From: Gracilinanus agilis
Lineage: Eukaryota
DNA length: 63,867 nt
Assembly: GCF_016433145.1 (NCBI RefSeq)
Contig: NC_058132.1
Coordinates: 64,002,948-64,066,814 of the forward strand
Reading direction: 5' to 3'
Under the pieces are notes generated by a model, which saw only the letters and a program-made list of their open reading frames with translations, had not been told where the DNA came from and ran no database searches. Below, one piece after another: positions 1 to 63,867 of this stretch. Position numbers and translations under genes: made by a program. The first letter of the stretch is position 1, and each line of letters starts with the position of its first letter.

Positions 1-374
1 CTTATCTCCCTGGGCATGATGGTACTTTTCTAGATGGCTGAGGGAAGAGGCTGCCCAGCCAGACTTTGGCAGGCCATCCATCGACAAGATGAAGCAGTGA
101 TCTTCCCAAGAGAGCCATCAACTTGCCCCCTCTCTGAACTTGGAGGGAGAGTAACAAGCATGCACCCAGACTTGGGCCAGGACTCAGAGACGTGAACACA
201 AACCCACAGACACAGAGTAGATCAGTCCCAAATCCAGCCTCAGATGGGATATGCTTAGAAAGGCCAGAGAGGGAAGGTCTCATCGTATAGGTACAAAGTC
301 ACCCTCCCTTCTCCCCATGCCCCAGCCTGAGGTCAGGAGGAGCCACGTGAGCAGCACTTCCCAGTCCCCTCTTA

Positions 375-2762
<2,388 letters not shown>

Positions 2763-4614
2763 TCACAAGGCCACTTGGTTGGGCCTGGCTCTTGCCCTCT
2801 GGGATCAGGTGACCTCATTAAAGATAAACCAGCTTTTCCTTCCTGGCCCAGTGCCTCGAGGGCTGGAACCTGATCTAGAGGAATCTGGGATGGGGATAGG
2901 GACCCCCACCTCCCTTTTGCTCCTCCATGGAAGCTGCAGGGCCCACGAAGACTGAGGTTCCTCCTCATCCCACTGGGATATGGGGACTTTCTAACTAACA
3001 GAATCAAGGGATGTTCTGAAAAATCCTTTCCCAGTCCTTTCCCTTGCATTCATCTCTCTGGCCCTAGAAGAACACCCCCTATTAGGAGCACAACTCCCCT
3101 TTAAAAGCCCCAACCTGGGGGTCGGAGCCCCATCCTTTTCCCTCTCGGTGGGGCCCTGCCTATTACCCTTGCTTAGGCTTAAGGACCTGGCTGATATCTA
3201 GTGATGGGGGTCCCAGGGAGGCCCTTCAGCCCCTGGAAACACCAATGCCCTGGTCTCATATTTCACGGCATTGTCTGGACCCGTAACTGATTCCCCCTTC
3301 CTGGACTGGGGACACTCAGCCCGGTGACCCTGTCTCCTGGCAACCAGCTCCAAATAGCCCAAGTCCCTGAATTATTGCTGAGCCCCAGACTGCTGCTCAT
3401 CCCAGCTCTGGTTTCTCCCAGGCTAGGAGGAACCAGGACCCTGGGAGAGATGGCTGGAGTTGGGAGGGAAGCTCCAGCCCATCCTCTCCTCTCTAACCCT
3501 TGCCTGCCAGGCAGGCCTGAGTCCTGAAAACACTCATCCCCTGGAGCTCCAGGGAGGGATTCTCCCATGAGAAGCCTCCTCCCCTTGGCCTGAGTGAGAC
3601 CAAGGCCACCCTCCCCCACAGCCCACTGGCCATGAGCATCTCAGAGATGCCGTCCCTGTGTGCCACTAGCCTGCAACTCCTACACGAGTCTGAGATAGAA
3701 GACTGGGAGGACCCAGGAATCTTCATGGATTGTCTGGAAAGTGTCCCACTCAATCTAATGACTCTGCCCAGTCTAATAAACACAAATGAAGAACCTGAGA
3801 ACATATGAACCAGGCTGGGTGCTCAGAATTAGAGGAAAAATCCATCCAGGTCTTCCCTTTAAGATTGTTACAGCCTAACCTGGCAGGGAGGAAAATAGCA
3901 ACTAACTACAATTTCCAGCTGTAATTAAGGCCGCATGAGACAATCCTGTTGTTCTCTGCCCATGGTAGGCTGGTCTTAAACAACTTCAGCATTTTAAGAG
4001 CGCTTGGCTTCATCTGGGTCCTCCCAGCAGCCAGCAGTTCGATTCACAGAATCAGAGAATTTGAGACTTGAAAGGGACCTCAGTGGCCAGCCATCCAGTT
4101 CTTCTGGGAATCCCCACTACAATATACCTGGGAAAGGGGCAGTCAAGGAGAAGGAACCCATCCCTTCTCCAGGTGGCCCATTCCACTTTCGGGCAAAGTC
4201 AATACAAGTCATGGGCTACATTGTCCACAGGCAAGAGAGTGAGTTTCTGTGCTGGGAGCTCTCTTTAGAGGCATTTCCTAACTCACAGACAACTGAGATA
4301 GGTAGGACCTGACACTCTGAGGGTTTGGGTGATTTGCCCAGAGTCATGCAGCTATGAAGTACATGAGGCAAGATAGAAACCCAGGACTTCCTAGTGCTTA
4401 GCACATAGCATTTAATAAGTATTTTTTATTCATTCATTTGTTTATTTCTGAATAAAAGTCCAGTACTCTATACAGGATGTCATCACATTTCTGTGTCTCA
4501 TACATTTTGTTGTGGTTCTGTCATTTTTCAGTCATGTCTGACTCTTCATCACCCCATTTGGAGTTTTCTTGGCAAAAATACTGGAATGGTTTGTTGTTTC
4601 CTTCCCCACTTCAT

Positions 4615-5165
4615 TTTTATTTTTATTTTATTTTATTTATTTTAAAATATTTTTCTATGTTTACATGATTCAATATTCTCTTGCTCTCCTCTTTCCTCTC
4701 CACTCCCAGAGCCAACAAGCAATTTCACTGGGTTGTACAAATGTTGTTACTTAATACCTATTTCCATATTATTCATTTTTGCTATCTAGTGATTTTTTTT
4801 AAGGCCAAAACCCCAAATCACATCCCCATATATACATGTGATAAGTGATGTCATGTGTTCTTCTTTTGCATTTCTCCTCCCATAGTTCTTTCTCTCAATG
4901 TGGATAGCATTCTTTCTCATAAGTCCTTTAGGAGTGTCCTGGCTTGTTTCATTGCTACTAGTAACAAAGTCCATTACATTGGATTGTTCTACAATGTATT
5001 ACTTTCTGTGTACAATGTTCTCCTGGTTCTGCTCATTTCACTCTGCATCAGTTCACCGAGGTTCTCCTAGTTCACATGGAAAGCCTCCAGATCATCATTC
5101 CTTTCAGCACAATATTATTCCATCACCATCAGATACCACAATTTATTCAGCCATTCCTGTGATTA
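4615..5165 (-). mobile_element. L1 3' end (5'-truncated)
   Basis: T-rich tail followed by antisense marsupial L1 3' UTR, homologous to the copies at 38274 and 44890. Confidence 0.8.
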
Positions 5166-5919
5166 GGGCCAGGCAATTGGGGTTAAGTGGCTTGCCCTAA
5201 AGGAAGTGTCTGAAGTCACATTTGAACTCAGGACCTCCTGTCTCTGAGACTGGTTCTCATTCCACTGAGCCATCCAGCTGGCCCTACCTAGGTTTATTCA
5301 CTTGGTATGTCCTGAGCAGGCAGTAGTTGTTAAGAGTGGCCTTGGAGTCAGACAGATCTGAGTTCACACTGGCTGTGCAAGCCTATGCAACACACAACTT
5401 CTCAGGATCCTAGGGAAATCTTTGACTATAAATTGCAGAGTATTTGCTGATCAGTAAGTGCATAAAGTGTCTGGCCTGAAGTCAAGAGGACTCATCTTCC
5501 TGAGTTCAAATCTGGCCTTAGACATTTCCTAGCTATGTGACCCTGGACAAGTCACGAAACTCTGTTTGCCTCAGTCTCCTCATCTGGAAAATGAGCCAGA
5601 GAAAGAAATGGCAAACCGCTCTAGTATCTTTGCCAAGAAATCCTCAAATGGGGTCCTGAAGAGTCAGAATGCTGAACAACAAATTTGCTGATCTGAATTT
5701 TCAGTTTCCTCACCAGAACTTCTACATAACAACAGCAAGCATTTTATATAGAGCTTGAAGTCTTACAAAGTGTTTACATCTATTATTCCATTTGATTCAC
5801 TTAACAATACTAAAAGGTGGGTGTTCTTATTATCCCTATTTTACAGAAGAAGAAACAGAGGCAGATGGAGGTTAGAAACAGAGTCTGAGACCATATTTGA
5901 CCTAGGTTTTCTTGATTTC

Positions 5920-6128
5920 TTTTCTTTTTTTTATTAACCCTTACCTTCTGTCTTGGAGTGAATACTGTGTATTGGCTCCAAGGCAGAAGAGTGGTAAGGG
6001 CTAGGCAATGGGGGTTAAGTGCCTTGTCCAGGGTCACACAGCCAGGAAGTGTCTGAGGTCAGATTTGAACCTAGGACCTCCCGTCTCTAGGCTTGGCTCT
6101 CAATCCACTGAGCCACCCAGCTGCCCCC
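5920..6128 (-). mobile_element. SINE1_Mdo, full length
   Basis: 15-bp TSD GGTTTTCTTGATTTC at 5905-5919 and 6130-6144; tRNA-like head and poly(T). Confidence 0.9.
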
Positions 6129-6319
6129 AGGTTTTCTTGATTTCAAGTCCAGGCTCTCTCCAATAGGGCACCTGGCTAATGAAGCCACAGGTGTGGTCCT
6201 CTACGTCTCTCCTTCTCTATTTCATTATATCTATTTTTACACGATCCTGTTATTTCCTTGGGAGAAACTATGCTCTTTAAAATATGTTTGCTTCGAGTCT
6301 TTCCCAACACCAGTCCATC

Positions 6320-6900
6320 CTCCATTCAGTCACTACAATTATTTTCCTAAAGTGCAGGGCTAATCATGTCACCCCCTCAACTCAATAAACTCCAGTGGCT
6401 CCCTATTGCCTTCAGGTACAAATATAAAATGCTGTTTGGCATTCAAAGCCCAAATAAATAGTTACTCCTACCTTTCCAGTTTTCTTACATCTTATTACCC
6501 ACTATGTACTCTTCCATCCCCTGGCTATTCAAGAATAAGATGCTCCATTTCTCAACCCCTGCCATTTTCTCTGGCTGTCCCATATTCCTAGAATGCCTTT
6601 TCTCTCTCCTTCCCCTATCTCAGTACTGACAACCCTGGCTTCCTTTAAGTCTCCTAAAATTTGCCTTCTCCAAGAAGGTTTCTCCATCCCTTCTAATGCC
6701 AGTTTTCATTATTTCTATTTATCGGGCATATTGTTTGCTTCATATATATTTGTTAGTATGTGGTTTATGCCCCATTAGAGTGTAAGCTCCCTGAGAGGCA
6801 AGGATTATTCTTTACCAAATGCATCCCTAGTGCTTAATACTATGGTGCCTGGCATATAAAAGGTAGGCACTTATGTTGATTGATTGATTGAGGGCAAAGA
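6320..6900 (+). mobile_element. L2 3' fragment
   Basis: Characteristic CTCCAGTGGCTCCCTATTGCC...TTAGAGTGTAAGCTCC...CCTAGTGCTTA..TGCCTGGCATA terminus. Confidence 0.7.
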
Positions 6901-6954
6901 TGGTTTCTTTTTTTTGTCTTTGAATTCCAAGGATTAAACAGTACCTGGCACATA

Positions 6955-7150
6955 GTACTTGTTCAATCGTGTCTGACTCTTTCATGACCTCATATGAGGT
7001 TTTCTTGGCAGAGATACTAGAGGTTTGCCATTTCCTTCTCCAGCTCTTTTGACAGATGAGGAAACTGAGGCAAACTGTGTTAAGTGACTTGCCCAGGGTC
7101 ATACATCTAGGAAGTGTCTGAAGCCAGATCTGATTTCAAGGAAGTGGAGT
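6955..7150 (-). mobile_element. MAR1-type marsupial SINE (similar copies near 4505, 5460, 12295, 12985, 18380, 26270, 32785, 40265, 42400, 53640)
   Basis: TTCTTGGCAGAGATACTAGAGGTTTGCCATTTCCTTCTCCAGCTC...GAGGAAACTGAGGC: CORE domain plus RTE-like tail. Confidence 0.75.
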
Positions 7151-7459
7151 TTTGCTCACCCACCTGTGCCTGGCACACAGTAGGGCTTGCTTCATGAAAG
7201 CTGGACTGATCGAAGGTGGGGACTGTTTTCTTAGTTTGGCTTAGTATCCTCAGAGCCAAACTCCGTGCTAGGAGCTCCCTAAATGCAAGCTTGTTACTAG
7301 GTCGGCTGATGATCGGCTCGTCTAGAGGTGCAGGAAGAGGCAACACTTTGGGGCTGGGGGTGCAGTCCACTAGAAATAGCCCCAAGTGGCTTGAAGAGGG
7401 ATCTCGGGGCCAGAAGGTGAAACAGCGATTTTGAGCCATCAGTCAGTTCACAGAGGAGC

Positions 7460-7830
7460 TTCCCGGCAGAGCCCCGCGCCTCTGTGGTGCCCAGTTTGTC
7501 CCCCAGGGGGCGCTCACCCGGATTGCGCCCGTCAGGACCCTCCCCGTGACGTCATGGAAGCGGCCCCGGAAGTCGAGCGGAAGTCGAGCTCACGTGGGCG
7601 CCGGCGCCCCGAGCTCCCATGGCCCGCTCTCGGCGCACCGGCGCGCACCGCGCGCACTCCTTGGCCCGCCAGCTGAAGGCTAAGCGGCGGCGACCGGACC
7701 TGGATGAAATTCACAGGGATTTGAAGCCCCACAGTGCCGCCCGCCGGCCCCAGCCCGACGCAGAGCCTGACCCCGACTTGCCCGGTGGCGGCCACCATCG
7801 TTGCTTGGCCTGCGCGTAAGCTCCGGGATC
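7460..7830 (+). promoter_or_regulatory. ZNF593 CpG-island promoter: CRE, two ETS sites and an E-box
   Basis: CpG-dense. TGACGTCA at 7547-7554; CCGGAAGT at 7566-7573 and GCGGAAGT at 7577-7584 (inside a direct repeat of CGGAAGTCGAG); CACGTG at 7591-7596, 23 nt before the ATG. Confidence 0.75.
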
Positions 7831-9035
7831 GGGAGGGAACATCCGGGGGCGGGTCATCTGGGGACTGGCCCGGGGAATCTGGGGGAGGTGTCGAAGCTCG
7901 TGGGGCGGAGGAATGAGGGACGTAGGAAGGAGAGGCTCTTGGAGAGGGCTAGGAGTAGGGACTCTGGGGACGGAGGCCTATGGCGGGGGCAGGGGGAGTG
8001 AGGTCCTGGGGAGGAGAGGCTCATTGGGAAGTGGGGACTTAGGGATGGAGGCTCATAGGAGCCGGGAAGTGGGGTTCTGGGGGATACAGGTTCATAGGAG
8101 CCGGGAAGTAGGGACCTTGGGATGGAGGTTTTTGGGGGCCTGGGAAGTGGGAACTAGGGTGGAGGCCTGTGGGAGGTGGGGCAAGGGCATTGGAGACCCA
8201 GGAGTGTGGATGTTGGAGGCGGGGGTTGAAAGTGGAGCCTAGGGAGTGAAGGCTTATGAAGGGATGGGGAATTGGGGACCTGAGGACTAAGAGGTTTAAG
8301 ATTTTGTGGGGATGGTATTTGAGGATCTGGAGGATGGAAGCTTTTGGAGATAGAACTAGGGAATTGGGAACCTCTGGAGGCTAGAAACCTGGGAATGGAG
8401 ACTTTGGGAGTTTGGGACCTGAGGGATGAAGGCTGGGAACAATCCTAAATCAGGAAGGAGAGGAAGCTGGGAGTTGAAAGATCCCATTATGAGGCCAGTG
8501 ACTTATCTGGATTCCTCATTTCTTAGCTCTTCTCCTTTGGTAGGGGGGGAGGGAAGAGAAGGAAAGGACCCTCCACCCATATCTCACCTTTATCCCCTTC
8601 CAGGAGATACTTCATTGATACTGCCAGCTTGAAGAATCATTTGAAGTCCAAAGATCATAAAAAAAGGTGGGATACTTATGGAAGCCCCCATTTTATCTTC
8701 CCTCCTTCTGACCCTTCCTCTCTTCTCTCTTTTACCACTTTTCCTCTTTGCCCTTCCCCACAGCATTTTTTCTTTCTAGCCTTTAATCTCTTCCCTTAGG
8801 TTTTCTCTTTGATCTGCCCCTTCTCTGTTTCTTCCCAACCTTGCCCCTACTTTTTTTAACCTTATTTTAACCCTTGTCTCTTTTCTCCTGTAGGCTGAAA
8901 CAGCTGAGAGTAGAACCCTACAGTCAGGAAGAAGCAGAGCGGGCAGCAGGCATGGGCTCTTATGTGCCCCCCAAGAGGTTGGCAGTGCCTACGGATGTAT
9001 CCACTGAGACATCTGATATGGAGGTGGCCAGCTAA
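7619..9035 (+). CDS. ZNF593: Zinc finger protein 593 (Bud20-like C2H2 protein, pre-60S maturation), 133 aa
   Basis: Exons 7619-7815, 8604-8666, 8894-9035 total 402 nt with GT-AG introns. [32 protein letters not shown]...CLACARYFID...[33 protein letters not shown] matches ZNF593; C-x2-C...H-x5-H finger intact. Confidence 0.97.
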
Positions 9036-9143
9036 TGCTGCCCAAAGGCAGAGGAAACCATTCTTGGATAGCGAAGCCAGGCTGAGCTGGCTGGACTGTG
9101 TCTTTCCCTCATCTTTCAGAACAGAAACTAATTCCTCTTTCCC

Positions 9144-9149
9144 ATTAAA
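9144..9149 (+). terminator. Candidate ZNF593 poly(A) signal (ATTAAA)
   Basis: First AWTAAA hexamer I found after the stop at 9035; motif only. Confidence 0.45.
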
Positions 9150-9427
9150 GGAAATGAGCTGCTCTCTCTCTTATCGTGTTTCTGATTTCCCCTAAATGCC
9201 AGGCTGGCGCTAATGCCTATTCTGCACCCATATTCCCTCAGGAGCTCCTATATCCCCTAGTGCTCCCGACTTCTGTGTTTGCCCCTGGGCTATGCCTATG
9301 GCACTCTGCTTCCTGCTGAACCTTTGGTCAACTCCCTTCTTTTCCCTTTCCTTGCTTTGGACCTGAGTTACCAGAAGGAGCCCCAAGCATGGCAAGTCTT
9401 CTATATTTGCTCCTTGCAATTTCCAGG

Positions 9428-9433
9428 TTTATT
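9428..9433 (-). terminator. Candidate ZNF593OS poly(A) signal (AATAAA)
   Basis: TTTATT on the + strand about 200 nt beyond the ZNF593OS stop; motif only. Confidence 0.5.
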
Positions 9434-9631
9434 CCATCCAAGGCTCCCATTTCTTCAGCTTAGGCAGGCATAGGTGCTCCCTGTACCCCGCCCTCTTCCC
9501 CATGGCCTCCCAGCCTGCTGGGGCCACCATCTGGTGGGACAAGGGTAGGAGGAATGGTTCTTCTGGATAATTGGGTCAGATGGATGCTGGGGCCCCCTGC
9601 TCTCCCATACTTCCAGGGGTTCCATCTCCTA

Positions 9632-10203
9632 TCATGGTGTCTTTGGGGACTTTCCTTGATCCATCAGCTGTCGGACACTGTAGAAGGAGAGCCCTAGGCC
9701 ACACACAGCCAGCAATGTGGCCAAGGCACCCATCAGTTGGTTCCGGGGCTCTGCCTCCAGCTCCCCAGCCACTTGCATCTGGGTAATGGGGCAGAAAGAG
9801 AGCAGTGTTGGGAGGGCTGAGGCAGCCAAGGAGTCTGTTGAAATCCCAGGGTATTCTCTCTGGCCTAATGGAACCAGACCTGGGAGATTGGGAGGGGTAC
9901 CCAGGAGAAGGAGCGGGACTGGGTGGGAGATGAGAGTAACTCCCAACCCCCCTTCCTCCTTAGGGTCAGGAAGGGCAAGAGGATGACTTCCCTCCCAGGG
10001 ACATTCCATCCCGATGCTCTCTCGCATCAGTGCTGCAGAGCTGGGATATGGGGCCCAGCTGCTCAGGCGGCATGCAACGTGCCTGGCTGCCTCCTGGGGT
10101 GGTGGGGTGTGGGTAAAGGAGAAGGAAATGGGGGAGGTTAGGGGGTGAAGGGAGTTACCTCTAGTCTCCGAAAGTAGCCGGGGGTCAATCTTCCAAAGCG
10201 CAT
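9632..10203 (-). CDS. ZNF593OS: ZNF593OS-type transmembrane microprotein, 63 aa
   Basis: Exon 10203-10159 (MRFGRLTPGYFRRLE, donor GAG|GTAACT) plus exon 9778-9632 (acceptor cccag|ATG; MQVAGELEAEPRNQLMGALATLLAVCGLGLSFYSVRQLMDQGKSPKTP, TGA). Same length as, and similar to, the recalled human protein (MRFRRLTPGYFR...AGELKAEPR...). Confidence 0.88.
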
Positions 10204-10959
10204 GATTGGCCTACGGCTGGGGGGCACATATGGGTGTCCTTGTCTTTCTGGTGGTGGTCTGGTAAGGGCAGGAAGGGAATGAATTTGGCATTCCCAATGC
10301 CAGCGAACAGAAATTGGGTCAGGGGGAGGGGGCAAGAACGCTGAGGGTTACATCTTAACTGTGTCCCCACTTTTGCTTACCGTCCTTCAGACGCACATAC
10401 GCACACGCAGTCTCCGACTTTCTTCGTTACTGGGTGCTCAGCTCTGTTCCAGTCCCGAATTGTCCTTTCTACCCCTCATCCCCATGCCAAGAATGCTCCT
10501 TTCATCTCCCCCCAACCCAATGGTATGGACGCCTGGAGAGGATGCTCACCTGCGGCTGCCCACGACTCGCAGTCAGCCGGGGTGGCAGCGGGCCCTTTAA
10601 ATCAGGTCCCCTCCCCTTGCTGGGCCAGTCTGGGCGGCAGCTGTCAAGAGATATCAGCATCAGGCTGGAATCAGGCCTTTGTGCCCACCCCACTTCCTGC
10701 CATGGAGGCAGGCACCTAGATTCAAGGAGAGAGAAGGCCATGCTCCAGCAGTTTATGCTTCATCCAGGGTAGAGGTGAAAGAAGACCCCTGTTTCTGCCT
10801 GGCTTGGGGTCCCAGACCCTATTTGGATATGCGGTGAGACTTCAGGCTCCCTGGAGGCAGCCAGCAGTGGCACAGAGTAAGGAAGCTAGGGATTTGAAGC
10901 CTCTTTTTGACACTATCTGTGCCCCTTTATTTCTCTTTCTCCTCTACTCTCTAAGGTCC

Positions 10960-12300
10960 TCTATAATCGGGGCCTTTGCTTTCCCCTCCTCCCAGTCTTC
11001 TAAACCCTCTGCAGTCTGGCTTCTGAGCTCACCGTCATTCAACTGAACCTGCTTGCTCCAGTTACCAGTAATCTCCTAACTGCCAAATGGAATGGCCTTT
11101 TCTCAGCCCCCCCCATCCATCTTAACCTCCCTGTTGCTTCTGACACTGTCAATCGTCTCCTTCTGGATACTCAAGCTTCTAGGTTTTCGTGACACTGTTC
11201 TCTCCTGGTTCTCATCTGTGCCCAATCACTCTTCAGTCTCATTTGCTGGTTCCTCATTCACATTGTCCTCCAGCTTTGGGTGTCCCCCAAGGCGCTGTCC
11301 TAAGTCCTCTTTTCACTCCATACTCCGACTTGGTCACCTCATTAACTTCCATGGGTGATCATTTTTTAGGAAGGTGCTTTCCACATCAATAGACACATCT
11401 CTAGTCTCTCTGATGATCTAGTCACCAATTCTCTCTTGAGTATCTCACTGGATGTCCCAGAAGCATTGTTAACTCAACATGTCTAAAATGACTCCTTATC
11501 TTTTCCCATAAACCTTTCCCCACCCTTCTAGATCTCCCTATCAAGATATATATAATAAATATATTTAAAAACTCTTATCTTCTGTCTTAGTGTCAATTCT
11601 AAAACAAGAGTATAAGTGACTTGCCTAGGGTCACAAAACTAGGAAGTATCTACCCCTGTTAATATTGTGAGCACCAACATCCTCCAATGCTAGAAATCTC
11701 AGTGTTATTCTTGACTTGTCACACTCTACATTCCAATCAGTTGCCAAATCTTGTTTCTACCTTCTCAGCATCTCCTGACTACCTCCCCTCCTCTCCACTA
11801 TTAGAGCCACAACGGTAGCCTGAGTCTAGGCCCTCAGCCCCTCTCCACTCCAGCAGTTGTCTTCCTGCCTCCAGAGTTTCCCAATCCAATCCAATCCATT
11901 CTCTCCTCATCTCCCAACATTTTTCTAAAGCAAAGGTCTGACCATGTTACAAACCTGCCCCGAAATAAACTCTAGTTGGCTCTGTAATTTCCAGGATCAA
12001 ATATAATGCTCCATAACCTGGTCCATTCCTCTTTCCAGCTTACACTTTACTCTTCCCTCCACCCCGATGACAAACCAGATCTGTTCAGAGTTCAGAGTTT
12101 ACTCAACTCCTACCCCTGGGCCATTGCATTGGCTGACCTCCACACTGAAGTGTTCTGCCCTTCACCTCGGATCGGTTCTTTGGCTTCCTTCAAGACTCAG
12201 CCCAAATCTCGCTTTAGTCTTTAAGAGTCCTTTCCTGGATCCTCGCTGCTAATGCCTTATCCTTTCAGATTACCTCCCGTCTGTTCCATCTGTGGGCAGC
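10960..12300 (+). mobile_element. L2 fragment, decayed
   Basis: Pyrimidine-rich L2 ORF2 and 3' sequence (TGCCAAATGGAATGGCCTTTTCTC...CTCAACATGTCTAAAA...TCTGACCATGTTAC). Confidence 0.7.
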
Positions 12301-14419
12301 TACATAGCATAGAGTGGATAGAGTGCCAGGCCTGGAGTCAGGAAGACTCATCTTCCTGAGTCCAAATCTGACCTCAGACACTAGCTGTGGGACTCTGTGT
12401 CAAGTCACTTAATCCTGTTTGTCTCAATTTCTTCATCTATAAAATGAGTTGCAGGAGGAAATGGCGACCACTCCCGTATCTTTGCCAATTCTTGGTATAA
12501 TAGTAAGCACAAGTAAATGCTTGTTGGCTGACTTCAGGATTTGTTTAATTCAATCTCATTTTACAGAAGAGTAAATAAGCCCAGAGAAGGGGTTACTCGC
12601 CCAAGGCCACCACAGGTAGTACAACTGGATTTGAATTCAGGTCCTCTGACTCCAAATTACACTCTTAGAGCACATTTGTTCTCCCTTAATAAATGTTGAA
12701 CTGCATTTCTTCCTCACTAGGCTGATAACTACAGAGCAGCCCTAGCCTGGGAGAGCACAGAAAGTGTCCCTTTCAGTCCAGCATGAGGTTCTAATCTCAT
12801 TTCTGCAATGGTCTAAGGTTCAGAAAGGACCTTCAACATGTTCATCTCATGATGTAGTTACTACCCATTCTATGAAGGGAGAAACTGAGACTTTCAAAAG
12901 TGGCATTATTTGCCAAGGAGCAGAGGCAGGACTATATATGGCCTCTATCTTCTGGCTGCATACCTGATGTTTTTTCCTTCACCTGGATTGAAGCATTTTC
13001 AGACTCCCTCCTGAGTTCAAATTTGACTTCAGAAACTTACTAGCTGTGTGACTCTAGGCAAGTCACTCCACTCTGTTTGCCTTAGTTTCCTCATCTGTAC
13101 AGTGAGCTGGAGAAGGAAGTGGCAAGCCACTGCAGTATTTTTACCAAGAAAACCTAAATGAGAAGGTGAAGAATGCAACATGTACCCCTTGGTGCTGGTA
13201 GCCCTTGAAACAATTGACTCCTTAAAGGCTTTGCTGCAGTGGCAATTTGAAAAGGCAGTTTTTAGTCTTCCTCAACCCCCTGACATTTTGTATGTGAAAT
13301 TCAGACAGCTGGAAGGGATCTCAGAACTCATCCAGGCCACTCCCCTATTATAGTTATTTATTTTCAAAATCTGTTCTGTAAGAGAACATTATTTATATTA
13401 TATATAAAAAATTAAATATATATAAGTATATATATTTAATATATATTATATATATAAATTAAATATATTCATTTATATAAAATAGATGCTGACTTGGGTC
13501 TATTTTAATTATGGAATCAATCTGAATTGTTGATTCCTGGCGGCCACACTTTAAATATATATTTAAAAAATTCCTAAAAATCTCCCTCTTACAGTTCCAA
13601 GGCAGAAAGAGTAGTAAGAGCTAGACAACTAGGGTTAAATGACTTGCCCAAAGTCACATAGCTAGGAAGTGTCTGAGGCCAAACTTGAACCCAAGACCTC
13701 CCGTCTCTGCACCTGGTTTTCTATCCAATGAGCCACCTAGCTGCCCCAATCCCCTCTCTTTTATAGGTGAAGTGCAGAGAATGCTCACAGGTTGTGTGAA
13801 TCAGATAGGATTAGAATCCTTGGAGCTCTAACTTCAATTCTACCATATCAATATCTAGTATTTACCTTTCTAGGGCCCTATTGGTTGTACTTCACCTAGT
13901 CCCAGGGAACCTTGGCTTTTTGTTCATCGTGGACTCCTTTGGCAGTGGAGAGAAACAGAATGTTTAAAAGCATAAACTAAATTCCCCAGGGCTACAAAGG
14001 AAAGCAATTATTCTGAAATGAGTTTACTGGATTTGTTTTTCTTATTTCCCCACAGAATCTCAGGCCTTGGTAGATTATAAATCCCATGAGAGCAATACGG
14101 ACTGGTTATTTTGGTGATGGTTTCTGTGGGTCAGGCTGCTGTCCTTGGTGAAGGGAACCACCTCTAAGTGACTATTTACACAGAGTCCCACTTTCTTTGC
14201 AATTTTAAAAAACCTTTTCCTTCTTAGAATCAAGAATACGTATTAGTTCTAAGGCAAAGGAGCAGTAAGGGCTAGACAATTGGGGGTTAAGTGACTTGCC
14301 CAGAGTTATTCAACTAGGAAGTGTCTGAGGCCAGATTTTTTTTTTTTTAACCCTTACCTTCTGTCTTAGAATCAAGAGTGTATATTAGTTCTAAGGCAGA
14401 AGAACAGCAAGGGCTAAGG

Positions 14420-14621
14420 CAGTGAAGGCAAACCTTTTAGAGACCAAGTACTCAAACAGCAACCCTCAAGAACCCCCCCCCCCTTTACTCCAGACAGGGG
14501 AAGGAAGAAGGGCTCCCATTGGGCTCCTGGGCAGAAGATATGAAAAATGTCCTCAGGAACTATGAAGAGGAGAAGGAGAGCAGCCCCTCTCCAGCTCCAG
14601 TACCATAGGTTCACCAACATG
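14420..14621. mobile_element. hAT MITE with OposCharlie1-like TIR, inserted in a SINE1_Mdo
   Basis: CAGTGAAGGCAAACCTTTTAGAGAC...CCATAGGTTCACCAACATG. It splits a minus-strand SINE at GGCTAGGC. Confidence 0.7.
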
Positions 14622-15339
14622 GGACTAGGCAGTGGGGGTTAAGTGACTTGCCCAGGGTCACACAGCTAGGAAGTGCCTGAGGTTAGATTTGAACCCAGGA
14701 CCTCTTGTCTCTAGGCTTGGCTCTCTCTCCTCTGGGATGCACCTTTATTTTACAGCTCTTAGGTAGCTGTCCTGGGATCCTAAGTGGTTGTGACTTCCCA
14801 GTGTCACCCAGCCTGTGTGTGTCAGAGGTGACACTTTGTACACAGGCCTTCCTGATTCCAAAGCCATCTCTCCAGTCACCACCTCCTCCAGCTTGGCACA
14901 TAGCAGGGATTCAAGAGATGCTTGTGGACTGATTAATTAGGCACCTGACCCCCATTGACCTTAGCGGGCTGGGGCTGGCTATTCTGGAGGAGAGGCTCGC
15001 CCGGTCCTGTGGTACTCACACCCTCCAGCCCTTGGTTCTGATTCTGGTCCAGTCTCAGCGTGCTGTGGCATCTTGAGGGCCGCGCCCTCCGGTGTCCCCT
15101 CTGCTACTTAACCCGCCACAAGCCCGGGGGTCAAGCCCTTTCTTTTTGTTGACCCTCAATTTCCACCCTCCTGGGTCAGTGTGGGATCATATGACGGCGG
15201 GAGGGCTGTAAGGGGTTTTGTAACCAGAAAGCGCTGTGCTTGTGGGTCAGTGACCCTTACTCTACCCCCAACCCCCAACCCCCAGCCCGACTGTGCCCAG
15301 GAGCAGCAGTCCATGCAGGGAAACCGGGTGGATGATTCA

Positions 15340-15780
15340 GAGCCCGAGGGATTCGCAGTCCCAAACCGGTAGGCGTGGGCGCCCCCCCCTCTCGCCCCAG
15401 CAGCGTCCGCCCCCTGCCCCGGGGCTAGAGTTGGGGAGTGGGGTGGGGCTGAGGAGGGGGCGGGCTCTCCTGGCAGACGGGGCTGAGCGGCCGAGCCAAT
15501 AGGTGCGCCGGGATGCTCACCTGGCACGGGCCACGTGGGCGCAGGTATGTGGCAGGCTCCGCCCCCTGCCCCGCCCGCCCGCCCCAAACCCTCGGGACAT
15601 CTCTGGGTTTCGGGGGCGGAAATTTTCCGGACAGGACGGTCCGGGTTTCGCGATGGAGCCGGTGGCATCCTGGGGTCCTGGGTCGGTGGTGGCCTGGTTG
15701 AGAGGTGGGTAGTGGTCTGCCCTGGGTTGGCAGGTGGTGTCTACATCCGCCGACGTCTTGTGGGGAGGAGGGAGAGCGTA
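15340..15780 (+). promoter_or_regulatory. CNKSR1 CpG-island promoter
   Basis: CpG-rich. AGCCAATAG (NF-Y type) at about 15494-15502, CACGTG at 15532-15537, GC boxes at about 15456 and 15569-15585, just upstream of ATG 15653. Confidence 0.7.
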
Positions 15781-18700
15781 CTCCAGGAATCTGGCAGTAA
15801 GACACTGTGTGTGTCAGAGGGGGGGGCTCCTGGTCTACACTGGCCTGAACCGGGAGGGGTTGTTTACACTGACATTGAGGGCGGGTGCCCTATTTACACT
15901 GCCCTCCCAAAGATGGGAAGCCTTGAAGTTGTGGGTTCCGGGTTTCTGAGCTCCCACCCTTCTTGGAAAGGAGGGTGTCCTCCCCGGGGCGCGAGTGATA
16001 TAAGGAAGAGAAGGTCCTCAGCCCTGTTTGGAGGCCGGGGGATGGAGGCAATGACCTCTTCTTAGGGGTCCTTCCAGTTTCAGAATTGCAGGCCCATCCC
16101 ACCCCACACCCCTTCCTGTCTTAAAGAGACAGCAAGACACTCCTAAAATAATCATTCATTTCTGGAGCGATTTAAGATTTGCAAAGCACTTCCCTCCCAA
16201 CCCTAGGTGAGATAAGTTGTGTAGGTACATTTTTGCCCCTTTTTGCAGACGAGGAAACTGAGGCGCTGGGAGGTTGGCACAACTTCATCTCTGCCTCATT
16301 TCCGTACAAGCTCAAAGGACTTTCCTGATCTCCCACACCCCCCCCCCCCAAATAACCCTTACCTTTTATCCTAGTATCAATTCTAAGACGGAAAAGTGGC
16401 AAAAGCTTAGGCTGTTGGGGTTGAGTGACTTGCCCAGGGTCCCACAACTGTTACTAACTCTACCTGAAATGTACCCAGTATGTATTCTGTATGGATTTAT
16501 TTATGTGCGGTTTTTGTTGTCTGTCCTTGGGGTATGTCAGCTTCTTGTGGGCAGAGACTTTCATTTTTTCCTTTTTATCCTCCCGTACCTGACTGCTGGC
16601 AGGTAATTAATCTATGCTGTTGTTGTTTTCATTGGTTATTTTAAGTGACACCCTCAGGGTCCTGTAGCAGGAGGTTAAGCCTTCTCAGGTTCCCAGGAGT
16701 CACACACTCTCCTTGTTACCTGTCCTTAGAGGGTTTACATCTTCAGGGATTGAAGGTTTGGGGAAGGAAACTGGGCTATAATCAGAGCGAACATAAAAAC
16801 AGCCCCATATTATCTCCATCTTCAAAAGACTACTGAGATCTGGAGGAAGCTATCATTAGACCCATTTCTCAGTTGGAGAGACTGAAAAGGGAGGAAGTGA
16901 TTTGCTTAGAACCTATGGGAGGAGGCCCAAGTCATTTGCCCATAAATCTTTAACTCCACTTTTGGGCAAGTTCAAATCTGGGCTCAGATACCAGGTGTGC
17001 CCCTTAGCAAGCCACCTAACTGCAATCTGCCTTAATTTTCTCAACTGTAAAATGGTGTAAGGGTGTAATAGGGGTTTTATGGGTTCAATATATACAATTC
17101 AAAGGGAAGCAGTCAGAGGTCCCAACAGAGTCTCAGCATTCCAACACTCCTCCATGATCCAGAAGAGGTCCTCACCAGATGCTCTCTTCCTCCGAAGACA
17201 TCAGCTGACTGAGGACCTTCTCCTATTAAAGGGGTCACTTATGTGTCATTCCTGTTCCTCCCTTCTAATTTGCATGTCCAATCACAATAGACAATTCTCA
17301 TAGACTGCCTAGGGGGCGGGTCAGTTGATTACCTCCCAGAATTAGAGGTGTTCTCACCTTTGGTGATTAAATCTAAAGATGGGCAGTGGAGACTTCATCT
17401 AATTATCACAATGGCAACAAATAATAGCACCTACCTCCTTGGGCTGTTTTGAGGGTAAAAATGAGATAATATTTGGAAAGTGCTTTACAAACTTAAATAC
17501 ACTGTATAAATGCTCCTAGGTATTAGTAGCTGCTATTTTTAAGGTTAAGAGAAAAAGTTTCTAAAGCAGTTCTTTGTCATGGACCCTTCACTATAGTGAA
17601 GTCAGATGGTATCCCTTCCCAGTCATAATTTTAAATGTATAAGATAAAATGAATAGGATTACAAAGGAAACCAATGGGATTGAAATAGACTTATCAAAAT
17701 ATTTTTAAGAAAATAAATTCATGGACCCCAGGTTAAGAACCCCTGGACTGCCTTCAGGGAGCCCCCAGTCCTAAAGGGAAGGTACACCCAGGTCAAAGAC
17801 CAACACATTTAATTCTCCCAAGTGTAGAGAGTTATAGAAACAAGTGCTAGGAAAGGTGGGGAGGGAGTAGAGAGCAGAAACCAGGTAGGGTGAGTCAGGA
17901 AAGGCTTCCTGGAGGAGGAGAACCAGGAACAGGTTTTTGGGAAGAGCCACAGAAATAGGCTTTGTGCAGGCTTAGTGGTCACAGTGTCATAAAATTGGAG
18001 CTAGCAGGGAATTTATAGGTCATTTGGTCCAACCCTGTGGTTTTATAAAGGAGGAAACAGACCCAGAGGAAAGCACTAATTTGTTTAAGGTCATACAGGG
18101 ACTCAAGCCATTGCTCTTTCTATTAATTTGTGGGCTTTTGACCAGCAAGGTGTCCGAACCATCTTGGAAAGGGGGGAGCAGGGGAAGGGAACCCTCAGAT
18201 GATGAGTGGGTGAGATGGAGAAGTAAGTGACTAGAGGGTCTTCACTGAGAGGTTGAATCTAAGAGAAGCAGAGAATTTTTTTTTCAGGGTTAGAAAGGAA
18301 TTTAGAAACAGAGAAGGGAACCTTGAAGAGGGCCTAGAATCAAGCCCAATTTGTGAAGGTTACCATCTTAAAGACAGTCTTGCTGTTGTTCAGTCACATC
18401 CAACTCTTCATGACCCCATTTGGGGTTTTCTTGGCAAAGAGACTGGAGTAGTTTGCCATTTCCTTCTCCTGCTCATTTGACAGATGAGGAAACTGAGTCA
18501 AACCAGGTTTTGGAGTGTTTTGCCCTTTCCTTTTCCAGCTCATTTGACAGATGAGGAAATTGAGGCAAACAGGATGAAGTGGCTTGCCCAGGGAGACATA
18601 CCTGTTGCGTCTGAAGCTAGATTGGAACTCAGGAAGGCGAGTTTTCCTGACTCCAGCCTGAGTACTCTATCCACTACCCTACCAAGCTGCAGCTAGCTGA

Positions 18701-21700
18701 TGATTTAATCCATAAAGTACCAGGGCTGGAGTCAGGAAGACTTGAATCCCAATTCTAGCCTCAGGTATCTTATTAGTGGGGTGACCCTGGACAAGTCATA
18801 TTGCCTCAGTTTCCTCAACTGAAAATTGGGGATAGCACCTACCTTGCAGGATTGCCTGGCACATGGTAGGTGCTATATAAATGGACTCCTTCCCTTTACT
18901 GTCTGTGGACTTCGTCACTTAACTTCCCTGAGCTTCAGTTCCCACATGTGCAGAATGACGAGGTTGGATTAGATGGCCTGTTGGTGCCTATGAACCATTT
19001 AAACCAGAAATTATTAACCTGGGGTTTGTGAATTTGCCTCTGTGAAGTTCGTCCGTTCCTTTGTTTTTTAAACATCTGATAGCTTTATTTCACAATTGGT
19101 TTCTTTTATTCTCCTCTGTATTTTATTGTAAGCATTTAAAAAACAATGTCTGAGAAGGAGTCCATAGGCTTCACCAGACACCCCATGGCGTCCATGGCCC
19201 CCCAAAGAGGTTAAAAATCCTTGCTCTAGTCCCAAACTCTGCATTTACAGAAGGGGAAGTGGAGACCCAGAAAAGGGAAATAACTTATACTAGGTACCTT
19301 GGCAAATCAGGAGAAAATCTGGAGCTCCCTGTTCAGAGAAGGCCATTGTAGTATATTTCATTGGGGGGGAGGGGAGGAGGAGAGCTTGCTGTGTGATGGA
19401 CCCAGGAGCCCTGATTCCCCAGCTCAATTAAGGGGAAGATGTATAGAATAGTCCCTCCCCCAAATGCAGTAAAGGAAGGGAGCTGGGAGCTGCTAACTGA
19501 ATCCCACAAGCCTCCCCAGAAGGGTTTTCTTTCTCCACGATTTGCCCAGATTCCTTAAGGGAAGCGAGGGGGTCATCTCTCATGTAGCTGTTCTCATTCC
19601 CTCCCGGGTCTCTAGGATTCCTAGATTTCTCCCCGAAGTCTTTGCCTATTCTCCAACCAAAACAATCCCTTCTTCCTGTTTGGGGCTGGTAAATGTTTAA
19701 CCACTGGCTCTCCCAAAAAGCAAGTGCTCAGGACATGCATTCAAAGTTTAATCTGCATTAACAACACTCTTTCTATCGCTTTGTTAAGTCGAAATGATAA
19801 ATAAAACACCACCAAAATAATATGTAATAATAAAGTTTAAAATAATTAATATTATCTGTAGCTTTTGCTTAGGTCTAAATGCTCACACTGAAAAATTTAA
19901 CAATCAGCTCTCTCCAGCATACCCCTTTAGAAGGGGAGATCAGAGACAGCTAAAGGCCAAGCATCTTGGTCAATTTTTGACTGCTATGAACTTTGTATCT
20001 TTTTTTTTTTTTTAAACCCTCACCTTCTGTCTTAGAATCAGTACTGTGTATTGGTTCCCAGGGAGAAGAGTGGTAAGAGTTGGGCAGTGGAGGTTAAGTG
20101 ACTTGCCCAGGGTCACACAGCTAGGAAATGTGAGGTCAGAATCTCCCATCTCCAGGGGTGGCTCCCTATCCACCAAGCCACCTTGCTGCCCCTGCGAGTT
20201 TTTTATTTTAGTGTTCCTTTCAGCTGACCCATTAATAAGCCCCTACTAGGTGCCAGACACTGTGTTAAGTGATGGGAATTCTAGGATAAAAACAGAACAC
20301 TGGGGACAGCTAGGTCATTCAGTGGATAGAGCCCCACACCTGGAGTCCAGAGGACCGGAGTTCAAATTTGGTTGCAGACACTCTAGCTGTGTGATTCTGG
20401 GCAAGTCACTTAACTCCATTTGCCTAGCTCTGGCCTCTCTGTCTGAGAGTTGTTTCTAGGACAGAAAGAAGAGTTTAAAAAACCCTTTCCAGCCCCTCTG
20501 AGGGGGTGACAACATGACTACCAGGAGGCACTTAGAAAATAAACTGGGGGTGGGAGAGGTGCTGGGCCTTGGGAGCGGGGAAGGAGAAAGGGAATCCACC
20601 ACGATCTTGGGATGGAAGGAGCATTTGAGCCTGGCTTGGAAGGAAACTAGGAATTCTGAGAGGTGTCGGGGTACGGAGGGAGAGCATTCCAGACGGGAGA
20701 TGAGGCAGGGAAGACTGGCAAGGCTGTGCCAGAGGGTGAATGGAGAGGCATGATGGCTAATAAGGGCAGAAATGTCAGCTGGAGACAGCTGGTGAAGAGC
20801 TCGAAATGCCAGAGGAGTTTGGATTTGACCCTGGAGGGAGGAGGGAGGCCCTGGATGTTGAGCAGGGGAGTGACCTCATCAGGCCGCTGGGCTTTAGGAA
20901 TATCCGTTTGGCAGCTGGGTGGAAAGGAGGGAGACGATTCCTTAATTAAAACCATAGAAGAACTGGGAGGGTCCTGAGAACGGAGGGTGTCGGAGCTGGG
21001 AGGCCCCATAGGACAGGGAATGTCAGGGCTGGGATAGCCCTTCTTATCTTGGCCAACTGGCTCACTTTGCAGATGGAAAATGGGTCCAGAGGGGATCAGT
21101 GACTTGTCTCCCAGCCCAGATCTGTCTCCTTATTCCAGGGAGCTCCCAGGCCACATTTTCTTTGTAAGCTCTCCCTGTCCTAAGGGGAGCAAGGGAAGGG
21201 TTTTTCTGATCATACCGGTCATCATTAGCATTTATATAATGCACCTTGTATATGTCATCTCACTTGATTTTCACAAAAATCTTTGTTCAATGGTGCCTTC
21301 TCTAATGGGGGAGAGGAGGGAGAGAGTTAGCTGTATTTTATTGTAACAAACAAATTAATTGATCTTAAATAATAGTTACTTTTTAACTAGAGGCAGCTGT
21401 GGCTCAGTGCTTAAGAATACTGGGTTTAGAGTCAGGAAAACCTGAGTTCAAATCTAGCCTTGTACCCTTCCTAGTTGTGTGACCCTGGGCAAGTCACTTA
21501 ACCTCTAACCAAACTATCCACTGGCAAACCACTCCAGTATCCTTGCCGAGAAAACCCTATGGATAACTCTGGTCCATGGTGTTATGAGGAAGAGGGCTCA
21601 TTTGAACAACAAAACTTTTATTTAGTGCCTACTGTGTACCGGGCACTGTGCTAAGCAATTGACAGTTATCGTCTCCTTTGATCCTCAAAACAAACCTGAA

Positions 21701-24700
21701 AGGTATTGTCACCTCCATTTTCCAGATAAGGAAACTCAGGCTGAGAAGATAAAGAGACTTGCCTAGGGTTGACCAGCTAGGAAATGTCTGCCTTAGGATT
21801 GGACCCTCAGGATTCCTGACTCCCAGATCTAACACTGCCCACTGCCTTTTTGGCCATTTCTACACCATGAAAGTTGGCGTTACCCAGGGACCCTTGAAGC
21901 TAGCAGATCTGGAAGTATGAGGAAACATACCCAGAGGGCAGGTCTGGGACTCGCTTGTGAGTGCCAGTGATGGTAGCCCCTCTCTTATCTATAGGAAGCA
22001 GGGGAGAGGGAGGAAGCCCTGTTACTTCATGCCCTCCTGGATCTCTCCTCCTCCAGGTCTGGATGACCTAGTACAGGAGTACCCCTTTGAGGAGTGGGCC
22101 CTAGTGGGGAGTGATCTGCTTCAACTCTGCCCTCGGAGCCTGGAGGACTTGGGGGTCTGCCATGTTGGTCATCAGGAACTCATCCTAGATGGGGTGGAAC
22201 AACTCCGGACTCTGGTGAGTAGGCACCAAGGACACCTCCTGGAGGGCCCTTCTCCAGGGACACCACCCATCTAGTAGGCTTATAGAATCTGGGTTATTTA
22301 CCCAAAGTTCTATAGAGGTCAGAGGGCAGAACCAAGCCTAGAACCTAGGTCTTCTGATCATGCAGAGTCCTGGATCCTTGTCCTTCTCCCAGCCCTGTTT
22401 GCTGGGGCTGAGTTATAAGATCATGGGACCCGGAGTTGGAAGGGTCCAGTCTTCCCATTTTATAGTTGAGGAAACCGAGGCCCAGAGAGGTTAGGGAATT
22501 TGCTCAAAGTTACACAGGTAGTAAAGAACAGAATTGGGAGTGTAAGCCTAAACCCTCTCATTCCTAATCCATTTTCCCATTGAGAAGGTCTGGTACAAGA
22601 GAATATGGGAGATGGTGATGGGGTGAGGGATAACCGCTTATGTTCCTCTCGTTGGCCACAGAGCTCTGGGCTAGAGACTGAGAATCTCCGGAAGCTAACA
22701 GAGCAGCTGCGGGCCCTCACGCACAAGTTGTGCAGCCTCGTCCCGGGCTGTCTTGAGTCCAATGGGGAACCCGCCCCAGAACTCCTTACCGGAGCCATCG
22801 AGCTAGTCCGGGCAGCTTGGGCCCTTCTCTGCTGGCTCAACAGGTAATATTGCTAATGAATAATTATTCGTATTCTCAGTAATAGCCCCTTGTGTTTGCT
22901 TCACACCTTGACGGTTCGCAAAGGGCTTTCTCACCAGTCCCATGTTCCATGCAGTCCTCAGAAGGATTGCAGGAAAGAGGGATCATTGGCCCCATTTTGT
23001 AGCCAAGGCTGTATAAGACTCTAACTGAGGTTTCTATCTTAAATCGCTTCCCCAGAGTTATCCAATGAGACTTGACAGCAGACCCAACACTCAAAACATC
23101 AAGCTTTTGATTCCTAGACCCTTGTTCCTTCCATGATATCCCCCTCTACCTGGCAGAGGCAGGTGGAGACACTCCTGGGGACCAAAGTAAAATGAAGGAT
23201 TCCGGCCATGAGACCGAGTTTGACTTGGGCAGACCCTGGACCTCCCCAATACCCAACTGGGTAGACTTCATGCCCACAATTCTAGCCTCTGCTGGGGAAG
23301 GCTGTGAAGTCCTTTGCCCTGTGCCATCTGCGACTCTAACTCTGGGGCTCAGATGTCTTTCAACCTTCCCTGACCCCCAGGTACCTTTTTTCTCAAATCA
23401 ATGACTTCTCCGCCTGCCAGGAAATCGGGGACTTGTGCAGGGAGCTGGCCCGGGCCTTGCAGGAGGTGAGTGACCCTCTAAATCCTGCCCCACAGGCCTA
23501 GAGGTGATACTGGGCCCAGCCCAGAGGGGCGGAGCAGGAGGAATCAGATCCTAGCAATGCTTTTTATAACTTGTGAATCAGACAGGGATCGGGTGTGGGG
23601 GCCAGACAGAGCCAGGAGAGGGGTGACTGGCCACTTGAGGAAGACCGGAGGTTTCAGGTACTTGAGGGGAATAGGCATGTCGGTTTAGAACTTGAGATCT
23701 GGAGTTGGGATGAGACTGGGTTCCCTGGTCTTTACCACCCTGACTCACCAAAGCCCTCCCTCCAGAGGCTCACCTTCACCCCATACTTTCCTGACCTTGA
23801 CTTTTGTGTCAAGCCTGGGCCAGGGGCTGGACTGGGCTTGGAGCTTGGGTGGGAAGAGGCAGGAGCTGTGAATGTGGCCCTAAAAAGCCCCTCTTTGGGA
23901 GATGGGGGGGGAGAGCAGCCAGGGAGAGGCTGGAGGGATTATTTGGCAGGTCATAGAAAAAGGTCTAGGACTAGCAGGCATGAGCTCGAGGCAGGAAGAA
24001 GCATACGGGGCCCTAGAACCCAGCCTGAGAAGAGAATGCAGTGGGGAAGTCTGGCTCTGATGATCTGTTTGGGGAATGAGGAATTTGAATGTGGCCCCGG
24101 AAAAGAATATATGAACGTGCGTGTGTCTGTCTGAGAAGGGGCAAGTGGGACCCTGGAGAGAGCAGAGATTATTTTGCCTGCAAGCATGATGTAGGGACCC
24201 CAAGTGATGATAAGAGGAAATAGAGCAGGTCGAGGCTGTCAGAGAATAGGGGACTCTGATCCCTGGTGTCCGTCTGGTTTTAAGAGGGACTGTGGTCTCC
24301 TCTGAGGCCATTCTTCCAGGAGAGAGAGGAAAGAAGTGTCTCATGCAAAAGCTAGTCAGATTCCTCTGTTCAATTTGGGGGTCCATCTGGACCTCCTGTC
24401 TCTTCTTTTAGGATTACCCAGTGGCAAAAAAGGAGGCTGAGATCCTGAGGCTTGTGAGTATTATGGGAGGAGAGGGAAGCAGTGGTGCAGAGAGGAGATG
24501 GGAAGGCTGCTCAGTGGGACTGACCAGACCTCCTCATCTCTCTCCCCCTTTCCCCACATCTCCCTTTGCCCCTCGCCACATTCCCAGAGTAACAACATTT
24601 TGAGCATCTGCGATGCCATTCTGAGCTTCAGCCCTGACCACTTGCTGGATCAGCTGGCTATCCTGGAGCTGGTGGAGCTGCGAGCCAGGTGTCCAGAGGA

Positions 24701-27700
24701 AGCCCTGGTGAGACTGGCCCAGACCCTGCTCTAGACCTTGGCCTTAGCTAGGAAAGAGAAGCAGCACAGGAGAGGGAAGGAGACTCAGGATCTGGGGCTG
24801 AGTTCTCCAGCTCTGACATTGCCTTGGAGACTTTAGACAATCCTTCAACCAGAGCTTCAGTTTACTCCTCCGTAAAATGGGGTCAGTAATGCTTTCACTC
24901 CCTACCTCACTGGATTGTCAGTGGAGTCAGATGAGACAATGGATGGAAAGCTATATTTACATAGGAGCCATTGAGATCCTGGATCCTGCAATTAGAGGAC
25001 CTTGCAAAGAGTCGGGATGCTTGAGTATAAAGTGTCAGAGCTAGGAGAGCCCCTGGAACAGAGACTGTCAGAGCTGGAGGACCCTTAGAACCCAGGATGT
25101 CACAGCCAGGAGGAACTTTAGAACCCAGAATATCAGAGCTAGGAGGAACCCTAGAACAGAGAATGTCAGAGCTGGGAGGAGTCTTAGGGATCAAGTCTTT
25201 AGTTACCCCCTTCCCTAAACCAACCTGTCATCCCCCTTATTTATAGAACCAAAGTCCAAGCCAGAGCAGTTCAGTGACTTCCTCCAGGTCACACAGCTAA
25301 TCAGTGACAGACTTGGGCCCAGAGCTCAGGTTCTCAGACTCCCCACCCTGGGCCTTTTCTGCTTTTACAGCAGAGTAGGAGCTCCTTGGGAGCACTTTTT
25401 TGCTTTATGTCTTAGTCCTGATGTTTTTAGCACAGGGCCTGAGTCACCCAGAGTGAGCCCTTAGTGTTTGTTGATTGACTGTAAGTCCTCTTGCTACTTC
25501 TCACTTCCCCATCCTCACTGAGCTTGCTGGGTGCCTGGCTGTGTCTGTATGCAGGGCCTTGAAATCCTGACCACCAGCAGCTGCCACCACTTTGTGTCTG
25601 GAACAACCCCAGAGGTAAGAGGCCCCCCTCACCCCAGCCTTCCACCCTGACAGAGGAATGTAAGACTGACTCCCCGTCTGTGAGTTCCTCGTGCTCTGTT
25701 TAGCACCTTGCTAGGCTCCGAGGTGTGGAGAGAGTCCTGTCACCCCCCCCCCCCAAGCCCCTCGTCTCTCTCTTTTCCCTCCGTAGTCTCCTGCTGACGA
25801 TTGTGCCCAGATCCTGCTTGGAGACGAGATTGTCCAGGTCAATGGGCAAGTGGTGGTAAGTTTGTTGGGAAGGGAAGGAATGGGAGCATCCCTACTCAGT
25901 CGCCCTGTGGTGGGCTTGGGAGAGAAGAGTGGGACCTGGGTCTGGAAATGGGGATCCCAGCCCTTTGAAGGAGCCCTCTTCCATGTGGAGACTCACTCCT
26001 TGTCTTTTTGGTGTCCACAGACTAGGGGGAGAGATGGCAGCGGCACACCTAGGGTATGGACACATGGATACAAGCACATGTGGTAGTTGAAATGTTAGAC
26101 GTGGATGGGGAGAATTGGAGAATAGAGCTAATGAGTTGAGTGGTGTTCACAGGGAAGACTTCCTAGAAGAGAGCAGGGTATGGTGTGCAACCTGGGGAAG
26201 GGGGAAGACAGGATGGAGAGTAGGTTTGTCTAGCTGGAGCAGAACCTCTCCCCTGTGACTCAGGGGACTGTGGTGGGAGTGCATAGCTAGGTAGCACCGT
26301 GGATAAAATTCTGGGCCTGGAATCAGGAAGAAGACCCACATTCAAATGTGACCTCAGGTACTTACTAGCTGGGTGACCCTGGGTAAAATCATTTCACCCT
26401 CTTTGCCTCAGTTTCCTCATCTGGCAAATGAGCCAGAGAAGGAAATGGCAAACTACTCCAATAACTTTGCTAAGAAAATCCCAAATGGGCTCATGAAGAA
26501 TGGGACACAACTGAAATGTCTCAACAATAAGTAGTGGGAGTGGAGATGGGGGGAGCAGCCCTTGCCCTAATTTCCCAATTCAGAGTGTCCTTGTTTAAGT
26601 CTCTGCCCTGCCTTGGTCCTTTAGGTGGGCTGGCCCCGGGCTAGCTTGAACAGGCAACTGCTGCAGGACCCAACTCTACTCAGACTGGTGCTGAAGACTG
26701 TCCCCGTACCCAAGAGTGCCCCTCAGGTAGGTTTCTTTTCCCCATCCCTATCCCTGCTCTCTGTCCTCTCTTGTTCCTCACTCATGATTTCTTCCTCTTA
26801 TTCCTCAGAGCCCTTTGGATAGTTCCTGCTCAAGGAGCCAATCACCAGGCTTGGCCTCCCCATCTCCTAGGTAACAGACTCTATCAGTAGAGTATGTCCT
26901 GGGTTGGGGATGGCATGTGAAGAAGAGTGACTATTTGTCCCTGTATTCTGGGTTTTCTACAGGACCTCAGAAGAAAAAGCTACTGTTTTCATCTTTGACC
27001 AGAGTACAGATCCAAGATCTCCCAGCTCCCTTGAGGCAGGTAGGAAGGTAGAAGTGGTTGGTGTCAGGAAAAGAACACTCACGTGGGAGTTCTAGACATG
27101 GATTCTAGTCCTTGCTCTGCTATGTCCAGCTGTATGAATCTGGACGAGTCCCTTCTCTTCTCTGGATTTCAGTAGGAGAAAAACTAAGGTCTAGTTTCTT
27201 CCTTTGGGATTTGGGCTAGATGACCTCTATGGTCACTTTTGACCCTAGTATTCTATGTTTCAACATTTGATATTCTAAGAACATGTCAAGTTCTGGCATT
27301 CTATATTCTAACATTTTATATTCTAAAGGCCCTCTCAGCTCTGACATTCTCTGTTCTAAGGTCTCTCCCTGCTCTGACATTCTCTGTTCTAAGGTCTCTC
27401 CCAGCTCTGACATTCTCTGTTCTAAGGTCTCTCCCAGCTCTGACATTCTGTGTTCTAAGCTCTCTCCCAGCTCTGACATTCTCTGTTCTAAGGTTCTTCC
27501 TAGGTCTGACATTCCATGTTCTATGGCCCTTTCCAATCTTCTGGTTTTATTATTCTATGATTCTATCTCTTGTACTCTAGTATATCTGTCTCCCTTTGTG
27601 CTGTACCCCCATCCCAACACATATAACAGACTGATGGGATGCTCCAGCCAGCCCCACCCCAGAAGAGCAGTATTATTAGCATGAATGTCTGAACATCGGG

Positions 27701-30700
27701 ATTCCGCTGTTCATTCTCCAAACCACTGACCCTTCCTAGCTCTGGTTCTCTGTAGGCCCAGAGCATAACATGTGTTGAGAGGCTTTTGTCTTCCTAGGTC
27801 CAACTACACCTTTAGGCTTTGGCAATATCTGGGGCTCTGACAAGCTTCCTAGCTCCCCGACAGTGGCAGATCCCCACCCAGCAGCCCAGCCAGCCTCAGA
27901 GAAAACGGAGAATCAAGGATCCCCAGAGCCCTTAGACAAGGTAAGCCGGGTGCTGAGGGGCAGGAGTCCTTAGGTCTGGCCTTCTCCCTTCCCCCAGTAC
28001 TGGAAGTGGAAAATCAAGATGGAGCAATAGCTTGGGCCTATTCAGCCTGGGGAATACCAAGAGGAGACCGACTTTCTCCAGTTATTTGAAAGGCTAGCAT
28101 ATAGAAAATGGGTTAGCCTTGTTCTGCTTCGCCCCAGAAGCAGGTAGGTGGGAGTTGCAGGGAAAAAGATGTTGACTCAATATAAAAAAAGCTTGAAGAC
28201 GAGGTGTCTGAAGGCAAATCGGTTTCTCCAGAAGGTCAGGGTTCTCCATCACTAGAGGTCTTTAATCAGACTGATCAGTTGTGAGAAGGAATTTCTGTTC
28301 AGGCCTGGATTGGTCTAGCTGACCACTGAGGTCTCTTCCAACTCTTAAGATTCAATCTTTGTGCCCGCAGAGTCCTTCCTGCAGTCGGAAGAAGTCAAAA
28401 CCCAAAGGTATGTGAACCTGCTAGACATTACAAGGTCACTCCTTCCTTTAAATGGATCCCTCTGGTGGACACAGGGATGTACTATAAAGATGTGGGTTGG
28501 CTGTGTGTTCTTGGGCAAGTCCCTTGCCCTGTCTTAGCCTTTCTCCTTGTAAAAATGAGAGGAGTTGGACTAGATCATCTCTAAGGTCCTGTTCAGCTTG
28601 AATGTTCTACAAATTCCATGATTCTAATCCTGACCTCCTCTCCCCTTGGAATTGGGTTTGGAGTCAGAATGGAGGGAAGGGCTCAGGAGAAAGAAGATTG
28701 TTTTTCCTTGGACCACACAGGGGTGGCGACTCGGCTGAGCCGGAGGCGGGTGTCGTGCCGGGAGTTAGGCCGACCCGAGTGTGATGGGTGGCTCCTGCTT
28801 CGGAAGGTGCCTGGAGGTTTCATGGGTCCTCGTTGGCGCCGATGTTGGATGGTACTGAAGGGTCACACCCTCTACTGGTACCGACAGCCCCAGGTGAGGG
28901 CTGTAGGAGAAAGCCGTATATGTGCAACTACCCCCGGAGACCCCAGACCTCAGTGCATCCTCCCTCATGTCCAGTATAGTTCATCCCCAGCCAATGGACT
29001 TGCCTTCTCTATCTATCTGGGAAATATTTGGCTAGAGGCTATCTATCGCTTCTCTATTATCTTCATCCTCTTGTCTGTCTACCTTTCTGCTTGTCTCCGC
29101 TGATATGGGATGTTCAGGGAAGACTAGCCCCTCTGGTGGGAGGACTTTCGGAGTCCTTTTCAGGGCTGCTCATCCACCTTAGGTGTCCACGTCTAATTCG
29201 GCGCTCCCCTACGGGTCCAAGAAGCTGTAGTATATGCAGTGGCCATATCCCCTAAACCAGTGATTCCCAAAGTGGGTGCCACCGCCCTCTGGTGGGTGCT
29301 GCAGCGAGCCAGGGGAACGGTGATGGCCACAAGTGCATTTATCTTTCCTATTTATTGCTATTAAAATTTAAAAAAATAATAATTTCCAGGGGGCTAAGTA
29401 CTATTTTTTCTGGAAGGGGGCGGTAGGCCAAAAAAATTTGGGAAGCACTGCTCTAAGCCATCTCTGCAGATGGGTTAAACCAAGTTTGGGGTAACTGATA
29501 GGCCTCAAACCCATCAGTGAGTTAGGAGAGTGTCTGCCGCAAGCATGTGAAGTCTTTGCTGATGGAAGGGGAGGATGGGAACAATTTGATCCAATGGCCA
29601 TGAAGGCAGTGGAAGTGAGTGTTGTGGAGTGCTCAGAGCTTGGTCAGACATCAAAGATGCCGAGGTCATCCACTGCCTCCTGGGCCATCGCCGGTCATCT
29701 TGACTTTTGTCTTGCCACTGAACTTTGATGACTCTGGAAGACAGAGTGAAGCCTATGACTTTGTGCAGTTCTGCCCCACTTAAATCCAATTTATGCTCGT
29801 GTCAGAAGACATCATCAGTGATGCCATTCTAGTGCTCTTCAAGTATGAAGGGCAGCAGCCGAACAACCAGCTCATCCCTCTGCCCACCTCTTATCTGTGC
29901 TCACTAGGACCACAGGGTCACCTTTCTGACCATCTCTCTTCTTCCCCACCAACCTAGAGATCTCTGGGGTGATATTCCTCCTTTAGATCCCTGGGTAGAA
30001 CTTCGTCTATACTGGAGAATTCTGAATTGTCTGAGTCTTCTCTTCTTCTTCAAATCTGTCTCCCCCAGGATGAGAAGGCTGAAGGGCTGATCAACGTTTC
30101 CAACTATAGCCTGGAGAGCGGTCGGGACCAGAAGAAGAAATAGTGAGAGAGGGAGACACAGGAGGCTGGGGGCACACTTGGGGAGGAGACGGAGAGATGG
30201 GATCAGATTTGGGGCAGGGGGAGGAGATAGGAAGGAATGGAGTCAGACCTGGGGTAGGAGAAGGAGGTGGGGGAGATGAGGAATAGAGGTCAGATTTGGG
30301 GAGGACATGGGAGGAGAGTCAGACTGGGAAGAATTGCTTTGTTAGGGAGGAGAATGATGGTCTTTCAGTGGTTTGGGGGTCAGGGTCTGGCCTGGGAGTG
30401 GCCTTGCTCTTTCTCCCTCCCCGCAGTGTGTTCCAGCTTACCCATGACATGTACAAGCCCTTCATCTTTGCTGCAGACACCCTGGCTGACTTGAGCATGT
30501 GAGAGATTGGTTCCTATTCCTTTCCCTCCTGTCTCCATCCCTGTCCCCATCTGTATCCTCATTCCCACTCCCAACCCTATCCCTTACCCCATCCCTATTC
30601 CCATTCTCCTCTTTCTCCCAACCCTTCCCTTCTGTACTGCACTTAATCAGGGAAGTTCTTCTCCTTCTCCCCCCCCCCCCCATTTTTTTTTGTTCTGTCT

Positions 30701-32473
30701 AGTTTGAAGTCAAACTAGACAGGGGCTGGAAGGTGGCTCAGTGGGCCAGGCCTGGAGGTGAGAGGTTCTGGGTTCAAATATGGCCACAAATACTTCCTAA
30801 CTGTGTGGCCCTGAGCAAGTCACTTAACCCCAATTGCCTAGTCCTTTTATTGCTCTTCTGCCTTAGAACCAATACTTAGTACTGATTCTAAGTCAGAAAA
30901 CAGGGGTTAATAAAAAGAAAAAAGATACATGTTCTCCCTTCTTGCCCACTCTTTCCATTTGTCCTGCCCTTTGCCCATCACCACTTAGCCCTTCCGCTTT
31001 TTTGGCAGGTGGGTGAGTCACTTGGTGACCTGCATCTCCAAGTACCAGTCTCATAGCCGAACTCCTGCACCCAGAGAGGAAGGTGAGGGTGGTCCCTGGG
31101 GCATAGGCCCTTTTCTTCCCCAGAGATCCTCCCCAACATAGTACCAAGGTCCCTCTTGTTACCAATCTCCCTACCCTCCCATATGATCTACAGTGGTTCC
31201 CAAACTTTTTTGGCCTTTCGTCCCCTTTCCAAGAAAAATATTACTTATCCCCCTGGAAATTAATTAAAAAAAACTTTAATAGCAATTAATAGGAAAGATA
31301 AATGTACCTGTGGCCATCACCGCCTCCCTGGCTCGCTGCAGCACCCACCAGGGGGCGGTGGTGCCCACTTTGGGAATCACTGATCTAGGACATGAAAAAG
31401 GGCAGCCTTGAGTCCTTAGTCTCTTCCCTGGCTTCACACTGCCCCTTCTTCCACCAGACTGTTATAGTGAAACAGAAGCTGAAGACCCAGATGAGGAGAC
31501 AGGGTCCCGCCCAGCCTCAGTGAGTGTCCAGGGGACAGGGAGGGAAGGGATGAAGAAGAAGGGATGACGATGGGATGGGAGGGTGTTTGCATCCTGAAGA
31601 AGCCTAGACTAACATTGTTCCTGTCTCTCAGCCCAGCCCAGGAGCCTGGAGCTCTCCCCATGGAGATAGCTCCCCCTCAGCCACAACCCCTCAAGGCAGC
31701 CCCCGGGTGTCACATAGCCCTTCAACAGGTAGACACTGTAGTTGGGGAGGGAATGAACTGGGAGGCTGGTACTTGGCAGGCAAGAGATGGGGAGGAAGAT
31801 GTCGGGTAAAGGAAGGAGACGTTGGAGGGTGAAGGGAGTTTGGAGAGGGGGCATAACCTTAGCTGGGGCCTTGTTCCTGCACCCCATATATCCCCAGCCT
31901 CAGACAGCAGCGGTGATGGAACTCTGGAGCACCTGGTCCGGGGCCTCCAACAAGGAGGCGTGTCCTTTCTGGGGCGCCCACACCTCCTGACCCAGGAACA
32001 ATGTCGCCGCTCTTTCCTGCGCCGTGCTCGCGACCCCCAGCTCAATGAGCGGGCCCACCACGTGCGCTGCCTGCAGAGCACGCTCAAGGTTAGCTCTGGC
32101 TTTGGTCTTAGCCCTGATCTTGGGAAGGAGGAGAGGAGAGAATCCCTGGGCTTGTGGGGGACTGGTGAGGGTTGGGGAGACACTCATGTTCAGCACTGGT
32201 CCCCCTTCTGTCCTCCCTGATTCCCAGGCAAAGCTGCAGGAGCTGCAGGTCCTCGACGAGGTGCTGAACGATCCCACTTTGACTTCTGAAAAGTTCCAGA
32301 GGTGGAAAGAGAAGAACCAAGAATTACTCTCAGACAGACCTGGAGCTTGGGCTGGGACGGGAGCTGAGGGGGCCTCTTGCCTTCGGACTCCTGAACCTGA
32401 GGATGGGACTTCCTTTGAGCCCAAAGAGCACCTGCCTCCTGACCCCCCATGCCCAAGGCCCCCTGACCTTTGA
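15653..32473 (+). CDS. CNKSR1: Connector enhancer of kinase suppressor of Ras 1 (SAM-CRIC-PDZ-PH scaffold), 21 exons, 723 aa
   Basis: Exons 15653-15704, 22057-22214, 22662-22843, 23381-23465, 24412-24453, 24588-24707, 25555-25614, 25787-25855, 26625-26726, 26809-26870, 26963-27039, 27798-27940, 28371-28407, 28721-28893, 30069-30142, 30427-30498, 31009-31082, 31458-31519, 31632-31728, 31904-32088, 32228-32473. Total 2172 nt, all GT-AG and phase-consistent. Diagnostic peptides: MEPVASWGPGSVVAWLRGLDD, ATRLSRRRVSCRELGRPECDGWLLLRK, AKLQELQVLDEVL...RPPDL-like C-terminus. Acceptors of exons 12 and 20 are ambiguous. Confidence 0.95.
19680..19925. mobile_element. MER63-like hAT-Blackjack MITE remnant
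   Basis: Ends GCTGGTAAATGTTTAACCACTGGCTCTC and AAAATTTAACAATCAGCTCTCTCCAGCATACCCC; a related end occurs near 55065-55100. Confidence 0.55.
20500..20980 (-). mobile_element. L2 fragment
   Basis: Purine-rich antisense L2 (GGATGTTGAGCAGGGGAGTGACCTCATCAGGCC..GCTTTAGGAA). Confidence 0.6.
24990..25190. repeat. Degenerate 33-bp minisatellite, array B (CNKSR1 intron 6)
   Basis: Repeats of (A)GAATGTCAGAGCTRGGAGGAACCYTAGAACAG flanked by MIR sequence. Confidence 0.7.
27316..27535. repeat. 33-bp minisatellite, array C (CNKSR1 intron 11)
   Basis: Unit CTCTGTTCTAAGGTCTCTCCCAGCTCTGACATT at 27349, 27382, 27415, 27448 and 27481, with diverged flanking units. Confidence 0.9.
29100..29870 (+). mobile_element. 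Non-autonomous RTE-derived element (RTESINE-like) carrying a hAT MITE
   Basis: GGTAACTGATAGGCCTCAAACCCATC...CACTTAAATCCAATT...TCTTCAAGTATGAAGG..CAACC; homologous to 55680-56280 and 42915-43090. Confidence 0.65.
29258..29450. mobile_element. hAT-Charlie-type MITE, 193 bp, copy 1
   Basis: TIRs CAGTGATTCCCAAA / TTTGGGAAGCACTG; imperfect 8-bp TSD CCCTAAAC / CTCTAAGC. Confidence 0.85.
31191..31382. mobile_element. hAT-Charlie-type MITE, copy 2 (opposite orientation)
   Basis: CAGTGGTTCCCAAAC...TTTGGGAATCACTG; reverse complement of copy 1. Confidence 0.85.
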
Positions 32474-33856
32474 CTGTGGGGAGAGGAGGATGCAAAGGGG
32501 CCCATAAACAGCTGAAACAATTCATGCAAAGTCATACAAAGGACTCTGGACTCCACAAAAACTATAGAGAACACATGAAGGAATGTTCTCCTTGGAAGAA
32601 ACTAAATTCAGGGTTGCCTGTGGGGCAATACCTGACATTCTGGTGAATCTGTAGCTGTCCCAGAGTTCTATATAGTTTCTCCAAAACTTGCAATACCTTC
32701 TGTGATTTTGATCAGCAAACTCACTGGAGTTGTTGGATGGGCAACCCCTTCACCATCAAAGGGGAACTATCTAAATTTTATTATTGTTGTTAAATTGTTT
32801 CAGTCATGTCTGACTGTGACCTCATTTGAGATTTTCTTGGCAAAGATACTGGAATAGTTTGCCATTTCCTTCTTCAGCTTGTTTTACAGTTGAGGAAACA
32901 GAGGCAGAGAGGGTTGAGTGATTTGCCCAGGGTCACACAGCTAGTAAATATTTGAGGCTGGATTTGAACTTGGATCTTTCTGACTACACGTTCTATCCAC
33001 TGCACCACTCCTGTCTAAATAGCCTACTATAATATTGGGAACTGGCAAGGTCTGAATTTTTTGTCCTACCTGGATGAGAACTTAGTCTGACTTCAGGGGT
33101 TATGTAGGTAATCCTCCTTTTTCCCCCAAGAAGCACACCTCCAGGAATCACTGAACTTGGGTTTATTCCTAAGCTATCCCTAAGAATAATGCTGCTCAAG
33201 AAATCTTTCTTCTCTAACTGGAAGACTAGATTCTGATATGCTGCCTGGGAGATTAAAGTCCCCCTCCCTCTTTCCCCCTCAGGATATTGGGGTTCCAGAA
33301 CATTGTTCACAAGATGTCCTTTGGCCCCATGCATTAGAACATGTCTATCTCTGGCATGAACTTCTTCTGCAGGAACTCATTCCAACACTATTTCAGCTGT
33401 TGCTGATTCTTGGGCTGGTTCCAGAGGTTCATTCTTAGTTCTCCAGTCTCTGACCTGGACTCAGTTGGAGAGAGGATGACTAGGAACCTGAGGTCCAATA
33501 ATTCTCCTCTCAGGGCCACCTAGGCAAAACACATACAATTCTTTCTGCTTCGGAATCTCCATTATCTGCTCATTGGTCAGGAAGGAGTAGGGGAAAATTC
33601 ATCCCTACCATTCTCTTGGAGAAGAGGTATCAGAGGAGAAGCTGAAAATGAGAGAGAGAAAGAAAATGGGAGAAAGAGAGAAAGAAAAGGAAGGAAGAAG
33701 AAAGAAAATGGGAAAAAAGAGAAGAGCAAATTTGTTGGCTCAATTTTATGGATGTTAACAAAGGTGGGGCTTCTCCAATATGAATCCATTATTCTGAGAC
33801 CTAGCTGACCAAATCCATCTTGTGACAGTCCCATTTCCGAAACCCATCTTGTAGGG

Positions 33857-34212
33857 CAGTGATGGCAAACCTTTTAGAGACTGTGTGCCGTGCCCCCACC
33901 CACTTCCCCCAAGAGACTATGTGTTGTGCTCTGACCCCACACAAGGGAGGGAGGATGTGCTCCCATTGGACTACTGGGTAGAGGGGCAGGTAATATGACA
34001 AAATATCATCAGGAGAGGGGGAGGGGAATATGCACTCCCATTGGGCTGCTGGGCAGAAGGGTGGGTGATGTGAAAAAAATGTCATCAGGCATGTAGGAGA
34101 GGAGGAAGGGAGGAGCTCTGCCTGAATCCCCCTGCCTTTCTAGTAATGAACTCTGGGAAGAGTACTCTGTATACCGTCTTTGGCACCCATGGCATAGGTT
34201 CACCCATCACTG
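33857..34212. mobile_element. hAT MITE with OposCharlie1-like TIR, 356 bp
   Basis: TIRs CAGTGATGGCAAACCT / AGGTTCACCCATCACTG. Confidence 0.8.
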
Positions 34213-35479
34213 CTTGCTCTAGGGGGAGCCAAAAAGAGATTCTATCCATTTCATCTTGGTGAAACTCTAGTCACTGGGAACTAATCATGGGTTGCCTTTT
34301 GTCATCTTGACAAGACTTCAATGGATATGTCCATTGGCATCCATGAATTTCTTTTTCTAACATTTTCATAACTGCATTTCAATATAATTGGCTTTCTTAC
34401 TAATACAATGTATTTTATCGTGTGTGTTTTTAAACAATTTTATTTCCAAATTCTCTCCCTCTGGCTCCACCCATTGAGAAGGCAAGAAATATGATGCTTG
34501 TCATATACCCTTAAAGATATGAAATCCTACAAACCATTTCTACATTAACCATTATTGTATACACGTAAAAACATTCTTCTGAGAAGGGGTCCTTAAGCTT
34601 TACTGGACTGCCTAATGACTGGTTATTCAAAAATGTATTGGTTTCACAGAAGACCAAATAGATGATTTTAGTTACCTGTTAAGGATCTGATTGATAGAGC
34701 TAAGATATAAAGAGAATAACAGAAATATAAAAAAAAAACCAAGCTGTTATTCAATGGATTTAAGATCAAAGAATATCACAAATCACAAAAGAATCTCATT
34801 TTTTTTAATTAAAAAAAAAACCTTACCTTCCATTTTAGAATCAATACTGTGATTGGTTCTAAGGCAGAAGAGTGCTAAGGGCTAGGCAATGAGGGTTAAG
34901 TGACTAGCCCAGGGTCATGTAGCTAGGAAGTATCTGAGGTCAGATTTGAACCCAGAACTTCCCATCTCTGGGTCTGACTCTCAATCCATTGAGCCACCCA
35001 GCTGGGCCCAGAATCACAAATTATAAACTATTGATTTGAATCTTTCTATAGTCCACAATGTCCCCCAAAATATTTAAGAACCTCCGTTTTACAGGAGAGA
35101 GGTAAAGTCATCAAACTGATCCAGGAAGGACTCTGAAGTAACCATGAAATTGATTCCCTGTGCATCCAATGGAGTTCCTTTGTAGCTTCCTCCATGCTTC
35201 TTCAGTGGTGTTGTTCCTGTGTGTGTCTTTAGAATTTCATTCTTAAAGCTTCTCATCCCTCTTGGGCTATGAGATCTTACCTATCTTATCTCTGAACCTA
35301 AATCTGCTCTCAAAAATAAAAAATTAAAAAAAAAATAGGCTTGGCCTGACTTTCCTTTATCAGGAATGCCAAGTTTAAGTGATCACCTCCTGTTGAGTCT
35401 CCCATCATTTCTACTTTAGCAACTAATCCTTTTTTGTGGCTCAGACTCTTGAGTCTCTCTACCACTACTACAATGCTAC

Positions 35480-37150
35480 CTTTGCACTGTAGAAGGATGA
35501 AATTATCATTAAGGCCAGCCATGAATGTATTAGCATCACAAATGATCAAATAGATGATTTTAGTTACATGAAATTGGTATGGGCCTGACATCTAATATAT
35601 ATAGGGAATTAACACAAATATAAAAAGCTAAACTCTAGAGACAGGAGGTCCTAGGTTCAAACCGGGCCTCAGCCACTTCCCAGCTGTGTGACCCTGGGCA
35701 AGTCACTTGACCCCCATTGCCCACCCTTACCACTCTTCCACCTATGAGACAATACACTGAAGTACAAGGGTTTAAAAAAAAACAAAAACAAAAACAAATA
35801 AAAAGCTAAGCTGTTCCCCAGTGGATACTTGGTCAAACAACACGAATGGCCCTAAAATTATTATTAAATTGATTTCATTAAAATCATTATTACGGCCCAC
35901 AAAATAACTCCTAAATCAAATCACTTGTAATTAGAAGTGCAGATCACAACACCTCTAAGGTTTCACCTCACACCCCGAAAATTGACAACGCTGACAAAAG
36001 AAAGAAATAGTAGATGTCGATGGTATGGCCAGAAGACAGGCACACTAGCGTACTCTCAGTCAACTTGTGCATTGGTTCAGATATTTAGGAAAGCAAGCTG
36101 GAATTATACTAGAAAAAAAAAGGGATGAAAATGTCCCTCCCCTTTGACACAGACAGCCCACTGCTAGGTATATATCTCAATGAGGACAAAAATGAGAAAG
36201 TAAGTCCCATATAGATCCAGATTTTCACGGCAGCACTTTTTGTGGTAGCAAAAAATTGGAAACAAAGTAATAGCTGTCATTTAGGGAAGTGGCTAAACAA
36301 ATGGCAGTTACTGAAAATAAGAGTATTACAGACTGTAAAAAAATGAATAAAATGACAGTTTCAAAGAAGCATGGAAAGCCTGGACTGATGTAGACTGAAG
36401 TAAGCAGAACCAATATAAACGATGGTTATAATAATGTAAAAGGGAAGAAACCCAATAAAATTAAACCAAATACTGTGTAGTTTTAGGATTGGCAACTAGG
36501 TGGCACAGTGGATGGCATGTTGGTTTGGTGTCAGGAAGACCTAATTTTAAAGCCTTCCTCATACACCTACTAGTTGGTTGACCCTGGGCAAGTCCCAGAA
36601 TGTCTCACAGCCTCAGTTTCTTCATCTGTAAAATAGGAGCGATGATAGCATTTACTTCACAGAGTTATAAGACTCAAGTAAAAGAGAATGTATGTCAAAT
36701 GCTTTGCAAACTTTAATGTGCTATATGAATATAAGCTGGATAATTTTGAGTTTGAGCCTGGAGAAGAGTAGAGAAAATGCATCTCATTCCTTTTGTTGCT
36801 GATGGGGAAGGACTATGGGTGTTTAATATGTCCCTGGTATGTTGCTTGATTTTACCAAAGTATTTTTTCTTCTTTATTTTGTATTCTTTGTTATAGGGCA
36901 TGATTCATTGGGAAAAGGCAGAGGAGGAGATATATTCAGAAAAAAATGTGATACTTGTTGTAGCAAAAGGCTAGAAACAAAGGGAGTAACTATTAATTAC
37001 ATGATGGCTGAACTAATTGTGGTATATAAATATAATAGAATGGCATTGTACCATAAGAAATGATGAAAGAGATAGTTTCAGAGAAACTTGTATGAGTTTG
37101 AAGATTTGTATGAACTGAAGCATAATTAAGTGACCAGAGGACACTGAAAG
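35480..37150 (+). mobile_element. Old L1 ORF2-3' UTR remnants with SINE insertions
   Basis: Decayed ORF2 C-terminus (QITTPLRFHLTPRKLT...) and L1 3' sequence. Confidence 0.6.
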
Positions 37151-37168
37151 AAAAGAACTTCAAGTCTT

Positions 37169-37374
37169 TTTTTTTTTTTTTAAAACCCTTACCTTCTGTC
37201 TTGGAGTGAATACTGTGTATTGGTTCCAAGGCAGAAGAGTGGTAAGGGTAGGTAATGGGGGTCAAGTGACTTGCCCAGGGTCACACAGCTGGGAGTGTCT
37301 GAGGTCAGATTTGAACCTAGGACCTCCCGTCTCTAGGCCTGGCTCTCAATCCACCGAGCTACCCAGCTGCCCCC
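37169..37374 (-). mobile_element. SINE1_Mdo, full length
   Basis: 13-bp TSD AACTTCAAGTCTT at 37156-37168 and 37377-37389. Confidence 0.9.
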
Positions 37375-37416
37375 ACAACTTCAAGTCTTAAAAACTTTTT
37401 AAAAAAGGAAATGCAT

Positions 37417-37613
37417 GGGGGCAGCTGGATGACTCAGTGGATTGAGAGTCAGGCCTAGAGACGGGAGGTCCTAGGTTCAAATCTGGCCTCAGACACTTCT
37501 CAGCTGTGTGACCCTGGGCAAGTCACTTGACCCCCATTACCTACCCTTACCACTCTTCTGCCTTGGAACCAATACACAGTATTGTTTCTAAGATGGAAGG
37601 TAAGGGTTTTAAA
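37417..37613 (+). mobile_element. SINE1_Mdo, full length
   Basis: TSD AAAAAAGGAAATG(C/A)AT at 37401-37416 and 37614-37629. Confidence 0.9.
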
Positions 37614-38273
37614 AAAAAAGGAAATGAATGTCTTATAACAAAACACATAAATTGTAATAAATTAAAACAAATTATCATCTTCTCTGTCTTTGGCTAAAGG
37701 AGATCTAAAAGATTTCCAGATAACTTAAGTTTTCCATTACTACTATATTATTCTTCTACACCAAGTTTGTGAATTGTTTCCTTCCTCCTCTGTTCCAAGG
37801 AGTCTTAATATACTCCCACACCATCACTCTTGTTCGTCTCTCCAATGGTCTCCCCCAAATGCTTTTCTTTATCATTGGATTTTTCCACAAATCATCTTAT
37901 TCATATAAAATGTTACCAAACTATTGTTTCTTTTGAAAAAGGCATTTGCTTTTGTAGTCATATTTTAGTCATAAATCCCAACTCTTTGAGTTCATACTGG
38001 GGGACTGCAATATACATCATGACTCCATCAAATACCCTAACCACTCAGTTCCTCAATACTCACCTCCCATGAGCTACTCTTCCACCCACTTCAGTCACCC
38101 ATGATGATGGCCATAAACTCAATCTGGCCATCACCCACGAATATACCACTCCTATGTTCCAGGGTATCAAAGTCCCCTTATTTGGCCATAATCTATTGGC
38201 TTTCCCACTTCTCCTTCTGTCTTCCCTTGTAAAACTACTTACTTGTCATGCACACCAACAGAGACAATCTTTT

Positions 38274-39059
38274 TCTCCAGAGGATTTATTTTTTTAATTG
38301 ATTAATTAAGAAAATTTTTCCATGGTTCCATGATTCATATTCTTTCCCTCCCCTCTTCTCACCCCGCTCCCATAACCTACATGCAATTCCACTGGGTTTT
38401 ACATGTGCCATTGATCAAGACCTATTTCCACATTATTGATATTTGCATTAGAGTGATCGCCTAGACTGCAATAGTTCCCAAACTTTTTTGGCCTACTGCC
38501 CCCTTTTCAGAAAAAATATTACTTAGCCCCCTGGAAATTAATTTTTTTTATTTCAATAGCAATTAATAGGAAAGATAAATGCACCTGTGGCCATCACCAC
38601 CCTCCTAGATCGATGCAGCGCCCACTTTGGGAATCACTGGCTTAGAGTCTACATCCCCATCGACCCATATGGACAAGCAGTTGTCTTTCTTCTGTGTTTC
38701 TGCTCCCATAGTTCTTTCTCTGGATGTGGCTAGTTTTCTTTCTCATAAGTCCCTCAGCCTTGCTCTGGATCCTCGCATTGCTGCTAGTAGAGAAGTCCAT
38801 TATGTTGGATTGTACCACAGTGTATCAGCCTCTGTGTATAATGTTCTCCTGGATCTTCTCCTTTCACTCTGCATCAATTCCTGGAGGTCTTTCCAGTTCA
38901 CATGGAATTCCTCCAGTTCATTATTCCTTTGAGCACAATAGTATTCCATCACCAACAGATACCACAATTTGTTCAGCCATTCCCCAATTGAAGGGCATAC
39001 CCTCATTTTCCAATTTTTTCCACCACAAAGAGTGCAGCTATGAATATTTTTGTACAAGT
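38274..39059 (-). mobile_element. 5'-truncated L1 containing a hAT MITE
   Basis: 15-bp TSD CAGAGACAATCTTTT at 38259-38273 and 39060-39074; ORF2 C-terminal remnant ([24 protein letters not shown]). Confidence 0.9.
38469..38639. mobile_element. hAT-Charlie-type MITE, copy 3 (internally deleted)
   Basis: CAATAGTTCCCAAAC...TTTGGGAATCACTG; flanks GCCTAGAC / GCTTAGAG. Confidence 0.8.
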
Positions 39060-42000
39060 CAGAGACAATCTTTTGACCCCTCCATTCTCCCACACCATCT
39101 CCCAATTCAATTCTACCATGTTCTGATCTCTGAGTCCCCAACTTAATTCTCATTCTGCCAGTTTTGTCTGGCCAAGCCTCAGTTTTACATCATTTCTACC
39201 ATCTCCCCTTCTTTTCAATACACATGCTGCTAAAGGAAGGAGTAGGAAGTCATACTACTATTCCGACTACAAATTTATGTTACACAACTTTAATTGGACC
39301 TTCAGTACTGCTAGGTGATCCTATTAGACCTTCTTTATCAACTCACTGTCCCCCTCTCCAGAGCTCCCCTTTCCAAACCTTTTTCTCATTACTCAAAACT
39401 CTTATAGCTGCTCCTCCTGCCTTCACCCTCTCAAGGTCATTCTCTGGGAGCTCCCTCTGCTCCCCATTTCCTTTCACTTCATTTACATGCTTTTGCCACT
39501 CTCTCATCCTTCTCTTCCATCTCACACTCCTTACCAAGGCTAATCCCTTTACCTATTCAAGTTATCCTGTATAGATTAGTCTTTTTGGTTGATTCTATTC
39601 ACAGATAATATATTATCTGCAAAGAGTGATAGTTTTGTTTCCTTATTGCCTATTCAAATTTCTTCAATTTCTTTTTCTTTTTTGTTACTATAACTAGTAC
39701 TTGGATTTTTTTCAAAACCCTTACCTTTCATCTTAGAATTAATACTATGTATTGGTTCCAAGGTAGAAGAGAAGTAAGGGCTAGGCAATGGGGGTTAAGT
39801 GACTTGCCCAGGGTCACACAGCTGGAAAGTGTTAGAGACCAGATTTGAAACCAGGACTTTCCCATCTCTAAGCCTGATGCTCTATCCACTGAGCCATCTA
39901 GCCACCCACTCCTCTATTTTTTATTTTTAATCTCTCTCTATTTACTGACTTCTTTCCAACCGCCTACAAACATACCCATGTCTCCCCCATCCTCAAAAAA
40001 ACCTCACTTGAGCCTTCCGTCCCTATGAACGACCCACTGTCCTTCTGCAGCTCTGCCTGAATTCAACTCCACAGGACAAAATATTACATCTGGTACACTG
40101 TGGTGGCCATACTTCCCACATCACTTTCCAACTTCCTTTTGTATATTGCCTTCCCCATTAGATTGTAAGCTCTTTGAAGGCAAAGATTATTTTTCTTTTT
40201 CTAATTTGCATCCCCAGTGCTCAGAACAGTATCTGGCACATAGTATATGGTGCAAAATAGGAGGCGCAGGGGCAGCTAAATGTTGCAGTGGATAGAGCAC
40301 CAGAAATGGAGTCGAGAAGACCTAAGATCAAATCTGGCCTCAAACATTGGCTGTATGATCCTAGGCAAGTCACCTTACTCTATTTGCATGAATTTCCTCA
40401 TCTTGAAGATGAGCTGGAGAAGGAAATGACAAACCACTCCAGTGTCTTTGCCAAGAAAACCCCAAACGGGGTCATGAAGAGTTGGATACGACTGAAATGA
40501 CTGAACAAGAAACAAAAAACAAAAAAAAAATATTTTTTATTGAATTGAATTCCTAAATCTCTTTTGCTCTTGTGGCTAAATTCCTTGAAAAGACCATCTA
40601 CAATAGATGCCTTTGTTTTTCTTTTCTCTCACTCCCTTCTGAGTCCCTTACAGTCCGGCTTCCAATCTCATCATTCCACTGTATCTGTTCCTTCCAAAGT
40701 AACCAAAGATCCCTTACCTGCTAAATGGCCAGATTGAGTTTACGGCCATCATCATGGGTGGCTGAGGTGGGTGGAAGAGTAGCTCATGGGAGGTGAGTAT
40801 TGAGGAACTGAGTGGTTAGGGTATTTGATGGAGTCATGATGTATATTGCAGTCCCCCAGTATGAACTCAAAGAGTTGGGATTTATGATCTTTTCTCGGTA
40901 GCCTTTGACAATGTTGATCACTCTCTCTTCTTTGATACTCTTCTCTCTCCTGGTTCTTCTCTCACACAGATAGGAAATATCTGAGGTCAAATTTGAACCC
41001 AGCACCTCCCATCTCCAAGCCTCACTCTCTCTCTGCTGAGCCACTTTGCTGACTTGGCTCCAGATTACTTTCTCTGGTTGTTCCCCTTGCCTGGAACTAT
41101 CTCCCTCTTCTGCTCAAACCTCTCAGGCTTCCTTTAAGTGCTGATCAAAATTCTACCTCCTACAGGAAGCCTTTCCCAACCCCTCTTGATTTCAGTGCCT
41201 TCCCTTTGTTAATCATTTCTCATTTATCCTTTATATGGTCTATTGATGGTTGTTTTGTTTGTCTTCCCCCATTAGATTGTAAACTCCTTGAGGGCAGGGA
41301 TTGTCTTTTATTTCTTTTTGGGTCCCCAGTGCTTGGCATCCAGAAAGTACCTAAATAAATATTTACTGACTGACTGGCCTTATTTAGTACTTTTAATTTC
41401 TACATCTGTGCATAGCATCCTGGGATTATTGTTAGTTTTCTTCTTAGAGTTTACTCCTGTGATTTACATCAATCAATCAATTATTAATACAATATGGAAG
41501 ACTAGCCATGGAGGGCACAGTCCTTAAAGAATGTCCAATATTAGCTTTTTAGGGATTGCTTCTTGAAATGTGTGATGGAGGGATCTTTTCCCTACTTGTA
41601 TCACAGCCCTTGCTGGTATCTATCCTCTGTTTCCTTCTGGCTTACTGCATAATGGTGAAAAGCCTTTTAATTAGCTGCTGAACTAGAGCTGTTAAACATG
41701 TATCTGCTATCATGGGAGGAGGAAGAAATGCTAAGGACCTCCAGGTGTGAGTATCCCAAGACCTGCCATCAGCTGATTTTTCTCCTCGATTGGCCGACAT
41801 ATGACTGAACATATGGCCCCATTGTTTCTTTTGTCTGTATTTATGAATGTTAGAGATAGAATGGACCAGATTACAAACCTGTGACCTATGGAACTTGAGA
41901 ACAGCATCAAAGACCTCTCACAGGAGTTAGTCCTGGGAGGCTATAAACTACTTTGGGGGAATAATCTACTTGGACCCTGTCCAGTGGTGAGTCAACCCAA

Positions 42001-42075
42001 CATCTGTGTGCAATACAAGCTAGCAGGGAGTGATGTGCTCAACAGCTATGCCACATTCAGAAATGAACTTGTTAG

Positions 42076-42267
42076 GGGGCAGCTGGGTAGCTCAGTGGAG
42101 TGAGAGTCAGGCCTAGAGACAGGAGGTCCTAGGTTCAAACCCGGCCTCAGCCACTTCCCAGCTGTGTGACCCTGGGCAAGTCACTTGACCCCCATTGCCC
42201 ACCCTTACCAATCTTCCACCTATGAGACAATACACCGAAGTTACAAGGGTTAAAAAAAAACAACAAA
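42076..42267 (+). mobile_element. SINE1_Mdo, young subfamily (related copies at about 35630-35800 and 49775-49957)
   Basis: 16-bp TSD GAAATGAACTTGTTAG at 42060-42075 and 42268-42283; diagnostic 3' CCACCTATGAGACAATACACCGAAG shared by three copies. Confidence 0.9.
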
Positions 42268-43460
42268 GAAATGAACTTGTTAGAAGAAATGTTCTGGAAC
42301 AATCTTTTAAGTTTGAACCCATTCTTCCCAAGGGCCAAGGTATATAGAGGGGAGGGTTAGGTTCCTAGTTAGAGATATAGTTATATCTTTATCCTTGCTG
42401 TTTTTGTGGTTGTTTAGTCATTTCAGTTGTGTCTGACTCCTTGTGACCCCTTTTGGGGTTTTCTTGGCAAAGATACTAGAGTGGTTTGCTATTTCATTTT
42501 CTACTCATTTAATAGATGAGGAAACTGAGGCAAATAAAGTTAAGTGATTTGCCCAGGGTCATATGGCTAGTCTGAGGCCAGAGATGAACTCAGGAAGATG
42601 AGTCTCCTTAACTTTAGGCTGGACACTCTATCTACTGGATCAAGCAGCAATTATCTGTGGCAATTAAAAGAGCCCTAGGAACTTTGGAGAGGGCTCCCAT
42701 GAATTTAATTACCCTCTCTATGCTAATTATTCTGAAATCTACCTTTCCTGCCACAAACTCTCTGCTACCTTCCAATCTCTCATCTCCAACTGTTTTTCAG
42801 ATGTCTCAAACTGGATGTCCAGTATAGGACATCTTAAATTCAACATGTCTGAAATGGACCTCATTATCTTTCCACCCATATACTTCCTACTTCGTACTTT
42901 CCCTATTATTATAGAGAGCAACTCATAGAAGATGCCAAGGTCGACACTGCATCCTGAGCCATTATCAGTCATCTAGACTTTCGTCTTGCCACTGGACTTC
43001 AATGTCTCCGAAAGAAAAGTGAGGCCAACAACTCTGCCCAGCTGGCTCACTTAAATCCAACTAATGCACAAGTCAGAAGACACTGCCATACCATTCTATT
43101 ATTTTACATTTACTTTTTTGCCATCTCATTATTTTTCTATTTTACTCCTACCTCAAAATCCTGTGGGGACAAGCGAGTGATGAAACAACAGGAGTCGATA
43201 TTCTGGGAATTGTAGTTACAACCCTGTACACTGGCAGCCCAAAGCACAGGGTCTCTTCTCACTGTACCAAAGCAGCAGTAGGATTCTGTGGCCCCCTGGA
43301 TGTCTGAGCTACCTTTTTTAAGGACTGTACTTTTGCTTCCTGACATGAGGAATGGACTAGACAAGGTGCCTTAAACCCTGTTTGCTTGAAACTATCTGCT
43401 TCACCTGGCCTTGTGCTTACTGAGACAGGTGGGGATCCAAAACACAAAAATATACACAGA

Positions 43461-43736
43461 GGGGGGCAGCTGAGTAGTTCAGTGGATGGAGACCCAGGCC
43501 TAGAGATGGGAGGTCCTGGGTTCAAATGTGACCTCAGACACTTCTCAGCTGTGTGACCCTGGGCGAGTCACTTGACCCCCATTGCCTACCCTTACCACTC
43601 TTCTGCCTTGGAGCCAATACACAGTATTGACTCCAAGATGGAAGGTAAGGGTTTAAAAAAATATATAATAAATAAATAAACAAACAAACAAACAAATAAA
43701 TGAATGAATGAATGAATGAATATATATATATATATA
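43461..43736 (+). mobile_element. SINE1_Mdo whose tail has become a compound (AAAT)(AAAC)(GAAT)(AT) microsatellite
   Basis: Full SINE body; tail at 43655-43736; imperfect TSD ATA(C/T)ACAGA. Confidence 0.85.
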
Positions 43737-44889
43737 CAGAAACTTTTGCAGAGATGATTCCATTCACCATTGGTATGTGGAATGTGCACACTTATGGACA
43801 ATATGAAATCCAGTAGACCTGAAAGTTTTTATTTCAAGAGAACTCAGCAGATATGGCATCCAAATGGCAGCCCTGCTTAAAATAAGACTGGCAAATAAAG
43901 ACTGGCTTACCAAAGTTGGTCCTAGATACATGCTTTTCTGGAGTTACCACTGTGATAAGGAGAGCAGTGAAGTTGGCATAGGTTTTGCCATCAAATCTAA
44001 TCTATTCAGCAAGTTTGTATGCTTCCCGAAAGGAGTGAATGACAGACTGATGAAAATGTGATTGCCTCTTACAGGAAAGTGCCAGTCACCATCATTAATG
44101 CATATACTCCCACCATGATGAACCCTGCTAAAGTCAAAGGACATTTTTAGGAAGACCTGGAGAACCTCATCAACAGTATTCCAAAAGAAGAAAAACTTGT
44201 AATTCTGGGTGACTTTAATAACAGAGTAGGCACAGACTATCAGACACAGCAGGGAGTCCTTGGGAGGAATGGTGTTGGAAACAATAATAACAATTGCACT
44301 TACTATTGAAGACTTGTGTGCCTCATGGGCTTCTCATCACCAACACTGTCTTCCACTTATTTAAGCACAATAAAACTTCCTGAATACACTCTCAAAGCAC
44401 ACATTGGCATTTAATAAACTATGCCATTGAAGGAGAAGAGACAGACAGGCTCTGAGTGACTAAAGTGAAATGTGGCACAGGGTGCTGGACCAATCATAGA
44501 CTTAACTTCTCCAAGCTAAACATTCACATTCAACAAAATCAGTCGCCCCAAGGCAAGACGACTACCAGAAGTCTTAAAGCCAACAACATATTAGAGCATT
44601 TCTCTGCATGAGAATACTTTGTTGCTGACTTGGAGGGAAAGCTGAGCCAACATACAGTTGGCAACAGTGGAGCAGAAAAGGAGTGGGAAGCTTTCAGAGA
44701 TTTGGTGGATAGCACTACATTTACTCATCTAGCCAGAACACTCACAAACATCAGGATTGGCTTGAGGAAAATGATGGGGAAATTCAGAAACTACCAAATG
44801 AAAAATGAGAACTCCACCAAGTTACCAGCAGGAGAGTTCAACCATCTCTAAGAAGGTAGTATTTAATATCTTCAAAAGTAAAGTACAAA

Positions 44890-45282
44890 TTGAACATAAT
44901 GGACTTCTCTACTAGCAGCAATGCAAGGATCCAGAGCAAGGCTGAGGAATTTATGAGAAAGAAAACCAGACACATTCAGAGGAAGAACTGTGGGAGGAGA
45001 AACACAGAAGAAAAACAACTGCTTGAACACATGGGCTGATGGGGATATTATTGGGGATGTAGACACTAAACAATAGCTCTAGTCCAACTATCAATAATAT
45101 GGAATTAGGTCTTGATCAATGATACATGTAAAATCAAGTGGAATTGTGTGCTGGCTAAGAGGGGTTAGGGGATTTTGGGGAGAGGGAAAGGACATGAAAC
45201 ATAACTATGGGGAAATATTCAAAATAAAAATAAAAATATTATTTAAAAAATTAAAAAATAAAGTGTAGTTATTTACTTAAAA
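44890..45282 (+). mobile_element. 5'-truncated L1 inside the RTE
   Basis: 16-bp TSD AAAAGTAAAGTACAAA at 44874-44889 and 45283-45298. Confidence 0.9.
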
Positions 45283-46307
45283 AAAAGTAAAGTACAAAAA
45301 AAAACTTAGAGAGATGCAGGATTCTTGGCTCATTAAGAAGGCAGATGAAATTCAGTTTTTTTTTTGCACTGAAAGAGACAATCCAAAGCACTTCTATAAT
45401 GCCTTAAAGGTTATTTATGAGTCAAAGACCTATGGCTTCTCAGCACTCAATGCCGATGGAACTACATTTATCAGTGATAAGGCTATGATCCTGGAGAAAT
45501 AGGCTGAATGCTTCCATAAAATTCTCAAACGACTGTCTTTAATCAATACTGAGAGCACTGAGCATATACTTCAGGTTGGAGTTAATCCCTCTGTAGTTGA
45601 ACTTCCAATAGAAGAAGAGGTTTTGAATGTCATTAGGCTCCTTTTGTGTGACAAAGCACTTGATGCTGATTTCATTAGAGCAAAGATTTATAAGGCAGAG
45701 GGGTCCATTGCTTATTCAAAAGATGACTGAAATCTTCTGGGTTATATGGCAAGAGGAGGTTATTCCCCAGGAGATCAAGGATGCCTCCATTTCCTTTTCT
45801 CTAAAGGAAAAGGAAATAGGTTGTCTTGTGAAAATCACAGAGAAGTCTCTCTCTTAATCATTGCTGGAAAGATTCTTGCCAAAGTGCTCCTTAATCAGCT
45901 GATCCTTTACCTGGAGGATGGTTGTCTAACCCAAGAGCTAGTGTAGCTTCAGAAAAGACCGAAGAATGTTCAGTCTGATGTCTGCTGCTCAACAATTCCA
46001 GGTGAAATGTCAGGAGCAGAGCGGAGGTTTGTACGAGATGTTCATCAATCAGACCAAAGTCTTTGATACTATCGCTTGTGATGATTTGGGGGAGATAATG
46101 GCAAGATTTGATGGCCTGAAGTAGTTTATCAATATTGCATGACATCTTCATGACAGCATGCTTGTACAGGTTCTGGATAAAGGATTATGATGCTTTAATT
46201 TAGCATGATATTTCAGCAATGTTGTCAGATGCTTTCAGTGAGGATAAAATGGCATCAAGATCAGGTATTGTACTGAGAGTAAATTATTTAACTTGAAAAG
46301 GCCACAA

Positions 46308-46498
46308 GGGGGCAGCTGAGTGGCTCAGTGGATTGAGAGTCAGGCCCAGAGTTGGGGATTCCTGGGTTCAAGTTTGACCTCAAACACTTCCTAGCTGTGT
46401 GCCCCTGGGCAAGTCACTTAACCCCCATTGCCTACCCCTTACCATTCTTCTCTCTTAGAACCAATCTAAGATGGAAGGTGAGGGTTAAAAAAACAAAA
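46308..46498 (+). mobile_element. SINE1_Mdo inside the RTE
   Basis: TSD AAAAGGC(C/T)ACAA at 46296-46307 and 46499-46510. Confidence 0.9.
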
Positions 46499-46553
46499 AA
46501 AAGGCTACAAGTTAAAACTAAAGTGGAGGGACAGTTAGTTGGTGCATGACTTT

Positions 46554-48228
46554 CTTTTTTTTCCCAAGATTCACACATAATTTTATTGAAAATATATAAG
46601 AATATGCTGAGAAAATCAAAGGCAAATATTAAAGAATTGAACCTGGAATCATACTCAAAAAGGTATAAAACCATATTTACCTTTTGATCCAGTAATATCA
46701 CTATTAGATTCATTTCCTAAGAGGATCAGAGAAAAATGAAAAGAAACTATATGTTTTACAATATTTATAGCAGCTCTTTTTGTTATGGCAAAGACCTAGA
46801 AAGGGAAGGAATGTCCATCAGCTGAACGATAACTGAACAAGTTGTGGCTTATGATTGTGATGAAATACCATTGTGCCATAAGAAATGACAAACATGATGA
46901 TCACAAAAAAACCTGGAAAGACTTTTCTGAAGTGATCCAAATGAAGTGAGCAGAACCAGGAGAACATCGTTCACAGTTACAATAATGTAAGTGACCAACT
47001 GTGAATGACTTAACTTTTATCAACAAGGCAAGAATCCAGGGCAATTCCCAGGGACTCATGGTAAAAAAGGATATCCTTCACCATAGAATTTTTAAGAACA
47101 AATGTAAAAAATTGTTTTTGCTTGTAATTGAAAATAAAACTTATATATGTAAAATTTTTTTAAAAGAAGTGAACTTAGGGAAAAGTGAACTCTTCTTTCA
47201 TTGTCCTTCTTTCCTAAGTTCATCCTCATGTTTTAATTAAAGTCAATTAAAATTTAAATTGTTTAACTTTTTTCTGAGAGCTTTCTCAGGTGGGAAAAAT
47301 GAGAAGCAGTATAATGTACTAGGAAAAAGTACTACATGTGGACTTGAGAAAAGGGAGTTTAAATTCCATTCATATAATTTCCTGACTTTGTGATCTAACA
47401 CAAGATAATTCACCTTTTTATATTTCAATTTTGAAAAGAAATTATATTAGGTGATCTTTTAGTCTTCTTCAGGCTTTCTCTCCTATAGTTAAACATTGTG
47501 ATTATAGACTTAATTTTCCCTCTCTAGATTCCAGCTGTAGGATTTGCCAGTTTTTTTCCATTTAATAATTTTTATTTTTTAGAAAAGTTAACATGGTTAC
47601 ATGATTCATGCTCTTACTTTCCCCTTCACCCCCACTTCTCTCCCCCATAGCCGATGCGCATTTCCCCTGGTTTTAACATGTGTCATTGATCAAGACCTAT
47701 TTCCAAATTGTTGATAGTTGCATTGGAGTGGTAGTTTTGAGTCTACATCCCCCATCATTGTCTGCCTCAACTCATGTGTGGATTTGCCAGTTTTAAGCAC
47801 ACAGAGTTGATGCTTCCAGTCTTTTAACAGGGTGTCAAAATATAATGATGTGCTCAAATCAATGTAGAATGCATGAAAATGTTTTTTCTTTTGCTGCTAT
47901 ATCACTATAAATGAAGCCTGAATTTGAATCAGCTTTATTTTCAACAACAGTGTCACCCATCAATCCAAAAAGGTATGGTGACAAGTTCTGTGAAATATCC
48001 TGATGAAATGTTTCATTCTATACATGGCCCCTGACCTAGTAGATTCCTAGTAGTCTTTAAGAAAACATTAGTTTGGATTGAAACTTGTTCTAAGTGAACC
48101 CATACTGGCTCCCAGTGATCCTTATTTATTTTGCAAGTATTAATCTGTTCAACTGATTCTTTTAGAATTTCATCACAAATTAACAGCAAGTTGTTTACTT
48201 TTGAATATTGGGATATTTGTTTTCTGCA
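46554..48228 (-). mobile_element. Retro-inserted polyadenylated non-LINE sequence (orphan transduction or retrocopy)
   Basis: 13-bp TSD GGTGCATGACTTT at 46541-46553 and 48229-48241; T-run at 46555-46562; AATAAA on the - strand at 46582-46587. Confidence 0.7.
47555..47779 (-). mobile_element. Short L1 3' end nested in the retro-insert
   Basis: 15-bp TSD GGATTTGCCAGTTTT at 47540-47554 and 47780-47794. Confidence 0.9.
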
Positions 48229-50923
48229 GGTGCATGACTTTGTTTGCAGACAATTGTGTGTTCAGTGCAGCCTTTGAGACTGAGATGCAACAGAATATGA
48301 ATCATTCTCTTACTATTTATGCTACTTTTGGCCTGACAGATTATTATCAATTATTAAGAAAACAGAAGTTCTCCACCAATCGGCAGCACACCAACCAAAA
48401 ATGGAACCACCCATTATAGCAAATGGAGAAATTCTGAATGCTGTGGACAAGTTCACTTGCCTTGGCAATATGCTTTCTAGGGATGTCCACATAGATAATG
48501 AGGTTGATGCATACATTTCTAAGGTTAGCTCAATGTTTGAGAGGCTCCAAAGGAAAGTGTGGAAGTGAAAAGGCATTAGGCTACCTACAAATTGCAAGTG
48601 TACAGAGCTGTTGAGCTGACCTCATTATTGTATTCCTGTGAAACCTGGACAGTCTACCAGCATCATGCCAAGAAATCAAATCATTTCCATTTGAATGGTC
48701 TTTGGAAGATTCTGAAGATCACTTGGCAAGATAAGGTACTGAGGTCTTTTCTCAAGCTAAACAGCCAAGCATTCAGACTCTACTGCATTCAGAAGCTACT
48801 AAATGAAAAATGAGAATTCCTCAGGGTCTACTTCAGAGAGCGCAACTCTGATGGACCGGCAATGTTGTTCAAATGCCAAACGCATGTTTGCCTAAAACAC
48901 TATTTTATGGAGAACTCACACAGGGCAAGCGCTCGCATGGAAGTCTGAAGAAATGGAACAAGGACATTCTCAAGGTCTAACTGTGAGATATGGGAGACAC
49001 TAGCACAGGATTGTCCTGCATTGCGTGCCCAAATCAAAGAAGATGCTGTGCTCTATAAGCAAAGCAGTATTGTAGTAGCTCAGAAAAAAAATGAGATGCT
49101 CAAATTTAGAAACATCCACAGTCCAAATATTTATATGGGCTACCTGATCTGTTGCAGATTCCTCCAAGCTTGCAAGCTCCAATGAGCTACAGTCAGACAG
49201 ACTGCACATTGACGCCAACATAGTGATGTTGTTTTGGTCCTTTTCAAGTATGAAGAACAACAACCAACCAATCAACACTTTTACTTGTTCCCATACTTCA
49301 CCATCCATCTACACTGGCCTTCATCTCTTCATCTTGTTCTTTCAACATGGCACTCTCATCTCAATGACTTTTCTTTCTTTTCTTTTAATGAGTTTTTATT
49401 GATATTTTCTATTTCTTACATCACAATAGTATCATAAATCCCTCCCATACCCTTCCTGGAGTGGCATTCCATGTGACAAATAACATTTTTTGGAGAGGAA
49501 GAAAAAAAATTAGCACAATTGATGGATACATTGAAAAGTCTGAAAACATGTGCAATATATAACACCTGTGGACTTCCCATCCCTTCAAAGAGGTAGGCCG
49601 GTGGTACCTTCTCATATCTCTTCATTCTGAGCCATTTGATCTTTATAATCCTGTTTCATTTACTTTGATTTTGGATGGGACTCAGCTTCTTTTCCCGGAC
49701 CACATGCCTTGAATATTCTCCCTTCTTAAAACTTCTATCTCAAGTTTTCCTCCCAAACTTGATTAAAACCTACTTTTTTTTAAAACCCTTGTACTTCGGT
49801 GTATTGTCTCATAGGTGGAAGAGTGGTAAGGGTGGGCAATGGGGGTCAAGTGACTTGCCCAGGGTCACATAGCTGAGAAGTGGCTGAGGCTGGGTTTGAA
49901 CCTAGGACCTCCTGTCTCTAGGCCTGACTCTCACTCCACTGAGCTACCCAGCTGCCCCAAAACCTACTTTTTTGTAAGATGCTTTTCCACGTCCCCTTTC
50001 CTAGCCTCCCCCAAGATTACCTTCCATTTACACTATATATTATAAATTAATATCTTATTACAGGGGTATTTACGTGTTGCCTCCCCTATTCGAATATGAG
50101 TTTCTCGAAGATAGAGATGATGTTTTGTCTTTCTTTGCATCTTCAGCACCTAGCTTGTTATGAAGCATATAACAAGTGCCCAGATACTTGAAGGTGAGAG
50201 TTGTGGATTTCCTCAATCCTTCCCATCTTCAGAAGGTGGACTGGCCAGAGAGCCGTAATCTCCCCGAGAGAAGAGTCTATGATATAAGCTCTCCCTTTCC
50301 CATCAGCAAAACATTATGCCTCCCCTAGGAAAAGGGGATCACCTGAAATCTGATTCTCATGCTGATTGTCTTGGTTTTTGATTCTCAAATCATCTTAATT
50401 CCCTTTGTGGCTTCTCTCCTATGACTAGAGGACTAGAGAATGGAGCAATGAATTCCTTCCTTAATAGAGATTTCAGAACTTATCAGAAAACTCTCCATTT
50501 TCCATCAAGAACTCTCCTTGGTTTCCACTCCATGGAATATCATGCCTTTGCCAGTTACACATCCTGTGGTCCCCTCCTCCACAGTTATATATTGTCTCGT
50601 CCATTAGATTGTAAGTTCCTTGAAGGCAAGAACTGTCTTTCCTTTTCTTATCTGAATCTCTAGCACTTAGCACAGAGTCTAGCATTTATTCAATAAATGT
50701 TTTTTGACCTGAATAGAATTATGGAAAGAGCTGCACCTGTCCTTTCAGAGGTGAGGTAGAGATGGAAAAGATCAGGGCCAGGAATGAGCTGTAATGGAAC
50801 CAGACCCTTGCTTGGGTCTCCTGAGCCCCTGTCTTCCCTATCCAGACAGGCCCAAGGGTCTAGAAAGGGGTCTTGGAGAGGTTAGAATGTCTGTGGTCAC
50901 AGGGTCTCGTTTGTGAGGTGGCC

Positions 50924-50930
50924 TATAAAG
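50924..50930 (+). promoter_or_regulatory. Candidate CATSPER4 TATA box (TATAAAG)
   Basis: Lies about 65 nt upstream of ATG 50994, which has A at -3. Confidence 0.4.
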
Positions 50931-50993
50931 GCTGACTTAGAATTCTTGGAATCAGGATTCTGTGAGGGTTGGACATTGGGTCAGGGAGGCAAG

Positions 50994-53900
50994 ATGAATG
51001 AGGGTAAACCAGAATGGACACATTGGGACTCAGAACCAGGCAGGCCTATGAACTTTGCCAAGGTAAGTGGTCCTGGCATCCAGGTTGGGGTAGAGGGAGA
51101 AATTGAGGGAGGGAAGGAAAAATGAAGAAGAGACAGGAAGGAGAGCAGAATGGAGGACCTCCCCTTGGGAAGTCTGACTCCCCTGGCATAGCCTGGGTAC
51201 TGAGTGAAGTCTCCCACCTTTTAGGGTGGATTAAAAGAATCCTATGGAAGGCCAGAAGAAAAAGTACTCATCAACCGTCGGGAGGTCACAATTACGAGGG
51301 TAAGACTTTGGGTTAAGGTGACCAGGCCCTCCCATCCCAGCATTTCCCTTATAAGTGATTCTCCTGCCCCTTTTCTTCTGTATCAAGCATGCTGTCTCTT
51401 GCAGTCCTGCCCCAGCCCCCTGTGTCATCCTCAGGGTTCCCTCTGTAGTGATCTTGTCCATTATAATCCTGCCTCTCTCCAGTGCTCCCTCTGTGGTGGG
51501 GCGACTGAACTTCCCCTCTCACAGTGAGATCCTTGCTCTCTCTCTCTCTCTCTTTTTCTCTCTCTCTTTCTCCCTCCCTCCCTAGGATGCCTGGGACATG
51601 CAGGAGTTCATCACTTACATGTACATCAGACAACTCCTTCGACATCCAGCCTTCCAGGCATTGTTGGCCATACTCCTGGTGGCTAATGCCATTACCATCG
51701 CTCTGCGCACTAACTCTCACCTTGGCCAGGTGGGACCTAGGACCCAATTTCTGACACTCCTCCCTTCACCCACTCCCCAAGGTCTTCCTCTTTTCTCCAT
51801 CCCCTATCCATCTCTCTCCTGGTGAGGCACTTAGATGACCTAGTGTCTAGAATACTGGAGTATTGGAGTCAGGAAGACTAGAGTTCAACATCTGTTTCAG
51901 ACAGTTACTAGTTGTGTGATCCTGGGCAAATCACTTTTCCTCTGTATGTCTCAGTTTCCTTATCTATAAAATAGTGATAAGAATAGTACCTAGAAGGGGG
52001 CAGCTGGGTGGCTCAGTGGGTTGAAAACCAGGGCTAGAGACAGGAGGTCCTGGGTTCAAATCTGGACTCAGACACTTCCTAGCTGTGTGACTCTGGGCAA
52101 GTCCCTTAACCCCCATTGCCTAGTCCTTACCACACTCTTCTGCCTTGGAACCAATACAGGGCATTGATTCTAAGACAGAAGGTAAGGGTTTTAAAAAAAA
52201 TAGTACCTAGATCTCAGGGTTGTTGTGAGGATAAAGTGAAAGATAATATTTGCTGTTTAAAAATAGTATTTTCCCCAATTACATTTAAAAGCAATTTTAA
52301 AAATTTTAACAGATAATATTTGTAAAAAATGTTTAGTACTATGCCCAGGACATGGTAGGCCTTAATAAATTCCATTCCATATGTACTTTCATAGCACCTC
52401 TACTCATCTATCTCTGATTCTTTCCATTTCTCCCATCCATAGCACTATTTCTTGATCCATCCTTCTCTCCTGTTATCTAGTCATTCCTCCATCTATCCTT
52501 CCCTATCCATTCCTATCTCCCCTCCATCATGGCATCATCTAGTCATCCATCCATCCTCATAATCATCTATTCCTCATTTATCCTTTCCACTCTTCTCCAT
52601 CTTTCACTTCTTCCCATCTTCCACTCAGCCTTCTATCTATTCTTCCCCAACCATATTATCATCCAGTCCTCCCATCCCCATTCCTTATCTATCTATCCCT
52701 ATTCATCTTTTCATATTTCCCTCCCCAATTCCAATTCATTCAACCATGCATCTACTTCTCCCCAATTCACTCTTTCTACTCCATCTTTTCATCAATCCAT
52801 CCATTCTTTCCTCCATCTCTCTTCCTTCCACACATTCCTCAACCCATCATTCTCCATTTCTCTTTCTTTGCATTCATCCCTTTCACCATCCATTCCCTGA
52901 TGGATAAATCTTTATATCTACCCATCTTCCATCCTTTCATCTACCAACAAGGCTTCACTGTGCACTTCTTGTCCTTGGCTAAACCTCAAGGTTCAGAGAG
53001 AAATGAAGAGCAGAGAAAGATGGCTATTCTTATTTACAGGGAATTCCCTTTCCCATTAGAGAGAAGTGAGGCATATGAATCTTACTAGGCACTAGGTGTT
53101 GAGTGCCCTGCAAGAGGTCTATAGTCACTGTCAGACAAAACTGGAGGGCAAGAGCAATCATCAGAGACTTAGTCTGGGGGAAGACAGAGAAGGCCTTCTG
53201 GAGAAGATGGGCTCAGAGGTGACCCTTGAGAAATAGGTAGGATTTGGAGAGACCACGAGGAGACAATATGGTGCAGACAGTCTATACAACATTGGGCAAA
53301 TCATTTGTTCTCTCTGGGTCCCAAAAATCTTAACTGTAAAATAATGGAGTTAGACTATATGACTTCTGAGGACCCTCCAAATCTAATTCTACAGTACCAT
53401 GAGGGAGAAGATGCTCATTGTGGGAAGATAGGAGCTGAGAATCATGTAACATATAAAGGTAGCTTGGTGCAGTGAGAAAAGTGCTAGAGTTGGGATTTAG
53501 GAAGACCTGGATTTGAATCTTGTCCTTAGATATTAACTCCCTGTGTGAGCCTAGGTCACTTCCCTGGCCCTCAGTTTCATTAGAATGGATGGATTTGATG
53601 TTTTTTAAGGTCCCCCACAGTCCTGTTTCTATTATTTAGAGGAGTACTGAGTTCTGAGTTCATATCTGACCTCAGACACTTACTATGTGATCCTGGGCAA
53701 GTCACTTAACCCTGTGTGCCTCAGTTTCCTCATCTATCAAATAAGCTGCAGAAGGAAATGACAAACCACTCCAGGATGCCATGAAAACCCTAAATGAAGT
53801 CACAGAGTCAGATATGACTGAAAATAGTTCTTGAACCCATATACCTCTGGAAAAAAGCTTCAGACATCAAAATCAAGACTTGTCCGTAGTGTGAGTCCCA

Positions 53901-56721
53901 TTGCCCTGCTGGATGCCCTGCATATCACATTCAGTAAGCCATGTTCCACTTTCCTCCAGTCCCTACAGAGATCACAGGCATTACTCTCCTCCCCCTCGGC
54001 CATCATTTGGGCATTCCTCTTCTATTATTGTTTGTCCTCATTAGAATATCTTTGAGGTATATTAATTAGCACAGTGCAGCCCATGGCCAGGCTACACTCC
54101 AATCACTTTCTCAATCCCATACAACCAACAAAACAAAAATCAAGCCCTAATTTGTTGTGATTTCTGAGACATAAATGTTTACACTGAGATTTCTGTTGGA
54201 GTGAACTCCAGCACACCCTTACCTTAAAACCAGTTTCTCTAATCTCCCCGGTTACAGAGGGATGATATTGATTGGGGATTGGGTTGGGGGAAGCAGAGGA
54301 AGGAGTTAGTAAAAGCTTGTGGGAGATAGTATTTGCAGTAACCTTATTAGATTTATTTTATTTTATTTTGAAACACTGTCTTAATATCTATTCTAAGACA
54401 GAAGAACTTCGAGGGCTAGGCAATTGGGGTTAAGTGACTTGCTCAGCTAGGAAGTGTTGGAGGCCAGATTTGAACCCAGGTTCTCCAGACTCCAGGTCTG
54501 GCACTTTATCCACTGCTACCCAGTTGCTCCTACTGACTTTATTTTAAGAGTGAGACAGTCTGGGAAAGCAGATGGGAAGCCTGCCTAGGAGTCGGGAAGT
54601 CCTGGATTCAAATCCTGGTCCCAATACAGTTTCTTATGTGACTGAAGGTAAATCATTTAATCTCTCAGTACCCCAAGTGCAAGTACATATCATAAGTTAT
54701 GGATTGGTTGCCAACCTGCATTGATAAAAGGCATTTCCACACTAGAAGTTCCCCGTGCCTATGAAATCATGAAAACAGACCAAAATAAAAATATCGTAGT
54801 CATGTTATCTGAAAGGGGAAACAGGAAGACAGTAGGAACAAGGGTCCTTTATTGCTGGAACTTCCAGACACTGGTGGGAAAAGTTAGCCACAGAAAGTCC
54901 AGAGGGATTCAGAGCCAGGGGAAACCAGATCAGGGTAATCAGAGGATAAACTTGGGGCACCAGTAATAAATGCTGCAAAATAAACAGATGGAGAAAATGT
55001 TAATAATTCAGATTGAACTTAAAAATGTGAATGAACAAAAATGTTTTGTTTTGTTTTTTTCTCCAGAGAGCCGGTTGTTAAAAACCATTTACCAGCACAC
55101 CCCTGCCTAAAGGCGTGACATGAGTCAAGAAGTAGGTCAGAGAATAGACTAAGTGATACTTGAGAAGGGCAAGAGATGGCCTACCCGAATGGTCAGGGTG
55201 ATGGGGAGGAGTGGAGTGTCAGAAAGCAGGACCAAAGGAGGGCCTCTAGCTTGCGAGACTGGAGTGATAGTGTTATAAATAGAAATAGGAAAGTCCGGTT
55301 TGGGAGTGAGCTCAGTTTGGCATCCACAGGTTCAGATGGGGCAGCTCTTGGGGAGGTGTCTTCTAGGGCATTGGTGATGCAGGTTTTTCTGGAGCTCAGA
55401 GAAAAGTCAGGATTGGGAGAGCAATTGGGGCGTTACCTGCTTAGAGGTGACATCTGAAGTTATGAGAGTGGGTGAAAGATAGCATCAAAGAAGAGAGAAC
55501 AGAAGAGGAAAACACTATATTTGGGGTCAGGAGATCTGGATTCCACCCTGGGCTCTGTTCCTTACTAGGTACGTAACCACAGACAAATCCCTTAGCCTCT
55601 TTTCCCTCCTCTGTTAAATGGGAAGGGTGGGGAAAGGTTGGATGAGATGATGTCTAAATTTTCTCCTAGCACTAGGATCATAGAAGCTGTAGCACCAGGC
55701 ACACCCCAGTAAAACCATCTCAGCAAATGGGCTAAACCAGGATGAAGGTAACTGACAGGCCTCAAACCCATCATTGAATTAGAAGGGATGTCTACCCCAA
55801 GCATGTGGTGACTTCTTTTGGAATGGGTGGTTGAGAACAGTTTGTTTTAACGGCCATGAAGACGGCTAAAGTAGGTGCTGTGGAGCACTTAGAGCAGTGA
55901 TTCCCAAAGTGGGCGCCACCGCCCCCTGGTGGGTGCTGCTGCGATCCAGGGGGGCGGTAATGGCCACAGGTGCATTTATCTTTCCTATTAATTGCTATTA
56001 AATTTTTTTAAAAATTAATTTCCAGGGGGCTAAGTAATATTTTTTCTGGAAAGGGGGCATTAGGCCAAACAAGTTTGGGAACCACTGCCTTAGAGCTTGG
56101 TCTAACATCGAAAATCCAAGGCATCCAGGCTCATTGCCAGTCTTCCTGACTTTGATCTTGCCCCTAGTCTTCAATGACTCTGGGAGAGAGAGTGAGGCTG
56201 ACGTCTATGTGTAACTCTGCCTCACTTAAATCTAAATCACACTTGCAAGTCAAGACAGCACCTTGTGACAGATATCATTGTTCCTCTAAGAAAATGAAGG
56301 ACAAACAAAAGAATGGCGGGGCAGAGTGGATAAAAATGATGTCCAAGTTCTCTCCTAGCACTAGGATCACAGAATTAGAAAGAGAGAACTATCTAGTCCA
56401 ACTACTGAATAGATAATGAAACTGAAGGCCAGAGAAATTAAATGACCTGGCCAAAGTCTTTGCAGATAGTAAATAGAAGAGTCAAGATTTGAACCTAGGT
56501 CCTCCCTTCAAATCTGTCCAAATCTATGCTGCAGCCTGGGGTTGAAGAAACATATAGTGGAGGGAGAAGGTGGGGATGACTAGAGATAGTCTCCCTTTTC
56601 TCTCCTCTTTCACCCAATCCAGACCCAGGATTCTTATCAACCCTACTACTCTCATTCCCCCACCCTTGAACCCCAGAGTGACATCTCCCCTCATTCCCAG
56701 GCTTGTCCGATTGACTGACTG

Positions 56722-56771
<50 letters not shown>

Positions 56772-59700
56772 CTTCCCATATAGGAACACTATGAGTTGTT
56801 CTCTGCCATAGATGACATTGTGCTTACAATTCTCATGTGTGAGGTTCTGCTTGGCTGGTTTAATGGTTTCTGGATCTTCTGGAAGGTGAGCTCAGTCCTG
56901 TCCCTGCAACCCCAAACACCCTCCTTGTTCCTCCTATGCTTCTGCCCTTTATGTCCCAGATTCTGTCGAAGGCTTCTTTGTGAAACTGAGTGTGTCGGTG
57001 TTGGTGTGAGCAGGTGTCAGTCTCTGGAATCTGGGATGGCGAGCAGAGAAGGAGAGAATAGAAACACCCTGTTGGAGCTGCCCTTATGGCAAGTTCAGCC
57101 AAAGGAAGATCTGTTCAGATAATCCTCCTGGCCCTGGAGTCTGGTGCTGACTGGATCTCTGCAATTCTCGCTTCCATGAAAAGTGCCCTTCATGTTTTCT
57201 CCTCTTAGTCTCTGCCAAGACTATTTTTAGGTCCCCAGTTCCTGCTCACAGGAATGGCTATTAGTGGCAACAGTGGCAATGACTTGCCTTCTCATGGCAT
57301 ATATCTTTTCCTCCTTCTCATGATGTTTTTGAGGTGGCAGGAGCCCAAAAGGCAATGAACAGAGAGGAGAGAGGAAGGGGGATTGGAAAGACTTTTTAAA
57401 GGAAGTGGAATTATAGATGGGACTTGAAGGAAACTGGTGAGACTAAGGGGTAGCAATTAGGAGGAAAAGAATTCCAGGTATGAGAGAGAGAGCAAATGCA
57501 TGGAGTCAGGAGATGGAGCCTGTTGTTTGAAGAATAGGTACCTTTGACATTAATAAGGAAAAGGAGGAGAGTTTGTGGGGAAAGATTCAGTTCCATTTTG
57601 AACCTGTTGAGTTTAAAATATTTAAAAGTCTAATAGATAGATGGAAATTTGAGTCTGGAAGTTAGGAGAGAGGTTGAAGATGAATAAGTAAGTGTGAGAA
57701 TCATCCATTCATTTTATTTTATTTTTAAAAAGTTTTTATTGATTAAGAAAAATTTTCCATGGTTCCATGATTCATGTTTTTTGCCTCCCCTCCTCCCACC
57801 TCCCTCCCATAGCCGATGTGCAATTCCACTGGGTTTTACATGTATCATTGATCAAAACCTATCTCAGGGGGCAGCTGGGTAGCTCAGTGGATTGAGAGCC
57901 AGGCCTTGAGATGGGAGGTCCTAGGTTCAAATCTGGCCTCAGATACTTCTCAGCTGTGTGACCCTGGACAAGTCACTTGACCCCCATTGCCTAGCCCTTA
58001 CCACTCTTCTGCCTTGGAGCCAATATACAGTATTGACTCCAAGATGGAAGGTAAGGGTTTAAAAAAAAATAAATGAAAAAAAAAAGACCTATCAACAGCA
58101 AGAGTTAGAAAGAGAAATACCATTTAAAATCACCCTAGACAATATAAAATACTTGGGAATCTATCTACTAAAACAAACACAGGAATTATACGAACACAAC
58201 TACAAAACACTTTCCAAACAATTAAAACGATCTAAACAATTGGAAAAACATTAATTGCTCATGGGTAGGACGAGCTAACATAATAAAAATGACCATTCTA
58301 CCCAAATTAATTTACTTATTTAGTGCCTTACCTATCAAATTACCAAGAAACTTCTTTACTGAATTAGAAAAAAACTATAACAAAGTTCATTTTGAAGAAC
58401 AAAAGATCAAGAATATAAAGGGAAATAATAAGAATCATACATTTTTGAGACAAAAACTGAATCTGTAGGAGCTGATGCAATCACTTATGGAAATGGTATA
58501 GAGGGAGAAGAGAAGAGGGTCCAGGATAGAGTTTGGGGGACACCAAGGATTAATGGGTAGGACCTGAATGAAGATCCAGCAAAGGAGACTGAGGAGTGGC
58601 CAGAGTGGTGGAAGGAGGAACCGGGAACAATACTGCCATGAAAACCTAGAGAGGAGAGAGTATCAAGGAGAAGAGAGTGACTGACAGTGTGAAAGTTCGC
58701 AGAGAGGTCAAGAAAGATGAAAAGAACCCAGTGGATTTGGTTATTATGAGACAAATGGTAACTCTGAAGAGAGCAAATCCAGTTGAATGATGAGGTTAGA
58801 ACCCAGGCTGTAGAGATGAAAGGAAGTGGAAGCACCAATAGTAGACAACGTGTACAAACAAAAACAATGCAGCCAAAATCAGAAGGGAAACAACAAATTG
58901 GGAAAAAATCTTTATAACAAAAAACTCTGACAGGAGTCTAATTACTCAAATATACAAGGAGTTAAAGCAATTGTATAAAAAATCAAGCCATTCCCCAATT
59001 GATAAATGGGCAAGAGACATGAATAGGCAATTTTCAGATAAAGAAATCAAAAGTATCAATAAGCACATGAGAAAGTGTTCTAAATCTCTAATAATTAGAG
59101 AAATGTAAATCAAAACAACTCTGAGGTATCACCTCACACCTAGCAGATTGGCTAAAATGAAAGAAGGGGAGAGAAATGAATGCTGGAGGGGATGTGGCAA
59201 AATTGGGACATTAATGCCTTGCTGGTGGAGTTGTGAATTGATCCAACCATTCTGGATGGCAATTTGGAACTATGCTCAAAGGGCTATAAAAGAATGCCTC
59301 CCCTTTGATCCAGCTATACCATTGTTGGGTTTGTACCCCAAAGAGATCATAGATAAACAGACTTGTACAAAAATATTTTTAGCCAAACTTTTTGTGGTGG
59401 CAAAAAACTGGAAAATGAGGGTATGCCCTTCAATTGGGGAANCCACATTCAGAGGAAGAACTACAGGAGTGGAAACACAGAAGAAAAGCAGCTGCTTGAA
59501 CACATGGGTTGAGGCAGACATGATTGGGGATTTTGATTCGAAAGTACCACACCAATGCAACTATCAACAATTTGGAAATAGGTCTTGATCAATGACACAT
59601 GTTATAACCAATGGAAATGTGCATCGGCCAGGGGTGGGGGGAGGACGAGGGGTGAAGGGGAAAGTAGGAGCATGAATCATGTAACCATGTTAACTTTTCT

Positions 59701-62330
59701 AAAAAATGAATATTAATATTAAAAATAATATTATTAATAATAAAATAATATTATTAAAATATTATTAAAAATAATAATATTAAAAAATAGTAGACAACAT
59801 TCTCAAGATATTGAGCCACAACTTATAAGAAAGAATACTGTCCACATCTAGAGAAAGAACTGTGGGAATAGAAATCCAGAAGAAAACATCTGATTTATCA
59901 CTTGTTTATATGGGTATAGGATGTGGGGTTTTGGTTTTAAAGGATTGCTCTTTTACAAAAATGAATAATATGGAAATAGGTTCAAGTGATTATATATATA
60001 ATTGTCAATTCCAAGAGGGGGGAGGGATGAGGAGAGGGAGATAATATGAATTATGGAACCATGGAAAAATTTTTTAAAGAAATTGAGCCACAAGGGGCAA
60101 CTAGATGGCTCAGTGGATTGAGAGCCAAGCCTAGAAACAGGAGGGCCTGGATTCAAATTTGACATCAGACACTTCCCAGGTATGCTACTTTGGGCAAGTC
60201 ACTTAACTCCCATTGCCTAGACCTTAATGTTCTTCTGTCTTGGAAGCAATACACTGTATTGATTCTAAGATAGAAGATAAGGGTTTGGANNNNNNNNNNN
60301 NNNNNNNNNNNNNNNNNNNNNNNNNNNNNNNNNNNNNNNNNNNNNNNNNNNNNNNNNNNNNNNNNNNNNNNNNNNNNNNNNNNNNNNNNNNNNNNNNNNN
60401 NNNNNNNNNNNNNNNNNNNNNNNNNNNNNNNNNNNNNNNNNNNNNNNNNNNNNNNNNNNNNNNNNNNNNNNNNNNNNNNNNNNTGCTGCTTCTGTATGAA
60501 TATCCAGGAGTTAGTTCTCCTTCTCAATGGTTATCAAATCTCTGCTGCCCTCCCTAAATCCTATAGGCTTTGTGATTGAGGATCATAACAGTATGGGGCA
60601 CAGGATGCTGGTGTTAGTAGAGAACACTGAGGCAGTGATAATACAACTGTGAGGAGTAGGGAAAGTGAGCCTTAAATGATTGCCTCTGATCACCAACTCC
60701 TTTCCTACTACCCCTTCCAGGATGGATGGAACATACTCAACTTTGTGATTGTCTTTGGACTGGTCTTAGGACTCTTCTTTGATGTCTTTGATCACATTGC
60801 CATCGCCTACACCTTGAGGTAGGTAGAGTGAAAGGACCAACTGTCTTTCTGAGTCAGGGGTGCTGCTTTACACCCAGAGAACTAAGGCTTTCAAAGGAAG
60901 GTGGAAGGTGTGAGGCCCCGCCAGATGGGCTGAGCATAGGAGATGTCTGGGGTAGAGAATGCATGGGAATGGGAGTAGAGGAGTTGAGGATCACTTACTT
61001 GTCTGGCCACTCCATGGAGAATATGGGGAGAATGGGAATCTCCTCCTGGGAGGGATCAAAGAGAGGATGGAAGAATCTGAATAACTGTTCCCCTCTCCCA
61101 TCTTCAGGGCACTGAGATTGATGCATGTATGCATGGCAATAGAACCCTTGGCCCGAATTCTCCGAGTCATTATACAATCTGTACCCGACATGGCTAACAT
61201 CATGGCGCTCATCCTCTTCTTCATGCTGGTCAGTCCCTTCCTTGGGGCCTTTAGGGAGGGACCCTCTCCCACCCTAGAATCCTTTCCCTACTCTCCAAAA
61301 CCTAGCTCAAGACCCTGGAAAGAACATTGCCCTTAGGGTCAAGAGTCCCGAGTTCAAATCCCTGATATAACATTAGCATGAAAAATCCCTTTACGTCTTA
61401 TAGCCCTCCTTTCTCCATCTACAAAAGGGAGGTAGTAATGCTTATATATTACCCATCTCCTAGGGTTTTTGTGAGGGAAGCACTTAGGTAGATTGTAAAG
61501 TACCACATAAACATGCTTTGTAACTTTGATACTTAGTTAAGGTCCATGATTTCTTCCACTTGGGTCTCTACCTGTGCTTGTATAGAACTCATCCCCTTAA
61601 TGCTTTGTTGTATTGTGTCATTCCATAAATTCTCCATCAAGGCTTTCCTCTGGTTCCTTTAATATTCCCTACTTCTTTTACCTATTAAAATGCAATTATT
61701 GGGGGCAGCTAGGTGGGTCAGTGGATTGAGAGTCTGGCCCATAGATGAGAGGTTCTGGGATCAAATCTAGACTCAGATACTTCCTAGCTGGGTGACCCTA
61801 GGCAAGTCACTTGACCCCCATTGCCTAGCCCTTGCTGCTCTTCTGACTTGGAACCAATACACAGTATTGATTCTAAGACTTCAGAAGGTGAGGGTTTTTT
61901 TTAATGTAATTATTACTAATAACAATCTCTTACACCCCTTCCAACTTTCCAGGAACTGCCTTCCCATCCTCCCCCTCCCCACCTTGGTCAATTAAGTCAG
62001 CCCCAGGGTCCCACTCTGGGAAAGCATGGTGGAACAGTGGGAAGAGTACTAAACCTGAGTTCAAATCCTGCCCCTGCCATTTCCTAGTGGAATGAATGGC
62101 CTTGGTTGAGTTACTTCCTTTTCTAGGCTTTGGCTCTTTCCTCTTTAAAACAAAGGGTCCGGAATAGATGATCTCCAAATCCTACAATCTTTGTAGGTTT
62201 TCTCCGTTTTCGGAGTCACCCTCTTTGGCTCCATGGTCCCTGTCCATTTCCAGAACATGCAAGTAGCCCTTTACACCCTCTTCATCTGCATCACCCAGGA
62301 TGGTTGGGTGGACATCTATGATGACTTTCA
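50994..62330 (+). CDS. CATSPER4: Cation channel sperm-associated protein 4, 5' part (7 exons through the pore loop; continues beyond the window)
   Basis: Exons 50994-51062 (less certain), 51225-51299 ([18 protein letters not shown]), 51586-51729 ([24 protein letters not shown]), 56784-56885, 60721-60818, 61108-61228, 62197-62330 ([11 protein letters not shown]...[16 protein letters not shown], CatSper pore motif). All GT-AG and in phase. Confidence 0.95.
51536..51582. repeat. (CT)n tract forming the CATSPER4 exon 3 (51586) acceptor
   Basis: CT microsatellite directly 5' of TAG at 51583-51585. Confidence 0.85.
51996..52200 (+). mobile_element. SINE1_Mdo (further copies near 13570, 19990, 30722, 34800, 39705, 54365, 60094, 61701)
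   Basis: GGGGGCAGCTGGGTGGCTCAGTGG head, GGTTCAAAT B box and A-tail. Confidence 0.85.
52370..52940. repeat. Degenerate (TCCA)n / pyrimidine-rich low-complexity tract
   Basis: About 570 bp, nearly G-free on the + strand, with recurrent CCAT/TCCA. Confidence 0.75.
55680..56280 (+). mobile_element. RTESINE-like element carrying a hAT MITE
   Basis: Homologous to 29450-29810 on both sides of the MITE. Confidence 0.65.
55895..56087. mobile_element. hAT-Charlie-type MITE, copy 4
   Basis: TIRs CAGTGATTCCCAAA / TTTGGGAACCACTG; TSD ACTTAGAG / CCTTAGAG (7 of 8 match). Confidence 0.9.
56722..56772. repeat. (CT)n tract at the CATSPER4 exon 4 (56784) acceptor
   Basis: About 25 CT units ending roughly 10 nt before TAG at 56781-56783. 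Confidence 0.9.
57710..58430 (-). mobile_element. 5'-inverted (twin-primed-like) L1 with a SINE1_Mdo (57867-58083) at the inversion junction
   Basis: Antisense 3' end at 57710-57863 and sense ORF2 piece at 58091-58430; TSD AGAATCAT(C/A)CATT at 57697-57709 and 58431-58443. Confidence 0.7.
58850..59785 (+). mobile_element. 5'-truncated L1 (ORF2 C-terminus + 3' UTR)
   Basis: 13-bp TSD AATAGTAGACAAC at 58837-58849 and 59786-59798; [18 protein letters not shown] zinc-knuckle remnant; AT-rich tail. Confidence 0.9.
60290..60483. other. Assembly gap (194 N) in CATSPER4 intron
   Basis: Run of N starting at a SINE tail. Confidence 0.99.
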
Positions 62331-63103
62331 GTGAGTAAGGTAATGGGGCCCCTTAAGATGTGGGATGGGGAAAGACCTTATTATACAGACAGACCTCTTC
62401 CTTGAGAGGAAAAATGTCCCCTAAGCTATGAGGCAGGGCTCCTAATGGGGGTAGGGGGATAATCAGTGGTCTTTGAATGGGGGGCGTCAAATAGGAAGGC
62501 TCCAAATGAGAAGAGATGGAGGGGAAAGAGGGACTACTGACATGAAGAATTGGGGACTTCCAATTATGGGAAACACTTTAGTGTTTCTCATGAAGGCAAG
62601 AGAAGAGGCTTTTCATTAGGGGGCTGGAATTGACCCCCAACATGATTCCAGGAGGTCTGCTATGTGATTGTGAAGGAATGGCAGGACCATAGAGGAAGAC
62701 TGAGGAACCCTCTAGGTCAAAAGAAGGAAGGCCAGAAGGAAGAGCCAGAGCTAAGACCCTCATTTGTCACTTAAATGTCTGACTTTCTAGGAATGAAGGA
62801 ATTGTATTTATTTCCTTCCAGGACTATTACTTTTTTTTTCTTTTGGCTGATTTCTTTTTTAATTCTTCCAGTTATTTTATTTTCATTCCATTATGCCATT
62901 TCTATTGGTACATGGATCAATTTATCTTTAGCCCACTGACTATAATTGATTCTAATGTCTAAACTATTTTCTTTTTAGAGGATTCTCAGAGTGGATTCCA
63001 CCTTTCACTGCTACTAAGCTGCCATAGTTTTTCTTCTTTAAATGTTGTTTTATCAGTGTTATTTTCTTTTTTCACATTACTACCATTTCCCAATGATTAC
63101 CTT

Positions 63104-63131
63104 TACACACACACACACACACACACACACA
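63104..63131. repeat. (CA)n microsatellite
   Basis: About 14 CA units. Confidence 0.9.
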
Positions 63132-63399
63132 GATATTTTTTTTCCTAGACAAAAAAAAAAGAGAACCCTTTATTTAACACACTGGCCACAGCTAAAAATA
63201 CATGCCTGGTTTTGTACCTCTAGGTAATCCAATCCCTCTAAAATCATAAAACCATAGATTTAGAGCTGGAAGGGACCTCAGAGGTTATCTAATCCAGACA
63301 CCTCATTTTACAGAAAAGGAAACTGAGACTCAGAGAGATTAAGAAACTTGCCCAAGGTCATGAGAGTACAATGCATTTGCTCAGAAGCCTTACAATATT

Positions 63400-63867
63400 A
63401 TTGCTTCCCCTTTTATTTCATTAAGATCATCATGTAAATCATTCTCCAGGCTGTACTTACTTTATTATGTATCAGTCCATGCAAGCATTCTCAAGTTTCT
63501 CTGAATTCTCCACATTTGTGATTTTTGACAACATAGTAACACATTCTGTTACATTCATACACCACGATTTGTTCATCCATTTCCTAATTGATAGGCACAC
63601 ACTTTTCTTCTAGTGCTTTGCTACTAGAAAAAAATGCCGCTATAAATATTTTTCATACATATGAGACCTTTTCCTCTCTTTTCGTGAGGATTCTTGAAGC
63701 AGTTCCCATTTTTGCTGCTACTGAGCTGCCATCTTGACTCCACTCTCTTTTCCTATTTTTGACTTCTTTGGAGTATATGCCTAATTACTGCAGTACTGCT
63801 GGGTCAAAGGATTTATTGACATTTTTATTATAATTTTTAGGTTCTTGGTTTTCTTTTTTCTTCCTGA
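63400..63867 (-). mobile_element. Old L1 3' region
   Basis: Antisense L1 (CACCACGATTTGTTCATCCATTTCCTAATTGAT...GCTATAAATATTTT). Confidence 0.6.

What the first reader, a model, noticed from the sequence alone, without database searches (positions are those of the whole stretch)
9632..10203. 63-aa single-pass membrane microprotein (ZNF593OS) conserved to marsupials and split across two spurious-looking ORFs
Seen: a phase-0 splice joins MRFGRLTPGYFRRLE to MQVAGELEAEPRNQ-LMGALATLLAVCGLGLSFYSV-RQLMDQGKSPKTP. This gives a basic N-terminus with no acidic residue in the first 14, one 21-residue hydrophobic helix and a short basic tail. Recalled: the human protein has the same length and shares RLTPGYFR and AGELxAEPR. 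Inference: a gene named as an antisense transcript is an old, constrained microprotein gene, with a layout typical of regulators of membrane complexes. The N-terminus could be a mitochondrial-type targeting signal. This is the best candidate here for uncharacterised biology.
Basis: partly seen in the sequence, partly recalled or inferred. Interest (0 to 1): 0.72.

Follow-up and report, generated by a model that had tools for sequence, protein, structure and literature searches.

The report
Ancient membrane microprotein gene ZNF593OS
The two short reading frames are the two coding exons of a real, spliced gene for a 63-residue single-pass membrane protein (ZNF593OS). It is already annotated, is conserved under purifying selection from lampreys to mammals, and has no known protein function, and the only published work treats the mouse and human gene as a non-coding heart RNA.

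Summary
On the minus strand, 10203-10159 and 9778-9632 join in phase 0 across a GT-AG intron and encode 63 residues. The product equals database protein P0001, "putative transmembrane protein ZNF593OS" (Monodelphis domestica and Gracilinanus agilis).

- **Splicing.** Spliced contigs identical to the window cross 10159>9778 in two public runs.
- **Constraint.** The reading frame has dN/dS of 0.15-0.3. The two other frames give 0.7-5.8. The coding exons have no indels, while the intron and UTRs do.
- **Gene structure.** The intron sits at the same codon in every species examined, from turtle and frog to sturgeon and teleost. It is also there in a second paralogue.
- **Depth.** A profile search found 113 relatives. 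All the named ones are vertebrates, including coelacanth, sharks and lampreys. The gene is therefore far older than "conserved to marsupials".
- **Conserved features.** The invariant parts are an N-terminal PGY-R-L(Q) motif and a small-residue face on the membrane helix (A35, G42, S46).
- **Known families.** There is no Pfam, NCBIfam or PDB match.

Function and location are untested. My best guess is a partner-binding subunit of a membrane complex, mitochondrial inner membrane rather than ER/SR. Papers on the "lncRNA ZNF593-AS" delete or overexpress what is probably this gene without addressing the ORF.

The gene is already known. The family depth, the constraint and the paralogue are useful additions.

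The parts
10550..10642 (-). 5' non-coding exon used in the spliced contigs of the window's own species. The contig runs on upstream with letters that do not lie in 9100-11100, so the true 5' end is not fixed.
   Evidence: joint 10258|10550 (skips 291, GT-AG on the minus strand) in X23 and X24. X24 record 23 covers 10550-10642.
10381..10479 (-). Alternative 5' non-coding exon with approximate ends, seen in the Monodelphis-type spliced contig L001.
   Evidence: L001 1-89 aligns to window 10479-10390. GTAAGC follows 10381; the same exon is present in L012. X23 record 20 covers 10397-10553 unspliced.
10159..10258 (-). Exon carrying the start codon. The CDS part is 10203-10159 (15 codons, MRFGRLTPGYFRRLE). 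Kozak context is CCAATCATGC.
   Evidence: (exon ends set by two joints).
10168..10191 (-). Codons for RLTPGYFR (residues 5-12), the most conserved motif of the family. P8 and Y10 are invariant and G9 and R12 nearly so across 33 vertebrate sequences of both paralogues and lampreys.
10185..10229 (-). Out-of-frame upstream ORF (MCPPAVGQSCALED*) that overlaps the main ATG. Its ATG has a weak context. It is present in the didelphid copies, and no equivalent upstream ATG was seen in the three Australidelphian loci.
9779..10158 (-). Phase-0 intron of 380 nt, GT..AG. It lies at the same codon in the marsupials, eutherians, turtle, frog, sturgeon and teleost examined, and in paralogue B of a sea turtle.
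9410..9778 (-). Last exon. The CDS is 9778-9635 (48 codons) plus the stop at 9634-9632, followed by about 220 nt of 3' UTR.
   Evidence: X24 record 23 ends at 9410; X23 record 18 reaches 9367.
9674..9736 (-). Codons for the hydrophobic helix, residues about 30-50 (LMGALATLLAVCGLGLSFYSV). The conserved small-residue face is A35, A39, G42, S46, S49.
   Evidence: mean Kyte-Doolittle 1.87; AF2 helix 26-57, pLDDT 86-89.
9428..9433 (-). AATAAA polyadenylation signal of the microprotein gene.
   Evidence: A contig ends about 20 nt downstream at 9410.
7619..9165 (+). Convergent neighbour ZNF593 (133 aa, zf-C2H2_jaz). Its CDS runs from 7619 to the stop at 9035, its pA signal is at 9144, and contigs end at 9165. 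A CpG island lies at its 5' end (7501-8000). No overlap with the microprotein transcript was seen here; the gap is about 200-245 nt.

Best explanation
This is the marsupial orthologue of ZNF593OS, a three-exon gene with two coding exons, transcribed convergently with ZNF593.

**Shown.** The 63-codon frame has evolved under purifying selection, and the gene is at least as old as the vertebrates.

**Inferred layout.**
- A basic N-terminal segment carries the near-invariant motif R-L-T-P-G-Y-F-R-x-L-Q and folds as an amphipathic helix (about 8-23).
- A short hinge follows.
- One moderately hydrophobic membrane helix spans about 26-57, with its core at 30-50.
- A 13-15-residue Pro-rich tail begins with a conserved R/W-K/Q pair.

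**Inferred insertion.** The whole protein is hardly longer than the ribosomal exit tunnel and the helix lies near the C-terminus. Insertion must therefore be post-translational, either tail-anchor-like or by mitochondrial import.

**Inferred mechanism.** The conserved residues in the helix (A35, L38/A39, G42, S46, S49) fall on one face, with a spacing of 3-4 residues. This is the signature of tight helix-helix packing. I therefore propose that the protein works as a small accessory or regulatory subunit. It would dock its membrane helix against a partner membrane protein and present the invariant N-terminal motif at the membrane surface.

**Location, my commitment without a test.**
- Mitochondrial inner membrane, about 45%. 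This rests on the presequence-like N-terminus followed by a marginally hydrophobic stop-transfer-type helix.
- ER/SR membrane, about 30%.
- Elsewhere, about 25%.

The published heart phenotypes of 'lncRNA ZNF593-AS' knockout and overexpression may be wholly or partly due to this protein.
For: **Gene model.** The identical annotated protein is P0001. Spliced contigs at 100% identity carry joints 9778|10159 and 10258|10550 in two runs. A Monodelphis-type intronless contig has the same junction.

**Codon-level constraint.** This was computed exon by exon and summed.
- Window vs Dromiciops: dN/dS 0.15, p = 1e-3.
- Wallaby vs koala: 0.23, p = 6e-3.
- Peromyscus vs Tamandua: 0.17, p = 2e-5.
- Frog vs turtle: 0.09, p = 1e-6.
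- Frames +1 and +2: 0.7-5.8.
- Against Monodelphis, all 7 differences are synonymous.
- The CDS is 84-98% identical among marsupials with 0 gap columns. The intron is 69-79% identical and the 3' UTR 62-84%, both with many gaps.

**Age.** There are 64 word-search hits and 113 profile hits. Named members come from monotreme, eutherians, birds, turtle, snake, frogs, coelacanth, sturgeon, teleosts, sharks and lampreys.

**Structure and synteny.** The phase-0 intron is at the same codon throughout, including in paralogue B. The convergent arrangement with ZNF593 holds in marsupials, eutherians, turtle and frog.

**Architecture.** Hydropathy and charge are. The AF2 model shows helix 8-23 and helix 26-57, with pLDDT 86-89 in the membrane helix.

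**Literature.** ZNF593-AS is described as a conserved, cytoplasmic, cardiomyocyte-enriched lncRNA. It has three exons, lies on the strand opposite Zfp593, and was knocked out by deleting exons 1-3 (PMC10199406; PMC9381960).
Against: - There is no direct evidence of translation. No Ribo-seq or mass spectrometry data were available, and no paper in the library links the locus to a peptide.
- The runs with spliced contigs are not on record as RNA. I infer that they are RNA from their small size and the exon-only coverage.
- Localisation, topology and partner are untested.
- The hydrophobic stretch is marginal. Mean Kyte-Doolittle is 1.5-2.3, and the summed apparent free energy is about 0 to +3.8 kcal/mol without position terms.
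- The AF2 model of the N-terminal half is of low confidence (pLDDT 58-68).
- There is no similarity to any solved chain or curated family from which a function could be borrowed.
- The identity of the published 'ZNF593-AS' with this gene rests on its description (opposite strand of Zfp593, three exons), not on a sequence comparison.
Confidence: 0.85

Rival explanations
1. The transcript is a genuine long non-coding RNA (ZNF593-AS), and the 63-codon frame is a chance or untranslated ORF. On this view its conservation reflects RNA-level function or the neighbouring ZNF593 3' end.
For: Published work assigns RNA-level mechanisms. These are scaffolding of HNRNPC on RYR2 mRNA and binding of IRF3 (PMC9381960; PMC10199406; PMC10090314). 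No translation data were available here.
Against: - Substitutions are depleted for amino-acid changes in the predicted frame only.
- The coding exons have no indels, while the intron and UTRs have many.
- Length, start, stop and intron phase are kept from the fishes examined to mammals, and the protein is recognisable in lampreys.
- The CDS does not overlap the ZNF593 CDS or, in this species, its transcript.
- In teleost and sturgeon the gene is kept without a ZNF593 gene called within 6 kb.
- There is no Rfam match.
Confidence: 0.03
2. The gene is bifunctional. The mRNA encodes the conserved microprotein and, at least in eutherian heart, the same RNA also acts as the published regulatory RNA.
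For: RNA pull-down and RIP data are reported for ZNF593-AS. Strong protein-level constraint was shown here. The two are not mutually exclusive.
Against: - The non-coding parts of the transcript are poorly conserved even among marsupials: the 5' region is 48-71% and the 3' UTR 62-84% identical, with many gaps.
- The 5' exons differ between two didelphids.
- A deeply conserved RNA function is therefore unlikely. The knockout and overexpression designs described do not separate RNA from peptide.
Confidence: 0.25
3. The protein is a tail-anchored ER/SR membrane peptide that regulates a calcium-handling protein, working like phospholamban, sarcolipin, myoregulin or DWORF, rather than a mitochondrial protein.
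For: - It has a helix-hinge-membrane-helix layout.
- The helix lies near the C-terminus and there is no signal peptide.
- The RNA is reported as cardiomyocyte-enriched, and manipulating it alters Ca2+ handling and contractility.
- From established knowledge, several regulins were first annotated as lncRNAs.
Against: - No sequence relation to any regulin or other Pfam family was detected.
- The C-terminal tail is 13-15 residues, longer than in the regulins, and the helix is rich in Gly, Ala and Ser and only marginally hydrophobic.
- The N-terminal 14-20 residues are basic and free of acidic residues, as in mitochondrial presequences.
Confidence: 0.3

Closest known systems
Annotated ZNF593OS / Zfp593os proteins ('putative transmembrane protein ZNF593OS', e.g. 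XP_044527293.1, UniProt A0A5F8HIM4_MONDO)
   Same: The window's product is identical to the annotated Monodelphis and Gracilinanus protein. It is 89-92% identical to other marsupials, 68% to platypus, about 57-63% to eutherians and 51-57% to frogs, turtle and sturgeon. Length, intron position and the neighbourhood with ZNF593 are the same.
   Different: Nothing differs at the level of gene identity. Marsupials have E15 where almost all other vertebrates have Q15, and an acidic stretch (E21, E23, E25) before the helix.
'lncRNA ZNF593-AS' of the cardiology literature (Fan et al., Circ Res 2021; PMC10199406)
   Same: It has three exons, lies on the strand opposite ZNF593/Zfp593, is conserved between human and mouse, and is cytoplasmic. 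It is most probably the same gene.
   Different: It is described and analysed as non-coding. The text that I could read does not mention coding potential. Identity was not verified by sequence, and the 2021 paper is not held.
Regulins: phospholamban, sarcolipin, myoregulin, DWORF, endoregulin and another-regulin (single-pass SERCA-binding micropeptides)
   Same: They work like the proposal here. They are small, have no signal peptide, and have a cytosolic amphipathic helix, a hinge and one membrane helix that packs against a large membrane protein. They are muscle- or heart-enriched, and several were first filed as lncRNAs (established knowledge).
   Different: There is no detectable sequence relation. 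This protein has a longer C-terminal tail, a less hydrophobic helix and a different conserved motif set (PGY-R-L-Q and A/G/S face).
Mitochondrial single-pass microproteins (mitoregulin/MTLN, BRAWNIN/UQCC6, SMIM4/UQCC5 and similar)
   Same: They are under 80 residues, have one membrane helix, are conserved across vertebrates, are often encoded by transcripts once called non-coding, and are abundant in heart (established knowledge). The basic N-terminus here is free of acidic residues.
   Different: No sequence relation was found to any curated family or solved respiratory-complex chain. Mitochondrial location was not tested.
Paralogue B of the same family ('zgc:193593' in salmonids; unnamed proteins in shark, characins, fugu and the sea turtle Caretta)
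   Same: It has the same motif set (R-L/I-T/S-P-G-Y-I/F-R-x-L-Q, A...G...S.YS.RQ), the same size, and the same phase-0 intron after ..LLQ.
   Different: It has a different locus, next to ERICH1 in Caretta. It carries the diagnostic GYSSRQL(T/A)LHH tail. It was not seen in mammals among the 113 hits.

Membership tests
ZNF593OS orthologue group | 63-65-residue product with the N-terminal RLTPGYFR motif and one hydrophobic helix | tested here: met
   The product is identical to P0001 and scores E = 3e-40 against the marsupial profile.
ZNF593OS orthologue group | Two coding exons split by a phase-0 intron after codon 15 (or 17 in non-mammals) | tested here: met
   One search shows it in nine loci and in a teleost. 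One search shows the joint in spliced contigs.
ZNF593OS orthologue group | Tail-to-tail (convergent) position next to ZNF593 | tested here: met
   Window. The same holds in wallaby, Dromiciops, koala, frog, turtle, Peromyscus and Tamandua. No ZNF593 gene was called within 6 kb in sturgeon or teleost.
Protein-coding gene (as opposed to lncRNA) | Purifying selection on the reading frame (dN/dS < 1, frame-specific) | tested here: met
   0.09-0.37 in frame and 0.7-5.8 in the other frames; 7 of 7 differences are synonymous.
Protein-coding gene (as opposed to lncRNA) | Evidence of translation (ribosome footprints, peptides) | not testable with these tools
   No Ribo-seq or proteomics tool was available, and no paper reports it.
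Tail-anchored / post-translationally inserted single-pass proteins | Single hydrophobic helix ending within about 30 residues of the C-terminus, with no N-terminal signal peptide | tested here: met
   the helix is at about 30-50 of 63 and the tail is 13-15 residues. The N-terminus is basic and not hydrophobic. The insertion route itself is not testable here.
Mitochondrial presequence-bearing proteins | N-terminal basic segment free of acidic residues and able to form an amphipathic helix, with a processing site | tested here: inconclusive
   charge is +3 or +4, there is no acidic residue in the first 14 residues in all 11 species tested, and the maximum hydrophobic moment is 0.58-0.72. However, the segment is near-invariant with a central Pro-Gly. 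No predictor such as TargetP or MitoFates was available, and no cleavage motif was assessed.
Regulins (phospholamban / sarcolipin families) | Sequence membership in the curated families | tested here: not met
   Pfam scans returned no such family at E values up to 10. The profile search against PDB chains returned nothing.
Regulins (phospholamban / sarcolipin families) | Binding to and regulation of SERCA | not testable with these tools
   This needs co-immunoprecipitation or activity assays.

The most novel reading that the evidence does not exclude
ZNF593OS is the founding member of an unnamed, vertebrate-wide family of membrane microproteins. The family has two ancient paralogues, and the second is lost or still unannotated in mammals. 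The peptide, not the RNA, would produce the cardioprotective and calcium-handling or inflammatory phenotypes published for 'lncRNA ZNF593-AS'. It would do so by docking through its A/G/S helix face and invariant PGY motif onto a mitochondrial or SR membrane complex.
Probability: 0.3. Interest if true: 0.7.

Novelty: already known. Interest (0 to 1): 0.42.

Why it matters
The gene model is not new. It is annotated in this species group and across vertebrates, so the window adds no new gene.

What matters is the contrast between two bodies of knowledge.
- Annotation pipelines call it a putative transmembrane protein.
- All functional literature in the library treats the mouse and human locus as a non-coding RNA and builds therapeutic arguments on that.

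The frame has frame-specific purifying selection. The protein is recognisable in sharks and lampreys, and its intron position is fixed across the jawed vertebrates examined. It also belongs to a two-paralogue family with a handful of invariant residues.

This makes a sharp and cheap experiment possible. An ATG-mutant or frameshift rescue can be compared with an ORF-only rescue in the existing knockout and transgenic mice. The invariant residues to mutate are P8, G9, Y10, R12, L14, A35, G42, S46 and Y48. If the peptide is the active species, this would add one more deeply conserved membrane microprotein to heart physiology.

Tried and rejected
**Searches that found nothing**
- Pfam on exon 2, on both mechanical ORFs and on five full-length orthologues gave only sub-threshold chance hits: DUF6587 at 15.8 bits against a cut-off of 27, DUF1358, CD1107-like and zf-HC2.
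- NCBIfam found nothing.
- The profile of 27 orthologues against all PDB chains gave 0 hits at E values up to 10.
- Foldseek of the AF2 model against PDB gave 0 hits at E values up to 10. I did not run the wider structural search, because a 63-residue two-helix model cannot give a meaningful match.
- Rfam on 7000-12000 found nothing.

**Literature**
- ZNF593OS appears once, in a biomarker list.
- Of the terms Zfp593os, 'ZNF593 opposite strand', A0A0U1RRA0 and ZNF593-AS searched together, no listed paper holds any of the first three, and every listed hit comes from ZNF593-AS.
- The motif RLTPGYFR gave none and zgc 193593 gave none.
- ZNF593 together with micropeptide or microprotein returned only lncRNA reviews and an unrelated pipeline paper.
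- Fan et al. 2021 is not held.

**Other**
- Earlier notes of the scan had nothing on this place.
- Exon 1 alone (15 residues) is below the 20-residue minimum of the family scans and was not searched on its own.
- I considered and rejected the idea that conservation is a by-product of antisense overlap with ZNF593. The CDSs do not overlap, the transcripts are about 200 nt apart here, and the fishes keep the gene away from znf593.
- I considered the in-frame N-terminal extensions annotated in many eutherians (82-122 residues). I treat them as model variants, because marsupials, monotreme and all other classes start at the conserved Met.

Full report
**What is in the sequence**

On the minus strand an ATG at 10203 opens 15 codons (MRFGRLTPGYFRRLE). 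They end at 10159 and are followed directly by GTAACT. After CCCATTACCCAG, the stretch 9778-9632 reads MQVAGELEAEPRNQLMGALATLLAVCGLGLSFYSVRQLMDQGKSPKTP and then a stop.

ZNF593 lies on the plus strand. Its first coding exon starts at 7619 and its stop is at 9035, and its 5' end carries the only CpG island of the window. The two genes are therefore convergent.

**How I handled the spliced model**

- Exon 2 was searched by reference.
- Exon 1 is too short (15 residues) for the family scans and was not searched alone.
- The exon 2 search returned a stored 63-residue protein, P0001. Its sequence is exactly the two exon translations in order. All later work on the full length used that stored protein and other stored proteins.
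- The dN/dS counts were made exon by exon and summed, without concatenation.
- No human contig was fetched, and no human protein was singled out. Eutherian comparisons used non-human species.

**Identity and source**

P0001 is annotated by NCBI as "putative transmembrane protein ZNF593OS" in Monodelphis domestica and Gracilinanus agilis, and by UniProt as "ZNF593 opposite strand".

Window positions 8132-11703 are 100% identical to GCA_016433145.1 CM028237.1. They are 88.9% identical to GCA_027887165.1. From memory of the accession numbers, the first is the Gracilinanus agilis assembly and the second the Monodelphis domestica assembly. That assignment is recalled, not tested. Either way the window is a didelphid opossum, and this gene model already exists in its annotation.

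**Transcript evidence**

Two small public runs of the window's own organism, X23 and X24 (52-60 million letters, one study), hold contigs at 100% identity.
- They skip 9779-10158 and 10259-10549, both with GT..AG on the minus strand.
- One 632-nt contig covers 10642-10550, 10258-10159 and 9778-9410.
- A deep run of the same study (X22) holds the unspliced genomic form only.

The runs are not on record as RNA. Their size and exon-only coverage make RNA the only sensible reading, but this is an inference.

Separately, a 443-nt intronless contig in another genome assembly (L001) is 99-100% identical to the three exons of the Monodelphis-type locus. It uses the same coding junction but a different 5' exon, which corresponds to window positions about 10479-10381.

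The AATAAA at 9433-9428 precedes the contig end at 9410. The ZNF593 signal is at 9144 and its contigs end at 9165. In this species the two transcripts were not seen to overlap.

**Constraint**

I used loci fetched for wallaby, Dromiciops, koala, Peromyscus, Tamandua, a turtle, a frog and a sturgeon. Nei-Gojobori counts in the annotated frame are below.

| Pair | Nonsynonymous / synonymous differences | dN/dS | p |
|---|---|---|---|
| Window vs Dromiciops | 5.5 / 11.5 | 0.15 | 1e-3 |
| Wallaby vs koala | 7 / 10 | 0.23 | 6e-3 |
| Peromyscus vs Tamandua | 14 / 22 | 0.17 | 2e-5 |
| Frog vs turtle | 29.7 / 35.3 | 0.09 | 1e-6 |

- The same alignments read in the other two frames give 0.7-5.8.
- Against the Monodelphis-type copy, all seven coding differences are synonymous. 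L001 carries the same CDS as that copy, so it is not an independent comparison.
- Among marsupials the coding exons are 84-98% identical with no gap column.
- The intron is 69-79% identical, the 3' UTR 62-84% and the 120 nt upstream 48-71%, all with many gaps.

**Depth and family**

A profile of ten marsupial proteins found 64 proteins. These include platypus (68% identity), many eutherian orders, frogs, a sea turtle, a cobra, a sturgeon and a teleost. The eutherians cover rodents, bats, carnivores, cetartiodactyls, primates, xenarthrans, afrotherians, eulipotyphlans and pangolin.

Pfam and the word search left the protein's function open, so I ran the exhaustive profile search. It gave 113 hits. 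Look-ups name coelacanth, birds, eel, stickleback, smelt, pipefish, sharks and two lampreys. All the hits that carry a name come from vertebrates.

Many longer hits are exon 2 embedded in a mechanical ORF or in an N-terminally extended model. Broad retention across mammalian orders argues against frequent ORF loss, although I could not screen genomes systematically.

The phase-0 intron lies after the codon for ..L-Q/E in every locus examined, including teleost and sturgeon. ZNF593 is the convergent neighbour in marsupials, eutherians, turtle and frog. No such gene was called within 6 kb in sturgeon or in the teleost examined.

**A second paralogue**

Shark, several teleosts (named zgc:193593 in salmonids) and the sea turtle Caretta carry a divergent second member. 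Its motif reads MFFRLPRLTPGYIRYLQTQ ... GYSSRQLTLHH. Chiloscyllium has both types, and turtles as a group have both.

In Caretta the second gene lies next to ERICH1 and has the same phase-0 intron after ..LLQ. No mammalian member of this type appeared.

Across both paralogues and lampreys, the following columns are invariant or nearly so: P8, G9, Y10, R12, L14, Q15, Q17, A35, L38, G42, S46, Y48, S49 and R51.

**Protein features**

- The first 14 residues carry +3 or +4 and no acidic residue in all eleven species tested.
- The best 19-residue hydrophobic window is 30-48, with mean Kyte-Doolittle 1.5-2.3. The summed apparent insertion energy is about -0.4 to +3.8 kcal/mol, computed without position terms. 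The helix is therefore only moderately hydrophobic.
- The tail is 13-15 residues in most species and up to 23 in the cobra.
- AlphaFold2 with the 26-sequence alignment gives helix 8-23 (pLDDT about 60-68) and helix 26-57 (pLDDT 86-89), with mean pLDDT 70.
- The conserved helix residues recur every 3-4 positions and so lie on one face. They are small (Ala, Gly, Ser).

**How it most likely works**

Shown: the gene is spliced, constrained and ancient, and encodes a protein with one hydrophobic helix.

Inferred:
- Insertion is post-translational, because the protein is hardly longer than the ribosomal tunnel and the helix is near the C-terminus.
- The small-residue face packs against another membrane helix.
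- The invariant PGY-containing amphipathic segment is a surface-bound interaction motif.

My choice of the mitochondrial inner membrane (about 45%) over ER/SR (about 30%) rests on two features: the presequence-like N-terminus and the marginal hydrophobicity of the helix. No predictor or experiment supports it yet. The extreme conservation of the N-terminus argues that, if it targets, it is also part of the mature, functional protein.

**Relation to the literature**

Only one paper in the library uses the name ZNF593OS, in passing. Under the name ZNF593-AS the locus is a much-cited "conserved, cardiomyocyte-enriched, cytoplasmic lncRNA".
- It lies opposite Zfp593 and has three exons, which were deleted in the knockout. 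It was overexpressed as a full-length transcript.
- The reported mechanisms are stabilisation of RYR2 mRNA through HNRNPC and sequestration of IRF3.
- The text I could read does not discuss coding potential.
- No paper pairs the locus with micropeptide or microprotein work.

That this is the same gene is an inference from the description. If it holds, none of the described manipulations separates RNA from peptide.

**Verdict**

The gene is already annotated, so it is not a discovery of the scan. Its value is as a well-supported lead: a microprotein conserved across the whole vertebrate tree, with invariant residues and an unnoticed paralogue, which the functional literature treats as non-coding.

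Minor extras are listed under 'noticed in passing'.

Noticed in passing
L001 (443-nt contig JARCCX010987630.1 of genome assembly GCA_029782595.1): An intronless, three-exon copy of the microprotein transcript sits as a separate contig in a genome assembly. It is 99-100% identical to the exons of the Monodelphis-type locus L012. It is either cDNA-like contamination or a very young retrocopy.
   Followed up: partly
L013:45800-47450 (Caretta caretta, next to ERICH1); also proteins P0136, P0139, P0150, P0170: The family has a second, ancient paralogue (motif RL/ITPGYIRxLQ ... GYSSRQL). It has the same phase-0 intron and is present in sharks, teleosts (zgc:193593) and a sea turtle. It was not seen in mammals among the 113 profile hits. 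Lampreys have two divergent members (P0134, P0135).
   Followed up: partly
window 10185-10229 (-): An out-of-frame 14-codon upstream ORF overlaps the main start codon. It is present in the two didelphid copies, and no equivalent upstream ATG was seen in wallaby, koala or Dromiciops. It may dampen translation by leaky scanning.
   Followed up: partly
window 10381-10479 and 10550-10642 (-): Two different non-coding 5' exons are spliced to the same acceptor at 10258. One is seen in this species' contigs and the other in the Monodelphis-type contig. The X24 contig continues upstream with 70 letters that do not lie within 9100-11100, so a further upstream exon or a different start is possible.
   Followed up: no
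window 10976-11042: A short stretch has very high summed contig depth (385 in X22, 157 in X1) and many loose ends on both sides. It behaves like a dispersed repeat fragment just upstream of the gene.
   Followed up: no
window 7501-8000: This is the only CpG-island-like stretch of the 64-kb window (GC 0.71, CpG observed/expected 0.85). It lies at the ZNF593 5' end. The microprotein gene has no such island at its 5' exons, which would fit tissue-restricted expression.
   Followed up: no
eutherian proteins P0018, P0022, P0026, P0029, P0035, P0037, P0042: Many eutherian gene models carry in-frame N-terminal extensions (82-122 residues, ending ..P/S-T-M-R-F-R-R-L-T-P) ahead of the conserved Met. 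I did not test whether these longer isoforms are real.
   Followed up: no
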